From NCBI GenBank assembly GCA_965208575.1, contig CBDBOV010000006.1, forward strand, positions 640,001-704,000: DNA of 64,000 nt, given 5' to 3'. Origin of the DNA: Spirochaetia bacterium (lineage in GTDB: Bacteria; Spirochaetota; Spirochaetia; SZUA-6; Bin103). Shown here one piece after another: positions 1 through 64,000 of the stretch. The translations under genes were made by a program, and so were the position numbers. How positions within the stretch are numbered: the first letter of the stretch is position 1; each line of letters opens with the position of its first letter. Below the pieces are notes generated by a model that saw only the letters and a program-made list of their open reading frames with translations, did not search any database and had not been told where the DNA came from.

Positions 1-11
1 TCGCCTCACAG

Positions 12-962
12 TCAGCTTCTCGGTTGCTCCAAGTATACGCGCCCTGGGTCTTCGCCCAAGCGCTCCAACAGCGTCTTCGCTCGCCGCATATGAACGGCTC
101 CGCTGCCGTGTCTATCAATCTGCATTCCCGTACCTGCAATTTCAATAGGCCACCTTGGATTCCACCTATGGTCATCGACATGCCCAACCAAGAAGCTGCC
201 TTCCCTCGTCGATTGCACTGGCGTGTTGTCGATCTTCAGCTTGCCAACGCGAACGAGCCACTCTGCCGTGCAAGACAGGACATGCCACCAAGCTCGGACC
301 GGCTTCTGCTCGCTATCGGGGAAGATGATACCGGTCGGCTTGGGTGCACCTCGAACGAACTTGAACTCCGATAAAGGAATCCCGTCAGACGGGGGCTGCG
401 GACCGGGAGGAGTAGGGTCAACTGGCAAGTCGGGGCTACCTACCGCATCTCCCTGCTCCAGATTGGCCTTCCATAGCCAAAGGAACTGGATGGCGAGTTG
501 CGCGGACGACTCTGACTCTCGATCGAGCGCTACATTTAGGCGGCGGCGCTCTTCAAGCTCGCCCGGCTTGAACACCTCGTACATCTCCCACTGTCTTCCG
601 TTGGTGAGGGCAACGTAGCTGCTTCCTACTACCGACGCGTATGCCACCACCTGAGTACGGTGCTTGTCGGTGAGCGACTCTCCAAGCCGCTTCGCCTCGA
701 CGATTGCTCGGGGCTTAGCGTCTGCTCCCAGCAGGGCATAGTCTGCCGAGCCCGATCTTACGCGGTACTCAGGTACCACAACCGCAGGATCGGACACATC
801 CCATCCAAGCGCGGACAGTAGCGGGTCTACCAGCGCGACGCGGGTGCGGGTCTCGTTCTCCTGAAGCAGGTCTCTGTGGACACTAATCCTGCGTCGCAGC
901 ATGTCGAGTGTGCCAACCAGAGGGTAAAGAAGATCGATTTGCTTTCCTTCGACCACGCGCAT
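12..962 (-). CDS. Type I restriction enzyme HsdR N-terminal-like PD-(D/E)XK nuclease with a C-terminal accessory domain
   Basis: NETRTR..LVDPLLSALGWD..V.PEY..ADYAL..IVEAKR..LTNGRQW pattern; Pro-rich linker; start placed at ATG 962 (MRVVEG). Confidence 0.75.
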   Translation of the reverse strand: MRVVEGKQIDLLYPLVGTLDMLRRRISVHRDLLQENETRTRVALVDPLLSALGWDVSDPAVVVPEYRVRSGSADYALLGADAKPRAIVEAKRLGESLTDKHRTQVVAYASVVGSSYVALTNGRQWEMYEVFKPGELEERRRLNVALDRESESSAQLAIQFLWLWKANLEQGDAVGSPDLPVDPTPPGPQPPSDGIPLSEFKFVRGAPKPTGIIFPDSEQKPVRAWWHVLSCTAEWLVRVGKLKIDNTPVQSTREGSFLVGHVDDHRWNPRWPIEIAGTGMQIDRHGSGAVHMRRAKTLLERLGEDPGRVYLEQPRS

Positions 963-1150
963 TGCTTGCCAGACACGGAATGGGCGTGTCAAGCAAGGCC
1001 GCAACTGACGCACTGACGCCAACCCCTCTGATGAGCTCGCGCGACATGAAGAAGAAGACTGGCCGCGAGCGCTTCCAAGCATCTGGCCAGCCGATGGACG
1101 TGGACGTGTCATCCTTCCGGGCATGGGCATACTCCGATTTCGTCAACAAC

Positions 1151-2035
1151 TGTCAATGCCGGAGAAATTCTCCCCACTTCTGCCGGAGTAAAATTCCCAC
1201 CCTGGCGTAACGGTAGGTCGGTGGTCAGCCGTCGGTTGACGCAGGTGCCTCCGTCTTGCGCGGGCGACCTCGCCGACGTTTCGGCTTTGGGCACCGCGAC
1301 CAGCACGCCGCGGTCGAACAGGTGCAGCTCCGCGGCTAGGCGATGGACCTCCACGACGCGTCGGGTGACCGTGTCCGGAACCGAGTATTGGTTGCCTTCG
1401 ACGCTCACCATCCCGTCGCGTGACAGACGCCGCTCCATGCGCAGCACGGTGGTGTATGGAGGCGCCGGCAGCGGCTGCAACTGTGGCCGTTCCTCGGTGA
1501 ACGCTTCCTCCACCACCCGCCGCGTGGTGCCGTGCCGGCCCCGATTTGCCACTTCGCGTCGCCAACGGTCGAACTCGGCGTTCAGATGACCGAGATTGTC
1601 GAAGTCGCTGCCCAGGAAGAATCCTCGCGCACGTAGCGGAATGGCCGCTCCACCTTGGCTTGGTCTTGGCCCGATATGGCGCGCACGCCCGCGGGCGGAA
1701 CCCATAGTGGGCAGCCAGATCAAGTAGCGTCGGGTGGTAGCGCACCTGGCCCCCCTGGTGCTCGCCGAGCAACGCGGCCTTCATGCGGTCGTACAGCACC
1801 GCGGGTGGCACGCCGCCAAACTGGGCGAACGCCGCCACGTGGCAACTCACCACCGTCTCCAGATTCTGACCCAGCACATAGCGCCCGAACAGGTACCGAC
1901 AGTAGCCGAGCACCATCGAGAAGAGCCACACCACCTGCACGGTCTCCGGCTGGTCCCGGAACTCCACCTTGAACTGAGCGAAGTCCACCTGCGCCTGCTG
2001 GCCGGCTGGCATCTCGAACCGATGCTCAAACTCGG
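1151..2035 (-). mobile_element. IS21-family remnant: right end plus frameshifted istA fragment, no istB
   Basis: End starts TGTCAATGCCGG with internal GCCGGAG..AA.T.CCC repeats; peptides FEMPAGQQAQVDF, MVLGYCRY, LYDRMK, YGFRPRAC.PYRAKTK, VSVEGNQYSVP lie in two frames. Confidence 0.8.
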
Positions 2036-2107
2036 CTAAGCGCTGCTCGATGCCCCGCTGGCGAGCGAGCAGCCAGTCCATGGCGCTGTTACAGCTCGTT
2101 CTCGTCG
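2033..2107 (-). pseudogene. Short IS1634 transposase fragment
   Basis: Encodes AMDWLLARQRGIEQRLA, closely matching AMDWLLARQHGIEQRLA of the intact IS1634 copies (DNA similar to about 57405-57477). Confidence 0.8.
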
Positions 2108-2194
2108 TACCGGCTGCGCGAGAAGCGCCGCGCCGGCGTGCTGGGCGCATCCGCCTCGTCGCTGGCGAAGGCGTCGTCGTGAGCGTGCGCGGCA

Positions 2195-2704
2195 GGGCGC
2201 TACGAATTCCTGCTCCGCTCGTCCTTCGGCTTATTAGTTCGCCGGCCGGCCCCGTGTTGCTGCCAGCCTGTTCGTGCCCCGCTCTCGCGCTCCCGACGCC
2301 TCGCAGGCTCGGCGCCGGTACCGGGATCTATGTTGTTCACGCTGGCCGTCCCCGTTCCAGCGAATCTCGCCCACGGGCAAGAGCAGGACCTTCCTGGCTC
2401 CCTGTCCCGCGACTCTGCGCCGGTCCACGACCCCGGACGATCCATCGTGCCTCGCCACTGGCGGCGCTACCGGCTGCCCCCAGATTCACCACACTGAAGG
2501 CATCGTCATAGAACTATCGAGGCTTAGAGCGACGCTACATCATCGCCCGCTGTTTACGCTTCACGACGAAAGTTGCCGTTTGCCATGCAAGACTCGCTTC
2601 CGGCTGGCGGGCTGCGCCTTTGCCGGGCGGGAGTCGAACCCGGTGGGGCGCTTCGAAAGGCTCAGATCAAGTCGTCGTCCTCGCCAGGACTTCTCCTGGC
2701 GCAA
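2195..2704 (-). mobile_element. Group II intron 5' fragment (domains I-II), no RT ORF or domain V
   Basis: Minus strand begins TTGCGCCAGG, followed by domain I hallmarks GCCAGCCGGAAGCGAGTCTTGCA..GAAGCGTAAACAGCG and GGAGCCAGGAAGGTCC; ends near GGAATTCGTAGCGCC. Confidence 0.7.
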
Positions 2705-2753
2705 GGTCAATTTTCGATGTCGCCAGGGGGTCAGTTTCTGCTGTCGCGTGATA
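2705..2753 (-). mobile_element. IS21-family terminal sequence (left end)
   Basis: Minus strand TATCACGCGACAGCAGAAACTGACCCCCTGGCGACATCGAAAATTGACC contains tandem GCGACA..AAA.TGACC repeats typical of IS21 ends. Confidence 0.65.
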
Positions 2754-3169
2754 GCGGACGTCAATAAGCGATCTCGGGCCATCATCCGTCCGCGCTTGCG
2801 GCTCCAGACCAGTCTGGACGGCGGCCGTGCCCAAAATAACGAAGGGGGAACGGTGCGGGGGTAATGAGCTAAGACATAGCAGCGGTGCGGGGATTATACT
2901 GGCCGGCATGACGGACGCTGACCGGAACGAGTTGTCTGCAAGGGCTGGCGGAGAAGGTGGACGCGCTGGCAAGGATCTGGCGTCGTGCGGGGTGAGAAGA
3001 ACCGCGCCCGGCGGCCTGTCGTTTCTGCCTCCACGAGCGTCGCGCGTGGTCGTCGAGGTCCTGCAGCACACAGCCATAGCCGCCGGCAGTCCGCACCGGA
3101 CCATCCAAGTGAGCGGCGACGACGTTTCGAATGCGGACCGGGCCACCGTCGGCGGAAGCGCGAAGTAGT

Positions 3170-3700
3170 ATGAATTCTGATTGGCAAAACCTGCCAGCAG
3201 ATGCTCAGCAGTGCCGAGAGGTTTTCGCTAGGTTTGGCTTGGCGATGTACTTTTCCCAATGTCTTGAGATACAGATCGGGTTGATGTTAGCTACTATGTT
3301 CAATCGTCAATTCCTATCCGTTCCTTACGAAGACAGAGGCGCACTATTCGATAAATCGTTCTCGAATACCTTGGGCCGCATGATGTGGATTCTGAAGAAG
3401 GACAAGCTTGTCTCACCAACGTTGGAAAGCAGATTGGAAAGAGCAGTCGAGGTTAGAAACTGGCTAGCACATAAGTACTTCTATGAGAGGTCAAGAGAGT
3501 TTCCCTCTCACGAGGGCCGAGAAGCTATGATCTCTGAACTTCAATGTCATGCAGATTTTCTTCAGGAAACCGATGTGATATTTGCAGAACTAATGAAGAA
3601 GTGGAGGCGCCACATAGGCGTGTCGGACGAGGACGTTAGTGCAGAGATGGAGCGCTTCCTTTCGGAACCAGATCGGCCTTCGACATCCCGGACGCCGTGA
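3170..3700 (+). CDS. HEPN-domain protein, putative RNase
   Basis: Low-GC helical ORF with SQCLE near the N-terminus, TLGR, and an RxxxxH motif RNWLAH. Confidence 0.65.
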   Translation: MNSDWQNLPADAQQCREVFARFGLAMYFSQCLEIQIGLMLATMFNRQFLSVPYEDRGALFDKSFSNTLGRMMWILKKDKLVSPTLESRLERAVEVRNWLAHKYFYERSREFPSHEGREAMISELQCHADFLQETDVIFAELMKKWRRHIGVSDEDVSAEMERFLSEPDRPSTSRTP

Positions 3701-3789
3701 GTATTCATTTAGCCAGCGGGTCGGGGCCGGGGCCAGGCGCAGGCGATCACCGCCGAGGGGTGCGCCGCCATCTTCGCAACAGCCGCATC

Positions 3790-4290
3790 CCGAGACACAC
3801 CGGGCGCGGCATGGAGGGTGAGACGGCCGCCGCCGAACGGGGCGCCGTGGACAAGGCGATTGCCAACCTGTTGTTCCAGGGCGGGTTGCGCAGGTCGAAA
3901 GCTGCGGCGCTCCGCTGGGCCGACGTACCGGACGGCACCGCCGCGGACGTGCTCTGCCTCAAGACGGGTGCGCCGTGGCGCTCCGCGGGCTTCGCGACCT
4001 GATCACCGTGTAGCGGTCAGGCTTGCGGCCGGAGCCGACCGACCAGGCGCTCGCGGGTTGAACGGCCAGTCTATCGCCTGGCGCCTCGCAGCGGCCGCCA
4101 GGGCCGCCGGCATCGAGGGCCGGCGCACCGGCCACTCCCGGCGTGTCGGTCTCGCATCCAAGCTCACCGCCCGTAGCGCCAGTACCACCGAGACGATGCT
4201 TGCCGGCGGCTGGACAACCACCCGCATGGTCGCCCACTACAGCGGCGGCGCAACCGTCGAGCAGGTCGCCGTCGCCAGTATGTGTGACCG
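3790..4290 (+). pseudogene. Cre-like tyrosine recombinase remnant
   Basis: LLFQGGLRRS..AALRWADV in one frame; GHSRRVG..MLAGGW....MVAHY in another; frameshifted and partly deleted. Confidence 0.75.
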
Positions 4291-4531
4291 GGACGGCATG
4301 GCAGCGCCGTCGCCGAGAAAGCCCTGGACCGGAACGGTTGACGGTGCCGGCATCCCACGGTCACGGGTCAGCCTCCGTGCGGGTCGTCCGCCGCTCGACC
4401 ACGCACAACATCCCCCACGCCGCCCACAGGCTGATCGGCAGCCACACGGCGAACACCAACAGGTAGTCAGCGTCCGTGCCAACCGTGCCGAACACCTTGC
4501 CTCCGACAAAGACCAGGGTGCCGCCGACTAG

Positions 4532-6302
4532 CCCGCATCGCTCACCAAGGGGATCGGCTGGCCGATTTGGTCCCGAGTTGAGGGCGCCGGAAGTGTGCAG
4601 AGAGCAAGGAGGGGCCGTGGGGCGGCGGTGCGAGCGTGGTTTTCGTGCCACGCGCCGCTGATCAGGTCGTAATGGTCAGTCACAGGCGCTGCAAGCTGCG
4701 GAATTGGACGCACCTCCCCCTGGTCAGACCTGCTGCAGTGAGTTTCGTGGCGCTGTGGCGGGGCTACCCAGGTGCGTCGCGCACAGGGGCCACGCACACG
4801 GGGGCAGCGCGCAGGGCGGTGAGCGCCTGTGCGAACAGCTCCTGCAACGGATATACCGATGACAACGAGATCCGTACCCTGCGCACCGACACCTTGATAC
4901 GTCCCGCGAGCTTGATCAGCCGCGCCCGGATGGTGTCGAAGCGCGCGTTGGCAAGCTCGGTTCCTTGCAGTCCCACGCGGCGCAGGATCGTCAACAGGAT
5001 GCCGGCAAAGGCGGAGAAGTACAGCCGTATCTGATTGGCACGCATCGTCGCCGTCGAGGTACGGTCGGCGAACAGCCACAGTTGCTGCTCCTTGATGCGG
5101 TTCTCCATGTCACCACGGGCGCAGTACAGCTCTTCGTAGAGGGCCTGCTTGGCAATCGTCTGCCGGTCGAGGCTGGTCACCACGAAGCGCGGATTGCCGC
5201 CGCCGGTGCCAGGCAGCCACTCCGCCTTGGCCACCACCCGGCGGCTTCGGCTCCACGAGTCCAGCGTTCGGTAGCGGAACTCCCGGAACCGTCGCGACGC
5301 CTTCCCGCTCGCCGCACTGCGGCGCCGCGACTTGCGCAGCGCCTTGGCGATGCGCCGCTGCAGGCGTGCGTTGCGCGCCAAGCCGAGCACATAATCGACG
5401 CCGTTGTCCTCGCACCAAGCCATGATCGATTCGCGACAGAATCCCGAGTCACCGCGCACCAGAATCTTCGTCTCCGGCCAGCGTTGGCGGATCTGCGCCA
5501 CTATCACTGTCAGTTCCTCCACCGCTCCGTCACTCGCGTCGCAGTCGGCGCGGCGCAGACGGCAGCGCAGCACATGCTCGCCACAGGTGATGTACAGCGG
5601 CAGATAACAGTAATGGCCGTAGTAGCCATGGAAGAAGCGGCCTTCCTGGTTGCCGTGCAACCGGTCATCGGTCGCATCCAGATCCAGCACTACCTGTGCC
5701 GGCGGTCGCCGCTCGCTGTCCAGAAACAGATCCACCAGCAGGTCGTCGATGATCCGGCCATCGGCGAGGATCTTCTTGTAGCGATGACACTTGGCCGTGT
5801 CTGGATCGCCCAGCTCCAGGCGGTTCAAGGTGCTGGACCCGGCCAGGGCGTGACCGCGGTCACGTTCGCGCAGGCGCTGCGCGCCGGTCACATCGGCGCA
5901 CCCGGTGGCCAACGCCAGAGCGCTGTCGTCACGCAATCGGTCATGGTCATTGAGGTCCTCATAGCCGGCCGCCAGCCCCAGCACCCGCTGGGCGATCAGG
6001 ATCTGAAGGGGATGCTCGACCCGCTCCGGATCGCGATAGTCGGTGAAACAGGCCGCCAGTCGGCCGGTCACGTCAAATAACCGGTCAGCTTCGCGGAGCA
6101 ACAGCACGCCGCTGTCCGATGTCAGCCGACCGCCATCAAACGCGCCCACGACCGAGCGCCGTCCGAGACCTTCAAATAGCAGTTGTTCTGTAGTACAGTG
6201 TGTTTCCACGGGGTGGTTCCTTGTGGCTTTGTATTTGTTGCTACCATATACAGATAACCACAAATTCCACCCCGTGTCTATCCCCCTGGTGAGCTTTCCG
6301 GG
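4532..6302 (-). mobile_element. IS1380-family insertion sequence
   Basis: Imperfect inverted ends CCCGCATCGCTCACCAAGGGG / CCCGGAAAGCTCACCAGGGG; CTAG target duplication at 4528-4531 and 6303-6306. Confidence 0.9.
4764..6209 (-). CDS. IS1380 transposase
   Basis: FDGGRLTSDSG, GYEDLNDHD.LR.D, LDLDATDD.LHG.QEG, RGDSGF, Y..RGDMENRIKEQQ; GTG start inferred. Confidence 0.92.
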   Translation of the reverse strand: METHCTTEQLLFEGLGRRSVVGAFDGGRLTSDSGVLLLREADRLFDVTGRLAACFTDYRDPERVEHPLQILIAQRVLGLAAGYEDLNDHDRLRDDSALALATGCADVTGAQRLRERDRGHALAGSSTLNRLELGDPDTAKCHRYKKILADGRIIDDLLVDLFLDSERRPPAQVVLDLDATDDRLHGNQEGRFFHGYYGHYCYLPLYITCGEHVLRCRLRRADCDASDGAVEELTVIVAQIRQRWPETKILVRGDSGFCRESIMAWCEDNGVDYVLGLARNARLQRRIAKALRKSRRRSAASGKASRRFREFRYRTLDSWSRSRRVVAKAEWLPGTGGGNPRFVVTSLDRQTIAKQALYEELYCARGDMENRIKEQQLWLFADRTSTATMRANQIRLYFSAFAGILLTILRRVGLQGTELANARFDTIRARLIKLAGRIKVSVRRVRISLSSVYPLQELFAQALTALRAAPVCVAPVRDAPG

Positions 6303-6556
6303 CTAGGGTCGCGCGCCACACCAGCGCCCACCAAGCAGCAAGAACCGCCGACCACGGCACCAGGTCGCGGCGCAGGATCGCCCGCACCGCCCACAGGCTG
6401 ACCAGCAGCACCACCGGGAACCTCACCGAGGGAATCGAGTCGTCAATGCGGCCCAACGCTACTTCCGCCAGGGCGGTCAGCACAACGCCGACCAGCGCCA
6501 TACGCCAGGTCAGCCTCCACCAGAAGATGAGCACCGCGGCCGGGTCGCTCCCGCGA

Positions 6557-7567
6557 TCATCGGTCATGGCGCCTCGCAGCCGGGCAGCCGGGCAGGAGTC
6601 GGGTCGCGTCGCAGCCCTCCACATGGCGAAGCAACCCGACCCCGGCAAAGTTGGCGTCGGTCAGGATCGCTCCGGTTAGATCAGCACCGCCCACGATAGC
6701 GTTGCCGAGGTTGGCGCCGGTGAGGTCGGCGCCGCTCAGGTTCGCCCAGAGCAGGTAAGCGGCAATCAGGTCGGCGTCGGTCAAGTCCGCCTCAGACAAG
6801 TTGGCCAGTCGCAGCAGAGAATCGCCCAGGTCAGCTGCGATCACCTTCGCACCGTCCAAGCGTGCGGCGATCAGGTTCGCCCCTCGAAGATAGGCGTGGC
6901 TCAGGTCGCCCCCGACTATGCTGGCCTCGGTCAGGTCGGCCCCCTCGAAGGTTGCAAGGGTCATCCGCGCTCCAGACAGTGAGGCCCCGCTCAGGTTGGC
7001 CCCGGTCATGGTTGCCGGGTACAGGTTGGCTCCGGCCAGTTTGGCGCCTCTCAAGTCCAGATCGGTCAGGTCGGCGTGGCTCAGGTTGGCTCCGCGCAGG
7101 TCCCCTCGCAAGTCAGTGCCGTGCCGATCAGCCAGGGGGCCTTCTTCCAGCTCCACATCTACCAGAGTCGCCCCGTTTAGGCGCGTGTCGCGCAGGGTGG
7201 CCCATAGCAGATGGGCACCTGCCAGGGAGGCACCGCTCAGGTCCGCGCCCGTCAGGTTGGTGAACACCAAACCAGCGCCGGCCAGGGAGGCACCGACCAA
7301 GGTGGCGTTGGTCAGATCGGCGTTGGTCAGGTTCGCACCGGCCAAAGTGGCACCGGTCAGGTCGGCACCGACCAGATTGGCGTTGGTCAGGTCGGCACCA
7401 GCCAGGGTGACACCGCTCAAATCAGCCCCACTCAGGTCCACCTCGTAAAGGTCCGCACCAGTGCAGGCCGGCAGGCATTCCGGGAGCGCTACGGCGCCGG
7501 CGGTAGTCGTCAGCAGAAGCGCCGCGACGATGGCAATATTCACGGCACGTTCAGGGCGTCGTTTCAT
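6557..7567 (-). CDS. Secreted pentapeptide-repeat protein
   Basis: Signal peptide followed by long A(D/N)LxG repeats, with Cys pairs at both ends. Confidence 0.9.
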   Translation of the reverse strand: MKRRPERAVNIAIVAALLLTTTAGAVALPECLPACTGADLYEVDLSGADLSGVTLAGADLTNANLVGADLTGATLAGANLTNADLTNATLVGASLAGAGLVFTNLTGADLSGASLAGAHLLWATLRDTRLNGATLVDVELEEGPLADRHGTDLRGDLRGANLSHADLTDLDLRGAKLAGANLYPATMTGANLSGASLSGARMTLATFEGADLTEASIVGGDLSHAYLRGANLIAARLDGAKVIAADLGDSLLRLANLSEADLTDADLIAAYLLWANLSGADLTGANLGNAIVGGADLTGAILTDANFAGVGLLRHVEGCDATRLLPGCPAARRHDR

Positions 7568-7723
7568 GGGTCGGTGCCTTACCGCCGGCGCGCCAAGGCA
7601 CGCACCCACAAGAGGGGTAAGCCCAACCAGCGGGTGCACCCGGCGTAGCAGGCTGCCGCTCCTTAGGCCGAGCGGTTTCACGTCCACGCCTCCATGAGTG
7701 CATCTCGCCGGCCTCATGTCGCT

Positions 7724-8566
7724 TCATTCTATCACAAACCCTATAGGGTTTATGTCTACAATATCTCGTATAATCCTGATGGGCACGGCGTGCAGTAGTC
7801 CCGCGTTGCTAATTGCTACTGCACCCGTGTCCCGTCCTGTCACGGTCTTCACCTCAACCGGTGCGTTTACGTAACCCGTGATTACGCCTGCAATCTTCCA
7901 GCGGCACTCTTCACGGGTACGTGCTTTCAGCGGCTGAAAGACTACTGGCCCCCCGCTGAATCCCATGTTGTTGTGACCATCTATCCATACGGATTCCCCG
8001 ACGCCCACGTCATCCTTGAATTGGAAACCGCTCAATACGCCACCCATAACGAGCGGAGCACCTCTGTTCTTGTAACCCGGAAGAGGGCTTGTCTGGACAC
8101 TGGAAAAGTAACCAAGAAATCTTTCTGACTGACCGAGTGTCAAGCCATCTGTTCCCTGATCGACCGGATAGGCTTCCGACAGCTGTCGATTAGTGGCCAA
8201 AACCAGAACGTCTTGATTTTCCCTTCCCACTCCTACCAGTCTCACCGGTATCGCAGTCCATTCGTCAAGCTGAATTTCGACAGAAGACGGCAACTCTCCT
8301 GCGACAAGATGTTTTGCGGTCACGAGATACTGCCGGTGACCGATTTCCATTGTGAAACCTGTGGCGATCTGATTCGCAACTCGCAATGGAAAGACTCGAT
8401 AGAGTATGTTTGTCGTTACTGGTCCACGGTCTATAGGGCACGCAACATTCCCCTCGGTACCTGCTTCGTTGGGAGAATCCCCCTCGGCGGCAGCATAGTG
8501 GGCCAGCAACAACGCCATCGTTATGAGTATCGAAAGCACGCAGCTCCTTTCCTGTATGGGCTTCAA
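7724..8566 (-). CDS. Secreted trypsin-like serine peptidase
   Basis: Signal peptide; triad contexts LVTAKH, QDVLVL and GFSGGP. Confidence 0.8.
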   Translation of the reverse strand: MKPIQERSCVLSILITMALLLAHYAAAEGDSPNEAGTEGNVACPIDRGPVTTNILYRVFPLRVANQIATGFTMEIGHRQYLVTAKHLVAGELPSSVEIQLDEWTAIPVRLVGVGRENQDVLVLATNRQLSEAYPVDQGTDGLTLGQSERFLGYFSSVQTSPLPGYKNRGAPLVMGGVLSGFQFKDDVGVGESVWIDGHNNMGFSGGPVVFQPLKARTREECRWKIAGVITGYVNAPVEVKTVTGRDTGAVAISNAGLLHAVPIRIIRDIVDINPIGFVIE

Positions 8567-8639
8567 GTTTCCTCCGTCGTCAGCATATAGCGCTCCACCC
8601 GATGCCTGCTAACAGTACCAGTTCCACGGCGGCAGCAGT

Positions 8640-8830
8640 ACCGGCTCTCGATGCAGCTGTCTCGAAACGTTCGAGCGAGGCCCCGATCCTGGCCTTCCTC
8701 GTTTGCCACTCGATGAGCAATGGACGGACCACCACCGGCTTGACGATCAGCATGATCTTATCCCGGTCGGTGTAGTGTACACCGAGTTGAGTGCGCTTGT
8801 ACGGATCAAGTCCCCCTCGAACACCCCGTC
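8640..8830 (-). pseudogene. Fragment of MmeI-like (type IIL) DNA methyltransferase/endonuclease
   Basis: Translates RGGLDPYKRTQLGVHYTDRDKIMLIVKPVVVRPLLIEW, resembling the RxxLGAHYT motif of MmeI-like enzymes; no intact ORF. Confidence 0.6.
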
Positions 8831-9001
8831 GCCAGATACGCTTGAACGTCGAAGCCTGCGAGTATAGGATGAGCCAGTTCTCTGTTGGGGGTCACCGTGT
8901 ACCGGGCAAGTACTGGCGGTAGCCCCTATCTCTTTTCTCTGATCTCCGGAATCGCTCCCGGGCGAACCTATCCTACCCTCCGCTGGCCGGGTTGCTCAAA
9001 A

Positions 9002-9490
9002 TCAGGAACTCTCACCTGGCGGGCAACAGTTGGGGTGGAACACGTCAACGCCGTTGTCCTGGACCGGGATGATCTCGATGTCGGGTTCGCTGAAGATCAC
9101 GAACAGGTTCCCCTTGCCGGTGTTCTTGAGGTGGGCTGCCATGTGAAGGTCGGCGTTCATGCGCGCCTTGAGGATCGGGATGCAGCCCAACTTGCTGAAC
9201 TCGGTGGCGTGCGCCTCGTAGCTGAACGCGCACGCGATGAGCACGTCGAAGCCGGCGTCGGCTGCTCCGCGTGCGGCGGCCACCAAGTCGGGGCGGAAGA
9301 CGGTGCCGAACTCGGGGCCGATGAAGATGCCGGCCCGGCGTTCGATGCCGGTGTCCGCGTCACCTTCGACGTAGCGCCCCTCGGCACAGATGAGGTCGCC
9401 GGGCCACGGGGGTGAGCGCGGTGAAGGAGATGCGGTCCTCGCGGTGGGCCTGCTGGACAGCGGACGTGTTCAGGTGCACCAGGATCATCA
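9002..9490 (-). pseudogene. C-terminal fragments of a type III Mod-like methyltransferase
   Basis: HLNTSAVQQAHREDRISF, GFDVLIACAF.YEAH, LKARMNADLHMA..LKNTGKGNLFVIF.EPDI; frameshifted and truncated. Confidence 0.8.
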
Positions 9491-9663
9491 CTCCCGAAAG
9501 AACAACGCGAGCACCGCGACCGGCTGGCCAAGAGTGGGCTATAGTCAATCTCGTGTACACCCTTTCCGTACCATGGAGTCCGCTACCGCCTCACCGCTCC
9601 CCCAGCGCGTTCGCACGCCACCGAAACGGGCCTCGCGAGCGCTCGCACACGAGATTCGGGCTG

Positions 9664-10563
9664 GTGATCCATTATGCCGTGCTCGCTCTAGTCGTGGCTG
9701 CGATGTTGGCTCCGGTGGCTGCGTACTCTGATCATTTGATTCAAGTGGTGGACGAAAGCTGCGGAGTTATCATCGGGCGCGATCAAGCCGATATCGAGGC
9801 GGCCACAACGCTCTGCTCTGTCCTTGAAGATGGACCCAGGTTGGTTCGTATAGTTGCCGACGGGCGGTTCTTGTCCCTAGAAATAGACGAAGATACAGCC
9901 CGCGAAGCGTTGGCGAACAAGCCTTGGTTCAAAAACACAGTGCGTGATTTGATGGCGATTTGGAGAGGGTTGACCCAATCGGAGTCGATCGTTGTTTGGG
10001 TATACTGGACGGACACACTGCTTGCTAAGAGCGGCAAGCCAGCGTATTCAGATGATCTGAATCAAACGGCGGTTGATGGGTGCGGAGTTATCATCGGACG
10101 CGATCAAGCCGATATCGAGGCGGCTACAGCGCTGTGCTCTGTCCTTGAAGGTGGGCCCGGGTTGCTGCGCATAGATGCCGACGGGCGGCTTCTGTCCTTG
10201 GTGTTGGACTGGCCCCTTAGACTCAGCGAGGTTCTACCCTGGGGGTCAGACATAGAGCACCCCTCCGTGGAAGCCTGGGCTCGGAGAGGTAGTGAAGCGT
10301 TCGACACATCCAGGCTTCGGACCAAAGAGAGTGTGCTTGAACTTATGGACCTATGGAAGAGGCTAACCGGAGTTGTGCGTCCGGTCGTTGTTCGGGTGTA
10401 CTCGAAGGGCCAGCTGCGCGACGCATGGGAGGTGCTGGAAGGCAAGCCGGAGGTCTTCGGTCATGGCCACGTTGTGACATTCACTCATGAGTGGATCCAG
10501 CAATACGATCAAGCCCTCCGGGTTTTGGGACTACCAACCCTGCCACCGGTGGTGCCGCGCTGA
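9664..10563 (+). CDS. Secreted hypothetical protein with an internally duplicated domain
   Basis: Signal peptide (VIHYAVLALVVAAMLAPVAA); CGVIIGRDQADIEAAT.LCSVLE.GP occurs twice, duplicated at DNA level (about 9760 and 10080). Confidence 0.65.
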   Translation: MIHYAVLALVVAAMLAPVAAYSDHLIQVVDESCGVIIGRDQADIEAATTLCSVLEDGPRLVRIVADGRFLSLEIDEDTAREALANKPWFKNTVRDLMAIWRGLTQSESIVVWVYWTDTLLAKSGKPAYSDDLNQTAVDGCGVIIGRDQADIEAATALCSVLEGGPGLLRIDADGRLLSLVLDWPLRLSEVLPWGSDIEHPSVEAWARRGSEAFDTSRLRTKESVLELMDLWKRLTGVVRPVVVRVYSKGQLRDAWEVLEGKPEVFGHGHVVTFTHEWIQQYDQALRVLGLPTLPPVVPR

Positions 10564-12929
10564 GCGGGCGCCGTCGCTGAGCTGTCGACGGGCGCCTCCC
10601 GTCGCGCAAAAATCGGCCGCTCGGCGCAGATCAGGTCACCCGGCCACGGGGTGAGCGCGGTGAAGGAGATGCGGTCCTCGCGGCGCGCCTGTTGGACGCC
10701 GGACGTGTTCAGGTGCTCCAGGATCATGGTCGCGAAGTCGTGCTGGCCGTCGTAGCCAGTCTTGGTCTCGGCGAGATGGTTGATGAGTTCGTCATTCTCG
10801 TCGACGCCGAGGGTGCGGTGGGGCGCCAGGCTCTCCACCGTGAACGGGCCAGCCACGCGGACGATGCCCCGATCTTCGTAGGGCTTGTCGTACAGGTATT
10901 CGAAGTCGGCCTTGGCGGCGATGGACGCGTCGATCTCCTTCTGCCGCGCGATGCGCGCCTCCCACCAACGGCGGTGCAGGTCGGTCGGCCCGGCGTCCCA
11001 CGGGTCGCGCGGCTGGTCGGGGACGTCCTCGAGGGTGTAGTCGCGGCGCAGGGCGTTGTTCAAAGCCAACAGTCCGTCGGCTCTCTGCGCATCGGACTTG
11101 GCCGACTGCAGGCGCTTCAACGCTGCCGTGGCCCGATCGGGCCACGGGTCGCCGGCCTCTCGCGGGATCTCCCAATCCTCCCAAGTGCGGCCAAGCACGC
11201 CGTTCAGTTCCGCCCGAAGCGGCTCCAGGGTCTCCTGCCATCGCTCCCAGATCACTTCGATCTCCGCGTTGTTGGCTATTGACTTGAGGGTGATGTGCGG
11301 TACGCGTTGGTACACGAAGCCCTGTCGGATGTCGCCACCAATCGGGGCGCCGGCCGGCACGGTCTGGGTGAGTTCGGCGTCCCTCTCCCGTCCCGCCGTG
11401 CTGTCCGCGAGCAGGTAGTAGGGATACCGCGCCCCCATGACGCGGGATCGGGCCAGCGCCAGCGCTACGCGCGAGGTGTCGATGGTAATCCATCGCCGCC
11501 CCCACTGTTCCGCAACGTAGGCAGTCGTACCGGAGCCGCAAGTTGGGTCGAGCACAAGATCCCCAGGGTCGGTGGTCATGAGGATGGCACGTTGGATAAC
11601 GCGTACATTTGTCTGCACGACGTATGTTTTTTCCGCTCCGAGGGTTCCTCCGGTATCGTCCCAAGAACTGTTCACCGGAAAGTACGGCGACTCGTCGAAA
11701 TAGCGAACAAGACTCAACGAAGTATTGGCTCCATGCAGCCGTCCGGCAAGAGCCGCTCTGGCAAGACCAACTTCGGTGGTTGTCCAACCTCGTGTGCCTG
11801 ATGGTCGATAACTACTGCCTTCAAAAGAAAACAAGAATCCCATCGCTGAGTGTTCGCCAGCCGACCGTCCCTGCCGCTGTGATGTGGTGTCTCCCATCCT
11901 CAGCAAACGGACCCCAGGATCAGATAGTAGCCCTCCCTCTGCGAGAAACTCGGTCAACGATAATTTCATCCCGTCCACGTCAACAATCCTGTATGGACCA
12001 GGGTTGGCGACATCGAGTGGACGAGAGATGAACATCCTTCGAAATTTCATTGATTGCTTTTTCTTCGAGAACCAGAGCGCATAGTCTTTCGGGTTAGACA
12101 AGTACACAGAAGTTGAACCGGAAGTTGTATTGAACGCAATAAGAGAGACAAAGTTTTCTTCTCCAAAGACCTCGTCCATCAATGCTCTCACACGGTGGAC
12201 GTTTTCGTCGCCGATTTGGACGAAGATGCTGCCGGTTTCGGTGAGGAGGTCGCGGGCTACGGTGAGGCGGTCGCGGAGGTAGGTGAGGTAGGAGTGGATT
12301 CCGTCGCGCCAGGTGTCGCGGAAGGCTTTGACTTGCTCGGGTTCGCGGGTGATGTGTTCGGCTTTGCCGTCGCGCACGTCGCGGCTGGTGGTGGACCACT
12401 GGAAGTTGGAGTTGAACTTGATACCGTAGGGCGGGTCGAGGTAGATGCACTGCACCTTGCCGCGCAGGCCTTCGCGCTCGGCCAGGGAGGCCATTACCTG
12501 CAGGCTGTCGCCGAGGATCATGCGGTTGGACCAGTTGGCGTCGTGGCGGTAGAACTCGGTGCGGGCGTTGTCGTCGGGCAGGCCGTTGAAGTCGGCGAAC
12601 AGGTCGAGCTGGTCGTCGGCGGCTTGTTCGCCTTGCTTGCTGCGGCGCACCAGGTCGTCGATCAGCGCCTTGGGGTGGACCTTCTCCTGGATGAACAGCG
12701 GCGGGGCCTGCACCACGAGGTCGGACCAGTCCTGCTCGTCCTTGCCGCGCCACACGAGTTGCGGATCGAGGTCGCGGTTGCGGCGCTGGTAGGCCACCTG
12801 GACGGGGCTCTGGTCGCCCTTCTCCATCACCGACCGGTACTCGGCGGTGGGGATGTTGCGGCGCGATGCCTCGTCGTGGGTAATGGTGGTTACTTCGATC
12901 GGTTTCTTGCGCGTCCGGCGCTTGGCCAT
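10509..12929 (-). CDS. Type III-like site-specific DNA methyltransferase (Mod), C-terminally truncated
   Basis: ILGDSL, YLDPPY and LDPTCGSGTT motifs; homology breaks after WPGDLICAE (about 10620). Confidence 0.88.
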   Translation of the reverse strand: MAKRRTRKKPIEVTTITHDEASRRNIPTAEYRSVMEKGDQSPVQVAYQRRNRDLDPQLVWRGKDEQDWSDLVVQAPPLFIQEKVHPKALIDDLVRRSKQGEQAADDQLDLFADFNGLPDDNARTEFYRHDANWSNRMILGDSLQVMASLAEREGLRGKVQCIYLDPPYGIKFNSNFQWSTTSRDVRDGKAEHITREPEQVKAFRDTWRDGIHSYLTYLRDRLTVARDLLTETGSIFVQIGDENVHRVRALMDEVFGEENFVSLIAFNTTSGSTSVYLSNPKDYALWFSKKKQSMKFRRMFISRPLDVANPGPYRIVDVDGMKLSLTEFLAEGGLLSDPGVRLLRMGDTTSQRQGRSAGEHSAMGFLFSFEGSSYRPSGTRGWTTTEVGLARAALAGRLHGANTSLSLVRYFDESPYFPVNSSWDDTGGTLGAEKTYVVQTNVRVIQRAILMTTDPGDLVLDPTCGSGTTAYVAEQWGRRWITIDTSRVALALARSRVMGARYPYYLLADSTAGRERDAELTQTVPAGAPIGGDIRQGFVYQRVPHITLKSIANNAEIEVIWERWQETLEPLRAELNGVLGRTWEDWEIPREAGDPWPDRATAALKRLQSAKSDAQRADGLLALNNALRRDYTLEDVPDQPRDPWDAGPTDLHRRWWEARIARQKEIDASIAAKADFEYLYDKPYEDRGIVRVAGPFTVESLAPHRTLGVDENDELINHLAETKTGYDGQHDFATMILEHLNTSGVQQARREDRISFTALTPWPGDLICAERPIFARREAPVDSSATAPAQRGTTGGRVGSPKTRRA

Positions 12930-15900
12930 CTATCCAGCAATCCTCTTGTGGTCGGCATCGGCGTTCACGAGGCCGGTGGCGGCGGCAAACTCGTCGGCAA
13001 TGCTATATACGTCGGTGAACTCTGCGAAGGCCCAGCGGCCGTAGGCGCCGGAGTGGTTGATGCCCGGTATCCAGTAGGTGTCCATGGTGGCCTTCTTTTC
13101 CTTGGCGTCCTCGCGGCGGTAGCCCTTGATCTCGACCACGAGGTGGAGCAGGTCATGGTCGCCGCGGCCATCGTCCACCAGCACGATGAAGTCGGGCAGG
13201 TAGGTGCGCGCCTCGGCGCCGTAGCGGTAGGGAACCTCCAGCCCCAGGCCGTGGTTCTTGACGTAGGCGCGGACGTGCGGCTGCGACTCGACGAAGCGGC
13301 AGAACTCGGCCTCCCACTCGCTGTCGCACACCACCCAGTTCACGTGGCACCGGCGGGGGTCGGTTTGCCAGCGGGTCTGCTTCGAGGTGGTGAAGTTGAC
13401 GTGGCTGGTGGAGCCGGTCGGATTGTAGGGGTCCAGCACCGCGGTAACGGCGCGCTCCCCGAGATGGCGCGCCACGACCGCACGCGTGATGCGCGTGCAC
13501 GCCTGGTCGGCCAGTTCCTGGTACATGAGCTGGGCGGGATAGGTGCCGCCCTTGCAGACCAGGTGATCGTCCAGCCAGCGGCGGGTGACCCGCTTGAGTT
13601 GACCGAACAGGTGCAGCTTCGGCTCCTGGCCGGGCTCGCGCCAGTGTTTCTCCAGCAGGGTCTTGGTGAGGTGGTAGACCAGCGTGGCGGGGCGCAGGTC
13701 GCGGCGGTGGATCAGGTTCAGGTCGACGCCCTCGCCGATGATGCCGGCATTGTGGGTCACGGATGGACCGACGATGTCCGGGGTCAGGACCAGGGTGGAG
13801 TCGCGGTCGAACCTGGCGTCGACCTGTTCTTCCGGCAGTTCCACGCGGTAGCCCTGCACGCGCGGGAAGCGAATCTCGCAGGCGTCGCGATCCGGGGTGA
13901 TGGCCCTTACCGCTACTGTTTTGCGTGGCTTCGCCGGCTTGACGGCCACCGGCTGGGCGGTGAAGTCGAACGGGATGCCGAGCACGTCGGCGTACTCGAC
14001 GTTGAACCGGCCCTTCTCGTTCAGGTCGTAGGACTGGCGGCGCAGCGCGCGGCCCACCACCTGCTCGCACAGAAGCTGGGTGCCGAACGCGCGCACGCCG
14101 AGGATGTGGGTGACGGTGCGCGCGTCCCAGCCCTCGGTGAGCATCGACACCGACACCACGCAGCGGGTGGAACCGCCGAGCCGGCCCGCCACGCCGACGG
14201 TGTTCATCACTTCGCGCAACAGGTCCTGGTCGGACAGGCTCTCGGCCTGGCGGCGGTCGCCGGTGCGGGCAATGATCTCGCGGCGAAAGCGCTCGATCTC
14301 GTCGCTCGCGGCGCCCCGGAACTCGCGCCCGAGTCCTTCGCCGGAGTCGAGCTGCTCGCTGTCGATCAGCAGGGTGTGCGGCCGGGCGAGCGGGTTTCCG
14401 TGGTCGTCGAAGTTCCGGAACAGCTCCAGCCGTCCGTTCTCGAGCGAAGCGGAGCCGTCCCCGCGTTGGCGATGGAACCCGGAGATGTAGTCGTAGACCA
14501 GCTTGGAGGTGGCGGTGTTGTTGCACACCACGATGAAGCAGGGCGGCACCTCGATGCCGGCCTCGCGCTACTGGTCGAACACCTTCTCGTAGTGGCCGTA
14601 GAGCGCGTCGAGGGCGGTCTTGAGCCGAGTGGGAATGCTCAGCGGGTCGAGCGCCGCCGCCTTGGCGCGCCCCTTTGCGCGGCATCTGCTTGCCGATGTG
14701 CTGCCACAGGTTGCGGAACGTGGGCATCTCGCCGCTGGGGATGTTGTCCGCCACCGGCACGCGCGGCAGCTTGACGATGCCGCACTCGATCGCGTCCATC
14801 AGCGAGAAGTCGCTCATCGTCCACGGGAACAGCGTGCCCTCCGCGTAGCCGGAGCCGCGCAGGAAGAACGGCGTGGCCGACAGGTCGATCACCCGGCTCA
14901 GACTCAGCCTGCGCTGCACCGTTTCGAGGCCGGAAATCCACACCCGCGCGGCTTCGCTGTTCTTGCTTGCCTCGCGGCGGTCGTCCGCCGTCAGCCTGGC
15001 CTCCTCGCTGTCCTGCGCCGGCTTTTCGCGGTAGCAGTGATGCGCCTCGTCGTTGAACGCCATGATGTTCTTCATGCCCATCAGGCCGGGCATGACCCGC
15101 TGCAGCACCTGCCCCTCGGTCTCCAGCGTGTGCAGCTCCGGGCCGCGGCCCTGCAGCAGGGCGCGTCCGCCGCGGGAGATCTCCTGGGTCTCGCGCGCCA
15201 TGAAGGCGTGGTAGTTGGTGATGACAATGGCGGCGCGCTGCAGGTCGCCGAGCATGTCGCGCGGCACCAGTTCGCGGCTCTGGTAGTAGCTGTCCGGGTC
15301 GTTGGGCTGCAGCACGCGCAGGCGGTCGCGGATGGTCAGGCCGGGGGTCACCACCAGGAAGCCGCGCGTGAATCGCCGGCTGCCGGGATGGCGCACCGCG
15401 TTGACCGTCTGCCACGCGATCAGCATCGCCATCACCGTGGTCTTGCCGGCGCCGGTGGCGAGCTTGAGCGCCAGCCGCGCGAGGCCGGGGTTGGCCTACT
15501 CGTTCGCCTCCTGCAGCCGCTCGATGAACCCGCGCCCCTCGCGGCCGGCGCCGGCGGCCACCTCGGTCAGCCAGATCACGGTCTCCACCGCCTCCACCTG
15601 GCAGAAGAATGGACGCAGGTCGCTGAACTGGTGGTGGCGCCAATGCTGCAGCAGGCGGGCGGTCTCCGGGGTAACCCGCCACCGGGCACGCGGCAGCCGG
15701 CGCCACTCGTTCACGCTGTTGCGCACGCTCTCGATCATCCTCATCAGCTCGTATTGCTGGCCGTCCTCGTCCGCCGCGGTGCGGGCATCGTCCAGGCCCA
15801 ACTCGCTCTGAGCCGCGCGTCGCTTGCGGGCGGCGGGTATCGGCGTGATGAACGACACGGTACGCCGGCGGTCGACGATCCGGTTGGTGGGCTGGCGGTT

Positions 15901-15978
15901 CTCGTCCAGTTCCCAGTGCCGCGCCGGGTACTCATACGGCGAATTCAGGATCGGCTGTTCGAAGAACCTCTCCGCCAC
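12930..15978 (-). pseudogene. Type III restriction endonuclease (Res) pseudogene
   Basis: PILNSPY, LKLATGAGKT, NDEAHH, SATP, MLTEGWD, EQVVGRALRR, YLPDF..VEIKG; in-frame TAG at 15496-15498 and 14568-14570; extra G near 14670. Confidence 0.88.
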
Positions 15979-16554
15979 GCCGCCATCGTAATTCCTCGCC
16001 CCCATGTATGAGAACACCTTGTCGATTAAGGTCGATCAAGCCCTGAGTCGCGGCCGTTCCGGGACCGCCGCCTGTCGACCTCCCCGTCCTGGCGCCGGCC
16101 CGGCGACGCCGACCCGTTGCCGGTTGCTCGCCCGGCAGCAGGGGGTTGCGGAACGAGCGGTCAAGATGATATGGTGGTCGAAGAATGATGAGTAACTCAC
16201 CCGAGCCCAGAGAACGCGATGATCCCGGGGACAGAGTCGAAAGGTGGCTAGCCGATTACCACGAGCGGGTGCGCGAGCGGCCTCGCGATCGCACAGACAT
16301 ACCAGAGTATATCAACCGTTCTTGGAGGGTGTCACGAGGCTTGAGGCGATGATACGGGATCTCATCGAGAAGAAGCCGACCGCTCCGAATGACGATGGTG
16401 CCGGTGAAGAATGACGCGCTGAGAGAGGCCGCCGGAGCCCCTGCCGTGGTGCCGCCCGTCGCGGCCGGCCCCGGCGACGCCGCCCGGTTGCTGGTTGCTC
16501 CCGGGATAGTAGCGGATTGTGGAACGTTCGGTCAAGCTGGTATGGTAATTGACG

Positions 16555-16947
16555 ATGATGAATGATGTGCCCGAGCCAACACTCCGCGACGTGATGGACC
16601 ACCTGATCCGCATCGACCGGCGACTGGATGAAAACAACGAGCAGATCCGCAACCTGGATGACCGCCTGGACCGCATCGAGGTACGGCTGGATGAGCACGG
16701 CGAGCAGATCCGCAACCTGGGTGGCCGCCTGGACCGCATCGAAGGGCGGCTGGACAGCATCGAAGGCCAACTGCGCACGCTGCGCAACCGCATGGACAGA
16801 CTGGAGCAAGCCGTCGCCGACGTGCTCAAGGTCGGACTCGCGAGAGTGGAGGCGGCCGTTCGGGGCCTCGCCGAGACGAAGGCAGACCGCTCCGAACTGG
16901 CGGAGCTGCGGGCGGACGTTGACGCGCTGAAGGAGGCGGCCGGATAG
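16555..16947 (+). CDS. Small coiled-coil heptad-repeat protein
   Basis: Repeated RLDRIE.RLD..EQIRNL heptads; coding-like third-position GC. Confidence 0.7.
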   Translation: MMNDVPEPTLRDVMDHLIRIDRRLDENNEQIRNLDDRLDRIEVRLDEHGEQIRNLGGRLDRIEGRLDSIEGQLRTLRNRMDRLEQAVADVLKVGLARVEAAVRGLAETKADRSELAELRADVDALKEAAG

Positions 16948-17178
16948 GCAGCCGGCACACGCCCCATGGCGTCGGTGCGCCCAGTCTGTCTCGACACCGC
17001 CCCGAGCGGACACTTGATCGGCGCGCCCGTATGGTGCGCAAATCGTGAATCTCACCTTGTCCGTCGATTAGCAGACCGCGAAGCGTGCGAGGTTGACAGC
17101 CTGGAGGCGGTGAACCCGTTTGCCGGCACCGCGTCGACGGCCGTGTCTCGCCAGGGCGGGTGAGGATCCTCCCGGGCC

Positions 17179-18381
17179 TCAATGGTCAGACTCCCGCGGG
17201 CCGGGTGCCTGGTGTTGGACGGTGCGGACGGTGCCGTCGCGGTTGAAGGTGTAGGTGACGCCGGCCCAGGTGACACGGCGCATGAACAGGGAGCGCAGCG
17301 CTCCCCACAGCGCTACCAGTGCGACCAGCGGCGTCAGCGCCACCCAGCGACGCCGTGAGAAGGTGAGCGGGCGCTCGCGCGGCGCCGTGCACAGCAGCGG
17401 CGACACCAGCACGGCGGCGAACAGCCCGGCCGCCGCCACCACCGGCCACGCCGCGGCGCCGCTTCCCCCGATCGCCGCGACCAGCTCCGCGGCGGCACCG
17501 GCGAACGCCGCCGCGAGTCCCAGGATCCCGATTACCGCCGCCCACCACGACCCCGGCGTGTAGAGCCGCGTGTAGAACACCTGGCGGCTGAACCAGTCGA
17601 GCAGGTCGGGGAAACCGGCGATTGCGTCGCCGGTCGGCGACACGCAGCGCGGCACGAACACGCGGCGGGCGCGGTGGCGGGCCAGCAGGGTCTGCAGTGA
17701 CAGGTCGTCGGACAGCCGCGTGACCCAGTGGGTGGCCACCCCCAGGCGCTGCCAGTCGGTGCGCCGGATCGCCCAGGTGCCGCCCCACACCGCCTGCGAG
17801 GTGGGCCAGGCGGCGAGCGCCGCCATGTGCGCCGACAGCACGGTGTGCACCTGCGCGGCCACGCTCGCCGACACGGGTGCCAGCCAGCGGTAGCCGGTGG
17901 CGACCGTCACGTGCGGCCGCCGCAGCGCCCCGACCAGGTGGTGCAGCAGGTCGGGAGGCGGCTCGATGTCGGCGTCGCAGAACGCGTACACCTCCGCCTC
18001 CGCGGGCGCGGCCGACACCGCGACGAGCAGGTTGTGGATCTTCTGCGAGCCGGTGCGGGCCAGGCCGGCGACCACGTGGCGGACGTGGTCGTGATGTGCG
18101 GCCACGGCGGCGATCAGCGGCACCGCGGCGTCGCGCTCGCTCTCGGTGACGAAGGTGATCGCGAGCGGACGGTAGCGCTGGGCGGCGAACGCCTCGAGGT
18201 GGCGCTCCAGGTGCGCGCCGGCCCCCTTGCACGGCACGACCAGGTGCACCGCGGCGGCGGGGCTGCGCGCCAGGCGCGGCCGGTAGCGGCTGCCGCGCCA
18301 CCAGCTCAGCGCCGCCGGCGCCACCTGTACCGCGCTCAGGACGGCGAACAGGAGCGTCCGCGTCAGCTCCCAGCCGGTCAC
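17179..18381 (-). CDS. Membrane GT2 glycosyltransferase (ceramide glucosyltransferase-like)
   Basis: VPCKG, SQKIHNL, FCDAD, WGG..AIRR, SDD, WFSRQ; C-terminal TMs and WAGVTY; GTGA overlap with the upstream gene. Confidence 0.82.
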   Translation of the reverse strand: MTGWELTRTLLFAVLSAVQVAPAALSWWRGSRYRPRLARSPAAAVHLVVPCKGAGAHLERHLEAFAAQRYRPLAITFVTESERDAAVPLIAAVAAHHDHVRHVVAGLARTGSQKIHNLLVAVSAAPAEAEVYAFCDADIEPPPDLLHHLVGALRRPHVTVATGYRWLAPVSASVAAQVHTVLSAHMAALAAWPTSQAVWGGTWAIRRTDWQRLGVATHWVTRLSDDLSLQTLLARHRARRVFVPRCVSPTGDAIAGFPDLLDWFSRQVFYTRLYTPGSWWAAVIGILGLAAAFAGAAAELVAAIGGSGAAAWPVVAAAGLFAAVLVSPLLCTAPRERPLTFSRRRWVALTPLVALVALWGALRSLFMRRVTWAGVTYTFNRDGTVRTVQHQAPGPRESDH

Positions 18382-18863
18382 GCCGGCGCGCTGCCCGGCG
18401 CCCCGGCCAGCCACTGCGCCAACGCCTTGTCGGGGCTCGCCAGTTGTTCCAGGTCGGTATAGTAGTAGCGTTCCCAGCCTTGCTCCGGGAGCCCGGTAAA
18501 CAGCATCAGGTTGAGCGGATAGTGCTCGCTGTCGGTGCAGCGCCGGAAGTCGTCGCGAAACAGGAAGGTCGGGATCCCTCGGGCGATGGCCACGCCCAGT
18601 TCCACCATTACCCCCTCGTCGGGCGGCGTGCCGTTGACGATGGCGAAGATGGCGTCGCAGGTGCTGACATCGTTCAGATCGCGCTGCCCGACCCGGTACG
18701 CCCAGCCCGGACTGGTCACGTCGAAGTTGTTGTGCGCAAACGGCTCCCACACCTCGGCACCAAGCGCCTCCAGGCGCGCCACGAACTCGGGCAGCAAGCG
18801 CTCCTTCTGCTGCGCCGAAAAACCGTACGGGCTGGCCAGGTAGATCCGTTTGCGTGCCACCAT
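18378..18863 (-). CDS. Nucleoside 2-deoxyribosyltransferase family protein
   Basis: IYLASPYGF, D...V..CD, DEG.MVELG.A, NLML. Confidence 0.88.
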   Translation of the reverse strand: MVARKRIYLASPYGFSAQQKERLLPEFVARLEALGAEVWEPFAHNNFDVTSPGWAYRVGQRDLNDVSTCDAIFAIVNGTPPDEGVMVELGVAIARGIPTFLFRDDFRRCTDSEHYPLNLMLFTGLPEQGWERYYYTDLEQLASPDKALAQWLAGAPGSAPA

Positions 18864-18933
18864 GGGGCCAACCCTACCGGGCGCACCCCGCCGCGACAAC
18901 GGCTGCGCCGATCGGCTACCCTGCAGCCTGATC

Positions 18934-19632
18934 ATGGCAGCGGGAAACCAACAGGTGGACAAGCAGCGCCTGGCGCGTCTACTCGTCGATTCCGGCGCGG
19001 TTCGGTTCGGCGAGTTCGCCACCAAGAGCGGGCGCATCTCGCCCTACTTCATCAACCTCGGCGAGATCTACCGCGGCGCACAGATCGCCGAGCTGGCCGA
19101 GTACTACGCGCAAGGCATAGCCGAACACTTTGCCGATGAGCGTCCCGACTGCCTGTTCGGCCCCGCCTACAAGGCGATTCCCCTCGCCGTGACCGCCGCC
19201 GTCGCTGCCTCCCGGGTTCTCGACCGCCAGTTCACCTACACCTTCAACCGCAAGGAAGCGAAGCGGCACGGTGAGTCCGGCATACTGGTGGGCCGTGCGC
19301 CGCGCGGCCAAGACCGGGTGCTGATCGTCGACGACGTGGTCACCGACGGCGGCGCCAAGCGGGAGGCGGTGGAACTGCTGCGCGCCCACTCCGCGGCGCC
19401 CGTCGTGGGGCTGCTGATCGCCGTGGATCGCATGGAGCGGGGCACGGGGCGGCTGAGCGCGCTTGCCGAGTTGCAGGCCGAGTTCGGCTTCAGGGCGCGG
19501 GCGTTGATCGACATTGAGGAGCTGGTGGAGATGGTGCCGGTGTCCCTCGATCACCGGGCCGCTGTGCGCCGCCACCTCGACCGCTACCGGGCGTCCGAGT
19601 CTTCCCGCGAAGTTTCCCGACACCGCCTGTAA
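18934..19632 (+). CDS. pyrE: Orotate phosphoribosyltransferase
   Basis: FGEF.TKSGR.SPYFIN, LFGPAYK, FNRKEAK.HGE, IVDDVVT.G. Confidence 0.93.
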   Translation: MAAGNQQVDKQRLARLLVDSGAVRFGEFATKSGRISPYFINLGEIYRGAQIAELAEYYAQGIAEHFADERPDCLFGPAYKAIPLAVTAAVAASRVLDRQFTYTFNRKEAKRHGESGILVGRAPRGQDRVLIVDDVVTDGGAKREAVELLRAHSAAPVVGLLIAVDRMERGTGRLSALAELQAEFGFRARALIDIEELVEMVPVSLDHRAAVRRHLDRYRASESSREVSRHRL

Positions 19633-19669
19633 CCTTTGCCACGGGTCGTGGTTTCTCTTTTATACACAG

Positions 19670-19790
19670 ACTGGGGGGCTTTCCGGACACCGGCTGGCCA
19701 AGGTTGGGTGTTCCGCACCCCGGGTGTATCGATTTCCATCCACCGGCCCCTGGGGTTTTACCTCCTTTACCCAGGGGCCTTTTTTTGTGC
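19670..19790 (+). ncRNA. Candidate intergenic sRNA ending in an intrinsic terminator
   Basis: TTGCCA..TTTATA promoter-like region, GGGTG/CACCC hairpin, GGCCCCTGGG..CCCAGGGGCC stem followed by a T run. Confidence 0.35.
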
Positions 19791-19859
19791 CCTTGCCCGT
19801 AACGCACCGCCGTTTCTCCCGCCCTCGCAGGGCAGCGGCCCTGCTATACTCGCCCCGCC

Positions 19860-21260
19860 ATGCCCGCGTCACAGCAGCGAGCCGCAGTGCTCGGCGCCAC
19901 CCGCCTCTACTACCTTCCGGTAACGACCCGCGTACCGCTCAAGTTCGGCCCCGAGGTGCTTACCGAGGTGATGTGCGCTCGCGCGCGCGTCCAGTTGCGC
20001 GCGGCCGGCCGCGCGGGGACGGCGGACCGGACTTCCGCGGTGGGCTGGGGGGAGACGCCGCTCAACGTACAGTGGGTGTGGCCGGGCAGCCTCACCTACG
20101 CCGAGCGGCTGGCGGCGTTGTGCGACCTGACCGAGACGATCGCCCGCGCCTGGCCGGACGACGATCGGCCCGGCCACCCCATGGAGATCGGCCATCGATT
20201 CATCACCACGCGGCTCCCGGCACTGCTGGCCAAGGCCAACAGCACCCGCCCGGCGCACGCAGCCATCCCCTGGCTCGCCGCGCTGGTGTGCGCCTCCGCC
20301 TTCGACCTGGCGACCCACGACGCCTACGGCAAGCTGCACTGCTGCCCGACCTACGCGACCTACGGTCCCAATTACCTGACAAGCGATCTGTCCGCGTTCC
20401 TCGACGACGCGGCGTTCGCCGGCCGCTACCCGAACGACTACCTGGCCGCGCCGCCGCGCCGGCTGATCGCGTGGCACCTGGTGGGCGGCCTCGATCCGCT
20501 GTCTCCGGCCGACCTCACCGGCGACGAGCCCGACGACGGCTACCCGACGCTGCTGGAAGACTGGATCCGGATCGACGGCCTGCAGGCGTTGAAGGTGAAG
20601 CTGCGCGGCGACGACGAGGCGTGGGACTACGAACGCCTGGTTGCGGTCGGCGCGATCGCGGCGCGCCACCCGGTGCTGTGGCTGTCGGCCGACTTCAACT
20701 GCACCGTGGACGACCCCGAGTACGTGAACCGGATACTGGACCGCCTGCGCGACGAGGAGCCGCGCACCTACGCGTCGATCCTGTATGTGGAGCAGCCGTT
20801 TCCGTACGACCTGGAGCGCCACCGGATCGACGTGCGCTCGGTGGCGGCGCGCAAGCCGCTGTTCATGGACGAGAGCGCGCACGACTGGACCCTGGTGCGC
20901 CTGGGCCGTGAACTCGGCTGGAGCGGCGTGGCGTTGAAGACCTGCAAGACGCAGACCGGAGCGATCCTGAGCCTGTGCTGGGCGCGCGAGCGCGGCATGA
21001 CGCTGATGGTGCAGGATCTCACCAATCCGATGCTGGCGCAGGTAGCGCACGTGCAGTTGGCGGCCCACGCCGGCACCATCATGGGGGTGGAAACCAACGC
21101 CATGCAGTTCTATCCCGCCGCCTCCGCCGCCGAGGCGCAGGTGCACCCCGGCCTGTACCGGCGCCGCGGCGGGTGTGTGGATCTGTCCACGCTCACCGGC
21201 GCCGGGTTCGGCTACCGTGTCGACGAGATACGGCGCGCGCTGCCCGAGCCGGTGGTGTGA
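19860..21260 (+). CDS. Enolase-superfamily enzyme (mandelate racemase/MLE-like)
   Basis: KVK, ADFN, YVEQP, MDES, ALK motifs. Confidence 0.8.
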   Translation: MPASQQRAAVLGATRLYYLPVTTRVPLKFGPEVLTEVMCARARVQLRAAGRAGTADRTSAVGWGETPLNVQWVWPGSLTYAERLAALCDLTETIARAWPDDDRPGHPMEIGHRFITTRLPALLAKANSTRPAHAAIPWLAALVCASAFDLATHDAYGKLHCCPTYATYGPNYLTSDLSAFLDDAAFAGRYPNDYLAAPPRRLIAWHLVGGLDPLSPADLTGDEPDDGYPTLLEDWIRIDGLQALKVKLRGDDEAWDYERLVAVGAIAARHPVLWLSADFNCTVDDPEYVNRILDRLRDEEPRTYASILYVEQPFPYDLERHRIDVRSVAARKPLFMDESAHDWTLVRLGRELGWSGVALKTCKTQTGAILSLCWARERGMTLMVQDLTNPMLAQVAHVQLAAHAGTIMGVETNAMQFYPAASAAEAQVHPGLYRRRGGCVDLSTLTGAGFGYRVDEIRRALPEPVV

Positions 21261-21298
21261 AGCACCCGGTGGTGTGAAGCACCCGGCGGTGTGAAGCA
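21249..21298 (+). repeat. 17-bp tandem repeat x3 starting in the last codons of the enolase-family gene
   Basis: CCGGTGGTGTGAAGCAC units at 21249, 21266 and 21283. Confidence 0.9.
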
Positions 21299-21304
21299 AC
21301 TGCC

Positions 21305-21571
21305 CTGCTGACGGCGTGCGCGCCGGCTGCCGCGTGCAAGGCGGCGGCGAGGCGGGAACAGCGACTCCAATCGCTGAGCGGCGCGCCGGCTACCGTCTGC
21401 AAGGTCGCGGCGAGGCGGAACCGCGACTCAGTCGCTGAGCGGCGCGCCGGCTACCGGTCTGCAAGGTCGCGGCGAGGCGGAACCGCGGCTCAGTCGCTGA
21501 GCGGCACGCCGGCTACCGTCTGCAAGGCCGCGGCGAGGCGGAACCGCGGCTCAGTCGCTGAGCGGCACGCC
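21305..21571. repeat. About 61-bp tandem repeat (4 units plus a partial) containing the glpD 3' end
   Basis: TCAGTCGCTGAGCGGC..GCCGGCTACCGTCTGCAAGG..CGGCGAGGCGGAACCGCG units, decaying away from glpD. Confidence 0.9.
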
Positions 21572-23359
21572 GCCGGCCGCGACCGCCGCCCAGGCGGCGT
21601 GCAGCCTGGTGGCCGCGGCAGCCTCTTCGCGGCGCCGCTGCGCGGCGCTCCAGTTCAGTTCCCCCGCCAACAGCTCAGCCACCCTCGGCACGCTCGCCAG
21701 GGCGGCCGCGCTGTCCAGGAACGCCAGGCGGGTGCGCCGCGACAGCACGTCGTCCACCGTGCAGGCCGCTTCGTGGCGCGCCGCGTACACCGCTTCCGCC
21801 TCCAGGTAGGGGTAGCGCGTCGCCAGCCGGGCGCCGGCGCCCGCCGCGGCCAGCCGGGCGACCGCGGTGGCGCGGGCGCCGTAGGTGGTGTCGAGATGGC
21901 GGGCGATGTCCGGCGGCAACCGGTGGCGGCGCTGCAATCGGTCCGCATCGGGGCGATAGCCGGCGGCACCGGCCAGCAGCGTGGTGCGGGTCTGGGAAAC
22001 GGTGCGGGCAGCCAGCCCGCCGGCGGCCACGGCGCGGTTGACCGCGTGCACCGCCATGACGCGGTAGGTGGTCCACTTGCCGCCGGCCACCGATACCAGT
22101 CCGGCGCGGCTCTCGGTGAGGTGATGGTCGCGGGTCAGGGACGCGGTCCCGCGGCGGCGGCGGCGGCCACCGGCGACGCGGCGCGGCGGCGCGGCGATCA
22201 GGGGACGCAGGCCGGTCCACGCGGCCGCCACGTCCTGGGCGCTCACCGGTACGTTGAGGTAGTTGTTCAGGTGATCGAGCAGGTAGTGCACCTCGCGCGC
22301 GGTGGGCATCGGATCGTCGGACACCGGCGCCGACACCTCGGTGGTGCCGACCAGCAGCCGGCGCTGCCACGGCAGCACGAATATCACCCGGCCATCCTCC
22401 GTGCGCGGAATCAGGAACCCGGTGTCGGGCGCGGGGAAACGCGGGCCCAGCACCAGGTGGGTGCCGGCGCTGACGCGCAGCAGCGGTACGCTCGCGGCGT
22501 CGTCGAGCTCGCGCAGGCGGTCCACGTAGGGACCGGCGGCGTTCAAAACCACGCGCGCCCGCACCGGCCAGGAGGTGCCGGTAAGCTGGTCGCGCACCGC
22601 CGCCCCGGTGATGCGCCCGCCCGCGTCGGTGGTGAATGCCTCCACTGCCACGTAGTTGGCGACCGCGGCGCCCTGCTCGGCGGCGGTCAGGGCGATGGCG
22701 AGATTCATGCGCGCGTCGTCGAACTGGCCGTCATGGTAGACCACGCCGCCGCGCAGGCGGCGCGGCGGTCCGTGCCCGCGCACCTCCTCGCGCAGGTAGG
22801 GGAAACGCGTCAGGACATGCTCGCGCGGTACGAACTCGGAACGGTGCAGCGCGTACTTGCCGGCGAGGCGGTCGTACAGCCGCAGGCCGATTCGGTAGTA
22901 GGGGTGCTGGCCGAGCTGATACAGCGGCACGAAGATCGGCAGCTCGTGCACCAGGTGCGGGGCCAGCTCCAACAGCGCCTGCCGTTCGCGCAGCGCCTCC
23001 CGCACCAGGCGAAACTGGCTGCGGTCGATCCGCTTCACCGCCTGCTCCAGGTAGCGCACGCCGCCATGCACGAGCTTGGTGCTGCGGCTGCTGGTACCGC
23101 TGCCGAAGTCGGCGCGCTCCACCAGCGCCACCCGCAACCCGCGGGTGGCGGCGTCGAGCGCGCTGCCGCAGCCGGTGGCGCCGCCGCCGATCACCAGCAG
23201 GTCGAAGCGCTCCTCCTGCAGCCGGCGCAACTGCTCCGTGCGCTTCAGCGGTCCGTTCCGATGTGTGACGCGACTACCCGAGGCGACCGCACTAGCCGGA
23301 CTCGCCGGACCCGCCGGCGCTCGGTGCCGGCGGGCGCGAGCGCGCGCGATCCACCGCAT
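21551..23359 (-). CDS. glpD: FAD-dependent glycerol-3-phosphate dehydrogenase
   Basis: [39 protein letters not shown]; true start uncertain (possibly CTG 23248). Confidence 0.92.
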
Positions 23360-24812
23360 CGGCCCAACCGGAGAGCAGCGCCTCCCGCCGGCGCGCCGCC
23401 ATCCGCGGCTCGAAGCGCCGTTCGGCGCGCCACAGGTCGGCGGCGGCGGAGCGGTCCGGCCACAGGCCCACCGCCAGGCCGGCCAGCAGCGCGGCGCCCC
23501 AGGCGGTGGTCTCCAGGTTGGCCGGGCGCACCACCGGCAGATCGAGCAGGTCGGCCTGCAACTGCAGCAGCAGGTTGTTGGCCGCGGCGCCGCCGTCCAC
23601 GCGCAGCTCGCTCAGCGGGGCGCCGAGGTCGCGTTCCATGGCGCGCACCACGTCCACCACCTGGCAGGCGATCGCCTCCAGCGCCGCCCGCGCCAGGTGC
23701 GCCCGGCCGCTGCCGCGGGTCAGCCCGGTCACCGTGCCGCGCGCATCCTGGTCCCAGTAGGGGGCGCCCAGCCCGGCGAACGCCGGCACCAGGTAGACGC
23801 CGCCGGTATCGGGCACCGACGCGGCCAGCGCCTCCACCTCCGGCGCGCCGGCGATCAGCCCCAGGCCGTCGCGCAGCCACTGCACCACCGCGCCGCCCAT
23901 GAACACGCTGCCCTCCAGGGCATACTCGCGCCGCCCGGCCATCTGCGACGCCACCGTGGTCAGCAGCCGGTTGGCCGAGCGCGCCGCCTCGGCGCCGGTG
24001 TGGGCAAGCAGGAAGCACCCGGTGCCGTACGTGTTCTTGGCCAGCCCAGGCGCGAACAGCGCCTGCCCGACCGAGGCCGCCTGCTGGTCGCCCGCGATGC
24101 CGGCCAGCGGCACCGGTTCGTCGAGCAGCCCGGTCAGCTCGCCGTACACCGCCGACGAATCGCGTACCTCCGGCAGCAGCGCCGCCGGAACGTCGAGCAG
24201 GCCGAGCAGCTCCTCGTCCCAACGGCCGCGGTGGATGTCGTACAGCAGCGTGCGGCTGGCATTGGTGGCGTCGGTGAGGTGCAGGGCGCCGCCGCTGAGG
24301 CGGAACGCCAGCCAACTGTCGATGGTGCCGAACGCCAACTCGCCGGCCGCGGCGCGCGCGCGGGCGTCCGGCACCCGGTCCAGGATCCAGGCCAGCTTGG
24401 TGCCGGAGAAGTACGCGTCCAGCACCAGCCCGGTGCGCCGCTGGAACAGCTCGCCGTGACCGGCCGCCTCCAGTTCCGCCACCATCCCGCTGGTGCGCCG
24501 GTCCTGCCACACGATCGCCGGGTGGATCGGCGTGCCGGTGCTGCGCTCCCATACCACGGTGGTTTCGCGCTGGTTGGTAATGCCCACGGCGGCCACCTCG
24601 CCGGCGCGGCCGCCGGCGTCCGCCACCGCCTGCCGCGCCACCGCGACCTGGCTGGCCAGGATCTCCTCGGCGTCGTGCTCCACCCAACCCGCGTGCGGGA
24701 ACATCTGCCGAAACTCCTGCTGCGCGACTGCCACGACCGCGCCTGCCGCATCGAACAGCAGCGCCCGCGAACTGGTGGTGCCCTGGTCGAGGGCCAACAC
24801 GAACCTGCCCAT
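23292..24812 (-). CDS. glpK: Glycerol kinase
   Basis: [44 protein letters not shown]. Confidence 0.97.
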
Positions 24813-25005
24813 GGCGCAGCCAACCTAAACCCGCGCGCCGGCTCCGGCAACCCCACCCCGCCGGCGGCGCGGCCAGACGCATCCCAGGGGCGTCACATTG
24901 ACGGCGGCCAGTGCGGCTGACGACTATATGGGGAACACCACACCGCGGCGCCGCGCACCGCACGGGCCGCACCAACCGCAACCAACGAGGAGAAATTCGT
25001 CAACC

Positions 25006-26034
25006 ATGAGCAAAGTACGCGTCGGATTCAACGGCATGGGCCGCATCGGCAAGAACGTGATGCGGGTCATCGTCTCCAAGCTGAACGACCGCTTCGAGAT
25101 CGTGGCCGGCAACGACCTGGTGCCGGCGGCCGACATCGCCGCCAGCCTGCCCAAGGACGCGGTGTACGGCCGCTTCCCCGCCGCCGTGGAGCAGACCGCC
25201 GCCGACAAGATCCGGGTCGGCGACCACGAGCTCACCATCTACGCCGAGATGGACGCGTCCAACGTGCCGTGGGGGGACCACGGCGTCGACATCGTGTTCG
25301 AGTGCACCGGCTTCTACCTGACCACCGAGAAGGCCGGCGCCCACCTCGCCGGCGGCGCGGGGCGCGTCATCGTCTCCGCACCCTGCAACGACGACACCGA
25401 CACCGTGGTAGTAGGCGTCAACCACGACATCCTCACCCCCGAGCACAAGATCGTCTCCAACGCGAGCTGCACCACCAACTGCCTCGCGCCGATGACCCGC
25501 GCCGTCGACCTGAGCTACCCGGTCAAGGGCGGCCTGATGAGCACCACGCACGCCGCCACCGCCACCCAGAAGGTGGCCGACACGTTTGGCGGCGGCAAGA
25601 ACCGCGCCACCCTCAACAACGTGATCCCGGCCAGCACCGGCGCCGCGGTGGCGGTCGGCAAGGTGCTTCCGCACCTGAACGGCAAGCTCAACGGCACCGC
25701 GCTGCGCGTGCCCACCGACACCGGCAGCGTGGTGGAAGCGGTCTACCAGATCGACGGCACCCCGTCCAAGGAGGAACTGGTCGCCGCGCTCACCGCCAAC
25801 GCCGACCAGATCAACGGCTCCACCCTGCTCGGCGAGGTGATCACCGTCAACGACTACTACGAGTGCTCCCGCGATTGCGTCGGCGAACCGTTCTCGTCGA
25901 TGGTATCGGACAGCCCGCTGGTGGTGCCGGTGGACGGCTTAGGCTCCCTGGTCAAGCTGACCAGCTTCTACGACAACGAAATGGGCTTCAGCCACCGCAT
26001 GGCCGAACTCGCCCTCATCTTCGCCGCCGCCTAG
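25006..26034 (+). CDS. gap: Type I glyceraldehyde-3-phosphate dehydrogenase
   Basis: GFNGMGRIG, ECTG, NASCTTNCLAP, STGAA, RVPT, YDNE; GAGGAG RBS upstream. Confidence 0.93.
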   Translation: MSKVRVGFNGMGRIGKNVMRVIVSKLNDRFEIVAGNDLVPAADIAASLPKDAVYGRFPAAVEQTAADKIRVGDHELTIYAEMDASNVPWGDHGVDIVFECTGFYLTTEKAGAHLAGGAGRVIVSAPCNDDTDTVVVGVNHDILTPEHKIVSNASCTTNCLAPMTRAVDLSYPVKGGLMSTTHAATATQKVADTFGGGKNRATLNNVIPASTGAAVAVGKVLPHLNGKLNGTALRVPTDTGSVVEAVYQIDGTPSKEELVAALTANADQINGSTLLGEVITVNDYYECSRDCVGEPFSSMVSDSPLVVPVDGLGSLVKLTSFYDNEMGFSHRMAELALIFAAA

Positions 26035-26058
26035 GACTGCGAGTCGTTCAGCGTCCCG

Positions 26059-26838
26059 TCACGATGTCGTACCGGCTTCAGTCAGGAATCTTTGGATTCT
26101 GTCTCGGTTAGCCGTTAGGCTGGAGAATTGTTTCTCGCAAACGTCGCTGAAGCGCGCCAAGACTCTTCTGCTTATCGATTCTTGGTCTTCGAAGATCGCC
26201 AATGAGCGGAATCGAACGCCCCATTTTTCGAATTGAAGGAGCGTGATGGTGGCGTCTCGTGTCCTTCCGTCATTGGCAAGTGCGTGGACGAACAGGGGCC
26301 GGTCCATGTTGTTTACTCGACAGTCGATAGTGTACATTCCCTGCGGATCGTGTTGGGGGTGGTTCCAGTCGAAACTGCGCCGTTCCTCGGCGACCGTGTA
26401 GCTCAAGAGCGAACGAAAATCATCCATGAAGGTCGACCGAGCTCTTTCTCGAGATAGGTAGGCGACGTCAGCTACCTTCATGAGTGCCTGGATAAAGGAA
26501 TACAGCGCGTCCCCATAGCGCTCATCTGGAATCTCAAGAACAAGTTCTCCATCCCGGTCGTCTACACCGAATGTCGACAAGGTGTTGGAGATGATGCTCT
26601 GGCGCGTACCGCTGGAGAGATCCCTTTCATTGATGTCGTACGTCAGATGCATGTATGTGTGAGCATCATCCGAGAATACCCATTGCGATCGTTCTCTCTT
26701 CAACACGATCGCCAGATGGTCGCCGTCCTCAAAGAGAAACGGCGTGAAGACACGATAACGATCTACACCCTCAGCTGCCAGACGAACTTTCTCTGAAACT
26801 TTCTCGTGAAACTGCCGTTCCAATGCTGTCTTGGTCAT
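26059..26838 (-). CDS. DUF1828-like domain protein
   Basis: VFTPFLFEDGDHL.I.L....W.FSDD..T pattern; C-terminal alpha/beta domain; low GC. Confidence 0.7.
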   Translation of the reverse strand: MTKTALERQFHEKVSEKVRLAAEGVDRYRVFTPFLFEDGDHLAIVLKRERSQWVFSDDAHTYMHLTYDINERDLSSGTRQSIISNTLSTFGVDDRDGELVLEIPDERYGDALYSFIQALMKVADVAYLSRERARSTFMDDFRSLLSYTVAEERRSFDWNHPQHDPQGMYTIDCRVNNMDRPLFVHALANDGRTRDATITLLQFEKWGVRFRSLAIFEDQESISRRVLARFSDVCEKQFSSLTANRDRIQRFLTEAGTTS

Positions 26839-27326
26839 CACTCCCCCGATCCAAAAACAAACTCGCTCTGCGGGTCCGCATCAACCGATAGTCTAGTGTC
26901 CTCAATGAAGCAACGCAACGCACTGCGATAGTCGGCATATCGATCAGTCGGCTCTGCGTAAGCGTCCTCACGAGTTCCCAAATTCTGATAACGTTCGGTA
27001 GCATAATGGATGTGAAAATCGTAGAATGTCTCTTCTTCGAGGTGATTTGTATGTTCGTGGCTCCTGCCGTTGTAACGGCGAAGCCGGAACAGTTGGTTTG
27101 AGAGCGGTATTCGCACAGCCAAAATGATCGAGAAGTCGAATTGGTTCACTGTGCTCTGCCTAAGGATTAGGCGGAACTCATTCCCTTCGTCACCGAACAG
27201 GTCCAAATCCTGTTCACGGTGTCCACGTTTGGCGCGGAGCCGAATCCGGTCGGTCCAATCTGCAGGAGCGGACTTCCGTTCGTGCACTAGGGCATGGATT
27301 TCATGGTCCAGGTAGGTTACCGGCAT
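26838..27326 (-). CDS. Hypothetical protein (DUF6978-like), coupled to the DUF1828 gene
   Basis: LRRYNG.SH.HTN..E..FHIH.ATERY; TGATG overlap with the downstream gene. Confidence 0.6.
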   Translation of the reverse strand: MPVTYLDHEIHALVHERKSAPADWTDRIRLRAKRGHREQDLDLFGDEGNEFRLILRQSTVNQFDFSIILAVRIPLSNQLFRLRRYNGRSHEHTNHLEEETFYDFHIHYATERYQNLGTREDAYAEPTDRYADYRSALRCFIEDTRLSVDADPQSEFVFGSGE

Positions 27327-28063
27327 GACTCTGTTGCTTGCTCACTTCCATCATACTGAATCACCGCGAGTGCATCATCCTTCGGCCGGGACAGCTTGCG
27401 TCCGCCGGCCCGCGGTCAACCGGTTGCCTGACGGCGGACGGCGAGGGGCTTGAGTTCGGTGTAGATTTCGGGGGGCGCGGCGAAGCGCAGCCCGGCGTCG
27501 CGGGCGCGGGCGATGAGGTCGGCGATCCACCCGCACTGCGCGGCGAACTCCCGCTTCGTCGCGGTGCCGTGATCGTGACTGCACAGGTTCCAGAACCAGC
27601 CGTTGCGCGCCGTCTCCTCGACCATGGCGAACAGATAGTCCTGGTAGGAGTCGCCGTGTGAGCGATCGTCGAACCGGTCCCAGTAGAAGCGGTCCTGGTA
27701 GCCCTGGATGCCGAGTTCCAGGATCTCGGGAAATCCCTGGTCGCTGAAGAAGAACGGCTGCTCGGAAAACGGCGTCGGCTGGCAGTCGCGGTAGTCGCGC
27801 GCGTTGGTGCGCACCCAGCGGATGCCGTTGTCGCGCAGGATCTGCAGAATGTCCGGGCGGTCCGCCAGCCCGCGGTAGTAGCCCCAGGGCCCGGTCAGCC
27901 CCCGACAGTCCACCCCGAGCAGCTCCCTGATGACGCGCTGCGCCCGCGCGACCTCGGCGCCGATCTGCTCCAGCGTGCCGCCGGCCTTGAAGAAATTGGG
28001 CGCCGCGCCGTGTACCGGCCGGCCGTCGCCGGGCGTCATGTAGACGCTCCTGAGAAACAACAA

Positions 28064-29452
28064 TCAGGCGGCCTCCGGGACAAGCTCATAACCGAGTGCG
28101 TGTGCCTGCCTTCGGAGCCGGCGTTCAAAGCGGCGCCGGTCCTGGCGCTCCTCGGCGGCGAGGATGCTGTCATCGTAGGCCACGCGATGCGTGATCAGAT
28201 GGTAGATGATCCGAGCCAGTTTATGCGCGACTGCAGTGGTCGCTTCGGGAGTACCCAGACGCGCCCGCATGCGGCGGAAGTGCTGGCCCAGGGCCGATGG
28301 GCTGCGGTACAACGACTGGGTCGCCCAGTGCAGCGCCTGGGCGGCCCGATTGGTGCCCCGACCGGTGTGCGAGCTGATGATCTTGCCGCCGGTGATCTGG
28401 TTGTGGGGGCACAGGTGCAGCCAGGAGGCGAATTGCGGTGCGGTCGGAAAGCGGGACAGTTCCGGGCCGAGTTCGGTGAACAGAACCAGCGCCGTACTTT
28501 CGCCGATGCCGGGAATCAGCGTCAGGTCAGTGCCGAACAGGTGCGTAAGGTGGCCGCGCAGGTCGAACCGCTTGGCCGGTGACTCGGTTGGCGCCTCGGG
28601 CTCCGCATCGATTCCCTCATCCGGTGGGTCGTCGCCCACCGCGCCGGGTGGCTCGCTGCTGGCTTCGAACGCGCGGATGCCGGCTTCGATTTCCTGATCG
28701 CACTCCGTGATGAGTTGTTGGTAGTGGGCATAGGTCGCTCGCGCGTGCCGCAACGCCAACAGGTGCTCGGCGCGCCAGTCGCCCTGCAGCGCCTTGATCA
28801 AGGTCTCGCGGCTGGCTTTGATCCGCCGGTCGGCCAGAGCGGCCAACCGCGCCGGATCCCGCTCACCCGCCAGGATAGCGTCCGTAATGGCCAGACCGGT
28901 CGTCCCCGTCAGGTCAGAGATGGCATGGTGCAGATGCACGTTCATCTGGCTGTACGCCTTCTGCATGTGCAACACGCTGCGCGACGCCATCTTGATCAAG
29001 GTGTCGCGATGGCGCAGCACCGAGCGCAGTGCACACACCTCGTCGGCAGGGCGGAATGAGCCGCGCAGCAATCCCACCGAGTGCAGGTAGCGCAACCACT
29101 CGCAGTCGGCCACGTCGGACTTCCGACCGGGTACCGAGTGCACGTGACGCGCATTCACCAGCACCACGTCGAAGCCGTGTGCCTCCAGGATCTGATACAC
29201 CGGAATCCAGTACACACCGGTGGACTCCATCGCCACCGTGGTGACCTCGCATTCCTTGAGCCAGTCGGCCAAGGCGTGCAGGTCCGCGGTGAACGTAGCA
29301 AAGTTCCGGATCGGGTCCGGGTCGCGCTCCGGGCGCACAGCCGCGTACACCTCGGTAGCGCCTATGTCCAAGCCGGCAGCGTCCGGGTGCATCACCTTTG
29401 GTTGCGCTGTGCGACTGCCCTTGCCCTTGCGTCTGTGTCTGCGTCGTGCCAT
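28064..29452 (-). CDS. IS110 DEDD recombinase/transposase
   Basis: GLDIG, MESTGVYW, GRKSDVADC, IPGIG, ITGGK, AVAHKLAR; GGAGG RBS. Confidence 0.95.
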   Translation of the reverse strand: MARRRHRRKGKGSRTAQPKVMHPDAAGLDIGATEVYAAVRPERDPDPIRNFATFTADLHALADWLKECEVTTVAMESTGVYWIPVYQILEAHGFDVVLVNARHVHSVPGRKSDVADCEWLRYLHSVGLLRGSFRPADEVCALRSVLRHRDTLIKMASRSVLHMQKAYSQMNVHLHHAISDLTGTTGLAITDAILAGERDPARLAALADRRIKASRETLIKALQGDWRAEHLLALRHARATYAHYQQLITECDQEIEAGIRAFEASSEPPGAVGDDPPDEGIDAEPEAPTESPAKRFDLRGHLTHLFGTDLTLIPGIGESTALVLFTELGPELSRFPTAPQFASWLHLCPHNQITGGKIISSHTGRGTNRAAQALHWATQSLYRSPSALGQHFRRMRARLGTPEATTAVAHKLARIIYHLITHRVAYDDSILAAEERQDRRRFERRLRRQAHALGYELVPEAA

Positions 29453-29459
29453 GAAACCT

Positions 29460-29665
29460 CCGCTACGACTGAGTGGTGCGGCCAAGGCGTGTGTAGCAGG
29501 TATTCTCCTGAACGGGATGATCGCCACCCGGCCGCGCCGGCTGACAACCTCACCAATGACTACGCCACCCGCCCCGGGGCCAAGCTCTTGAACGGGTTCG
29601 CAGAACGTAACGCCAGTGACGCGCCGGCCTACTTTCGCGCTCCACCCAGAACTCTGCCCACACTA
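29460..29665 (-). ncRNA. Putative IS110 bridge RNA
   Basis: Two CCCGTTCARGAG motifs match the target and donor junctions; TATAGT -10-like hexamer upstream; boundaries approximate. Confidence 0.65.
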
Positions 29666-29980
29666 TAGCTCACCCTTGTTTCTTTCATGACTGCGCCGGC
29701 CCAGGGGCCGGTGGGATAGCTCTTGAGCAGCACGTGGCTGTAGGTGTGCTGCGCGACCGTGACCAGGGGACTGTGCATGCAGGTACGGATCGCATCCGTG
29801 CACCGCTCGACCGTCTCGCCGGTGAGGTAGATGGTCCATGGTACGCCGAACCGTTCGTGCAGTTCGGCGGCGCCCTCCAGGAACCCCACCGAATCCTGCG
29901 ACGCCATCTCCACGTCGTACCCGAACAGCATCGTTCCGCTCATGGCCGGGCTGCCGTCGCTGCCGTCGTGCCGGCGCCGG

Positions 29981-30880
29981 TCAGCCGGCGCGGCGGCGGG
30001 CGGACTGCTCGCGCAGGCGCGTGCGCGCCTCGTCCCAGGAGGAGTAGGCGCCGAGCGTGTGCGGATGGCGGCTGCGCACCACCAGCGGCGGGCGCCCGCT
30101 GCGGTCGAGGGCCGCCTGCAACGCGGTGTCGCCGATGCGCTCGGGCTCGCTCTGCTCGCGGTAGCCGGGGGTCTCCCGGAAGCGCACGTCGACGCTCCAG
30201 CGCACGCCGTCGCCGTGGTTCACGTCGCTGCCGTGAAAGGTGAGGTTGTGGAACGCCAGGAAGTCGCCGCACCGCATCGGCTCCGGGACCGGCGTGCCGC
30301 GCCGCGTTACGTCTTCGAAGCTCACCATGTTGTGGTCGGCGCGGCGCGCGCCCGGCAGCAGGCCCCACTGGTGGCTGCCGGGAATGAGCTGCAGGCAGCC
30401 GTTGTGCTCGTCCACGTCGACCAGCGGGATCCACACCGAGATCACCAGGATGTGGCCGGTTTCGGGGCCGTAGTATTGGCTGTCCTGGTGCAGCGGAAAG
30501 GCGGTGTTGGTGCGGCCGGGCAGCTTGGGCCGCAGGTGGTAATCGCCGTTGAAGGAAATCTCCTCGCCGAGCAGCGGCTGCAGGGCGTCCAGGATCGCCT
30601 CGTGCCGCACCAGCGCGTACAACTCCGGCGAGAACAGGAACGTGTTCCAGGAGCGCATGCGCGACTCCGCGTCGCGGTACAGCAGCGCCAGCCGCCGCTC
30701 GAAGGAGGCGCCGGCGTGGATCGACCCGATGGCTCCCTCGGCGTGCAACTCGCGCGCATGGGCATCGACGTTGCGGTCGATGAGGTCGCGGATCGGCTGC
30801 AGCACCGAGTCCGGCAGCGCACCGCGCACGATGAAGTAGCCGTCGTTCTCGAACTGCTCGGGCGGGGAGGCTGTTGTCAT
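29981..30880 (-). CDS. Phytanoyl-CoA dioxygenase (PhyH) family Fe/2OG enzyme
   Basis: FENDGY, HQD, WIPL.D....NGCL..IPGSH, HGS..N....R. Confidence 0.9.
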   Translation of the reverse strand: MTTASPPEQFENDGYFIVRGALPDSVLQPIRDLIDRNVDAHARELHAEGAIGSIHAGASFERRLALLYRDAESRMRSWNTFLFSPELYALVRHEAILDALQPLLGEEISFNGDYHLRPKLPGRTNTAFPLHQDSQYYGPETGHILVISVWIPLVDVDEHNGCLQLIPGSHQWGLLPGARRADHNMVSFEDVTRRGTPVPEPMRCGDFLAFHNLTFHGSDVNHGDGVRWSVDVRFRETPGYREQSEPERIGDTALQAALDRSGRPPLVVRSRHPHTLGAYSSWDEARTRLREQSARRRAG

Positions 30881-30982
30881 TCGTGTCTCCGCGTGACGAC
30901 GGATCTTACCACCACGTATCGCCGCGCGGGTAGGCCTGGGTGTACGCGCCGGTGGCGCTGGTGACCGGCGGCGGGCGGGGCA

Positions 30983-31912
30983 TCACTTGTCGTCGCCTTC
31001 CGGTGATCGGTGCCGATCCTCGCGTGGTTTACGGCGCCCGGCTCGTACGGCAATCACGCTGGCGGCGATGATCAGCAGGGTTCCGGCGGCCATGAACCAG
31101 TCTGGGCGTTCGTCCCAGATCAGCCACGCGAGTACGGCGGCGAACAGCACCGACGTGTAGTGCAGCGTGCCCACGCGGTCGGCCGGGGCAATCAGGCAGC
31201 CGCGGGCGAAGATGACATGGGCGGCCGTGGAGAACCCGCCAAGCATCGCCAGCGCAAGCCAGGTGTCCGCCGGCGGCAGGCGTGGTGCGGCGAGTACCGG
31301 ACCGCCCGTGATGAAAATGCCGATGAGTGCGAAGTAGACGGCGATGCGGGCCGCGCTCTCCTCCTTCGGCATGCGCCACACGGCTACCACGGCGAGTCCG
31401 CCCAGCACACCCGCCGCGAGTCCGACCAGTGCGGCGGGCTCGAACAGGGCCGTGCCCGGCTTGAGAATGAGCGCGGCGCCCGCGAAACCGACCAGCACGG
31501 CAATCAGCACGGGCCGGCTCAGCGGGAATCGGAACAGCAGCAATCCGAGGATCGGGACGAAGATCGGCGCGCTGAAGTTGAGCAGCACGGCCTCGGCCAG
31601 CGGAATCACCGAGACCGCGTAGTAGTAGCACAGCAGCGACACCACCACGGCTACGCCGCGCATCACGATCAGCCCGGTGTGGGCCGGTCGTATGGAATCG
31701 GGCCAGCGCAAGACGATCCACGGCACCAGAATCAGCAGGCTGAGCACGTTGCGCCAGAACAGCACCTCGACGCTCGACAGTCCGGCACTCGCCAGCCTGA
31801 TCGCCACCCCAGCCAGCGCGAACACAAGGCCCGACGCAGCCACCAACGCTGCTCCGGCAAGCATATGGCGCCGGCCGGGTCCGTCCTCGGACGTTGTACT
31901 CTGTCGGTTCAT
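30983..31912 (-). CDS. DMT/EamA family transporter
   Basis: About 10 TM helices; EVLFWR, L.F.APIF, GF.G..LILKP. Confidence 0.88.
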   Translation of the reverse strand: MNRQSTTSEDGPGRRHMLAGAALVAASGLVFALAGVAIRLASAGLSSVEVLFWRNVLSLLILVPWIVLRWPDSIRPAHTGLIVMRGVAVVVSLLCYYYAVSVIPLAEAVLLNFSAPIFVPILGLLLFRFPLSRPVLIAVLVGFAGAALILKPGTALFEPAALVGLAAGVLGGLAVVAVWRMPKEESAARIAVYFALIGIFITGGPVLAAPRLPPADTWLALAMLGGFSTAAHVIFARGCLIAPADRVGTLHYTSVLFAAVLAWLIWDERPDWFMAAGTLLIIAASVIAVRAGRRKPREDRHRSPEGDDK

Positions 31913-32014
31913 GGTCTACGCCCAGGCTCGTCGCGAGTAAAGACGTGTTGGTCGCAGGGACGTGCAATCGTAAACCAAGGGATTCCGGGCGATTCTTGCG
32001 GTGGGCGACCTCGG

Positions 32015-34882
32015 CTATCCCTCGCCAGAGCCGACCGCTATCGAGCCACCGGAGATTCTCCGGCGGAGCAGCGCTACGGTGTCCATCACCTCCGCAGGCA
32101 GCGCCTCAAGCTCTTCACCCAACTCTGCCCGAACGGCATGCCAAAGAGGCTCCATCGTTTCAACCAAACCTGTCTCATGCATTATCGTTTTGACTCGGGC
32201 GGCATACCCCGCCGCCGCTGCGCGGATCAATGAGTCCACCACCTCCTGCCCGGCTCTTCCTTTCGCCTGTCCCTCATTCAATCGAAGCGCTTGTTCGAAT
32301 CGGTCCAAGCCCTCGTCCCAGTTCCCTCGCCAGCTCAGCACATCGGCCAGCGCATGTAGCGCAATGCGGCTTTCTGGGTCCAAATCGACAGCACGCTTGG
32401 CGAACTTCGCGGCCTCTGATGCGCGTCCATCGTCCGCCTGCAGGAATAGGATCCTTGCTCTATATGCCCACGATTCGGCGTGTTCTTGACTGACTTCGGT
32501 GGCTGTTTGGAATACACTATCCGCCTCACGGTAGCGCTCCTGTGCAATCAACATGCGTCCACTCAGAGTCAGTGTATCAGATGCCGTAGTCAGCAACGGA
32601 GCTGGATCATTATCGTGAACGTACCGCATGACTTTGGGCCACTCTGTCACCGCACTATCGTATCTCCACTGCGATGATTGAGACAACCATTTTCCTCCCA
32701 GAGCCACGATAGCAAGTCTACGAATATCCGGGGAGTCGTTGCTAGTAACGTAGTCGAATATCAATTTGCAGCACTCCTCGACATCCTCGAACCTATCTCG
32801 CTCACTTAGCCAAACACAGTTTTCTGATAGCCCACGAACAACAGATCCACGAAGTTCTTCGGAATCCTCAACATGTACATAGTTGACGAGACGTCGCCGG
32901 ACATTGATAGCCTGTTCGTCGTGCTTGAGTTTGGAAAAAATCACGCTGGCCTGCAGAATAGCTCTTACGGCGACGAGACGATGGGCCGGATGGTCATCTC
33001 TTTGAATGAAATCAAGTACGCGCATCAAAGGTGGGACCGCATCCGCAACATGCTCCGAACGGATGAGCAGGACACTCTTCGTCAAAAACGCGAGACCGAG
33101 GGCGCCACGTACCCAGACCGTCATCTCGTCGGACACGGGACTCTCCGTCACCATTTCGACGACGCGAAAGGCTTCCTTTTTTCTATTGAGGGCCCAGAGA
33201 GCCTCACTTTTCAATACACAAAACAGGATACCCCATGCTGTGTCGGAGCGTTCGCCGGTGTTTCTGAATGCCCCTTCTATCGATAACAGGGCGTCTTCGA
33301 AGCGGCGCTGCCACATCGACACCACTGTAAGCCGGAGCCAGATCACCTCTACTTGGGGCATACGTTCTGCTGCCTTGCGCAAGGTTCTCTCGGCATCAGC
33401 AAGACGACCTTGGTTGATCAGCTCATCGGTTCGGACTATCCATTCGCGTTCCACTTCATCATGCGGCCGACAACGCGCGAATGCTTCTTCGATCTCGCCA
33501 ACAAGTACAGAGTCCCGTCCGAACCGATCAATGATGATCGCCACCGCTTGCTGCCGCCAATCGTCACGGTCTGGAAACTCTCGGTCGGCGGCGACACGCG
33601 GCGCCAGCACACCCAACAGCTCCGAAACATCTCCTGTTTCCAGCACATGACGACGCAGCGAAGTAAGCGCGGCAGAGTACATCATCCGCATGCCGGCGGA
33701 GCCAAACAGGTCGTGAAGAAAGCCCACTAGCCGTTCGAGACGATCACGTCCCGATGATGAGAATCGCAGGAGGTAGTAGATATTGTAGAACCGGTCGCCT
33801 ACTTCGTACCGCGTCCGCTTGCTGTGCGGGAGCTTAATCTCGCGTACGTAGCCCTTCTCTACCAGCTGCTTGAGCTGCGCGCTAGCGTGAGAAGAACTCA
33901 GCTTGGCCGAGGCAGCCACCTCCTTAGCGAGAAGCGGTTTCCATCTTTCCGAAATACAGTGGAATACTTTGCGTGATTGGCCCGGTAAGTCCTCGATCCG
34001 CGCCTTGAAATAGGGGGTCTGTTCGTCGATCAGGCGTTCCAAGTCCTCTACGACTGAACCGAGTGGAGACGCTATCAGCAAGCGGCAGGCAAGACCTAAT
34101 AGCCGTGGGTTGCCACCAGTGAGCTGTCGGATCGTCTCCAGACGACCGTGGTCCATGTGTAGTGCGCCACAAACCATCGGTCTGCCCTCGGAACTCGCCA
34201 CAGCTTCCAAGATCCGGCGAGTTTCCTCTGGTCCGATGCCCTCCAGCTTGAACACGCGAAAGAACTCGTAGAGCGGTTCGCCGTATCCACCGATCGCTTC
34301 GAAGAACGCGTTCGCAGAACCAAGCAGCAGGATTTCGGGACGCTGGATCAGTGTGGCGCGCAGGCTGTGGATCTCCCGCTCATCATGAATCTGGCCGATC
34401 ACGGAGTCGAGGTTCTCGACAAACAGGATCAGCCGCCTGCCACTCCCTCGGCTGAAGTCCATGAGTTCAGCGAGTGCGTATGCAGCGGCGCGTTCCAGAT
34501 CTCCCTCGTCCTTGGTGATCGCCTCTGCTCTTTCTTCCCACCGCGGTTCGCCGGTCGCACGTGTCAGATGGCGTAGCGCATGAATCCAGAAATCGGCGGA
34601 ACTCACGATCCCATAGCTCTCCTCATGGAACGCCACGGGCTGCCAGCAATTGCGCAGGTCCGGGTCGTCCTCGATCGCGTACAGGAACCGCAGACCGAGG
34701 GTCGTCTTCCCCATTCCGCGGGGACCGATGAGCATCATGTGCTGGCAGGGCCCGCCTGCCGCCTGCTCGCGAATGACCCGAAGCAACTCTGCAAGGGTAT
34801 CCGTGCGCGCAACGAACGACTCCTTCAATTCATAGGGAGTGAGGTGGGCCGGGTTGTGGGTGCGGCGCCGGATCACTGCCAT
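32015..34882 (-). CDS. STAND-like ATPase with wHTH and TPR repeats
   Basis: GPRGMGKT, LFVENLD, TGGNPR, wHTH (LKQLVEKGYV), helical TPR-like C-terminus; TGATG coupling to the upstream gene. Confidence 0.8.
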   Translation of the reverse strand: MAVIRRRTHNPAHLTPYELKESFVARTDTLAELLRVIREQAAGGPCQHMMLIGPRGMGKTTLGLRFLYAIEDDPDLRNCWQPVAFHEESYGIVSSADFWIHALRHLTRATGEPRWEERAEAITKDEGDLERAAAYALAELMDFSRGSGRRLILFVENLDSVIGQIHDEREIHSLRATLIQRPEILLLGSANAFFEAIGGYGEPLYEFFRVFKLEGIGPEETRRILEAVASSEGRPMVCGALHMDHGRLETIRQLTGGNPRLLGLACRLLIASPLGSVVEDLERLIDEQTPYFKARIEDLPGQSRKVFHCISERWKPLLAKEVAASAKLSSSHASAQLKQLVEKGYVREIKLPHSKRTRYEVGDRFYNIYYLLRFSSSGRDRLERLVGFLHDLFGSAGMRMMYSAALTSLRRHVLETGDVSELLGVLAPRVAADREFPDRDDWRQQAVAIIIDRFGRDSVLVGEIEEAFARCRPHDEVEREWIVRTDELINQGRLADAERTLRKAAERMPQVEVIWLRLTVVSMWQRRFEDALLSIEGAFRNTGERSDTAWGILFCVLKSEALWALNRKKEAFRVVEMVTESPVSDEMTVWVRGALGLAFLTKSVLLIRSEHVADAVPPLMRVLDFIQRDDHPAHRLVAVRAILQASVIFSKLKHDEQAINVRRRLVNYVHVEDSEELRGSVVRGLSENCVWLSERDRFEDVEECCKLIFDYVTSNDSPDIRRLAIVALGGKWLSQSSQWRYDSAVTEWPKVMRYVHDNDPAPLLTTASDTLTLSGRMLIAQERYREADSVFQTATEVSQEHAESWAYRARILFLQADDGRASEAAKFAKRAVDLDPESRIALHALADVLSWRGNWDEGLDRFEQALRLNEGQAKGRAGQEVVDSLIRAAAAGYAARVKTIMHETGLVETMEPLWHAVRAELGEELEALPAEVMDTVALLRRRISGGSIAVGSGEG

Positions 34883-35971
34883 CAGCCCCTGACGTGGTGT
34901 TTCCGCCACCATACACGGAGCAGGTTTGAGCGGAAGACCAATCGCCGATCGCCTTCAACCACGTATCCGTCAGCCTTCAGGTCGCGCAGTACCGACTGGA
35001 ATGTCGGCTCACTCCCCCTGCTCAGTCGTCCAAGGTCTGACAGGCGAACACCATCGCGGTTCCGACAGGCGAAGCCAAGAATGGAGCGCGCCATCGCGTG
35101 TTCCTGCTCATCTAGTGCAAGTTCAAGGCGCTTCTCGTAGTGGTCCAGGTGGGCGGTCCCGCTCTGTCCAGCGAGTCTCTCGCCGAAACAACGATCGATC
35201 GTTTCCGGCGACACCAGCGATGAGTTCCCTCTACACTCGTCGCAAAGCGTCGAGACGAAGAGTTGCACATGGTACGGAACGGGGTCGACCAGCAGGTCCA
35301 GGATGCGAGCGATTGACTGGTCACCGAGCCGGAAGTCGATGTCGTACCCGAGTTTGTGGAGGAACTGGGCAGCGGTAGAGCGGTCCCACGGGTCGACGCG
35401 GAACGGGACGAGGTCGTTGATCGTTGCCGACAGCCCGGCACGCCGCAGAATTCCCTCCAGTCCAATGGAGCCGCCAACTAACGTGTGGATCGTACCGCGC
35501 ACCCCCGCCGCCTGCCGCCATTGCCGGAGCCGAGAAAGCAGGAGATCGGCTTCGCTGCTTCGGTCGCCATAGCGGAGCATGCGCGAAATCAGAATCGGCA
35601 ACTCGTCCAAGATGATCAGTAGTCTGCGGCCGTCGGGAGCGACACTGATTAGCCGATCCTGTAGCTGAGTCGCGACGCGATCCCACTCGCGGCCGATCGC
35701 CCGTTTGAGTTCCACTCGCAACACGCCGACATCGACGTTGGCCGACATGCCGTCCAGTACACTCTTGATGGCGCCCGAAAATGGGATGGCCTCGAAGCGT
35801 GTTCGATACCGGGAGTCGGCCGCCAACGCGGCAAGCATGGCCGCCACGCAATCTTCCGGGCCGTCACCACCCTCCACGTCGACGTTGATGACGAGCCAGT
35901 TGTTCCTCGGTGACCGGTGGAGTTCCAGCATCAGGCTGGTCTTGCCAACACGCCGGGGTGCGAGCATTAGC

Positions 35972-37948
35972 CCGAGGTTTGAGAGGCCGTTCTTGTAACT
36001 GTTTACTATTACAGGAATTAGCGTGTTCATGGGTGTAAATCGTGTCCATGTAAATAGTCCTGTGGTTCAGCGTTAATTTTCTCTCATCTGGTTGACATGT
36101 AATTATTAAATGATCTACCATTCCCTCCGTAGGGTGCCCATGTACATCGACACCGTCCCCAACCGCAACTCTCCCCCAGCCGTCCTCCTCCGCGAGTCCT
36201 TCCGCCAGCACGGCAAGGTCAAAAAACGCACCATCGCCAACCTCTCCAAGTGGCCCGATCACCTCGTCGAGGGTTTGCGCGTCCTCCTCAACGGCGGTAT
36301 CGCTCTGCGCTCTCCCAACGAACTGCTCTCCATCTTGCGCAGCTATCCCCACGGCCACGTCGCCGCCGTCCTCGGTTCCCTCCGCAAGCTCTCCCTCCAT
36401 TCCCTCGTCGCTCGTCCCGCCTCCCGTGAACGCGACCTGGTCGTCGCCATGATCGTCGCTCGCGTCGTCGACGCTCGCTCCAAACTCGCCACCGCTCGCG
36501 GCCTGAACCCCGAAAGCGCCGTCTCCTCCCTCGGCCACCTGCTGCAGTTGGGAGCCGTCGACGAGAATGAGCTGTATGCCGCCATGGATTGGCTGCTCGC
36601 TCGCCAGCACGGCATCGAGCAGCGCTTGGCCAAGCGCCATCTGCATGACAACACGCTCATGTTGTACGACCTGACTTCCAGTTACTTCCATGGCCACACC
36701 TGCCCGTTGGCGCGCCGTGGTCACAGCCGCGACGGCAAACGCGGCACCTTGCAGATCGTGTTCGGCCTGCTGTGTACCGCAGACGGCTGTCCCATCGCCG
36801 TCGAGGTATTCGAGGGCTCCACCAGTGACCCCAAGACGGTCGCCGCTCAGGTCGACAAGATTCGCAACCGTTTCGGCTTGCAGCGCGTCGTGCTGGTCGG
36901 CGACCGCGGCATGCTCACCGGCGCGCGCATCCGCGAGGACCTGCAGGGGATCGACGGCCTGCGCTGGATCACGACCCTGCGGGCGCCCACCATCCGCAAG
37001 CTGATCGAGGCCGGCGAAGTGGCGCAGACCATGTTCGACGAGCGTGACCTGGCGGAGATCAGCTCACCCGAGTTCCCCGGCGAGCGGCTGATCGTGTGCC
37101 GCAACCCGATCCTGGCCGAGCAACGGCAGCGCAAGAGGCAGAAGTTGCTGGCCTCCACGGAGGAGGAACTGACGCCGATCGTGACGGCCACGCAGCGCGC
37201 CAAAAAGCCGCTGCGCGGCGCCGCCGCGATCGGCCTGCGGGTGGGCAAGGTGATCAACCACTACAAGGTGGGCAAGCATTTCACCACCACCATCACCGAC
37301 GACTCGTTCTCGTTCGTGCGTGACCTGGACAAGATCGCGGCCGAGGAAGAACTGGACGGGCTCTACATCGTGCGCTCCAACGTGGAGCCGGAGCTGTTCG
37401 ACGCCGAGCAGACGGTGACGGCGTACAAGGATCTGGCCAAGGTGGAGCGCGCCTTCCGCAGCATGAAAACGGTGGATCTGAAGGTGCGACCGATCTATCA
37501 CCGCAGTGCTGACCGGGTGCGGGCGCACGTGTTCCTGTGCATGCTGGCCTACTACGTGGAGTGGCACATGCGCAGCAAGCTGGCGCCGGTGCTGTTCGAC
37601 GACCACGACCGCGCCGCCGGCGAGGCGCTGCGCGAGTCGGTGGTGCAACCGGCGGAACGCTCACCGGCCGCACACCGGAAGGCGGCGAGCAAGCGTACCG
37701 ACGACGGTCTGCCGGTGCACAGCTTTCGCAGCCTGATGAGCGAGTTGGGGACGCTGACGGCCAACCGCGTGCGGATAGTGGATAGCGGCGCCACGTTCAC
37801 CATGCACAGCGAACCGACCGCGCTGCAGCAGCGCTGTTTCGATCTCCTGGAGGTCAGCGCCCAAGTGTAGCCAGTAACGGACATCGGCTGTTGAGCGCAA
37901 TTTTCAGATCAATAACGAATTAACAAGATTCCCGCTCTGGAACTTCGG
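35972..37948 (+). mobile_element. IS1634-family element, copy 1 (1977 bp)
   Basis: Ends CCGAGGTT / AACTTCGG; 6-bp target duplication ATTAGC at 35966-35971 and 37949-37954. Confidence 0.93.
36140..37870 (+). CDS. IS1634 transposase
   Basis: LYDLTSSYF, GHSRDG, VGDRGM, YKDLAKVERAFRSMK, RVRAHVFLCMLAY. Confidence 0.95.
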   Translation: MYIDTVPNRNSPPAVLLRESFRQHGKVKKRTIANLSKWPDHLVEGLRVLLNGGIALRSPNELLSILRSYPHGHVAAVLGSLRKLSLHSLVARPASRERDLVVAMIVARVVDARSKLATARGLNPESAVSSLGHLLQLGAVDENELYAAMDWLLARQHGIEQRLAKRHLHDNTLMLYDLTSSYFHGHTCPLARRGHSRDGKRGTLQIVFGLLCTADGCPIAVEVFEGSTSDPKTVAAQVDKIRNRFGLQRVVLVGDRGMLTGARIREDLQGIDGLRWITTLRAPTIRKLIEAGEVAQTMFDERDLAEISSPEFPGERLIVCRNPILAEQRQRKRQKLLASTEEELTPIVTATQRAKKPLRGAAAIGLRVGKVINHYKVGKHFTTTITDDSFSFVRDLDKIAAEEELDGLYIVRSNVEPELFDAEQTVTAYKDLAKVERAFRSMKTVDLKVRPIYHRSADRVRAHVFLCMLAYYVEWHMRSKLAPVLFDDHDRAAGEALRESVVQPAERSPAAHRKAASKRTDDGLPVHSFRSLMSELGTLTANRVRIVDSGATFTMHSEPTALQQRCFDLLEVSAQV

Positions 37949-38061
37949 ATTAGCACGTGCTCGCCTTGGTCGAAGCGCTCCCACAGGCGGGCAAGCTCGT
38001 AGTCTCGCCCGAAGAGGTCGTCGCCTACGACCGCTTGACCGATGATGTTCCTCACTCAAAC

Positions 38062-38107
38062 AAGATATTCGACAATGGATTTTTTGGCAATAGAGTTTTT
38101 GGCAATA
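38062..38107 (-). promoter_or_regulatory. Sigma70-type promoter of the ATPase operon with a direct repeat
   Basis: TTGCCA-N17-TATCTT, 6 nt before GTG 38055; TATTGCCAAAAA occurs twice. Confidence 0.6.
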
Positions 38108-38169
38108 TTTCTATTGTTAGATTGGGTATAGGTTTTCCGGTCTGGTCGCCAGCGGCGGCCGGTGCAGGT

Positions 38170-38511
38170 CTACCGGTTGCGGCGGAGGAGGAGGGCGAGG
38201 AGCCAGGCGGGGAGGCTGAGGAGGAGGGCGTAGATGACGATGGCGGCGGGGCCGAGCAGGCCGGCTACCAGGGTGGCGGCGACGGTGGCGACCGCCAGCA
38301 CGGCCATCATGATCCACGCGGCGATGCGGAAGCCCGTGCGGTGCAGCAGGCGGCAGGCGAAGGCGAGCAGCAGGCCGGCGGGGGCGACCGGCAGCAGCGA
38401 CAGCAGCGCCTGCGGCTCGGGCGGGATGCCCAGGCCGCGGATCAGGGCCGAGACGACCACTCCCGCGGGCAGCCACAGGAGGGCGAGCAGGAAGAACAGG
38501 GGGCGCGGCAC
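38170..38511 (-). CDS. Small 4-TM membrane protein
   Basis: Hydrophobic ORF starting 1 nt after the transporter stop codon. Confidence 0.7.
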   Translation of the reverse strand: MPRPLFFLLALLWLPAGVVVSALIRGLGIPPEPQALLSLLPVAPAGLLLAFACRLLHRTGFRIAAWIMMAVLAVATVAATLVAGLLGPAAIVIYALLLSLPAWLLALLLRRNR

Positions 38512-38512
38512 G

Positions 38513-40009
38513 CTAACCGATGCCGAACAGCTTGCCGGCCAGGCCCCAGCCGCTGATGCCGGCGAACGCGAACAGCACCAGCGCCGACAGCACGGCGCCG
38601 GCCAGCATCGGCAGCCGCGTGCGGTAGGCGGGCGGCAGCTTGAAGTTGAGGTACAGCGCCGCCGCCATCATCAGGGCGATCGACAGGTTGGCCAGCACGA
38701 AGCCGGCGATCTGGGTGAGAATGTCGAACGGAACGTCCAGCCACACGATCGAGAAGGTGGTCACCAGCAGGTAGCCGCACACCACCAGCTTGATGCGGTC
38801 GTAGTCCCACGTGCGCCGCGGGCTGATCGCCTGGCCGAACTCCTGCATCACGCGCGCGTAGATCTCCGGGAACGCCTGCAGCGTGCCCCACAGCGCGGCG
38901 ATGATCGCCACGTAGTAGATCCAGATCAGCGAACCGTGGATGTTGCTCCACACGTGGCGCTGCTCGGTGAGCAGGCTCCAGCCGGTGAAGCGGCTCTGCA
39001 GCGGGTACAGCACCGCGGCGCCGGACAGCATGAACGCCGCCGTCACGATGAACAGCACCACCGCCCCCATGCCGACGTCCCAGCGCAGCGGAGCGACGCT
39101 CTTGCGCACCAGCGCCACCTGCTCCGGCTCGTCGGGCAGGTAATCGATCGCCTCGTGCGCGAACGCGTGGCGGCGGAGCGCGTCGATGTCGCGGTGCGCG
39201 GTCATCCCCCAACGCCGGATGCCGACCCAGTTGGCGTACACGACGTAGCCCATCACCGAACCGCCCACGTACGCGAACGCGGTCGCCATGGTGAGCAGCG
39301 GATTGTCCACCGCGTCGCGCGGCGCCCACTCCGGGAACTCCGGCAGTTGCCCGAACCTGAGCGTGCCGAGCAGCGCCTCGCCCAGGTCCGGACGCACGAG
39401 CAGCGTGCCGAGGATCGTGCCGGCGACCAGGATGCTGCAGATCACGATCTGCTGCTTCTCCAGCTTCTCGTACGACAGGCGCAGGCAGAACGCCAGGGCG
39501 AGGAGGATGAACGCGCAGGTGATGAGGTTCTCGTAGACCGGTTCCGGGATCGAGGCCGGCAGCACGCCTTGCAGCAGGTAGTGGAACAGGTCGCCGCACG
39601 GCTTGGCGATCGGCACCCAGGCCAGCGGCGCGCCGATCATCTCCAGCACCACGATGGCGACCAGCAGCCAGCCGCGCGGCCCCGGCAGCCGCACCAGCCG
39701 GTGGCCGATGTGCTCGCCGCTGACCGCGGTGTAGCGGCCAAGCAGGTAGGTGACGAACACGCCCTTGACCACGCAGCTCAGCAGCACCAGCCACAACAGC
39801 CCGTAGCGCGCCCACGCGCCGGCGCGCACCACCACGATCGTCTCGCCGGCGCCGATGCTGACCGAGGCGACGATCGCCGCCGGCCCGAACACGGCCAGCA
39901 GCCCGACCAGCTTGCCGGCGGACCACGGCTGCGCGAACGCTCCTGCCAGCGGCGGCGCGGCGAACTTCCCCGATTCGCGGTCATGGCCCGCCGACCCAGC
40001 CTGACTCAT
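38513..40009 (-). CDS. NRAMP/APC-like transporter
   Basis: FGPAAIVASVSIGAGE, GA.ARYGLLW, about 11 TMs. Confidence 0.78.
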   Translation of the reverse strand: MSQAGSAGHDRESGKFAAPPLAGAFAQPWSAGKLVGLLAVFGPAAIVASVSIGAGETIVVVRAGAWARYGLLWLVLLSCVVKGVFVTYLLGRYTAVSGEHIGHRLVRLPGPRGWLLVAIVVLEMIGAPLAWVPIAKPCGDLFHYLLQGVLPASIPEPVYENLITCAFILLALAFCLRLSYEKLEKQQIVICSILVAGTILGTLLVRPDLGEALLGTLRFGQLPEFPEWAPRDAVDNPLLTMATAFAYVGGSVMGYVVYANWVGIRRWGMTAHRDIDALRRHAFAHEAIDYLPDEPEQVALVRKSVAPLRWDVGMGAVVLFIVTAAFMLSGAAVLYPLQSRFTGWSLLTEQRHVWSNIHGSLIWIYYVAIIAALWGTLQAFPEIYARVMQEFGQAISPRRTWDYDRIKLVVCGYLLVTTFSIVWLDVPFDILTQIAGFVLANLSIALMMAAALYLNFKLPPAYRTRLPMLAGAVLSALVLFAFAGISGWGLAGKLFGIG

Positions 40010-40263
40010 GACGGCGGTCATCCTACCACGTGTCCGGCTGTCAACTTCAGCCGCCCCCCGGGCCCCTCGGGCCGCGCTGATCCGGACCACGCCTGCGACG
40101 CGTACGACGGGGCCGCTGCTTGGGCTCATGGCGGCGCGCAGGGTAACCACCCGTGCGGTGTTCGAGCCGCCACGCCGGCAACGCGTTCCGTGGCGGCTGT
40201 GCGGGCTTGTGCGGGCTGCGTGAGTTCACGGGAGCGCGCGGCAAGCGTTATATTGCGGCCACC

Positions 40264-40722
40264 ATGTTGCAGAAAGGCGATCCCGCTCCCGATTTCTCCC
40301 TGAGCGACCAGGACGGCAACGTCCACACCCTCGCCGGCTACCGCGGCCGGAAGCTGCTGATCTACTTCTATCCGCGCGCCGACACCCCCGGCTGCACGCG
40401 CCAGTCGTGCGCCGTGCGCGACGCCCGCGACGACCTGGCCAGCCGCAACCTGGCCGCGGTCGGCGTCAGCCCCGACGTGCCGGAGGATCAGAAGAAGTTC
40501 GACGACAAGTTCGATCTCGGCTTTCCGCTGCTCGCCGACGCCGGACACAAGGTGGCCGAGGCGTACGGCGCGTGGGGCGAGAAGAAGATGTACGGGCGCA
40601 CCTCGATCGGCATCAAGCGCTCCTCGTTCCTGGTCGACGAGCAGGGCACCCTGGAGGGGGTGTGGTACAACGTCCGGCCGGAGGCGACCGTGCCGAAGGC
40701 GCTGCAGCAGGTCGACGGCTGA
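40264..40722 (+). CDS. bcp: Thioredoxin-dependent peroxiredoxin Bcp
   Basis: [29 protein letters not shown]. Confidence 0.93.
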
Positions 40723-40759
40723 CTCCGCCGGCGCCCCGACCCGATCCCCCGAGCGAGCC

Positions 40760-42424
40760 GTGTCGGCACTGACCGAGTCTCCGGCGTGGCGTGACCTGAC
40801 CGCGCACCGGCGCGCCATGGGCGGCCGCCACATGCGCGAGTTGTTCGAAGCCGACGCCGGCCGCTTCGACCGCTTTTCGCTGCGCTTGGGGGAGATCCTG
40901 TTCGACTACTCCAAGAACCGCATCACCGGCGAGACCCTGGATCTGCTCGTCGCCCTCGCGCGCCAGGCCGGCCTGTCCGCCGCCATCGAGGCGATGTTCG
41001 GCGGCGCCAGGATCAACACCACGGAGCACCGCGCGGTGCTGCACGTGGCGCTGCGCAACCGTTCCAACCGGCCCATCCGGGTGGCCGGCGCCGACGTGAT
41101 GCCGGAGGTGAACCGGGTACTCGGCAAGATGCGCTCATTCAGCGAGCGGATCCGTTCCGGCGCCTGGCGCGGGTTCGGCGGGGATGCGATCACCGACGTG
41201 GTCAACATCGGCATCGGCGGGTCGGATCTCGGCCCGCGGATGGCCGCCGCCGCGCTCACGCCATACGCCGCCGCCCACCTGCGCGTACACTTCGTCTCCA
41301 ACGTCGACGGCACCGACATCAGCGAGACGCTGCAGGCGCTCGACCCCGCCACTACGCTGTTTCTGATCGCCTCCAAGACCTTCACCACCGAAGAGACGAT
41401 GACCAACGCCGCCTCGGCGCGCGCGTGGCTGCTGCAGGCCGCACCGGACGAGAGCGCGATCGCCCGCCACTTCGCCGCCCTGTCCACCAACACCAAGGCG
41501 GTGGCCGCGTTCGGCATCGACACCGACAACATGTTCGAGTTCTGGGACTGGGTCGGCGGGCGCTACTCGCTGTGGTCGGCAATCGGCCTGCCGATCGCCA
41601 TCGCCATCGGCATGGACCGGTTTGAGGAGCTGCTCGCCGGCGCCCACGAGGCGGACGAGCACTTCCGCGGCACCCCGCCCGAGCGCAACATCCCGGTGAT
41701 CATGGCGCTGCTCGGCATCTGGTACCGCGACTTCTTCGGCGCCCGGACGCACGCCATCCTGCCCTACGACCAGTATATGCGCCACTTCGCCGACTACCTG
41801 CAGCAGGGCGACATGGAGAGCAACGGCAAGAGCGTCGACAAGGCCGGGGGCGCGGTCGACTACGGCACCGGGCCGGTGATTTGGGGCCAGCCGGGCACCA
41901 ACGGCCAGCACGCCTTCTACCAGCTCATCCACCAGGGTACGGACCTGGTGCCGTGCGACTTCCTGGCGCCGGCGCGGAGCCACAACCCGCTCGGCCGCCA
42001 CCACGACATCCTCATCGCCAACTTCCTGGCCCAGACCGAGGCGCTGATGCGCGGCCGAACCACCACCGAGGCGCGTGCCGAGCTGGCCGACGCGGGCGTG
42101 TCGGGACCGGACCTGGAGGTGCTCGCCGCCGCCAAGACGTTCGCCGGCAACCGGCCGACCAACACGTTCCTGTTTCGGCAGCTCACCCCGGCCACCCTGG
42201 GCGCGCTCATCGCCTGCTACGAGCACAAGATCTTCACCCAGGGCGTGATCTGGAACATCAACTCCTTCGACCAGATGGGCGTGGAACTCGGCAAGCAACT
42301 GGCCGCGGCCATCCTGCCGGCGCTGACCGGCGGCGCCCCGCAAGCCGGCCGCGCCGCCGGCCACGATTCGTCGACCGGCGGCCTGATCCGCGCCTACCGG
42401 CAGCTTCGCGGTGAAGGCGCATAG
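40760..42424 (+). CDS. pgi: Glucose-6-phosphate isomerase
   Basis: [46 protein letters not shown]. Confidence 0.97.
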
Positions 42425-42488
42425 GGCGGGGGATCGGCGCCAGATCGCGATCCTGGAACGCGTCACGACCACGGGAGGAACCAGTATC

Positions 42489-44441
42489 ATGATCGAAGCT
42501 CGCCACCGACTCGCCCGCACACCGATGCGGCTGCTCGTGCCGTTGCTGCTGGCGGCGCTGGCAGGTCCCGCCGCCGCCAAGGATCCGAGCTATATCGGTA
42601 CGGTACACACGGTCGGCACCGCCGCCGACGGCGCCACCGCCCGCGGCACCGTGTTCCTGGATGCCGACCGCGACTCGATGCCGGACCCCGGCGAGCGAGG
42701 GGTCGCCGGGGTGCTGGTCTCCAACGGGCGCGAGGTGGTGACGACCGGCGCCGACGGCAGCTACGAGATTCCCGCTTACGAAGACATGAACCTGTTCATC
42801 ACCAAGCCGGCCGGCTACGCCGTCCCGGTCAGCGACGAGATGGTTCCGCGGTTCGCCTACATCCACAAGATCGCCGGCTCGCCGCCGCTGCGCTACGGCG
42901 GCATCGAGCCCACCGGCCCGCTGCCGCGCGAGATCAACTTCCCGCTGATCGAAGACCCGGTGGGCGACCGGTTCCGGTGCCTGGCGTTCGGCGATCCGCA
43001 GCCCTACACCAACCGGGAGGTTTCCTACGTGCGCGACACCGTCGGCAAGATGCTGGTGACCCGCGATACCTCCGAAGTTGAGTGCCTGCTGTTCGAGGGC
43101 GACATCATGGGCGATGATCTGTCGCTGCTCGGGCGCTTCAAGAAGATCGTCGCGGCCGGCGGCGTGCCGCAGTACTACGTCGGCGGCAACCACGACCTGG
43201 ACTGGGATGCCGAGCACGACGCGCACTCGTTCGACACGTTCCGGCGCGAGTGGGGGCCGGAATACTACTCGTTCGACATCGGGCAGGTGCACTTCATCGT
43301 GCTCGACAACGTGCGCTACCCGTGCAACGGCATAGACGACCATCCGTTCTGCGATCCGGCGCGACGCCCCACCTACAACGGGGTGATCAGCGAGCGCCAA
43401 CTCGCCTGGCTGCGCAACGACCTGGCGCACGTGCCGGAGGACAAGCTGCTGGTGATCAACGCGCACATCCCGTTCGTGACCTACACCGACGCCACGCAGC
43501 AGAAGCACCAGACGGACAACCTGGATGAGCTGTACGCCATCGTGGGCGACCGGCCGGCCCTCGGGCTGTCGGGTCACACGCACACCACCGAGCAGATCGT
43601 GCCGGGCGAGCACTTCGCCGGCTGGCAGGAGCATACCGGCACCGGTCCGGCGCAGTTCCACCAGATCGTGACCGGAGCGGTGTCCGGCTCGTGGTGGGCC
43701 GGAGACCTGAACGATGCCGGCATACCGCACGCCACCCAGCGGCTCGGCGCCCCGCGCGGCTACTACCAGCTCGACTTCGACGGCGCCGGCTACACCGACA
43801 CCTACCTGACCTTCGGCGGCAGCGCCGACCGGCAGTTCCACGCCTCGTTCAACACGCCGCGGTTCCGGAGCTGGGCGGAGGAGCTGTTCGCCTACGTCGA
43901 TGAGCACGGCGCCCCCTCCGACGTGCTGCCACCGGTCACCATCAACGACCTGGGCGACATGAACATGCTGACGGTGCGCGACCTGCGCGAAGGCACCTGG
44001 GTGGCGGTCAACGTCTGGAACGGCTCGAAGGAGAGCGCCGTGTCCATTTCGGTGGATGGCGGGCCGCCGATCGCCGCGCTGCGTACCCAACCGGGGGAGG
44101 GCGAGGGCGCGCTGAGCGGTGCGCAGTACGCCGACCCGTGGGCGGTGGCGATTCAGTCCACCAACGGCCGCATGGCGGTGCGCAGCGGCCGCGGCGGCGA
44201 CGACACGGCCGGCTTCACCACCTGGCAGGACGTGCGCTGGAGCGGCGTGGCCGGCCCGTTCCGCGGCTGGATGCTCGCCAGGCGCTCCAACCACCTGTGG
44301 CGCGCCGACCTGCCGGCAGACCTCGCCGCCGGCGTGCACACCCTCGAGGTGGTCACCACCGACCGCTACGGGCGCACCTTCCGCGACACCAGCACCTTCG
44401 AGGTGGTCGACCGCATTCCCACCATGGGTTGGAACCGCTGA
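42489..44441 (+). CDS. Secreted calcineurin-like metallophosphoesterase
   Basis: Signal peptide, VSNG N-terminal domain, GDPQ, GD, GNHD, HIP, SGHTH. Confidence 0.88.
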   Translation: MIEARHRLARTPMRLLVPLLLAALAGPAAAKDPSYIGTVHTVGTAADGATARGTVFLDADRDSMPDPGERGVAGVLVSNGREVVTTGADGSYEIPAYEDMNLFITKPAGYAVPVSDEMVPRFAYIHKIAGSPPLRYGGIEPTGPLPREINFPLIEDPVGDRFRCLAFGDPQPYTNREVSYVRDTVGKMLVTRDTSEVECLLFEGDIMGDDLSLLGRFKKIVAAGGVPQYYVGGNHDLDWDAEHDAHSFDTFRREWGPEYYSFDIGQVHFIVLDNVRYPCNGIDDHPFCDPARRPTYNGVISERQLAWLRNDLAHVPEDKLLVINAHIPFVTYTDATQQKHQTDNLDELYAIVGDRPALGLSGHTHTTEQIVPGEHFAGWQEHTGTGPAQFHQIVTGAVSGSWWAGDLNDAGIPHATQRLGAPRGYYQLDFDGAGYTDTYLTFGGSADRQFHASFNTPRFRSWAEELFAYVDEHGAPSDVLPPVTINDLGDMNMLTVRDLREGTWVAVNVWNGSKESAVSISVDGGPPIAALRTQPGEGEGALSGAQYADPWAVAIQSTNGRMAVRSGRGGDDTAGFTTWQDVRWSGVAGPFRGWMLARRSNHLWRADLPADLAAGVHTLEVVTTDRYGRTFRDTSTFEVVDRIPTMGWNR

Positions 44442-44523
44442 TTCCGGAGTCTGCCGGTCTGTCGGATCGGATCGACCGGTTGCCGGGAGAGCGCTGCCAC
44501 CCGACGTTGGGCGTGCGTTCGCC

Positions 44524-45495
44524 TCAGCGGACGGTCAGCACCACCTTGCCGATGTTGCCGTAGCGCTCCACCAGGTCGTGCGCCTGCTGCGCCTGCCGCA
44601 CCGGCATGGCCGTGTGGATGACCGGCAGGATCTCGCGTGCCGCCACCGCGGCGCCGAAGTCGCGCTGAAAGCCGGCACTGATGGCGGCCTTCTCGGCGGC
44701 CGAGCGCGCCCGCAGCACCGAGCCGATCAGGCGCTGCCGCTTGCGCATCAGGTCGCCGATGCGGAACTCGGCCACGTTGCCGCCGAGGGTGGCGATGAAC
44801 ACCAGCCGCCCGCGCTCGCGCAGCAGCCCGAGGTTGCGGGCCAGGTAGCCGGCGCCGACGCAGTCCAGGATCACGTCGACGCCGCCCGCGGCCGCGGCGA
44901 TCGCCTCCTCCCAACGGCCGGTGGTGTGGCTGACCGCCACGTCGGCGCCGAGTTCCCGGCACGCCGCCAGCTTGGCCTCCGAACGGGCGGTCACGCACAC
45001 CGTGGCGCCGGCGTGGCGGGCGAGTTGAATGGCCGCCGTGCCGACGCCGCTCGCGCCGCCGTGAATCAGCACCGTCTCGCCCGCGGTCAGACCCGCTTCC
45101 ATGAACATGTTGACGTAGGCGGTGAGGAATACTTCCGGCAGCCCGCCGCCCTCGGTATAGCTGAGCGCGTCCGGCAGCCGCATCAGGTAGCTCGCATCGG
45201 TCGCCACCGCTTCCGCGTAGCCGCCGCCGCCAAGGATGGAGTATACCCGGTCGCCGACCGCGAACCCCTGCGCCTGCGCGCCGACCGCCGCCACCTCGCC
45301 GGCCATCTCCAGGCCCAGGTAAGGCGGCGCCCCCGGCGGCGGATCGTAACCGCCGCGCCGCTGCGCCAGGTCCGCCCTGTTCACCGCCGTGGCGTGGATC
45401 CGTACCAGCACCTCGTGCGGTTTCGGTTCCGGATCCGCCACCTCCCGCCATTCCAGCGGCGCGTCGGCGCCGCCACCCACTACAATCGCATGCAC
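44524..45495 (-). CDS. NAD(P)H-quinone oxidoreductase (PIG3/Qor family)
   Basis: VNRADL.QR.G.Y.PPPG, GGGYAE, HGGASGVG. Confidence 0.9.
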   Translation of the reverse strand: MHAIVVGGGADAPLEWREVADPEPKPHEVLVRIHATAVNRADLAQRRGGYDPPPGAPPYLGLEMAGEVAAVGAQAQGFAVGDRVYSILGGGGYAEAVATDASYLMRLPDALSYTEGGGLPEVFLTAYVNMFMEAGLTAGETVLIHGGASGVGTAAIQLARHAGATVCVTARSEAKLAACRELGADVAVSHTTGRWEEAIAAAAGGVDVILDCVGAGYLARNLGLLRERGRLVFIATLGGNVAEFRIGDLMRKRQRLIGSVLRARSAAEKAAISAGFQRDFGAAVAAREILPVIHTAMPVRQAQQAHDLVERYGNIGKVVLTVR

Positions 45496-45610
45496 CGGTG
45501 CAGCATACCGGCGCACAGCCCGGCGTTCCAGGCGCTATACTACCTGCGTGGAACGACACGGTGGCCCTGCGACACCGGAGGCGGGCCCCGGCGGCGCTTC
45601 CAGCCGGCCA

Positions 45611-46636
45611 ATGGAACGGCGGCGCGGCAGCAGCGGGCGCCGCATGATCCGCAACCTCGCCATCCTGCTCGCGGTGTGTGCCGCGGCGGTCGCCGCCATG
45701 CTGTTGGCAAGCCCGCGCGCGCCGGCCCTGTCCCGCACCGGCCTGCCGCGCCCGCAGCCCGAACCGAACGCCGCGCCGGAACGCGAGGCGGCCGTGTCGG
45801 TCGCGGTGCCCGGCGCCGGTGCGCCATGGCGAGTCGGACTCCAGGTCGGCCACCTCGATTCCGCGCAACTGCCGGCTGAATTGAGCCGGTTGCGCGCGTC
45901 AACCGGCGCTTACGCGGCGGGTGTGAATGAGGTGGATGTCAATCGTGCCGTGGCGGAGGCCGCGGCGGAACTCCTGCAGGATGCCGGAATCGACGTCACG
46001 GTGCTGCCAGCCACCATCCCGCCCGGCTTCGCCGCCGATGCGTTCGTGGCGCTCCACGCCGACGGCAGCACCGACTCCGGGGTTCGCGGCTACAAGGTCT
46101 CTCCGCCGTGGCGGGCATCGCCGGCATCGCGAACGTTGGTGGCCGCCCTGCTCGAACACTACGGAGCGGCGACCGGCCTGCCGCGAGACCTGAATGGCGT
46201 CACGTACCGGATGCGCGGCTACTACGCGTTCAACAGCTACCGCTACCGTCATGCAATTGCCTTGAACACCCCGGCGGCAATCCTGGAGATGGGCTATCTC
46301 AGTAACGGCACCGATCGCGAGTACCTTCTCGCCCACCCCGAGGAGGCGGCCGCCGGGCTGGTCGCCGGCATCCTCGCGTTCCTCGACCAGCGCGATCCGT
46401 TCGACCGCTGGGACACGATGCCGATCGAGGCGGTGATCCTGCGCACACCCCGCACCGGTATCGCGCTCCACGCCGGGCCCGATCGCGGTTCCACCGTGCG
46501 CCTGCACCTGCGCCAGGGGGATACGCTCTATGCGCGCGGCGGCGTTGGCCACTGGTACGACGTGCGCGTACAGGGCAGTTACCGCCACTTCGGTTGGGTG
46601 CACGCCGACGACCTCGGCATGCCGCCGCCCGAGTGA
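45611..46636 (+). CDS. N-acetylmuramoyl-L-alanine amidase (Amidase_3) with SH3b-like domain
   Basis: LQVGH, E.DVN, ALHAD, ILEMGYLSN; C-terminal WY.V..GWV. Confidence 0.85.
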   Translation: MERRRGSSGRRMIRNLAILLAVCAAAVAAMLLASPRAPALSRTGLPRPQPEPNAAPEREAAVSVAVPGAGAPWRVGLQVGHLDSAQLPAELSRLRASTGAYAAGVNEVDVNRAVAEAAAELLQDAGIDVTVLPATIPPGFAADAFVALHADGSTDSGVRGYKVSPPWRASPASRTLVAALLEHYGAATGLPRDLNGVTYRMRGYYAFNSYRYRHAIALNTPAAILEMGYLSNGTDREYLLAHPEEAAAGLVAGILAFLDQRDPFDRWDTMPIEAVILRTPRTGIALHAGPDRGSTVRLHLRQGDTLYARGGVGHWYDVRVQGSYRHFGWVHADDLGMPPPE

Positions 46637-47505
46637 ACCTCCCGCGGCGCCCGGACGCCCTCGAACGATGGCTGCTCGCCCACGAGGCGTCCGCGGCGGC
46701 CGCGGCGGGGCGGGCGATCACGCCGGGAACCGAGAAGCTGGTGGTGTGGCACGGCGGCGCACCCTGCCGGACCGACCTCGCGCTGGTGTACATCCATGGC
46801 TACACCGGCAGCCGCCAAGCCCTGGCGCCGGTGCCGGAGCAGGTCGCGGGACGCCTCGCGGCCAACCTGTTCTGCACCCGCCTGACCGGCAGCGGCCTGG
46901 GGGCCGATGCCATCGGCAACGCCACCCTAGAGTGCTGGCGGCGGGACACGGCGGAGGCGCTGCGGATCGGTGCGGTGATCGGGCGGCGGGTGGTGCTGAT
47001 CGGCATGTCCACCGGTGCCGCCCTGGCGGTGGCCGAGGCGGCGCGGCGGCCGTCGCTCGCCGCCCTGGTGCTGCTGGTGCCCAACTTCCGGCCGCGCAAC
47101 CGCGGCGTGAGCCTGCTGCTGACGCCGGCCGGTCCGTTGCTCGCCCGCCTGCTGGTCGGCCCCTATCGCGACCTGTCCGGGCGCAACGAAATGGAAGACC
47201 GCTACTGGACCACCCGCCACCACTCGCGGTCTCTGGTACCGATGATGCAGGCGGTACGCGACGCCCGGCGCGCCGCGCTGGAGGCGATCCGCAGCCCCAC
47301 GCTGGTGGTCTACACCGAGCAGGACGAGGTGGTCTCGGTGGCCGCGATCAAGGCCGCCTACGCCCGCCTCGGCAGCAAGCACAAACGGCTGCTGGACCTG
47401 CGGGGCGCGGAGCGCCACGAGTTGGCCGGCACCATCCAGGCGCCCGCCATGGTCCCGGCACTGACCGCGGCCGTCACCCGCTACCTGAGCGAATATCTAT
47501 ACTGA
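46633..47505 (+). CDS. Alpha/beta hydrolase
   Basis: YIHG, GMSTG, DEVV, RHEL; GTGA overlap with the amidase gene. Confidence 0.82.
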   Translation: MNLPRRPDALERWLLAHEASAAAAAGRAITPGTEKLVVWHGGAPCRTDLALVYIHGYTGSRQALAPVPEQVAGRLAANLFCTRLTGSGLGADAIGNATLECWRRDTAEALRIGAVIGRRVVLIGMSTGAALAVAEAARRPSLAALVLLVPNFRPRNRGVSLLLTPAGPLLARLLVGPYRDLSGRNEMEDRYWTTRHHSRSLVPMMQAVRDARRAALEAIRSPTLVVYTEQDEVVSVAAIKAAYARLGSKHKRLLDLRGAERHELAGTIQAPAMVPALTAAVTRYLSEYLY

Positions 47506-47596
47506 CCGCGGCGGCCACCGCTTCCTGAGCGAACACCTGTGCTCACCGCGGCCGTCACCCGCTTCCGGAGCGAACACCTGTGCTCGCCGCGGCGGC
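47461..47596 (+). repeat. About 40-bp tandem repeat (3 units plus a partial) containing the hydrolase 3' end
   Basis: CT(G/C)ACCGCGGC..CACC.GCT.CC.GAGCGAA.A.CT.T units. Confidence 0.85.
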
Positions 47597-47662
47597 CCCA
47601 ACTTCGGCGGCACGCCGACGGCCCGGCGCCCGAGTCACCCCGCCCAAGCGGGAGGCACCCGA

Positions 47663-49012
47663 TCACTCGTCGTCTTCGAGATCGACGTGCAACCTACTCG
47701 GAACGCCAGGCGTGTAGCCGTCGCCCGGCCAGATGGAGATGAGCTCGCTGCCTCCGAAGAGGTGGTTTCTCTTGTCGTTATTGCCGGCCGTCACCGTCAA
47801 CGAGGTCGTACCGGAGGTGGGGATCGTGACCGCCGCCGGACGGGGTGTGAGCTTCAATTCCAGATCCACAGGGGGATCATGGGACTCTCCCAAATAAACC
47901 CAATTCAGCGCGACCGTCAGGGTGGACGATGGCGCCGGCGTCGCCTCCAGCGTGTACGACATGGTGCCGCCCTCGTCCACAGTAACGAACGTGGCACGTG
48001 GGAATTCGCGATGGACCGTAGAACCGGCGGACGAGATCGTCACCGTGGAGATTGGCGGCGCGGGAGGCACGGGCGCGGGCGCGGGCGCGGGAGGCGCGGG
48101 CGGGCGAGGGATCTGCGCTGGTGGACTCGGCAATGGAACCCGCGGTCCTTCAGGCGTCGGCGCTGGATCCGCCGGTCCTGCAGGCGCCGGTCCTGCAGGC
48201 GCCGGCACTGGGGATCGGGCGGTCTGGTCGTCGTCGGTCACGTCGACGGTCGCCGACCTTGGCATGCCGACCGTATAACCGCTGCCGGGATCGACGGTGA
48301 CCTCCACCGAGCCGTCCTGCTCGTTGGTGTCGTCGTCGTCGGTGGCCGCCGTCAACGGGGCCGTCCGCGTGGAGGCGACTATCGTGACCGTCCCGGAACC
48401 GCTTGCGGCCAGGAACGAGCCTGGATCCGACCAACTCACGTTGACGGTCAGGTCGGCCGCGGGCGCCGGCGACGCGGTCAGCGTGAACGATACCGCGCTA
48501 CCCTCGGGCACCGGGCTGTCGCCAGCCGCGATCGTGACCACCGGCTGCATCGTCAGCTTCGCGCTGGCCGCCGCGCCGGCGCCCGCACCGACCGCGTAGC
48601 CGTCGCCGGCACCTATCGTCGCGGTGACCACGCACCCCTGCGCGCCCACCGTGACGCCGCTCGTCTCCACCTTCAGGGTGCCCTGCAACGTGCCGGCGGC
48701 GATGATCACCGAGTCCGGCGGCTCGGTCAGCTCGCAGGGGGCGGACACGATGGCGACGTCCACGGTGAGGTTCGCTGGCGGCGCGGGTGCGGCGCTGACC
48801 AGGAAACGCAACTCATCTCCGGCAACCACGAAGTCCGCTGCTGGGGCGATGGTGACCACGATGGCTACGGATCCTTGCGAACTCTCCGGCGGCGTAGCCT
48901 GGGTACACGCCGCGAGCGTGAGAACAAGGAGCAGACCCAGCCCCGCCGTGACCGCCGACGCGGTCCTGCGAACGTCGACCCCATCACCCGGAGTGGCTGT
49001 TGCCGGTCTCAC
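47663..49012 (-). CDS. Lipoprotein with Calx-beta-like repeats and a Pro-rich linker
   Basis: Lipobox LAAC; three V.EG..F.L.A.PAP...LTV..G.GY.VG modules; D.DD ends. Confidence 0.75.
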   Translation of the reverse strand: MRPATATPGDGVDVRRTASAVTAGLGLLLVLTLAACTQATPPESSQGSVAIVVTIAPAADFVVAGDELRFLVSAAPAPPANLTVDVAIVSAPCELTEPPDSVIIAAGTLQGTLKVETSGVTVGAQGCVVTATIGAGDGYAVGAGAGAAASAKLTMQPVVTIAAGDSPVPEGSAVSFTLTASPAPAADLTVNVSWSDPGSFLAASGSGTVTIVASTRTAPLTAATDDDDTNEQDGSVEVTVDPGSGYTVGMPRSATVDVTDDDQTARSPVPAPAGPAPAGPADPAPTPEGPRVPLPSPPAQIPRPPAPPAPAPAPVPPAPPISTVTISSAGSTVHREFPRATFVTVDEGGTMSYTLEATPAPSSTLTVALNWVYLGESHDPPVDLELKLTPRPAAVTIPTSGTTSLTVTAGNNDKRNHLFGGSELISIWPGDGYTPGVPSRLHVDLEDDE

Positions 49013-49018
49013 GGCGCC

Positions 49019-49047
49019 AATTTATGTGTGAATAACGTCAATGTCTA
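49019..49047 (-). promoter_or_regulatory. Sigma70-type promoter, apparently leaderless
   Basis: TAGACA-N17-TAAATT, 6 nt before GTG 49012; AT-rich with an ATGTCTA direct repeat. Confidence 0.55.
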
Positions 49048-49167
49048 CACTGACAACATGTCTAAAACGTATTTATTTGTGGCTTCTTTGTCTCATCTGT
49101 GGATTGATCTCGCACGCAAGGCTGCCGTCGCCGGCATAGCGCGCCGCGCTCCCGGCCCGGTCGGCGT

Positions 49168-50406
49168 TCAGGTGTTGGCGGCGCTCCGGCCCCCGCGCGC
49201 AGCGGCGTATTGCGTCCGGGGAAGGAAACGGAACGCGATGGCGGCGGCGACCAGCGGCAGCCAGCCGAGCGCGCCCAGCATGACGGTGACGCCGGCGAGA
49301 TCGGCGATCCAGCCGAGCAGCGGCAAGGTCAGGCTCGCCAGCCCCCAGCTCATCCCCAGCGGCAGGCTGGAGGCCAGCGCGCGCTGCCCCGGCGCCGCCT
49401 GCTGGGCCAGCGCTACCATCACCGACGTGCTGGAGCCGAGCAAGCCGCCGCCGACCGCCAACAGGAGCAGCGACGCCGGCCCCGGCACCAGCGCGTAGGC
49501 GCACAGGAAGGGAGCGGACGCCGCCAGCGAGCCCCATACCAGCGGCTTCGGATCGGTGCGATCGGCGATCCGCCCCACCCCGAGGCTGGCCAGCACACCG
49601 GCCAGGCTGTACACCGACAGGGCGATGCCGCCCACCGCCAGGCCCATGCCGCGGTCGCGGTTCAGGATGGCGATGAACAGGTTGAAGCCGAGAAACGTGA
49701 CGTTGCGCAGCACCACCACGGAGAGAATCGCGGCCAGCGGACGCAGGTTGGCGGCAAGCTGGGCAGCCACGGCACGCCAGCGCTGGTCCTGCGCCGGATC
49801 GGCGCCAAGCGGCACCCGCCGCCAGATGGCGAGCGCCGCGGCCACGCCGGGCAGCGCGGCCAACGGCAGGACGCGCGTTCCGAACGCATCCACGGTGAAC
49901 GTGAGCCAGGTCGGCGTGATCGCCAGGCCGACGGTACCGGCAAACACGAACAGGGCGATGCCGAACGCCCGCCGCGCACCGCTCAGGTCGGCGGCGATCA
50001 CGAACGACTGCGGATGAAACGCCGCCACGCCGAGGCCGCCGGCGGCGATCACGGCGATGGTCAGCGCGAAACTCCCGGTCACGCCCATCAGCGGCATGCA
50101 CACGGCTGCCAGCAGGACGCCCGCCGGTACCAGGTTGCGGCGCCGCAGGCGGTCGCCGAGCAGGCCGAACAGCGGCTGCGACAGGTTGCTGAACGCCATC
50201 ACCGCGCCGATGGTGGCGGTGGCGGCCAGGCTGAGGCCAAGCCGCTCCTGCAGCAGGGGCACCATCGGCGGCAGCATGCCGGCGTAGGAGTCGACACAGA
50301 AGTGGCCGACCGACAACGGCAGCAGCGGGCGGCGCCGCCGCTCGGGCTCCACCGCCGGGGCCGCGCGCGCGCCCGCCGCCGGCGCCGCCGCGGCCCCCGC
50401 GGTCAC
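49168..50406 (-). CDS. MFS transporter (Fsr-like)
   Basis: GHFCVD.Y, QPLFG.LGDR, AFHP, GRIADR; about 12 TMs. Confidence 0.88.
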   Translation of the reverse strand: MTAGAAAAPAAGARAAPAVEPERRRRPLLPLSVGHFCVDSYAGMLPPMVPLLQERLGLSLAATATIGAVMAFSNLSQPLFGLLGDRLRRRNLVPAGVLLAAVCMPLMGVTGSFALTIAVIAAGGLGVAAFHPQSFVIAADLSGARRAFGIALFVFAGTVGLAITPTWLTFTVDAFGTRVLPLAALPGVAAALAIWRRVPLGADPAQDQRWRAVAAQLAANLRPLAAILSVVVLRNVTFLGFNLFIAILNRDRGMGLAVGGIALSVYSLAGVLASLGVGRIADRTDPKPLVWGSLAASAPFLCAYALVPGPASLLLLAVGGGLLGSSTSVMVALAQQAAPGQRALASSLPLGMSWGLASLTLPLLGWIADLAGVTVMLGALGWLPLVAAAIAFRFLPRTQYAAARGGRSAANT

Positions 50407-51653
50407 TGTCCGCCTGCCAACCGCGGCGGCACGCGGCCGGAGGTCAACACCGCTTCGATCTGGCGTTCGGCACCCCAACGCGGCGATGCGGCCACCAGTT
50501 CCAGCAGGCGGCGCAGCTCATCGCGGTCTTCCAGGCGCGCCAGCGCCGGCACCGACTGCTTCAGGATGCGGAACCCGCGGCGGGCGTTGAGGCGCAGGCT
50601 CGGCGTGCGGCTGCTGCCGTAGATGCCGCTCTCCAGCGAACGCAGGTACTCGTACGAGGCGTCGAGTTCCGGGCAGATGCCGCGCCCGGCTGCCCGGCGG
50701 GTGATCTCGGCGGTGATCAGTTCCTGCATGCGGTCCAGGTTGGTGCCGCCGCGATAGGTGACCCGCAGCGGCACGCTCACCAGCGCTTCGCCATCCGCGG
50801 TAAAGCCGCTGAACCACTCGGTGTAGAACCCCTTCTCCAGCACGATCGGCGTGGAGCGGGGAATGAAGCGCATGCGCCGCAGCTCCTCGAGTTGATGCTC
50901 GATGCGGGCGATCTCCTGCTGCAGGCGGGGGTCGCCGGGGCTGGCCGCCAACCGGCTGCGCAGCGGCGGCAGGATTTCCTGCTCGAACAGCAGGATCGCC
51001 TGCGACAGCGGCAGCCGGATGCGTTCGGATGCGAGCAGCTCCTGGTCCTCCTCCTGCTCGATGCCGTACGGCGGGTCGGGCTCGCCCTCCGGGGCGGCGG
51101 TCGCGAACATCGAGCGCATGAACCGGCGTAGCGGCAACGGCAGGCGCTCGGAGTGGAACAGGGGCGCGTACGTGTCGTCGCGGGCGGCGTACTTGCGCAG
51201 CGCCGCGGTGACGATGCGCGCGAGCGCACGCGAGGTCGCGACGGAGGCGTCCGCCGGCTCCAGCAACGCGCCGCCGCCGCGCAGCACCAGTTGCTGAAAC
51301 AGGTCGCGGGCGCGCCGATAGCCGGGGTCGCTGCCGATCAATTCCCGCTGGTCGGAGGAGATGCCGGTCGCCTGCAGTTCCTCCAGGAGCGCGAGTCCGC
51401 TGACCGCGCACTGCCGCGCCCTGCGATACAGGCGGGGTGCCGGCTGGCCGCTGGTGCGCACGCCTTCGAGAATGTGCAGCGCCAGGGCGAAGCGGGTCGC
51501 ACACAGCCCGAACACATGGTCCAAGTTCTTCAGGCCGGCAAACCGCACCTCGTCATCGGCGACGCAGGCGGCCAACCGTGCCTCTTCCCGCTCCAGCCGC
51601 CGTACCGTCGCCTTCCAGGAGGCTTCCGGGCTGCGCTGCACCGACTCGTCCAC
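50403..51653 (-). CDS. Hypothetical protein
   Basis: Coding-like composition; GTGA coupling to the MFS gene; no motif recognised. Confidence 0.65.
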   Translation of the reverse strand: MDESVQRSPEASWKATVRRLEREEARLAACVADDEVRFAGLKNLDHVFGLCATRFALALHILEGVRTSGQPAPRLYRRARQCAVSGLALLEELQATGISSDQRELIGSDPGYRRARDLFQQLVLRGGGALLEPADASVATSRALARIVTAALRKYAARDDTYAPLFHSERLPLPLRRFMRSMFATAAPEGEPDPPYGIEQEEDQELLASERIRLPLSQAILLFEQEILPPLRSRLAASPGDPRLQQEIARIEHQLEELRRMRFIPRSTPIVLEKGFYTEWFSGFTADGEALVSVPLRVTYRGGTNLDRMQELITAEITRRAAGRGICPELDASYEYLRSLESGIYGSSRTPSLRLNARRGFRILKQSVPALARLEDRDELRRLLELVAASPRWGAERQIEAVLTSGRVPPRLAGGQ

Positions 51654-51767
51654 GCCGCTACCGTGCCGCCCACCGCCACCGCCGTCAACCGGGGCAACCG
51701 CCTGGTAGCAGGTCAGTTTGAACTTCGTCCCCTCCCCGAAGCCGTGACCCGATTCGGCGCGCTGAGC

Positions 51768-51932
51768 TTAGAGCGAGGCAATGACCGCTGCGACAGCCGC
51801 GGCAGCGGCCACCACTGTGGCGACCAGCCACCGCAGGATGGCGTTCTTTGCTTTCTCGATGTCCTCACGAGTGGCGACGTGCTCCATGAGCGTTTCGAGC
51901 CTTGTCATACGATCACTCATGCTGTCACTCAT
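51768..51932 (-). CDS. 54-aa coiled-coil protein with a C-terminal TM (not in the ORF track)
   Basis: MSDSMSDRMTRLETLMEHVATREDIEKAKNAILRWLVATVVAAAAAVAAVIASL. Confidence 0.6.
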   Translation of the reverse strand: MSDSMSDRMTRLETLMEHVATREDIEKAKNAILRWLVATVVAAAAAVAAVIASL

Positions 51933-52102
51933 GAGAAGAGAAGTTTATGACCCCGAGAGGTTCAGATCAAGTCCGGATACCGGCGCGACGCGCTTGGCCG
52001 GGCGTGCTACAGGCCCGCCAACTCGTCGGCGCCGACCGCGAACTGCCCCGGCTGCTCCGGCTGAGCCGGTACGGTGGCCGCCATGCTATAATGATGAGCG
52101 CA

Positions 52103-52339
52103 ATGGCGGTTCGCATCTACTCTACCCCCACCTGCACGTTCTGCGATCAGCTCAAGGGATATCTGCGCCAGCGCCAGGTGAAGTTCGTCGACTACGACGT
52201 GTCGCGCGATGAGCGCAAGGCCGGCGAGATGCTGCACAAGTCGCGCCAGACCGCGGTGCCCGTGCTCGACTTCCACGGCACCATCGTGGTTGGCTTCGAC
52301 AAGCCCAAGGTCGACCGGCTCATCGCCCGCTACCGCTGA
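52103..52339 (+). CDS. Glutaredoxin/NrdH-like protein
   Basis: IYSTPTCTFC, AVPV, VGFD; TATAAT upstream. Confidence 0.9.
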   Translation: MAVRIYSTPTCTFCDQLKGYLRQRQVKFVDYDVSRDERKAGEMLHKSRQTAVPVLDFHGTIVVGFDKPKVDRLIARYR

Positions 52340-52352
52340 GCGGCCGTACCAC

Positions 52353-53468
52353 GTGGCGCAGTCTTCCCCGTTGATCGTCGACTGCCACCTGGATCTCGCC
52401 TGGAACGCCCTCGGCTACAAGCGCGACCTGACCCTGCCGCTGGCGGAACTGAACCGCGTCGAACAGGGGCTCGGCGATCACGCCGGGCGCGGCCTGGCCA
52501 CCACGACCCTGCCGGAGATGCGCGCCGGCGGCGTGGGTCTGTGCCTGGCCACGCTGATCGCGCGCACGCCGGTCGGGGAGACCGCGATCCACGGCAACCT
52601 GCTCGACTACCCCACCCCGGCCGCGGCGGCCGCGACCGCCTCCGGCCAGCTCGCGTGGTACCGCGCCCTGGCGGAAGCGGGCGAAGTGGCCGTGCTGGCC
52701 TCCGCGGGCGACGTGAGCGCTCACGCCGAGCGCTGGCGTGCCGGCTGCGAGCACCGGGTGGGCATCGTGCCGGCGATGGAGGGCAGCGATCCGATCATCT
52801 CTCCCGAGCACGTGCAGCGCTGGTACGCCGCCGGCCTGCGCGTGGCCAGCCTGGTGCACTACGGGCTGGGCCGTTACGCCGGCGGTACCGGCACCGACGG
52901 CGGGGTGACCCCCGCGGGACGGGCGCTGCTGGCCGCGTTCGAGCAGGCCGGGCTGATCCTGGACGTCACCCACCTGTCCGACCGCGCCTTCTACCAGGCC
53001 CTCGACCGCTACGCGGGCCCGCTGCTGGCCAGCCATCAGAACTGCCGCGCCCTGGTGCCCGGCGGGCGCCAGTTCACCGACGACCAGCTTCGCCTGGTGC
53101 TGGAGCGAGGCGGCATCGTGGCGGTGGCGAGCGATGCCTGGATGCTCCATCCCGGCTGGGTGCACGGCGAAACCAGCGCCGACCTAGTGCCGATGGCCGC
53201 GCTGGCCGACCACGTCGACCACATCTGTCAGCTCGCCGGCAACGCACGTCAGGCGGCGGTGGGCAGCGATCTCGACGGCGGTTTCGGCTGCGATCAGACC
53301 CCGCGCGAACTCACCTCCATCGCCGACCTCGGACGGCTGGCCCCCACCCTGGCCGAGCGCGGCTACACGGGCGAGCAGGTCGCCGGCGTGCTGGCCGACA
53401 ACGCCCTCCGCTTCCTCACCACCCACCTCCCGGCAGGGAACCCTGCGGCGGCCACGGCGTTGCCCTGA
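52353..53468 (+). CDS. Membrane dipeptidase (M19 family)
   Basis: VDCHLD, MEG.D, LDVTH, ASH.N.R, GSDLDG. Confidence 0.88.
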   Translation: MAQSSPLIVDCHLDLAWNALGYKRDLTLPLAELNRVEQGLGDHAGRGLATTTLPEMRAGGVGLCLATLIARTPVGETAIHGNLLDYPTPAAAAATASGQLAWYRALAEAGEVAVLASAGDVSAHAERWRAGCEHRVGIVPAMEGSDPIISPEHVQRWYAAGLRVASLVHYGLGRYAGGTGTDGGVTPAGRALLAAFEQAGLILDVTHLSDRAFYQALDRYAGPLLASHQNCRALVPGGRQFTDDQLRLVLERGGIVAVASDAWMLHPGWVHGETSADLVPMAALADHVDHICQLAGNARQAAVGSDLDGGFGCDQTPRELTSIADLGRLAPTLAERGYTGEQVAGVLADNALRFLTTHLPAGNPAAATALP

Positions 53469-53679
53469 CTCGCCTCGGACAGCCTCCCGGACGCGTGTCC
53501 TGTGCGCTGGCCGCGCACTCGCCGTGCGCCGACCAACGGCCGACGATGCGGTGTCTTGCATCGCGGCGCGTGGAGACACCGGCTGCCGCGGCGTCCTGCG
53601 GGCGCCGCGGGCGCGGCACCCGGAGCAATTCCGGTCCAGTTCCCGCCGCCGCCTGCAGGAGCGCCGGCAGGGCGCGCAA

Positions 53680-54909
53680 TCAATACGTTCCCGCGGCGGC
53701 GGCGGCGGTGCGCATGGCGGCGTGGGCTTCCTCGTCCCAGGCGGTCAGGCGGCGCAGGCGGACCGGTACCTCGGAGGGCCGCACCTGGCGTCCACGGCAA
53801 ATCACCAGCTCGGGTCGCAGGCGGCGCTCGCCGACCCGCTCCTGCAGGTGGGAGTCGCGGAACCGGAACTCGCCCTGCCGGACCGAGAACACCAGCACGT
53901 CGGCGCTAGCGCCGGGCAGCAGGGTACCCAGCTCGGGCGCCCGGCCGATGGCGCGCGCCGGGGCCAGGGTCGCCTTCTCCACCACCTCCGCCAAGCTCAT
54001 GCCCAGCAGCAGGAACTTGGACATGGTGGTGGGCAGGTCGAACACCACCTGCTCCACGTTGTAGCGGTGCAGGTCGGTGCTGATGGTGTCCGGGTAGAAG
54101 GTGTGCTCGAACGCCTTCAGCGCGGTGTCCCAACGGAAGCTGCCGGAGCCGTGGCCCACGTCGAACAGCACGCCGCGCGCGCGCGCCGCCCGCGCCTCGG
54201 GCCGCAACGCGCCGCTCGCCGCGTCCAGGATGCCGTCGCCGCGGCCGGTAAAGCAATGGGTGACGATGTCCCCGGGCCGCAGGCGGGACAGCACCTCGCC
54301 GGTAGCGCCTTGCACGCTGATGTGCACCATCGCCCGCGTGCCGGCCGCCTCGGCGGCCTGCAGCGCCAACTCCACCGCCTCCACGTTGTGGCCCAGTGCC
54401 ATGGTGCCGGCGCGGAACTTCACGCCCAGGGCAATGTCGCGGTGTTCCAGGATCGCCGCCGCGGTCTCGCGCGGACGTGCGTAGCGCAGATCGCGCAACT
54501 CGCCGAGCGTCGAGGTGGGGATGCCCAGGCAGCCGATGTGGATGAACGGCAGGATGCGCACCGCGCCGCCGTCGATTGCGGTGCGGCGAAACTCGGCAAA
54601 GTTCACGCAGCCGCAGGTGCCGGCGTCGACCGCCGTGGTCACGCCGCCGCGCAGCGCCGCGCGCGGATCGATGCCGAACAGGCTGCCCTCGTAGTAGTGG
54701 CCGTGCAGGTCCACCAGGCCGGGACACACGTACCGGCCGCTGCAATCCACCACCGCGGGCGGGACGTCCCCCGCGGCCACGCCGCCGGGTGCCACGGACG
54801 CGATGCGGTCGCCGGCCACCACCACGTCTGCGATGCCGTCGATCCGCCCCGCCGGATCGATGACGTGCCCGCCGCGCAGCAGCAGGGTCGGCTCGCGGTG
54901 TGTTTCCAT
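53680..54909 (-). CDS. Amidohydrolase (dihydroorotase-like/deacetylase family)
   Basis: PGLVDLHGH, GVTT.VDAG, GVK, VH, TH, DVGHG.GSF, ISTD. Confidence 0.88.
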   Translation of the reverse strand: METHREPTLLLRGGHVIDPAGRIDGIADVVVAGDRIASVAPGGVAAGDVPPAVVDCSGRYVCPGLVDLHGHYYEGSLFGIDPRAALRGGVTTAVDAGTCGCVNFAEFRRTAIDGGAVRILPFIHIGCLGIPTSTLGELRDLRYARPRETAAAILEHRDIALGVKFRAGTMALGHNVEAVELALQAAEAAGTRAMVHISVQGATGEVLSRLRPGDIVTHCFTGRGDGILDAASGALRPEARAARARGVLFDVGHGSGSFRWDTALKAFEHTFYPDTISTDLHRYNVEQVVFDLPTTMSKFLLLGMSLAEVVEKATLAPARAIGRAPELGTLLPGASADVLVFSVRQGEFRFRDSHLQERVGERRLRPELVICRGRQVRPSEVPVRLRRLTAWDEEAHAAMRTAAAAAGTY

Positions 54910-55009
54910 ATCCCCGAGGGTGCCAAAGCGACGCTCGCGCCGCAAGGCGGGGATCCTTTGCTCGACCGCGTCCGTTGCCGCCCGCGCGAACGGAGCCGCG
55001 ATCAGGTCC

Positions 55010-56035
55010 TCAGCGGGACTCGCCGCCGCGCAGGTAGCGGCTGGCGCGGTATTCGTCGACCCACTGGCGCGTGCTGCGCCAGTGACCGTCTGACCCGCGC
55101 GTAGCGCGGAGCCGGCCGCGCTTCGCCGCCGCCCGCAGCGCCGCTCCCTTGAGATCGGGAGTCTCCAGTGCGGCCAGGGGGACGAGTCGGGCCGGGCCGG
55201 CTACGGCAGGTATGACGAACCGATGCAGGCTGGCCAGAATCGATCGCGCCAGCATCTCCCCGAGCGGTCCCGGGTCCCCCTCGTCCGCACGGTGCAGAGC
55301 ACGGAGATAGCGCGCCCGGTCGCGCTTGTAGATGACGGCGGGCGGGCAGCCGAGCCGGACGAGGATGAGATTGAGTACGAGTCGCCCGGTTCGGCCGTTG
55401 CCGTCCAGGAAAGGATGGATCTGCTCGAATCGGCAGTGGGTCCGGGCCAGCGCCTCGGGAAACGCCGTCCGGGTCGCATTGAGGGAGTTGACCGTGTCCA
55501 GCCAGGTATTCATCTCCGCGGAAATGAGCGGCCATGTGACGGGAATCATGCCACGTGAGAAGGGATGGATGTCATGTTCTCGGAAGCTGCCGGGACTCTC
55601 CCGTTGCGTTGCATCCGGATGCGGCGCCACCTGCCAAACCGGCTGCATGGCCTGATGGTGCACGTTACGGACTTCGGCCAGCGTCAGGATTTCCTCGGCG
55701 TGGGAGAGCCCGTCCCGGCTGATCGCCTGCCGGTACACCCAGTCCGCGGCATCGGCGTAGCCGCGCACCTCCAGGTACTCGCGCAGCTCCTTGTTGCCGA
55801 CTGCCCGGCCCTCGTCGAGAAGACGCTCGACCTGTTTCAGAACCAGGGTGTTGCCTTCGATCGCCGTCGAGTGGTGGACTTCCTCGTACCATATGCCACG
55901 CCAGATACCGTCGGCCTCGGCCGGGCTCGGCAGTCCCCCCATGCGTTCCCGCAGTTCCCGTATCTGGGTGTCGACCCGCCGGTACACGTCCGCACGCCGC
56001 GGTCGGCCGCGTCCGGGGGAAATGTGTTCGCTCAC
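55010..56035 (-). CDS. Fic-domain protein with an N-terminal inhibitory motif and a C-terminal HTH-like domain
   Basis: HPFLDGNGRTGR catalytic loop; STAIEGN inhibitory motif. Confidence 0.92.
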   Translation of the reverse strand: MSEHISPGRGRPRRADVYRRVDTQIRELRERMGGLPSPAEADGIWRGIWYEEVHHSTAIEGNTLVLKQVERLLDEGRAVGNKELREYLEVRGYADAADWVYRQAISRDGLSHAEEILTLAEVRNVHHQAMQPVWQVAPHPDATQRESPGSFREHDIHPFSRGMIPVTWPLISAEMNTWLDTVNSLNATRTAFPEALARTHCRFEQIHPFLDGNGRTGRLVLNLILVRLGCPPAVIYKRDRARYLRALHRADEGDPGPLGEMLARSILASLHRFVIPAVAGPARLVPLAALETPDLKGAALRAAAKRGRLRATRGSDGHWRSTRQWVDEYRASRYLRGGESR

Positions 56036-56085
56036 TGAAAACTAAAGTTACCGAACATTTTTTGTCCAGTCTACAGCCAATTAAT

Positions 56086-58062
56086 CCGAAGTTCCAGAGC
56101 GGGAATCTTGTTAATTCGTTATTGATCTGAAAATTGCGCTCAACAGCCGATGTCCGTTACTGGCTACACTTGGGCGCTGACCTCCAGGAGATCGAAACAG
56201 CGCTGCTGCAGCGCGGTCGGTTCGCTGTGCATGGTGAACGTGGCGCCGCTATCCACTATCCGCACGCGGTTGGCCGTCAGCGTCCCCAACTCGCTCATCA
56301 GGCTGCGAAAGCTGTGCACCGGCAGACCGTCGTCGGTACGCTTGCTCGCCGCCTTCCGGTGTGCGGCCGGTGAGCGTTCCGCCGGTTGCACCACCGACTC
56401 GCGCAGCGCCTCGCCGGCGGCGCGGTCGTGGTCGTCGAACAGCACCGGCGCCAGCTTGCTGCGCATGTGCCACTCCACGTAGTAGGCCAGCATGCACAGG
56501 AACACGTGCGCCCGCACCCGGTCAGCACTGCGGTGATAGATCGGTCGCACCTTCAGATCCACCGTTTTCATGCTGCGGAAGGCGCGCTCCACCTTGGCCA
56601 GATCCTTGTACGCCGTCACCGTCTGCTCGGCGTCGAACAGCTCCGGCTCCACGTTGGAGCGCACGATGTAGAGCCCGTCCAGTTCTTCCTCGGCCGCGAT
56701 CTTGTCCAGGTCACGCACGAACGAGAACGAGTCGTCGGTGATGGTGGTGGTGAAATGCTTGCCCACCTTGTAGTGGTTGATCACCTTGCCCACCCGCAGG
56801 CCGATCGCGGCGGCGCCGCGCAGCGGCTTTTTGGCGCGCTGCGTGGCCGTCACGATCGGCGTCAGTTCCTCCTCCGTGGAGGCCAGCAACTTCTGCCTCT
56901 TGCGCTGCCGTTGCTCGGCCAGGATCGGGTTGCGGCACACGATCAGCCGCTCGCCGGGGAACTCGGGTGAGCTGATCTCCGCCAGGTCACGCTCGTCGAA
57001 CATGGTCTGCGCCACTTCGCCGGCCTCGATCAGCTTGCGGATGGTGGGCGCCCGCAGGGTCGTGATCCAGCGCAGGCCGTCGATCCCCTGCAGGTCCTCG
57101 CGGATGCGCGCGCCGGTGAGCATGCCGCGGTCGCCGACCAGCACGACGCGCTGCAAGCCGAAACGGTTGCGAATCTTGTCGACCTGAGCGGCGACCGTCT
57201 TGGGGTCACTGGTGGAGCCCTCGAATACCTCGACGGCGATGGGACAGCCGTCTGCGGTACACAGCAGGCCGAACACGATCTGCAAGGTGCCGCGTTTGCC
57301 GTCGCGGCTGTGACCACGGCGCGCCAACGGGCAGGTGTGGCCATGGAAGTAACTGGAAGTCAGGTCGTACAACATGAGCGTGTTGTCATGCAGATGGCGC
57401 TTGGCCAAGCGCTGCTCGATGCCGTGCTGGCGAGCGAGCAGCCAATCCATGGCGGCATACAGCTCATTCTCGTCGACGGCTCCCAACTGCAGCAGGTGGC
57501 CGAGGGAGGAGACGGCGCTTTCGGGGTTCAGGCCGCGAGCGGTGGCGAGTTTGGAGCGAGCGTCGACGACGCGAGCGACGATCATGGCGACGACCAGGTC
57601 GCGTTCACGGGAGGCGGGACGAGCGACGAGGGAATGGAGGGAGAGCTTGCGGAGGGAACCGAGGACGGCGGCGACGTGGCCGTGGGGATAGCTGCGCAAG
57701 ATGGAGAGCAGTTCGTTGGGAGAGCGCAGAGCGATACCGCCGTTGAGGAGGACGCGCAAACCCTCGACGAGGTGATCGGGCCACTTGGAGAGGTTGGCGA
57801 TGGTGCGTTTTTTGACCTTGCCGTGCTGGCGGAAGGACTCGCGGAGGAGGACGGCCGGGGGAGAGTTGCGGTTGGGGACGGTGTCGATGTACATGGGCAC
57901 CCTACGGAGGGAATGGTAGATCATTTAATAATTACATGTCAACCAGATGAGAGAAAATTAACGCTGAACCACAGGACTATTTACATGGACACGATTTACA
58001 CCCATGAACACGCTAATTCCTGTAATAGGAAACAGTTACAAGAACGGCCTCTCAAACCTCGG
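56086..58062 (-). mobile_element. IS1634-family element, copy 2 (1977 bp)
   Basis: Near-identical to copy 1, opposite orientation; ATTAAT target duplication at 56080-56085 and 58063-58068. Confidence 0.93.
56164..57894 (-). CDS. IS1634 transposase
   Basis: Same protein sequence as 36140-37870. Confidence 0.95.
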   Translation of the reverse strand: MYIDTVPNRNSPPAVLLRESFRQHGKVKKRTIANLSKWPDHLVEGLRVLLNGGIALRSPNELLSILRSYPHGHVAAVLGSLRKLSLHSLVARPASRERDLVVAMIVARVVDARSKLATARGLNPESAVSSLGHLLQLGAVDENELYAAMDWLLARQHGIEQRLAKRHLHDNTLMLYDLTSSYFHGHTCPLARRGHSRDGKRGTLQIVFGLLCTADGCPIAVEVFEGSTSDPKTVAAQVDKIRNRFGLQRVVLVGDRGMLTGARIREDLQGIDGLRWITTLRAPTIRKLIEAGEVAQTMFDERDLAEISSPEFPGERLIVCRNPILAEQRQRKRQKLLASTEEELTPIVTATQRAKKPLRGAAAIGLRVGKVINHYKVGKHFTTTITDDSFSFVRDLDKIAAEEELDGLYIVRSNVEPELFDAEQTVTAYKDLAKVERAFRSMKTVDLKVRPIYHRSADRVRAHVFLCMLAYYVEWHMRSKLAPVLFDDHDRAAGEALRESVVQPAERSPAAHRKAASKRTDDGLPVHSFRSLMSELGTLTANRVRIVDSGATFTMHSEPTALQQRCFDLLEVSAQV

Positions 58063-58144
58063 ATTAATGTTACCGAACACTTTCGTCAGCAATCGGCAGT
58101 CAAGGTTCTTTTTGGCACCGGATGTAGCTAACTTAAGCAGCGAC

Positions 58145-59854
58145 GTGAGCAACGCCAGCCCCTCCCCGGACCCGGACCCCGCCGCAGAGGCGTCCGACTT
58201 CATTCGCAAGGCGATCCGCGAAGACCTGGCCGCCGGCCGTTTCGACCGCGTGCAGACGCGCTGGCCACCGGAGCCGAACGGCTACATCGGCATCGGTCAC
58301 GCCAAGGCGATCACCCTCAACTTCGACGTCGCGCGCGAGTTCGGCGGTTTCTGCAGCCTGCGCTTCGACGACACCAACCCGGAGCGCGAGAAGCTGGAGT
58401 ACGTGGAGTCGATCAAGGAGGACATCCGCTGGCTCGGCTTCGACTGGGGCGGGCACGAGTACTACGCCTCCGACTACTACGAACGCCTCTACGAGCTGGC
58501 CGAGCAACTGGTCGAGCAGGGCGACGCCTACGTGGACAGCCTGACGGCACAGCAGATCAGCGAATACCGCGGCGTGCCCACCCGTCCGGGACGGGAGAGC
58601 CCGGATCGCACCCGCCCGCCCGCCGACAGCCTCGACCTGCTGCGCCGCATGCGTGCCGGCGAGTTCGCCGACGGCGCCTGCGTGCTGCGCGCCCGCATCG
58701 ACATGGCGTCGCCCAACCTGAACCTGCGCGACCCGGTGATGTACCGCATCCGGCGCGCCCGCCACTACCGCACCGGCGACGCCTGGTGCATCTACCCGAT
58801 GTACGACTGGGCGCACGGCCAGAGCGACTCGATCGAGGGCGTTACCCACTCGCTGTGTTCGCTGGAGTTCGAGAACAACCGCCCGCTGTACGACTGGTAC
58901 CTGGACAAGCTCGGCATCTTCCACTCCCGGCAGATCGAGTTCAACCACCTCAACGTCGGATTCGCCGTCCTGCACAAGCGCATCCTGCGCCGCCTGGTGG
59001 CGGACGGCACCGTGCGCGGCTGGGACGACCCGCGCCTGCTCACGCTGCGCGGCCTGCGCCGGCGCGGCTACACCCCCAGCGCCATCCGCGCCTTCGTGCG
59101 CAGCGTCGGCCTGACCAAGACCACGGTGCTGATCAGCTACGCGCAACTGGAGTACTACCTGCGCCAGGAACTGAACCGCACCGCGACCCGGGTAATGGCG
59201 GTGCTCGACCCGCTGCGGGTGGTCATCACCAACTATCCCGAGGGACAGACCGAGCAGGTGGAGGTGGAGAACAACCCCGAAGACCCGGACGCCGGCACGC
59301 GCAAGCTGCCGTTCAGCCGCGAGCTGTACGTCGAGCGCGGCGACTTCCTGGAGCAGGCGCCGCGCAAGTTCTTCCGCCTGTCGCCGGGCCGCGAGGTGCG
59401 CCTGAAGGGCGCCTACTACATCACCTGCGACGAGGCGGTGAAGGATGGCGACGGACGCGTGACGGAGCTGCGCTGCAGCTACGACCCCGCCTCGCGCGGC
59501 GGCGGCACCGCGGATGGCCGGCGGGTGCGCGGCACGCTGCACTGGGTATCCGCCGAGCACGCCCGCAACGCCGAGGTGCGCCTCTACGATCACCTGTTCA
59601 CCACCGAGAACATGAACGAGGTGGAGCACGACGACCTGGCCGCCCACCTGAACCCCCGCTCCGAGGTGGTCCTGACCGGCTGCAAGGTGGAACCGGGCCT
59701 CGCCGCGGCGCACCCGGAGCAGATCTTCCAGTTCCTGCGCCACGGCTACTTCGTGGTGGACAACCGCGATTCCCGTCCCGGTGCGCCGGTGTTCAACCGC
59801 TCGGTGGGCCTGCGCGACACCTGGGCGAAGGTGCAGCGCGCCGGTCGGCGCTGA
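58145..59854 (+). CDS. glnS: Glutamine--tRNA ligase-like protein
   Basis: PPEPNGY, LRFDDTNP, RDPVMYR, YPMYDW, GWDDPR, EVRL..AY, QFLRHGYF; HIGH and KMSKS equivalents are atypical. Confidence 0.85.
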   Translation: MSNASPSPDPDPAAEASDFIRKAIREDLAAGRFDRVQTRWPPEPNGYIGIGHAKAITLNFDVAREFGGFCSLRFDDTNPEREKLEYVESIKEDIRWLGFDWGGHEYYASDYYERLYELAEQLVEQGDAYVDSLTAQQISEYRGVPTRPGRESPDRTRPPADSLDLLRRMRAGEFADGACVLRARIDMASPNLNLRDPVMYRIRRARHYRTGDAWCIYPMYDWAHGQSDSIEGVTHSLCSLEFENNRPLYDWYLDKLGIFHSRQIEFNHLNVGFAVLHKRILRRLVADGTVRGWDDPRLLTLRGLRRRGYTPSAIRAFVRSVGLTKTTVLISYAQLEYYLRQELNRTATRVMAVLDPLRVVITNYPEGQTEQVEVENNPEDPDAGTRKLPFSRELYVERGDFLEQAPRKFFRLSPGREVRLKGAYYITCDEAVKDGDGRVTELRCSYDPASRGGGTADGRRVRGTLHWVSAEHARNAEVRLYDHLFTTENMNEVEHDDLAAHLNPRSEVVLTGCKVEPGLAAAHPEQIFQFLRHGYFVVDNRDSRPGAPVFNRSVGLRDTWAKVQRAGRR

Positions 59855-59864
59855 GAGGATCCGC

Positions 59865-60407
59865 CTACCTGGCCAGCATCTCCCGCCAATCGGTCAGCGC
59901 CGCGGCGGTGCTCGGGAACGCCAGCTTCTGCCAGGGAATGTTCTCCGGGTCGAACCAGCGCAGCTCCAGCGCTTCCGGACCGGCGCGCGGCGTGCCGGCG
60001 GCTATCCGCACGCGGTACACGACCAGCACCACCGCGACGCCGCGCGCCGAGTACACGCCGTGCAAGCCGTCCACCGCCACCGTGACGCCCGCCTCTTCGC
60101 GCGCCTCGCGGGCCGCGGCCTCCGGCACCGGCTCGCCGCGGTCCACGTAGCCGCCGGGGAACGTCCACAGGCCGCGCGCCGGCGAGATGGCGCGCCGCAG
60201 CAGCAGGATGCGGCCGGCGTCCTCGATGATCGTGCCGGCCGCCACCTTGGGGTCGGCGTACACCACCTGCCCGCACCGCGGGCACACCGGCAGCAGCTTG
60301 CCTTCCACCCTGCGACGCTCCAGCGGCGCGGCACAGCCGCTGCAGAACCGGAACCGCGGCGGCCCATGGTGGTGGACGGGGACATGGACGGGAGGTAGAT
60401 CGCTCAT
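59865..60407 (-). CDS. NUDIX hydrolase with an N-terminal zinc ribbon
   Basis: FCSGC..CPRC; PGG.VD.GE....AA.RE..EEAG. Confidence 0.9.
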   Translation of the reverse strand: MSDLPPVHVPVHHHGPPRFRFCSGCAAPLERRRVEGKLLPVCPRCGQVVYADPKVAAGTIIEDAGRILLLRRAISPARGLWTFPGGYVDRGEPVPEAAAREAREEAGVTVAVDGLHGVYSARGVAVVLVVYRVRIAAGTPRAGPEALELRWFDPENIPWQKLAFPSTAAALTDWREMLAR

Positions 60408-60632
60408 GGAGTCACTTCGACTCCCGGTAGCGTACGCGAGCGGCACCGGGGACGCTACCGCCGCCCGCACGTGCCACAGTCGGAGCCGCCGCCCGATTCG
60501 CGGTGGGGGAAAATGACCCAGCGAGAGCCCCGATTCGCCAACCTGGGACGTTTCGACCCAGCGCACCGCCCGGAACAAGCGAAACGGCACCGGGAAACGG
60601 CCCAGAACGGACAGAATTCCGCCTCACAGAAG

Positions 60633-60650
60633 TTGGCACGGTTGCTGCAT
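60633..60650 (+). promoter_or_regulatory. Sigma54-type -24/-12 promoter
   Basis: TTGGCACGGTTGCTGCAT, one mismatch to TGGCACG-N4-TTGC. Confidence 0.65.
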
Positions 60651-60687
60651 ACAGGCAGGTGAAGACCAAACTCATAGGAGGAACGAC

Positions 60688-61140
60688 ATGAGAAGCCTGG
60701 TTACCTATCGACCGTATCGCCCGACCGTGGCGAATTTCGACCGCTGGTTCGACAGCGTGTTTCAGAACTGGGGACTGCCCGCGGGCACGGGACTGACCGG
60801 CCACGCGGTGACCGCGCCGCGGGTGGACGTGCAGACCAAGGCGGACGCCTACCACCTGGAGGCGGAGCTGCCCGGCCTGACGGAGAAGGACTTCACCGTC
60901 AACGTCGAGCACAACCTGCTGACCATCGCGTCGCGGCAGGAGACGAACGAGGAGCGCGAACAGGGCGGATACGTGATCCGCGAGCGGCGCTCCGGCGCGT
61001 TCCGGCGCTCGTTCACGCTGCCGGAGGATGTCGACGCCGACGCGATCAGCGCCACCTTCAAGGATGGCCTGCTGACCCTGACGGTGCCCAAGACCGCCAA
61101 GGCGCAGGCGCGGCAGATCGCCGTGAAGAGCGCCGCCTAG
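60688..61140 (+). CDS. Hsp20/alpha-crystallin small heat-shock protein
   Basis: PRVDV, ELPG, ERR.G.F.RSF.LP, A.FKDGLL.LTVPK; AGGAGG RBS. Confidence 0.95.
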   Translation: MRSLVTYRPYRPTVANFDRWFDSVFQNWGLPAGTGLTGHAVTAPRVDVQTKADAYHLEAELPGLTEKDFTVNVEHNLLTIASRQETNEEREQGGYVIRERRSGAFRRSFTLPEDVDADAISATFKDGLLTLTVPKTAKAQARQIAVKSAA

Positions 61141-61177
61141 CGGGCAGCGCGACTTCGCATCCCCGTATCCGATACCC

Positions 61178-61212
61178 GGAGCCCCGGCACCCTCCCGCCG
61201 GGGCTCCTTTTC
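61178..61212 (+). terminator. Intrinsic terminator after hsp20
   Basis: GGAGCCCCGGC..GCCGGGGCTCC stem followed by TTTT. Confidence 0.8.
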
Positions 61213-61277
61213 GTTCGTGCCATGCACTTCCCACGCGGCGCCCGGAACGGGCATCGTGGTCGGCACGGAAAACGGAC

Positions 61278-62576
61278 ATGGCCACTGAGACGATCCTGAA
61301 CATGGAGGGGGCGCGCATCAAGTTCGGCGCCGGCGCCACCCGCGAGCTGGGCTTCGAATTGCGCGCCCTCGGCGTGCGGCGCGCGTTCCTGGTGACCGAC
61401 CCGGTGATGGCGGCCCTGGAGCCGGTGGCGGTGGCACGCGAGTCGCTGCGCGCCGCCGCCATCGACACGGTGCTGTTCGCCGATACGCGGGTGGAGCCGA
61501 GCGACGCCTCGTTTCGGGACGCGATCCGCGCCGCCCGCGAGGCCGGCTGCGACGGTTTCGCCGCGGTGGGCGGCGGCTCGGCCATCGACACCGCCAAGGC
61601 GGCCAACCTGTACACCACCTATCCGGCCGACCTGTTCACCTACGTCAACCACCCGATCGGCCGCGGCGAACCGGTGCCGGGCCCGCTGAAGCCGCTGGTG
61701 GCGGTGCCCACCACCGCCGGCACCGGCAGCGAGACCACCGGCGTGGCGATCTTCGACTACCTGGAGATGGGCGCCAAGACCGGCATCGCGCACCGCGCGC
61801 TGCGGCCCACCCTCGGCATCGTCGATCCCGACAACACCCGCACCCTGCCGCCGGTGGTGGCCGCGAGCACCGGTCTGGACGTGCTGTGCCACGCCGCCGA
61901 GTCGTTCACGGCGATGCCGTACACCGCGCGCGAGGCGCCGGCCGACCCGGCGCTGCGCCCTGCCTACCAGGGCGCCAACCCGATCAGCGACCTGTGGGCC
62001 GAACGCGCCATCGAGCTGGTAGCCGGCAACCTGGTGCGCGCCATGCGCGACGCGGACGACACCGAGGCGCGCACCGCCATGCTGCTCGCCGCCACGTTCG
62101 CCGGCTACGGCTTCGGCAACGCCGGCGTGCACCTGCCGCACGGCATGTCCTACCCGGTGTCCAGCATGGTGGCCGCCCACCAGACCGCCGGTGCCGGCTA
62201 CCAGCCGGCCGGCTACCCCGACGACCACCCGATGTGCCCGCACGGCATGTCGGTCATCCTCAACGCCCCCGCGGTGTTCCGGTTTACCGCCGAGGCCGAT
62301 CCGCGGCGCCACCTGCGAGCCGCGCAGTTGATGGGCGCAGACGTGCGGGGGGCCGACTCCGGCGATGCCGGGCCGGTCCTCGCGAGCGCCGTCATCGACC
62401 TGATGCGCGCCGTCGACATGCCGGCCGGCTTGGCCGCCGTCGGGTTTACGGAACAGGACATCCCGGCGCTGGTGGCGGGCACCCTGCCGCAGCACCGGGT
62501 CACCAAGCTGTCGCCCCGCCCCGCCTCCGAGGCCGACCTTGCCGCCCTGTTCGCCGACGCCCTGAGCTACTGGTAG
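61278..62576 (+). CDS. Hydroxyacid-oxoacid transhydrogenase (Fe-ADH family)
   Basis: GGGSAIDTAK, YVN.PIG.G, PTTAGTGSE, D.LCH..ES, RPAYQG.NP.SD, H..HGMSY. Confidence 0.9.
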   Translation: MATETILNMEGARIKFGAGATRELGFELRALGVRRAFLVTDPVMAALEPVAVARESLRAAAIDTVLFADTRVEPSDASFRDAIRAAREAGCDGFAAVGGGSAIDTAKAANLYTTYPADLFTYVNHPIGRGEPVPGPLKPLVAVPTTAGTGSETTGVAIFDYLEMGAKTGIAHRALRPTLGIVDPDNTRTLPPVVAASTGLDVLCHAAESFTAMPYTAREAPADPALRPAYQGANPISDLWAERAIELVAGNLVRAMRDADDTEARTAMLLAATFAGYGFGNAGVHLPHGMSYPVSSMVAAHQTAGAGYQPAGYPDDHPMCPHGMSVILNAPAVFRFTAEADPRRHLRAAQLMGADVRGADSGDAGPVLASAVIDLMRAVDMPAGLAAVGFTEQDIPALVAGTLPQHRVTKLSPRPASEADLAALFADALSYW

Positions 62577-62787
62577 CACGGCCCGGCGGTCACGGCCCGG
62601 CGGCACGGCCCGGCGCGGCGGCGTGTTTACCGAGAATTGATGGCTGCCCCGGCGGTGCGGCCGCTGCCTCCCGGTATATTGACCGGGGGCAAATACAAAC
62701 CGAGGAAGCTCGCCCCGAGCCGCTGCAACCGCCCCTCTTCCCGGAGTCCAGCGGCAGCCATGCAGCGAAGCTTTCCTGGAGGGACTC

Positions 62788-63852
62788 ATGAACATGCGCA
62801 TCGCCGCAACCGCCACCATCTGTCTGCTGGCACTCTCGATGGCCGCCATCGCTCAGGACACGGCCGAGTCGGGGCTGACGATCGCCGCGACTCTGGCCGC
62901 GGCAGAGAGGGCCAATCCCAACCTGGCATCGCTCGCGCTGCAGCGGGAAAACGCGCGCGTCGCATTCGACCGCGCCACGGCATCCTCGGATGCCCGGCTC
63001 GATCAGATGATGGCCACGCTGCAGTGGGAGCGCGCGCAGCTCTCCGCCGGTCAGGGCACCACCCGCGAGCTGCTGGCCGTTGCGCAGGGCTACGTGAGCC
63101 TGCAACAGGCGAACGAGCAGACCAGCCTGCTGGAAGAGCGCCTGCGCCTCGCCACGCTCGACCTGCAGTTGACCGATGCGCGCGTGCGGGTAGGTGCCGC
63201 CGGCAAGACCGAGCAGTTGCAGGCCCAGGTGGCGGCGCTCAGCGCCGAGCTGAACCTGGCGGCGGCACGCCACCAGCGGCGTTTCAACACCCTGCCGGAC
63301 CTGGTCGACATGACCGGCATCGACGCCGCGGTCCTCGATGCGGCGGCGCTCACCTCGCAGCCGCCCGAGCTGCCGGACCTGGGTGCGTCCGACACCTACG
63401 CGGCCGCCACCGCCCGGCGCGCCGAGCACCGGCACGCCGCGCGGCAACTGGAGATCGACGAGATCAACCTGAAGCTGCTGTCCGAGGAGGAAACCTCGCG
63501 CCTCGACCTGGAGGCGGCCACCAACACCGTGGCGGGCAGCGAGGCGGCGCTGGAAGAGACCGCCGTCAACCTGCAGACCGCGACCGCCAGCGCCTACGCG
63601 ACCGCTCAGCAGGCGTTCGACACGGTGACGCTGCGCGAGTTGCAGCTTGCGCTGCAGCAGGAACGGACGCGCCGTGCCGCCGAACAGTTCGAAGCCGGAG
63701 TGATTACCGAGTCCGACCTGGCCAGCTCACGCGCGGACCAGGTTGCCGCCGTCGACGCCGTGCGCGCGGCGCGCTGGTCGGCCTGGTTTGCCTGGCTGCG
63801 GCTCCAGGATGCCGCCGGCATCGACCTGCCGCCGATCCCGGGGGTGCAGTGA
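62788..63852 (+). CDS. TolC-family outer membrane efflux protein
   Basis: Signal peptide, A...NP.L, two helical repeats, QFEAG.I...DL. Confidence 0.75.
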   Translation: MNMRIAATATICLLALSMAAIAQDTAESGLTIAATLAAAERANPNLASLALQRENARVAFDRATASSDARLDQMMATLQWERAQLSAGQGTTRELLAVAQGYVSLQQANEQTSLLEERLRLATLDLQLTDARVRVGAAGKTEQLQAQVAALSAELNLAAARHQRRFNTLPDLVDMTGIDAAVLDAAALTSQPPELPDLGASDTYAAATARRAEHRHAARQLEIDEINLKLLSEEETSRLDLEAATNTVAGSEAALEETAVNLQTATASAYATAQQAFDTVTLRELQLALQQERTRRAAEQFEAGVITESDLASSRADQVAAVDAVRAARWSAWFAWLRLQDAAGIDLPPIPGVQ

Positions 63853-64000
63853 GCCGCACGCCCTGGTACGCGGCGCTGATCGCGTTGGCCGCGGCGTTGC
63901 CGGCGGTCGCGCAGGAAGCGCTGCCCATCGGCGACGCGGTCGACGCGGCTCTCGCGGGCCATTCCTCCGTGCTGGACGCGGAAGCGGCCGCGCGTTCAGC
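63849..64000 (+). CDS. Partial second TolC-like protein, runs off the window
   Basis: GTGA overlap; signal peptide then L.I.DAV.AAL..H..V. Confidence 0.55.
   Translation, partial: MSRTPWYAALIALAAALPAVAQEALPIGDAVDAALAGHSSVLDAEAAARS

Follow-up and report, generated by a model that had tools for sequence, protein, structure and literature searches.

Bridge recombinases are under development as tools for programmable genome writing, work that draws on natural diversity. The element described here is an RNA-guided recombinase of an already known kind, with some unusual details. In the parts of the published IS621 accounts that bear on this comparison (Durrant et al., 2024, PMC11208160; Hiraizumi et al., 2024, PMC11208158), IS621 combines a two-domain recombinase (DEDD RuvC-like and Tnp) with an RNA encoded in a long left non-coding end and bearing target- and donor-binding internal loops, a 2-nt core common to target and donor, a loop strand made up of a guide, AG and two handshake bases, a lack of terminal inverted repeats and a target duplication limited to the core, all of which have counterparts in the present sequence. 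One IS621 loop strand is described as running RTG-AG-HSG, with the long left guides on the 5′ side of the bridge RNA (bRNA) at positions ≤53 and the right guide and handshake at 74–82 (PMC11208158). The present element differs in its longer protein (462 aa, vs. 328 residues in the IS621 PDB chain), to which similarity is distant, and in a guide-AG-handshake strand that would recognize the left flank and right end of the element (in gene sense), with a core reading AG. Further differences are the placing of the long guides on the 3′ loop strands, a common helix that closes both arms into a three-way junction, a threonine at the position of IS621 S241 and an effective natural address of about 7 nt.

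Other members of the family are further removed. For ISPpu10 of Pseudomonas putida, the available text of a preprint (10.64898/2026.03.19.712850) is understood to place the bridge RNA in the right end, whereas here it lies in the left; it writes the core as CT, has targeting depend on a hairpin in a REP-like target where the present element uses ordinary sequence, and mentions reversed strand polarity. The IS1111 group shares the IS110-family recombinase and the RNA-guided mechanism, but carries its RNA in a long right end and has sub-terminal inverted repeats of 7–17 bp; membership of this group was considered and rejected, as the right end here is 17 nt long and the RNA lies on the left. A catalogue of bridge RNAs, with 86 covariance models and 32,190 loci, states in its accessible text that many deviate from IS621 and still covary with target and donor (10.64898/2026.10.21.760802), and the present clade may well be among its structures. 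Neither a left-end bridge RNA with a flipped site nor a threonine nucleophile was found in the running text of the literature on IS110 and bridge RNAs, the ISPpu10 preprint alone touching on strand polarity, though figures or supplements of PMC11208160 and 10.64898/2026.10.21.760802 may show the clade.

The window, which is the whole 64-kb stretch of DNA analyzed, very probably contains an active IS110-family element, with a bridge RNA specified in its 5′ non-coding end and a gene for a DEDD/Tnp recombinase. The parts of the element and its junctions are:

28047-29719, minus strand: IS110-family insertion sequence, 1673 bp, with one copy of the AG core counted at the right end; ends fixed by 15 copies.
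28047-28054, minus strand: cTCAGGAG, the element's right end (left donor with core), identical in 15/15 copies.
28064-29452, minus strand: transposase (bridge recombinase) gene, 462 aa, with ATG at 29452 and GGAGG at 29461-29457.
29696-29719, minus strand: left end of the element (right donor, CTATCCCA), then a perfect hairpin, CCGGCCC-CTG-GGCCGG.
29720-29727, minus strand: host-side left target plus core (cTCAAGAG; core AG at 29721-29720), equal to the left target guide, with TCAAGAG in 14/14 independent insertions.

The assignment to IS110, made in the earlier note from the letters of the window, is borne out by matches of the protein to PF01548 (DEDD RuvC-like, N-terminal; E 6.4e-20, residues 26–166) and PF02371 (Tnp, C-terminal; E 1.5e-11), and by remote similarity to the transposase of IS621 (E 1.3e-7, along the Tnp domain). 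Residues D29, E76, D113, and D116 are invariant in 10 orthologues, and E76 lines up with the residue of the IS621 chain equivalent to E60.

Fifteen full copies are present in the genome. TCAAGAG ends the left flank in all 14 independent insertions genome-wide, and the 15th copy stands in tandem behind the TCAGGAG end of another (G000 C4:1265899-1269244), the pair carrying a junction of TCAGGAG with CTATCCC. There are 346 TCAAGAG sites in the genome, of which these 14 are occupied. An empty site, ...CTCAAGAG running directly into CGTCTACATG, was found in three congeners and is precise, the difference between filled and empty sites being exactly the element, with GAG in common. The element begins CTATCC and ends CAGGAG, with non-coding ends of 267 nt (left) and 17 nt (right); terminal inverted repeats are absent, target duplication does not go beyond the short core, and the left-end hairpin is present at the equivalent place in orthologues. 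[quoted passage not shown] The base that follows TCAGGAG at the right end is C in 10 copies, T in three, A in one and G in one, so that the C is part of the flank or of the left end, leaving GAG as the constant overlap, one base shorter than the GAGC proposed earlier. A bias toward C at right flank +1 among the genome's copies was considered and set aside as weak (10/15, vs. 152/332 unoccupied sites).

The two parallel minus-strand motifs from which the earlier note started are both present, as CCCGTTCAAGAG(C) at 29596-29584 and CCCGTTCAGGAG at 29516-29505. The pattern CCCGTTCARGAG occurs twice in the window against an expectation of 0.04, a count reached in 0/100 shuffles. TCAAGAGC, which stands at the junction (29726-29719), is not rare alone (three in the window vs. 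1.3 expected, with three reached in 12/100 shuffles), and the weight therefore rests on other evidence. The proposed correspondence of the first motif with the host junction and of the second with the element's own end (TCAGGAG, 28053-28047) is upheld by TCAAGAG in 14/14 flanks and TCAGGAG in 15/15 ends, and the single A/G difference between the motifs tracks that between flank and end in the copies. The features of the predicted RNA are:

29473-29645, minus strand: 173-nt bridge RNA core, running from one strand of the closing helix P1 (5′) to the other (3′); a three-way junction, supported by covariation.
29505-29512, minus strand: UUCAGGAG, the left donor guide with its core, which follows CCCG (29516-29513) on the 3′ strand of the donor-binding loop.
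29583-29584, minus strand: two putative "handshake" bases, CU, after the core, equal to the left end's first two bases (non-cognate, donor side).
29585-29592, minus strand: UUCAAGAG, the left target guide with its core, which follows the conserved CCCG (29596-29593) on the 3′ strand of the target-binding loop.
29616-29623, minus strand: 5′ strand of the target-binding loop, CGCGUCAC, in which CGCGU is the predicted right target guide and the next C would pair with the G of the core.
29662-29667, minus strand: TATAGT, a −10-like hexamer and possible bridge RNA promoter, at a position conserved in orthologues.

Folding of the leader, which the earlier note had suggested as a check, gave a two-loop structure supported by 40 orthologues, while the fold of the single sequence was not unusual (z −0.79), a measure that is uninformative in this G+C-rich sequence. 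With RNAalifold, the 40 orthologues form two arms, each with an internal loop, in which 17/25 pairs are compensatory; 94.9% of cells are paired, vs. 31–45% when the partner strand is slid, and the observed values were reached in 0/500 shuffles. Both loop 3′ strands read CCCG, six nucleotides and AG. The constrained fold of this element has an energy of −68.8 kcal/mol, vs. −71.8 kcal/mol for the MFE structure. An Rfam search of the region found no family for the leader, the only match being a sub-threshold chance one to p27_CRE (18.6 bits, vs. a gathering score of 42).

UUCAAGAG is identical to the left flank and UUCAGGAG to the right end of the element, except for C in the DNA vs. U in the guide at the first position; among orthologues, a first guide base U facing a flank C is also common (12/58). 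Both guides end in AG in 111/124 aligned leaders, which give 84 distinct guide pairs with AG as the invariant core (GAG in this element). This core was at first taken to be other than the CT of IS621, but is its reverse complement. The covariation of guides and junctions among homologues that had been called for was found. The target-loop 10-mer matches the upstream window of its own locus in at least 9/10 positions in 47/73 lineages (0.65% for non-cognate pairs), and for the donor-loop 8-mer a match in at least 7/8 positions lies downstream of the cognate gene in 24/27 (4% non-cognate), with crossed controls of each guide against the wrong window at 14% vs. 6%, and 18.5% vs. 9%. Cognate guides across the 84 pairs thus match their own flanks far better than non-cognate ones, and the bridge-RNA reading holds, with the two motifs in the two internal loops of a covarying RNA as its target and donor guides. 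A second, diverged copy in the genome has the guide UUGUCAAG and the flank cTGTCAAG, and a sister element in congener G003 has TGTCAAG in 5/5 left flanks, matching its own guide. This natural diversity of guides suggests that the element may be reprogrammable. Near-identity of target and donor guides was considered as a rule of the family and rejected; a distance of 1 occurs in 6/84 pairs vs. 3.6% at random, which is not clearly above chance, and a distance of 0 never occurs.

In the covariation-supported structure, two arms, each with an internal loop, meet in a three-way junction. The guide bases of the first loop (UUCAAG-AG) spell the genomic left flank plus core, and those of the second (UUCAGG-AG) the element's own right end plus core. 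From the established bridge-RNA mechanism we infer that the leader is transcribed and that each guide pairs with the complementary DNA strand. Such pairing would bring a circular or copied-out element to its target, with strand exchange at the AG core. The two post-core bases of the target loop match the left end and may thereby form a handshake with the non-cognate partner, and the right flank tends to be matched by one post-core base of the donor loop. In the family, the target loop's 5′ strand carries a right target guide of 5 nt. The first two bases of the left end, CT, are those that follow the core in the target loop, and in orthologues with junctions found by 8-mer alone this identity holds at +1 in 56/58 and at +2 in 44/58 (shuffle means 38.8 and 17.4), values inflated by relatedness because the comparison sets two parts of the same element side by side. 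In the donor loop, the base directly after the core is associated with right flank +1 (z 6.3).

The earlier note could not place the right-hand guides; the right target guide is now placed by covariation, whereas for the right donor guide that statement stands. The right target guide is CGCGU+C at 29623-29618, with antidiagonal covariation with right flank +1 to +5 across the family (z 5.9, 7.1, 3.2, 4.9, and 3.7), and right-half scores of 4–5 of 5 in 32/78 cognate pairs, vs. 8% of non-cognate ones. These values favor an alternative that we consider doubtful, in which this guide does operate and the real preferred address spans some 12 nt (TCAAGAG + R-Y-G-Y-G), the 14 sites being off-target insertions by the left guide only that accumulate because full-match sites are nearly absent. 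Only one unoccupied TCAAGAG site in the genome has a 5/5 right-half match, and off-target insertion of IS621 through an incomplete bridge RNA match, in one of the two loops, is described in the available part of a recent report (10.64898/2026.08.31.748434). Yet none of the element's 14 independent sites scores above 3 against CGCGU (0–3 of 5, where non-cognate pairings score mostly 1–3), the lone perfect site is empty, and the right flanks of the sister elements in G003 and G014 are unlike one another too. Pairing of this guide in the family is only 55–67%, and with the largest clade excluded its covariation is clear at +1 and +2 only. As the element's own insertions do not obey the right target guide, the effective address is about 7 nt (TCAAGAG). 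CATC lies at offsets 0, 1, and 2 in 3/5 G003 flanks, an observation that touches on the idea of flexible right-guide spacing. For the right donor guide, complementarity of the donor-loop 5′ strand to the left end's first base, in the register of the target loop, was 0.16, below background, and a scan of all 182 RNA columns gave no run of variable, complementary columns; a partial match by eye of GGUGGCGUAGU to the left end was rejected, as it is not kept in orthologues.

T354-G355 of the transposase aligns with S241-G242 of IS621, which puts a threonine and not a serine at the nucleophile position of the alignment. This residue, together with the fact that neither circle nor RNA was observed, could be taken to mean that the element is now inactive and that the copies are relics of a past burst. 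Such a history is improbable, because the 15 copies are internally identical throughout their 1673 bp, with every reading frame intact, and because the same element was found above 81% identity in 0/30 relatives; both findings support the recent multiplication behind the earlier proposal of recent activity. Within the clade, moreover, the position is serine in 80 and threonine in 23 of the 103 loci showing the motif, and threonine is found in all 16 sister-element stretches (L160–L175, four congeners; multi-copy in G003 and G014), so that threonine goes with proliferation.

A consensus promoter and terminator scan gave 0 sites and no sigma-70 pair, which leaves TATAGT as no more than a candidate promoter, and no junction promoter across the right and left ends was found by eye. 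In metatranscriptome X15, three short contigs, of which two have 95–99% identity (a relative), cover only parts of the gene, and the leader has none; 0 reads from the raw RNA runs X23 and X24 fell on the stretch, the host's presence in either run not being shown. That the CCCG-N6-AG repeats act as DNA, as sub-terminal transposase sites or target decoys and not as RNA guides, would fit the identity of guide-encoding DNA with the target, the lack of a demonstrated bridge RNA transcript and the loci at which the best "flank" match is the guide itself, but is scarcely credible given that the motifs lie in internal loops framed by compensatory pairs that matter only for RNA, that variable guide bases follow their own flank in most lineages, and that the family mechanism was shown by experiment for IS621 in the accounts consulted (PMC11208160, PMC11208158).

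Returning to a bridge-RNA-guided recombinase as the preferred reading, the AG core is the reverse complement of CT and the guides lie on the opposite loop strands, so that the site is flipped relative to the cargo with no new core chemistry. Put differently, the pairing geometry becomes that of IS621 after a 180° turn of the DNA, and the site is thus flipped with respect to the bridge RNA and transposase genes. It is possible, and we propose it only tentatively, that the clade is a natural "mirror" of IS621, with inverted sites, recognition almost wholly by the two guide-AG-handshake strands, a weak right target, an absent right donor and a threonine nucleophile in its proliferating members. 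As part of the same tentative proposal, and by analogy with IS621 geometry, these strands might read the first-cleaved DNA strand. If so, a bridge recombinase can use a 7-nt, one-sided address and a phosphothreonine intermediate. The 14 independent insertions, three congener empty sites and 84 guide variants form an unusually clean natural data set that defines the rules of a clade far from IS621, and if these points hold, they bear on how much of the four-guide scheme is needed, on the freedom of site orientation relative to cargo and on whether serine is obligatory in the active site.

The targets of the element are ordinary coding or intergenic sequence, in which no common structure was seen. 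In the window it splits a polysaccharide-deacetylase-like gene:

27416-28046, minus strand: host gene, downstream part, 97% identity to congener G006; the right target starts at 28046.
29720-29943, minus strand: host gene, upstream part, PF01522 (E 1.1e-4, 22.6 bits, just below the 23.1-bit cut-off).

The short address explains why the element lands in ordinary genes such as this deacetylase-like one, and not in safe repeats. Both parts of the gene are contiguous in congeners, and in G006 they form an uninterrupted frame of 613 aa.

The insertion sequence at window positions 28047–29719 is a bridge-RNA element of the IS110 family, a kind already known, and the central idea of an earlier note made from the sequence alone, that its non-coding end spells out both target and donor site, is right in substance and wrong on the core. 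Three features merit testing at the bench: a recombination site read as flipped, an address of 7 nt on one side only, and threonine at the nucleophile position. The relevant features of the window are:

28047–29719, minus strand: IS110 element, 1673 bp, with a non-coding left end of 267 nt and a right end of 17 nt
28064–29452, minus strand: transposase gene, 462 aa, ATG at 29452, GGAGG 5 bases upstream
29645–29473, minus strand: RNA core, from the covariation fold
29623–29618, minus strand: predicted right target guide, CGCGU+C, which predicts a right flank R-Y-G-Y-G
28391–28393, minus strand: codon of T354, in the motif ...CPHNQITGG

Both IS110 domains were found in the transposase (PF01548, 6.4e-20; PF02371, 1.5e-11), and its sole solved relative by sequence, the IS621 transposase, is distant (E 1.3e-7, mainly the Tnp domain). 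A weak match to polysaccharide deacetylase (PF01522, 22.6 bits where the cut-off is 23.1) was found for the upstream piece of the gene that the element splits. This host gene is intact in three congeneric genomes, where the empty site reads ...CTGCTCAAGAG joined directly to CGTCTACATG..., and the insertion was therefore precise, without duplication beyond the common GAG. Directly downstream of the interrupted gene are two small adjoining genes (26059–27326, minus strand); one encodes a 260-aa DUF1828 protein (E 1.6e-26), and the product of the other is 162 aa long and matches nothing in Pfam.

The motif observation draws its strongest support from the genome outside the window. Two parallel motifs were indeed present at 29584–29596 and 29505–29516 (minus strand), where the earlier note had seen them. 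The 64 kb contain the pattern CCCGTTCARGAG two times, for an expectation of 0.04. The genome holds 15 full copies of the element, without any difference inside and with all frames intact. Whether other insertions have TCAAGAG-like targets was a check set beforehand, and TCAAGAG stands directly before the element in 14 of 14 independent copies, with the fifteenth in tandem behind the TCAGGAG end of another copy. TCAAGAG is found at 346 sites, about the number expected from composition, of which 14 are occupied. The base 3' of the right end varies among the 15 copies (C 10, T 3, A 1, G 1), which shortens the constant overlap to GAG from the GAGC that had been proposed.

The tandem pair (G000, the own genome, C4:1265899–1269244) consists of two copies head to tail, together in one TCAAGAG site. 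Its junction, TCAGGAG followed by CTATCCC, is the sequence expected for a circle junction, and the pair would confound PCR for circles. The arrangement fits insertion into the end of a resident copy; that end (TCAGGAG) is one base off the target and matches the donor guide. Recombination with only part of the bridge RNA matched is reported for IS621 (10.64898/2026.08.31.748434), and copy-out mechanisms that leave the old copy in place are reported in two preprints; both would fit the copy number. The identical, intact copies, the lack of any copy above 81% identity among the 30 relatives searched, and a DNA run from another sample, in which contigs stop at the element's ends and go on into other flanks, point to a recent burst, in line with the earlier view of a recently active element. 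Related elements of 74–81% identity are multi-copy in two congeneric genomes, G003 and G014. A fragment of ~305 bp of the element's 3' end (95% identical) with a 46-bp piece (G000 C2:51409–51817) adjoins a full copy (C2:52108–53780), and the right flank CGTGGCTGTC common to both suggests local duplication or rearrangement.

Homologues numbered 132 loci at 42–69% protein identity, collected in two scans, the first of genome and the second of metagenome contigs, and the named genome records among them are mostly Acidobacteriota. A first alignment supplied the profile to which the leaders were aligned, and both motifs were present in 111 of 124 aligned leaders, giving 84 distinct guide pairs, all ending in AG, of which the first guide is highly variable and the second less so (consensus UUUAGGAG). 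The two CCCG-N6-AG motifs form the 3' strands of two internal loops. Durrant et al. (PMC11208160) describe left guides as carrying top-strand sequence and pairing with the bottom strand; on these terms the first motif is the left target guide, with the second as its donor-side counterpart. In 47 of 73 lineages the target-loop 10-mer agreed at ≥9 of 10 positions with the upstream window of its own locus, compared with 0.65% of non-cognate pairings, and in 24 of 27 the donor-loop 8-mer agreed at ≥7 of 8 positions with the sequence immediately 3' of its own gene, compared with 4%; crossed controls, guide against wrong window, gave 14% vs 6% and 18.5% vs 9%. Such an excess of cognate matches, in loops of a covarying RNA, upholds the reading of the motifs as target- and donor-side guides. 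Guide positions 2–8 are nearly always identical to the flank, and position 1 is weak (identical in 26 of 58, U opposite flank C in 12 of 58). Two independent guide-flank cases come from a second family member in the own genome (G000 C4:~146500–147230; ~75% identical, with a transposase that breaks off after about residue 146), with its own guides UUGUCAAG and AUAAGGAG and the left flank cTGTCAAG followed by CT, and from the five-copy sister element of G003, with TGTCAAG in 5/5 left flanks.

In the largest clade (L024–L065, from Acidobacteriota MAGs), a conserved site, GATTAGTACCGAxAAG followed by TCGGCTT, recurs in many different genomes. Its arms, CCGA/TCGG, are partly palindromic, and it looks like a repeated host element serving as a safe site, unlike the situation of the window's element. 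Upstream of the closest relative (L022:~1170–1240, 69% identity) is a fragment resembling another copy's target loop, then the element, flanked on its right by an (AAG)n repeat. DNA that encodes a guide equals a target in sequence, and the element may have inserted into such DNA here.

RNAalifold on 40 diverse leaders gave a helix, P2, closing an internal loop with an inner helix (UGG with CCG) and hairpin. Beside it, a long helix, Px, encloses the other internal loop, again with inner helix and hairpin. Compensatory changes occur in 17 of 25 pairs, and on the same alignment 94.9% of cells are paired, falling to 31–45% with the partner slid by 1–3 columns; none of 500 shuffles reached the observed pairing values. 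The same helices emerge from column counts on 105 distinct leaders, together with a closing helix, P1, which with the two arms makes the whole RNA a three-way junction. The fold constrained to the conserved helices lies just 3 kcal/mol above the unconstrained minimum.

In IS621, the 5' part of the loop carries the left target guide (G53 with position 11 of the bottom strand) and the 3' part the right one (74–80, with top-strand 14–8, including the CT core), directly followed by the handshake bases, 81–82 (PMC11208158). An RNA strand of guide, AG and handshake is present in both systems; in IS621 this strand pairs with the gene-sense strand right of the core, whereas in the element it equals the gene-sense sequence left of the core, and so pairs with the antisense strand. 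With the DNA turned 180 degrees the two are superimposable and AG becomes CT; we therefore read the recombination site as turned round with respect to the genes for the RNA and the recombinase, and the core thought to differ from that of IS621 as no new one. This geometry follows directly from the predicted pairings, and the chemistry, we infer, would follow it. The element has long guides on the strand whose guides are short in IS621. Left guides with reversed strand polarity are reported for ISPpu10, another IS110 element (10.64898/2026.03.19.712850), and many deviant structures in section 2.4 of a bridge RNA catalogue (10.64898/2026.10.21.760802), so variants of this sort are not unheard of.

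AG in the target loop is followed by two bases identical to those that begin the element's left end, and not to the right flank. At junctions located from the 8-mer alone, +1 was identical in 56/58 and +2, where all four bases are represented, in 44/58 (shuffle means 38.8 and 17.4), figures that relatedness inflates, since the element supplies both partners. In the donor loop, the base that follows AG tends to be the same as right-flank position +1 (z 6.3). The logic is the same in IS621, where handshake guides are reported to pair with non-cognate DNA after strand exchange (PMC11208158).

Of the right-hand guides, which the earlier note could not place, the target one was located by covariation, and the donor one was looked for in the aligned leaders and not found. 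Along the 5' strand of the target loop, complementarity to right-flank positions +1 to +5 forms an antidiagonal (z 5.9, 7.1, 3.2, 4.9 and 3.7), with a constant C opposite the core G; without the largest clade the signal is clear at +1 and +2 only (z 2.8 and 5.2), and pairing across the family is just 55–67% per position. Against the element's 14 independent sites this guide scores 0–3 of 5, a level no higher than that of non-cognate pairings, and the one TCAAGAG site scoring 5/5 is unoccupied. The right flanks of sister elements are also unlike one another. The effective address of the element is thus ~7 nt. In the G003 sister element (L160–L164), CATC(G/A), the predicted partner of its right target guide, is present in 3/5 right flanks, offset from the core by 0, 1 and 2, which may reflect chance or flexible spacing.

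T354, followed by the invariant G355, aligns with the IS621 nucleophile S241 (S241–G242 loop) in one pairwise phmmer run and through a conserved P-x4-[ST]-G motif, a correspondence at the sequence level only. Of the 103 loci with the motif, 80 have Ser at this position and 23 have Thr, as do 16/16 sister-element stretches from four congeners. A literature search found no paper on Thr at the IS110 nucleophile position.

A perfect hairpin, CCGGCCC-CTG-GGCCGG (29696–29711, minus strand), begins 8 nt inside the left end, and in orthologues this place is taken by a hairpin of other sequence. Insulation against read-through or a part in donor recognition are possible roles.
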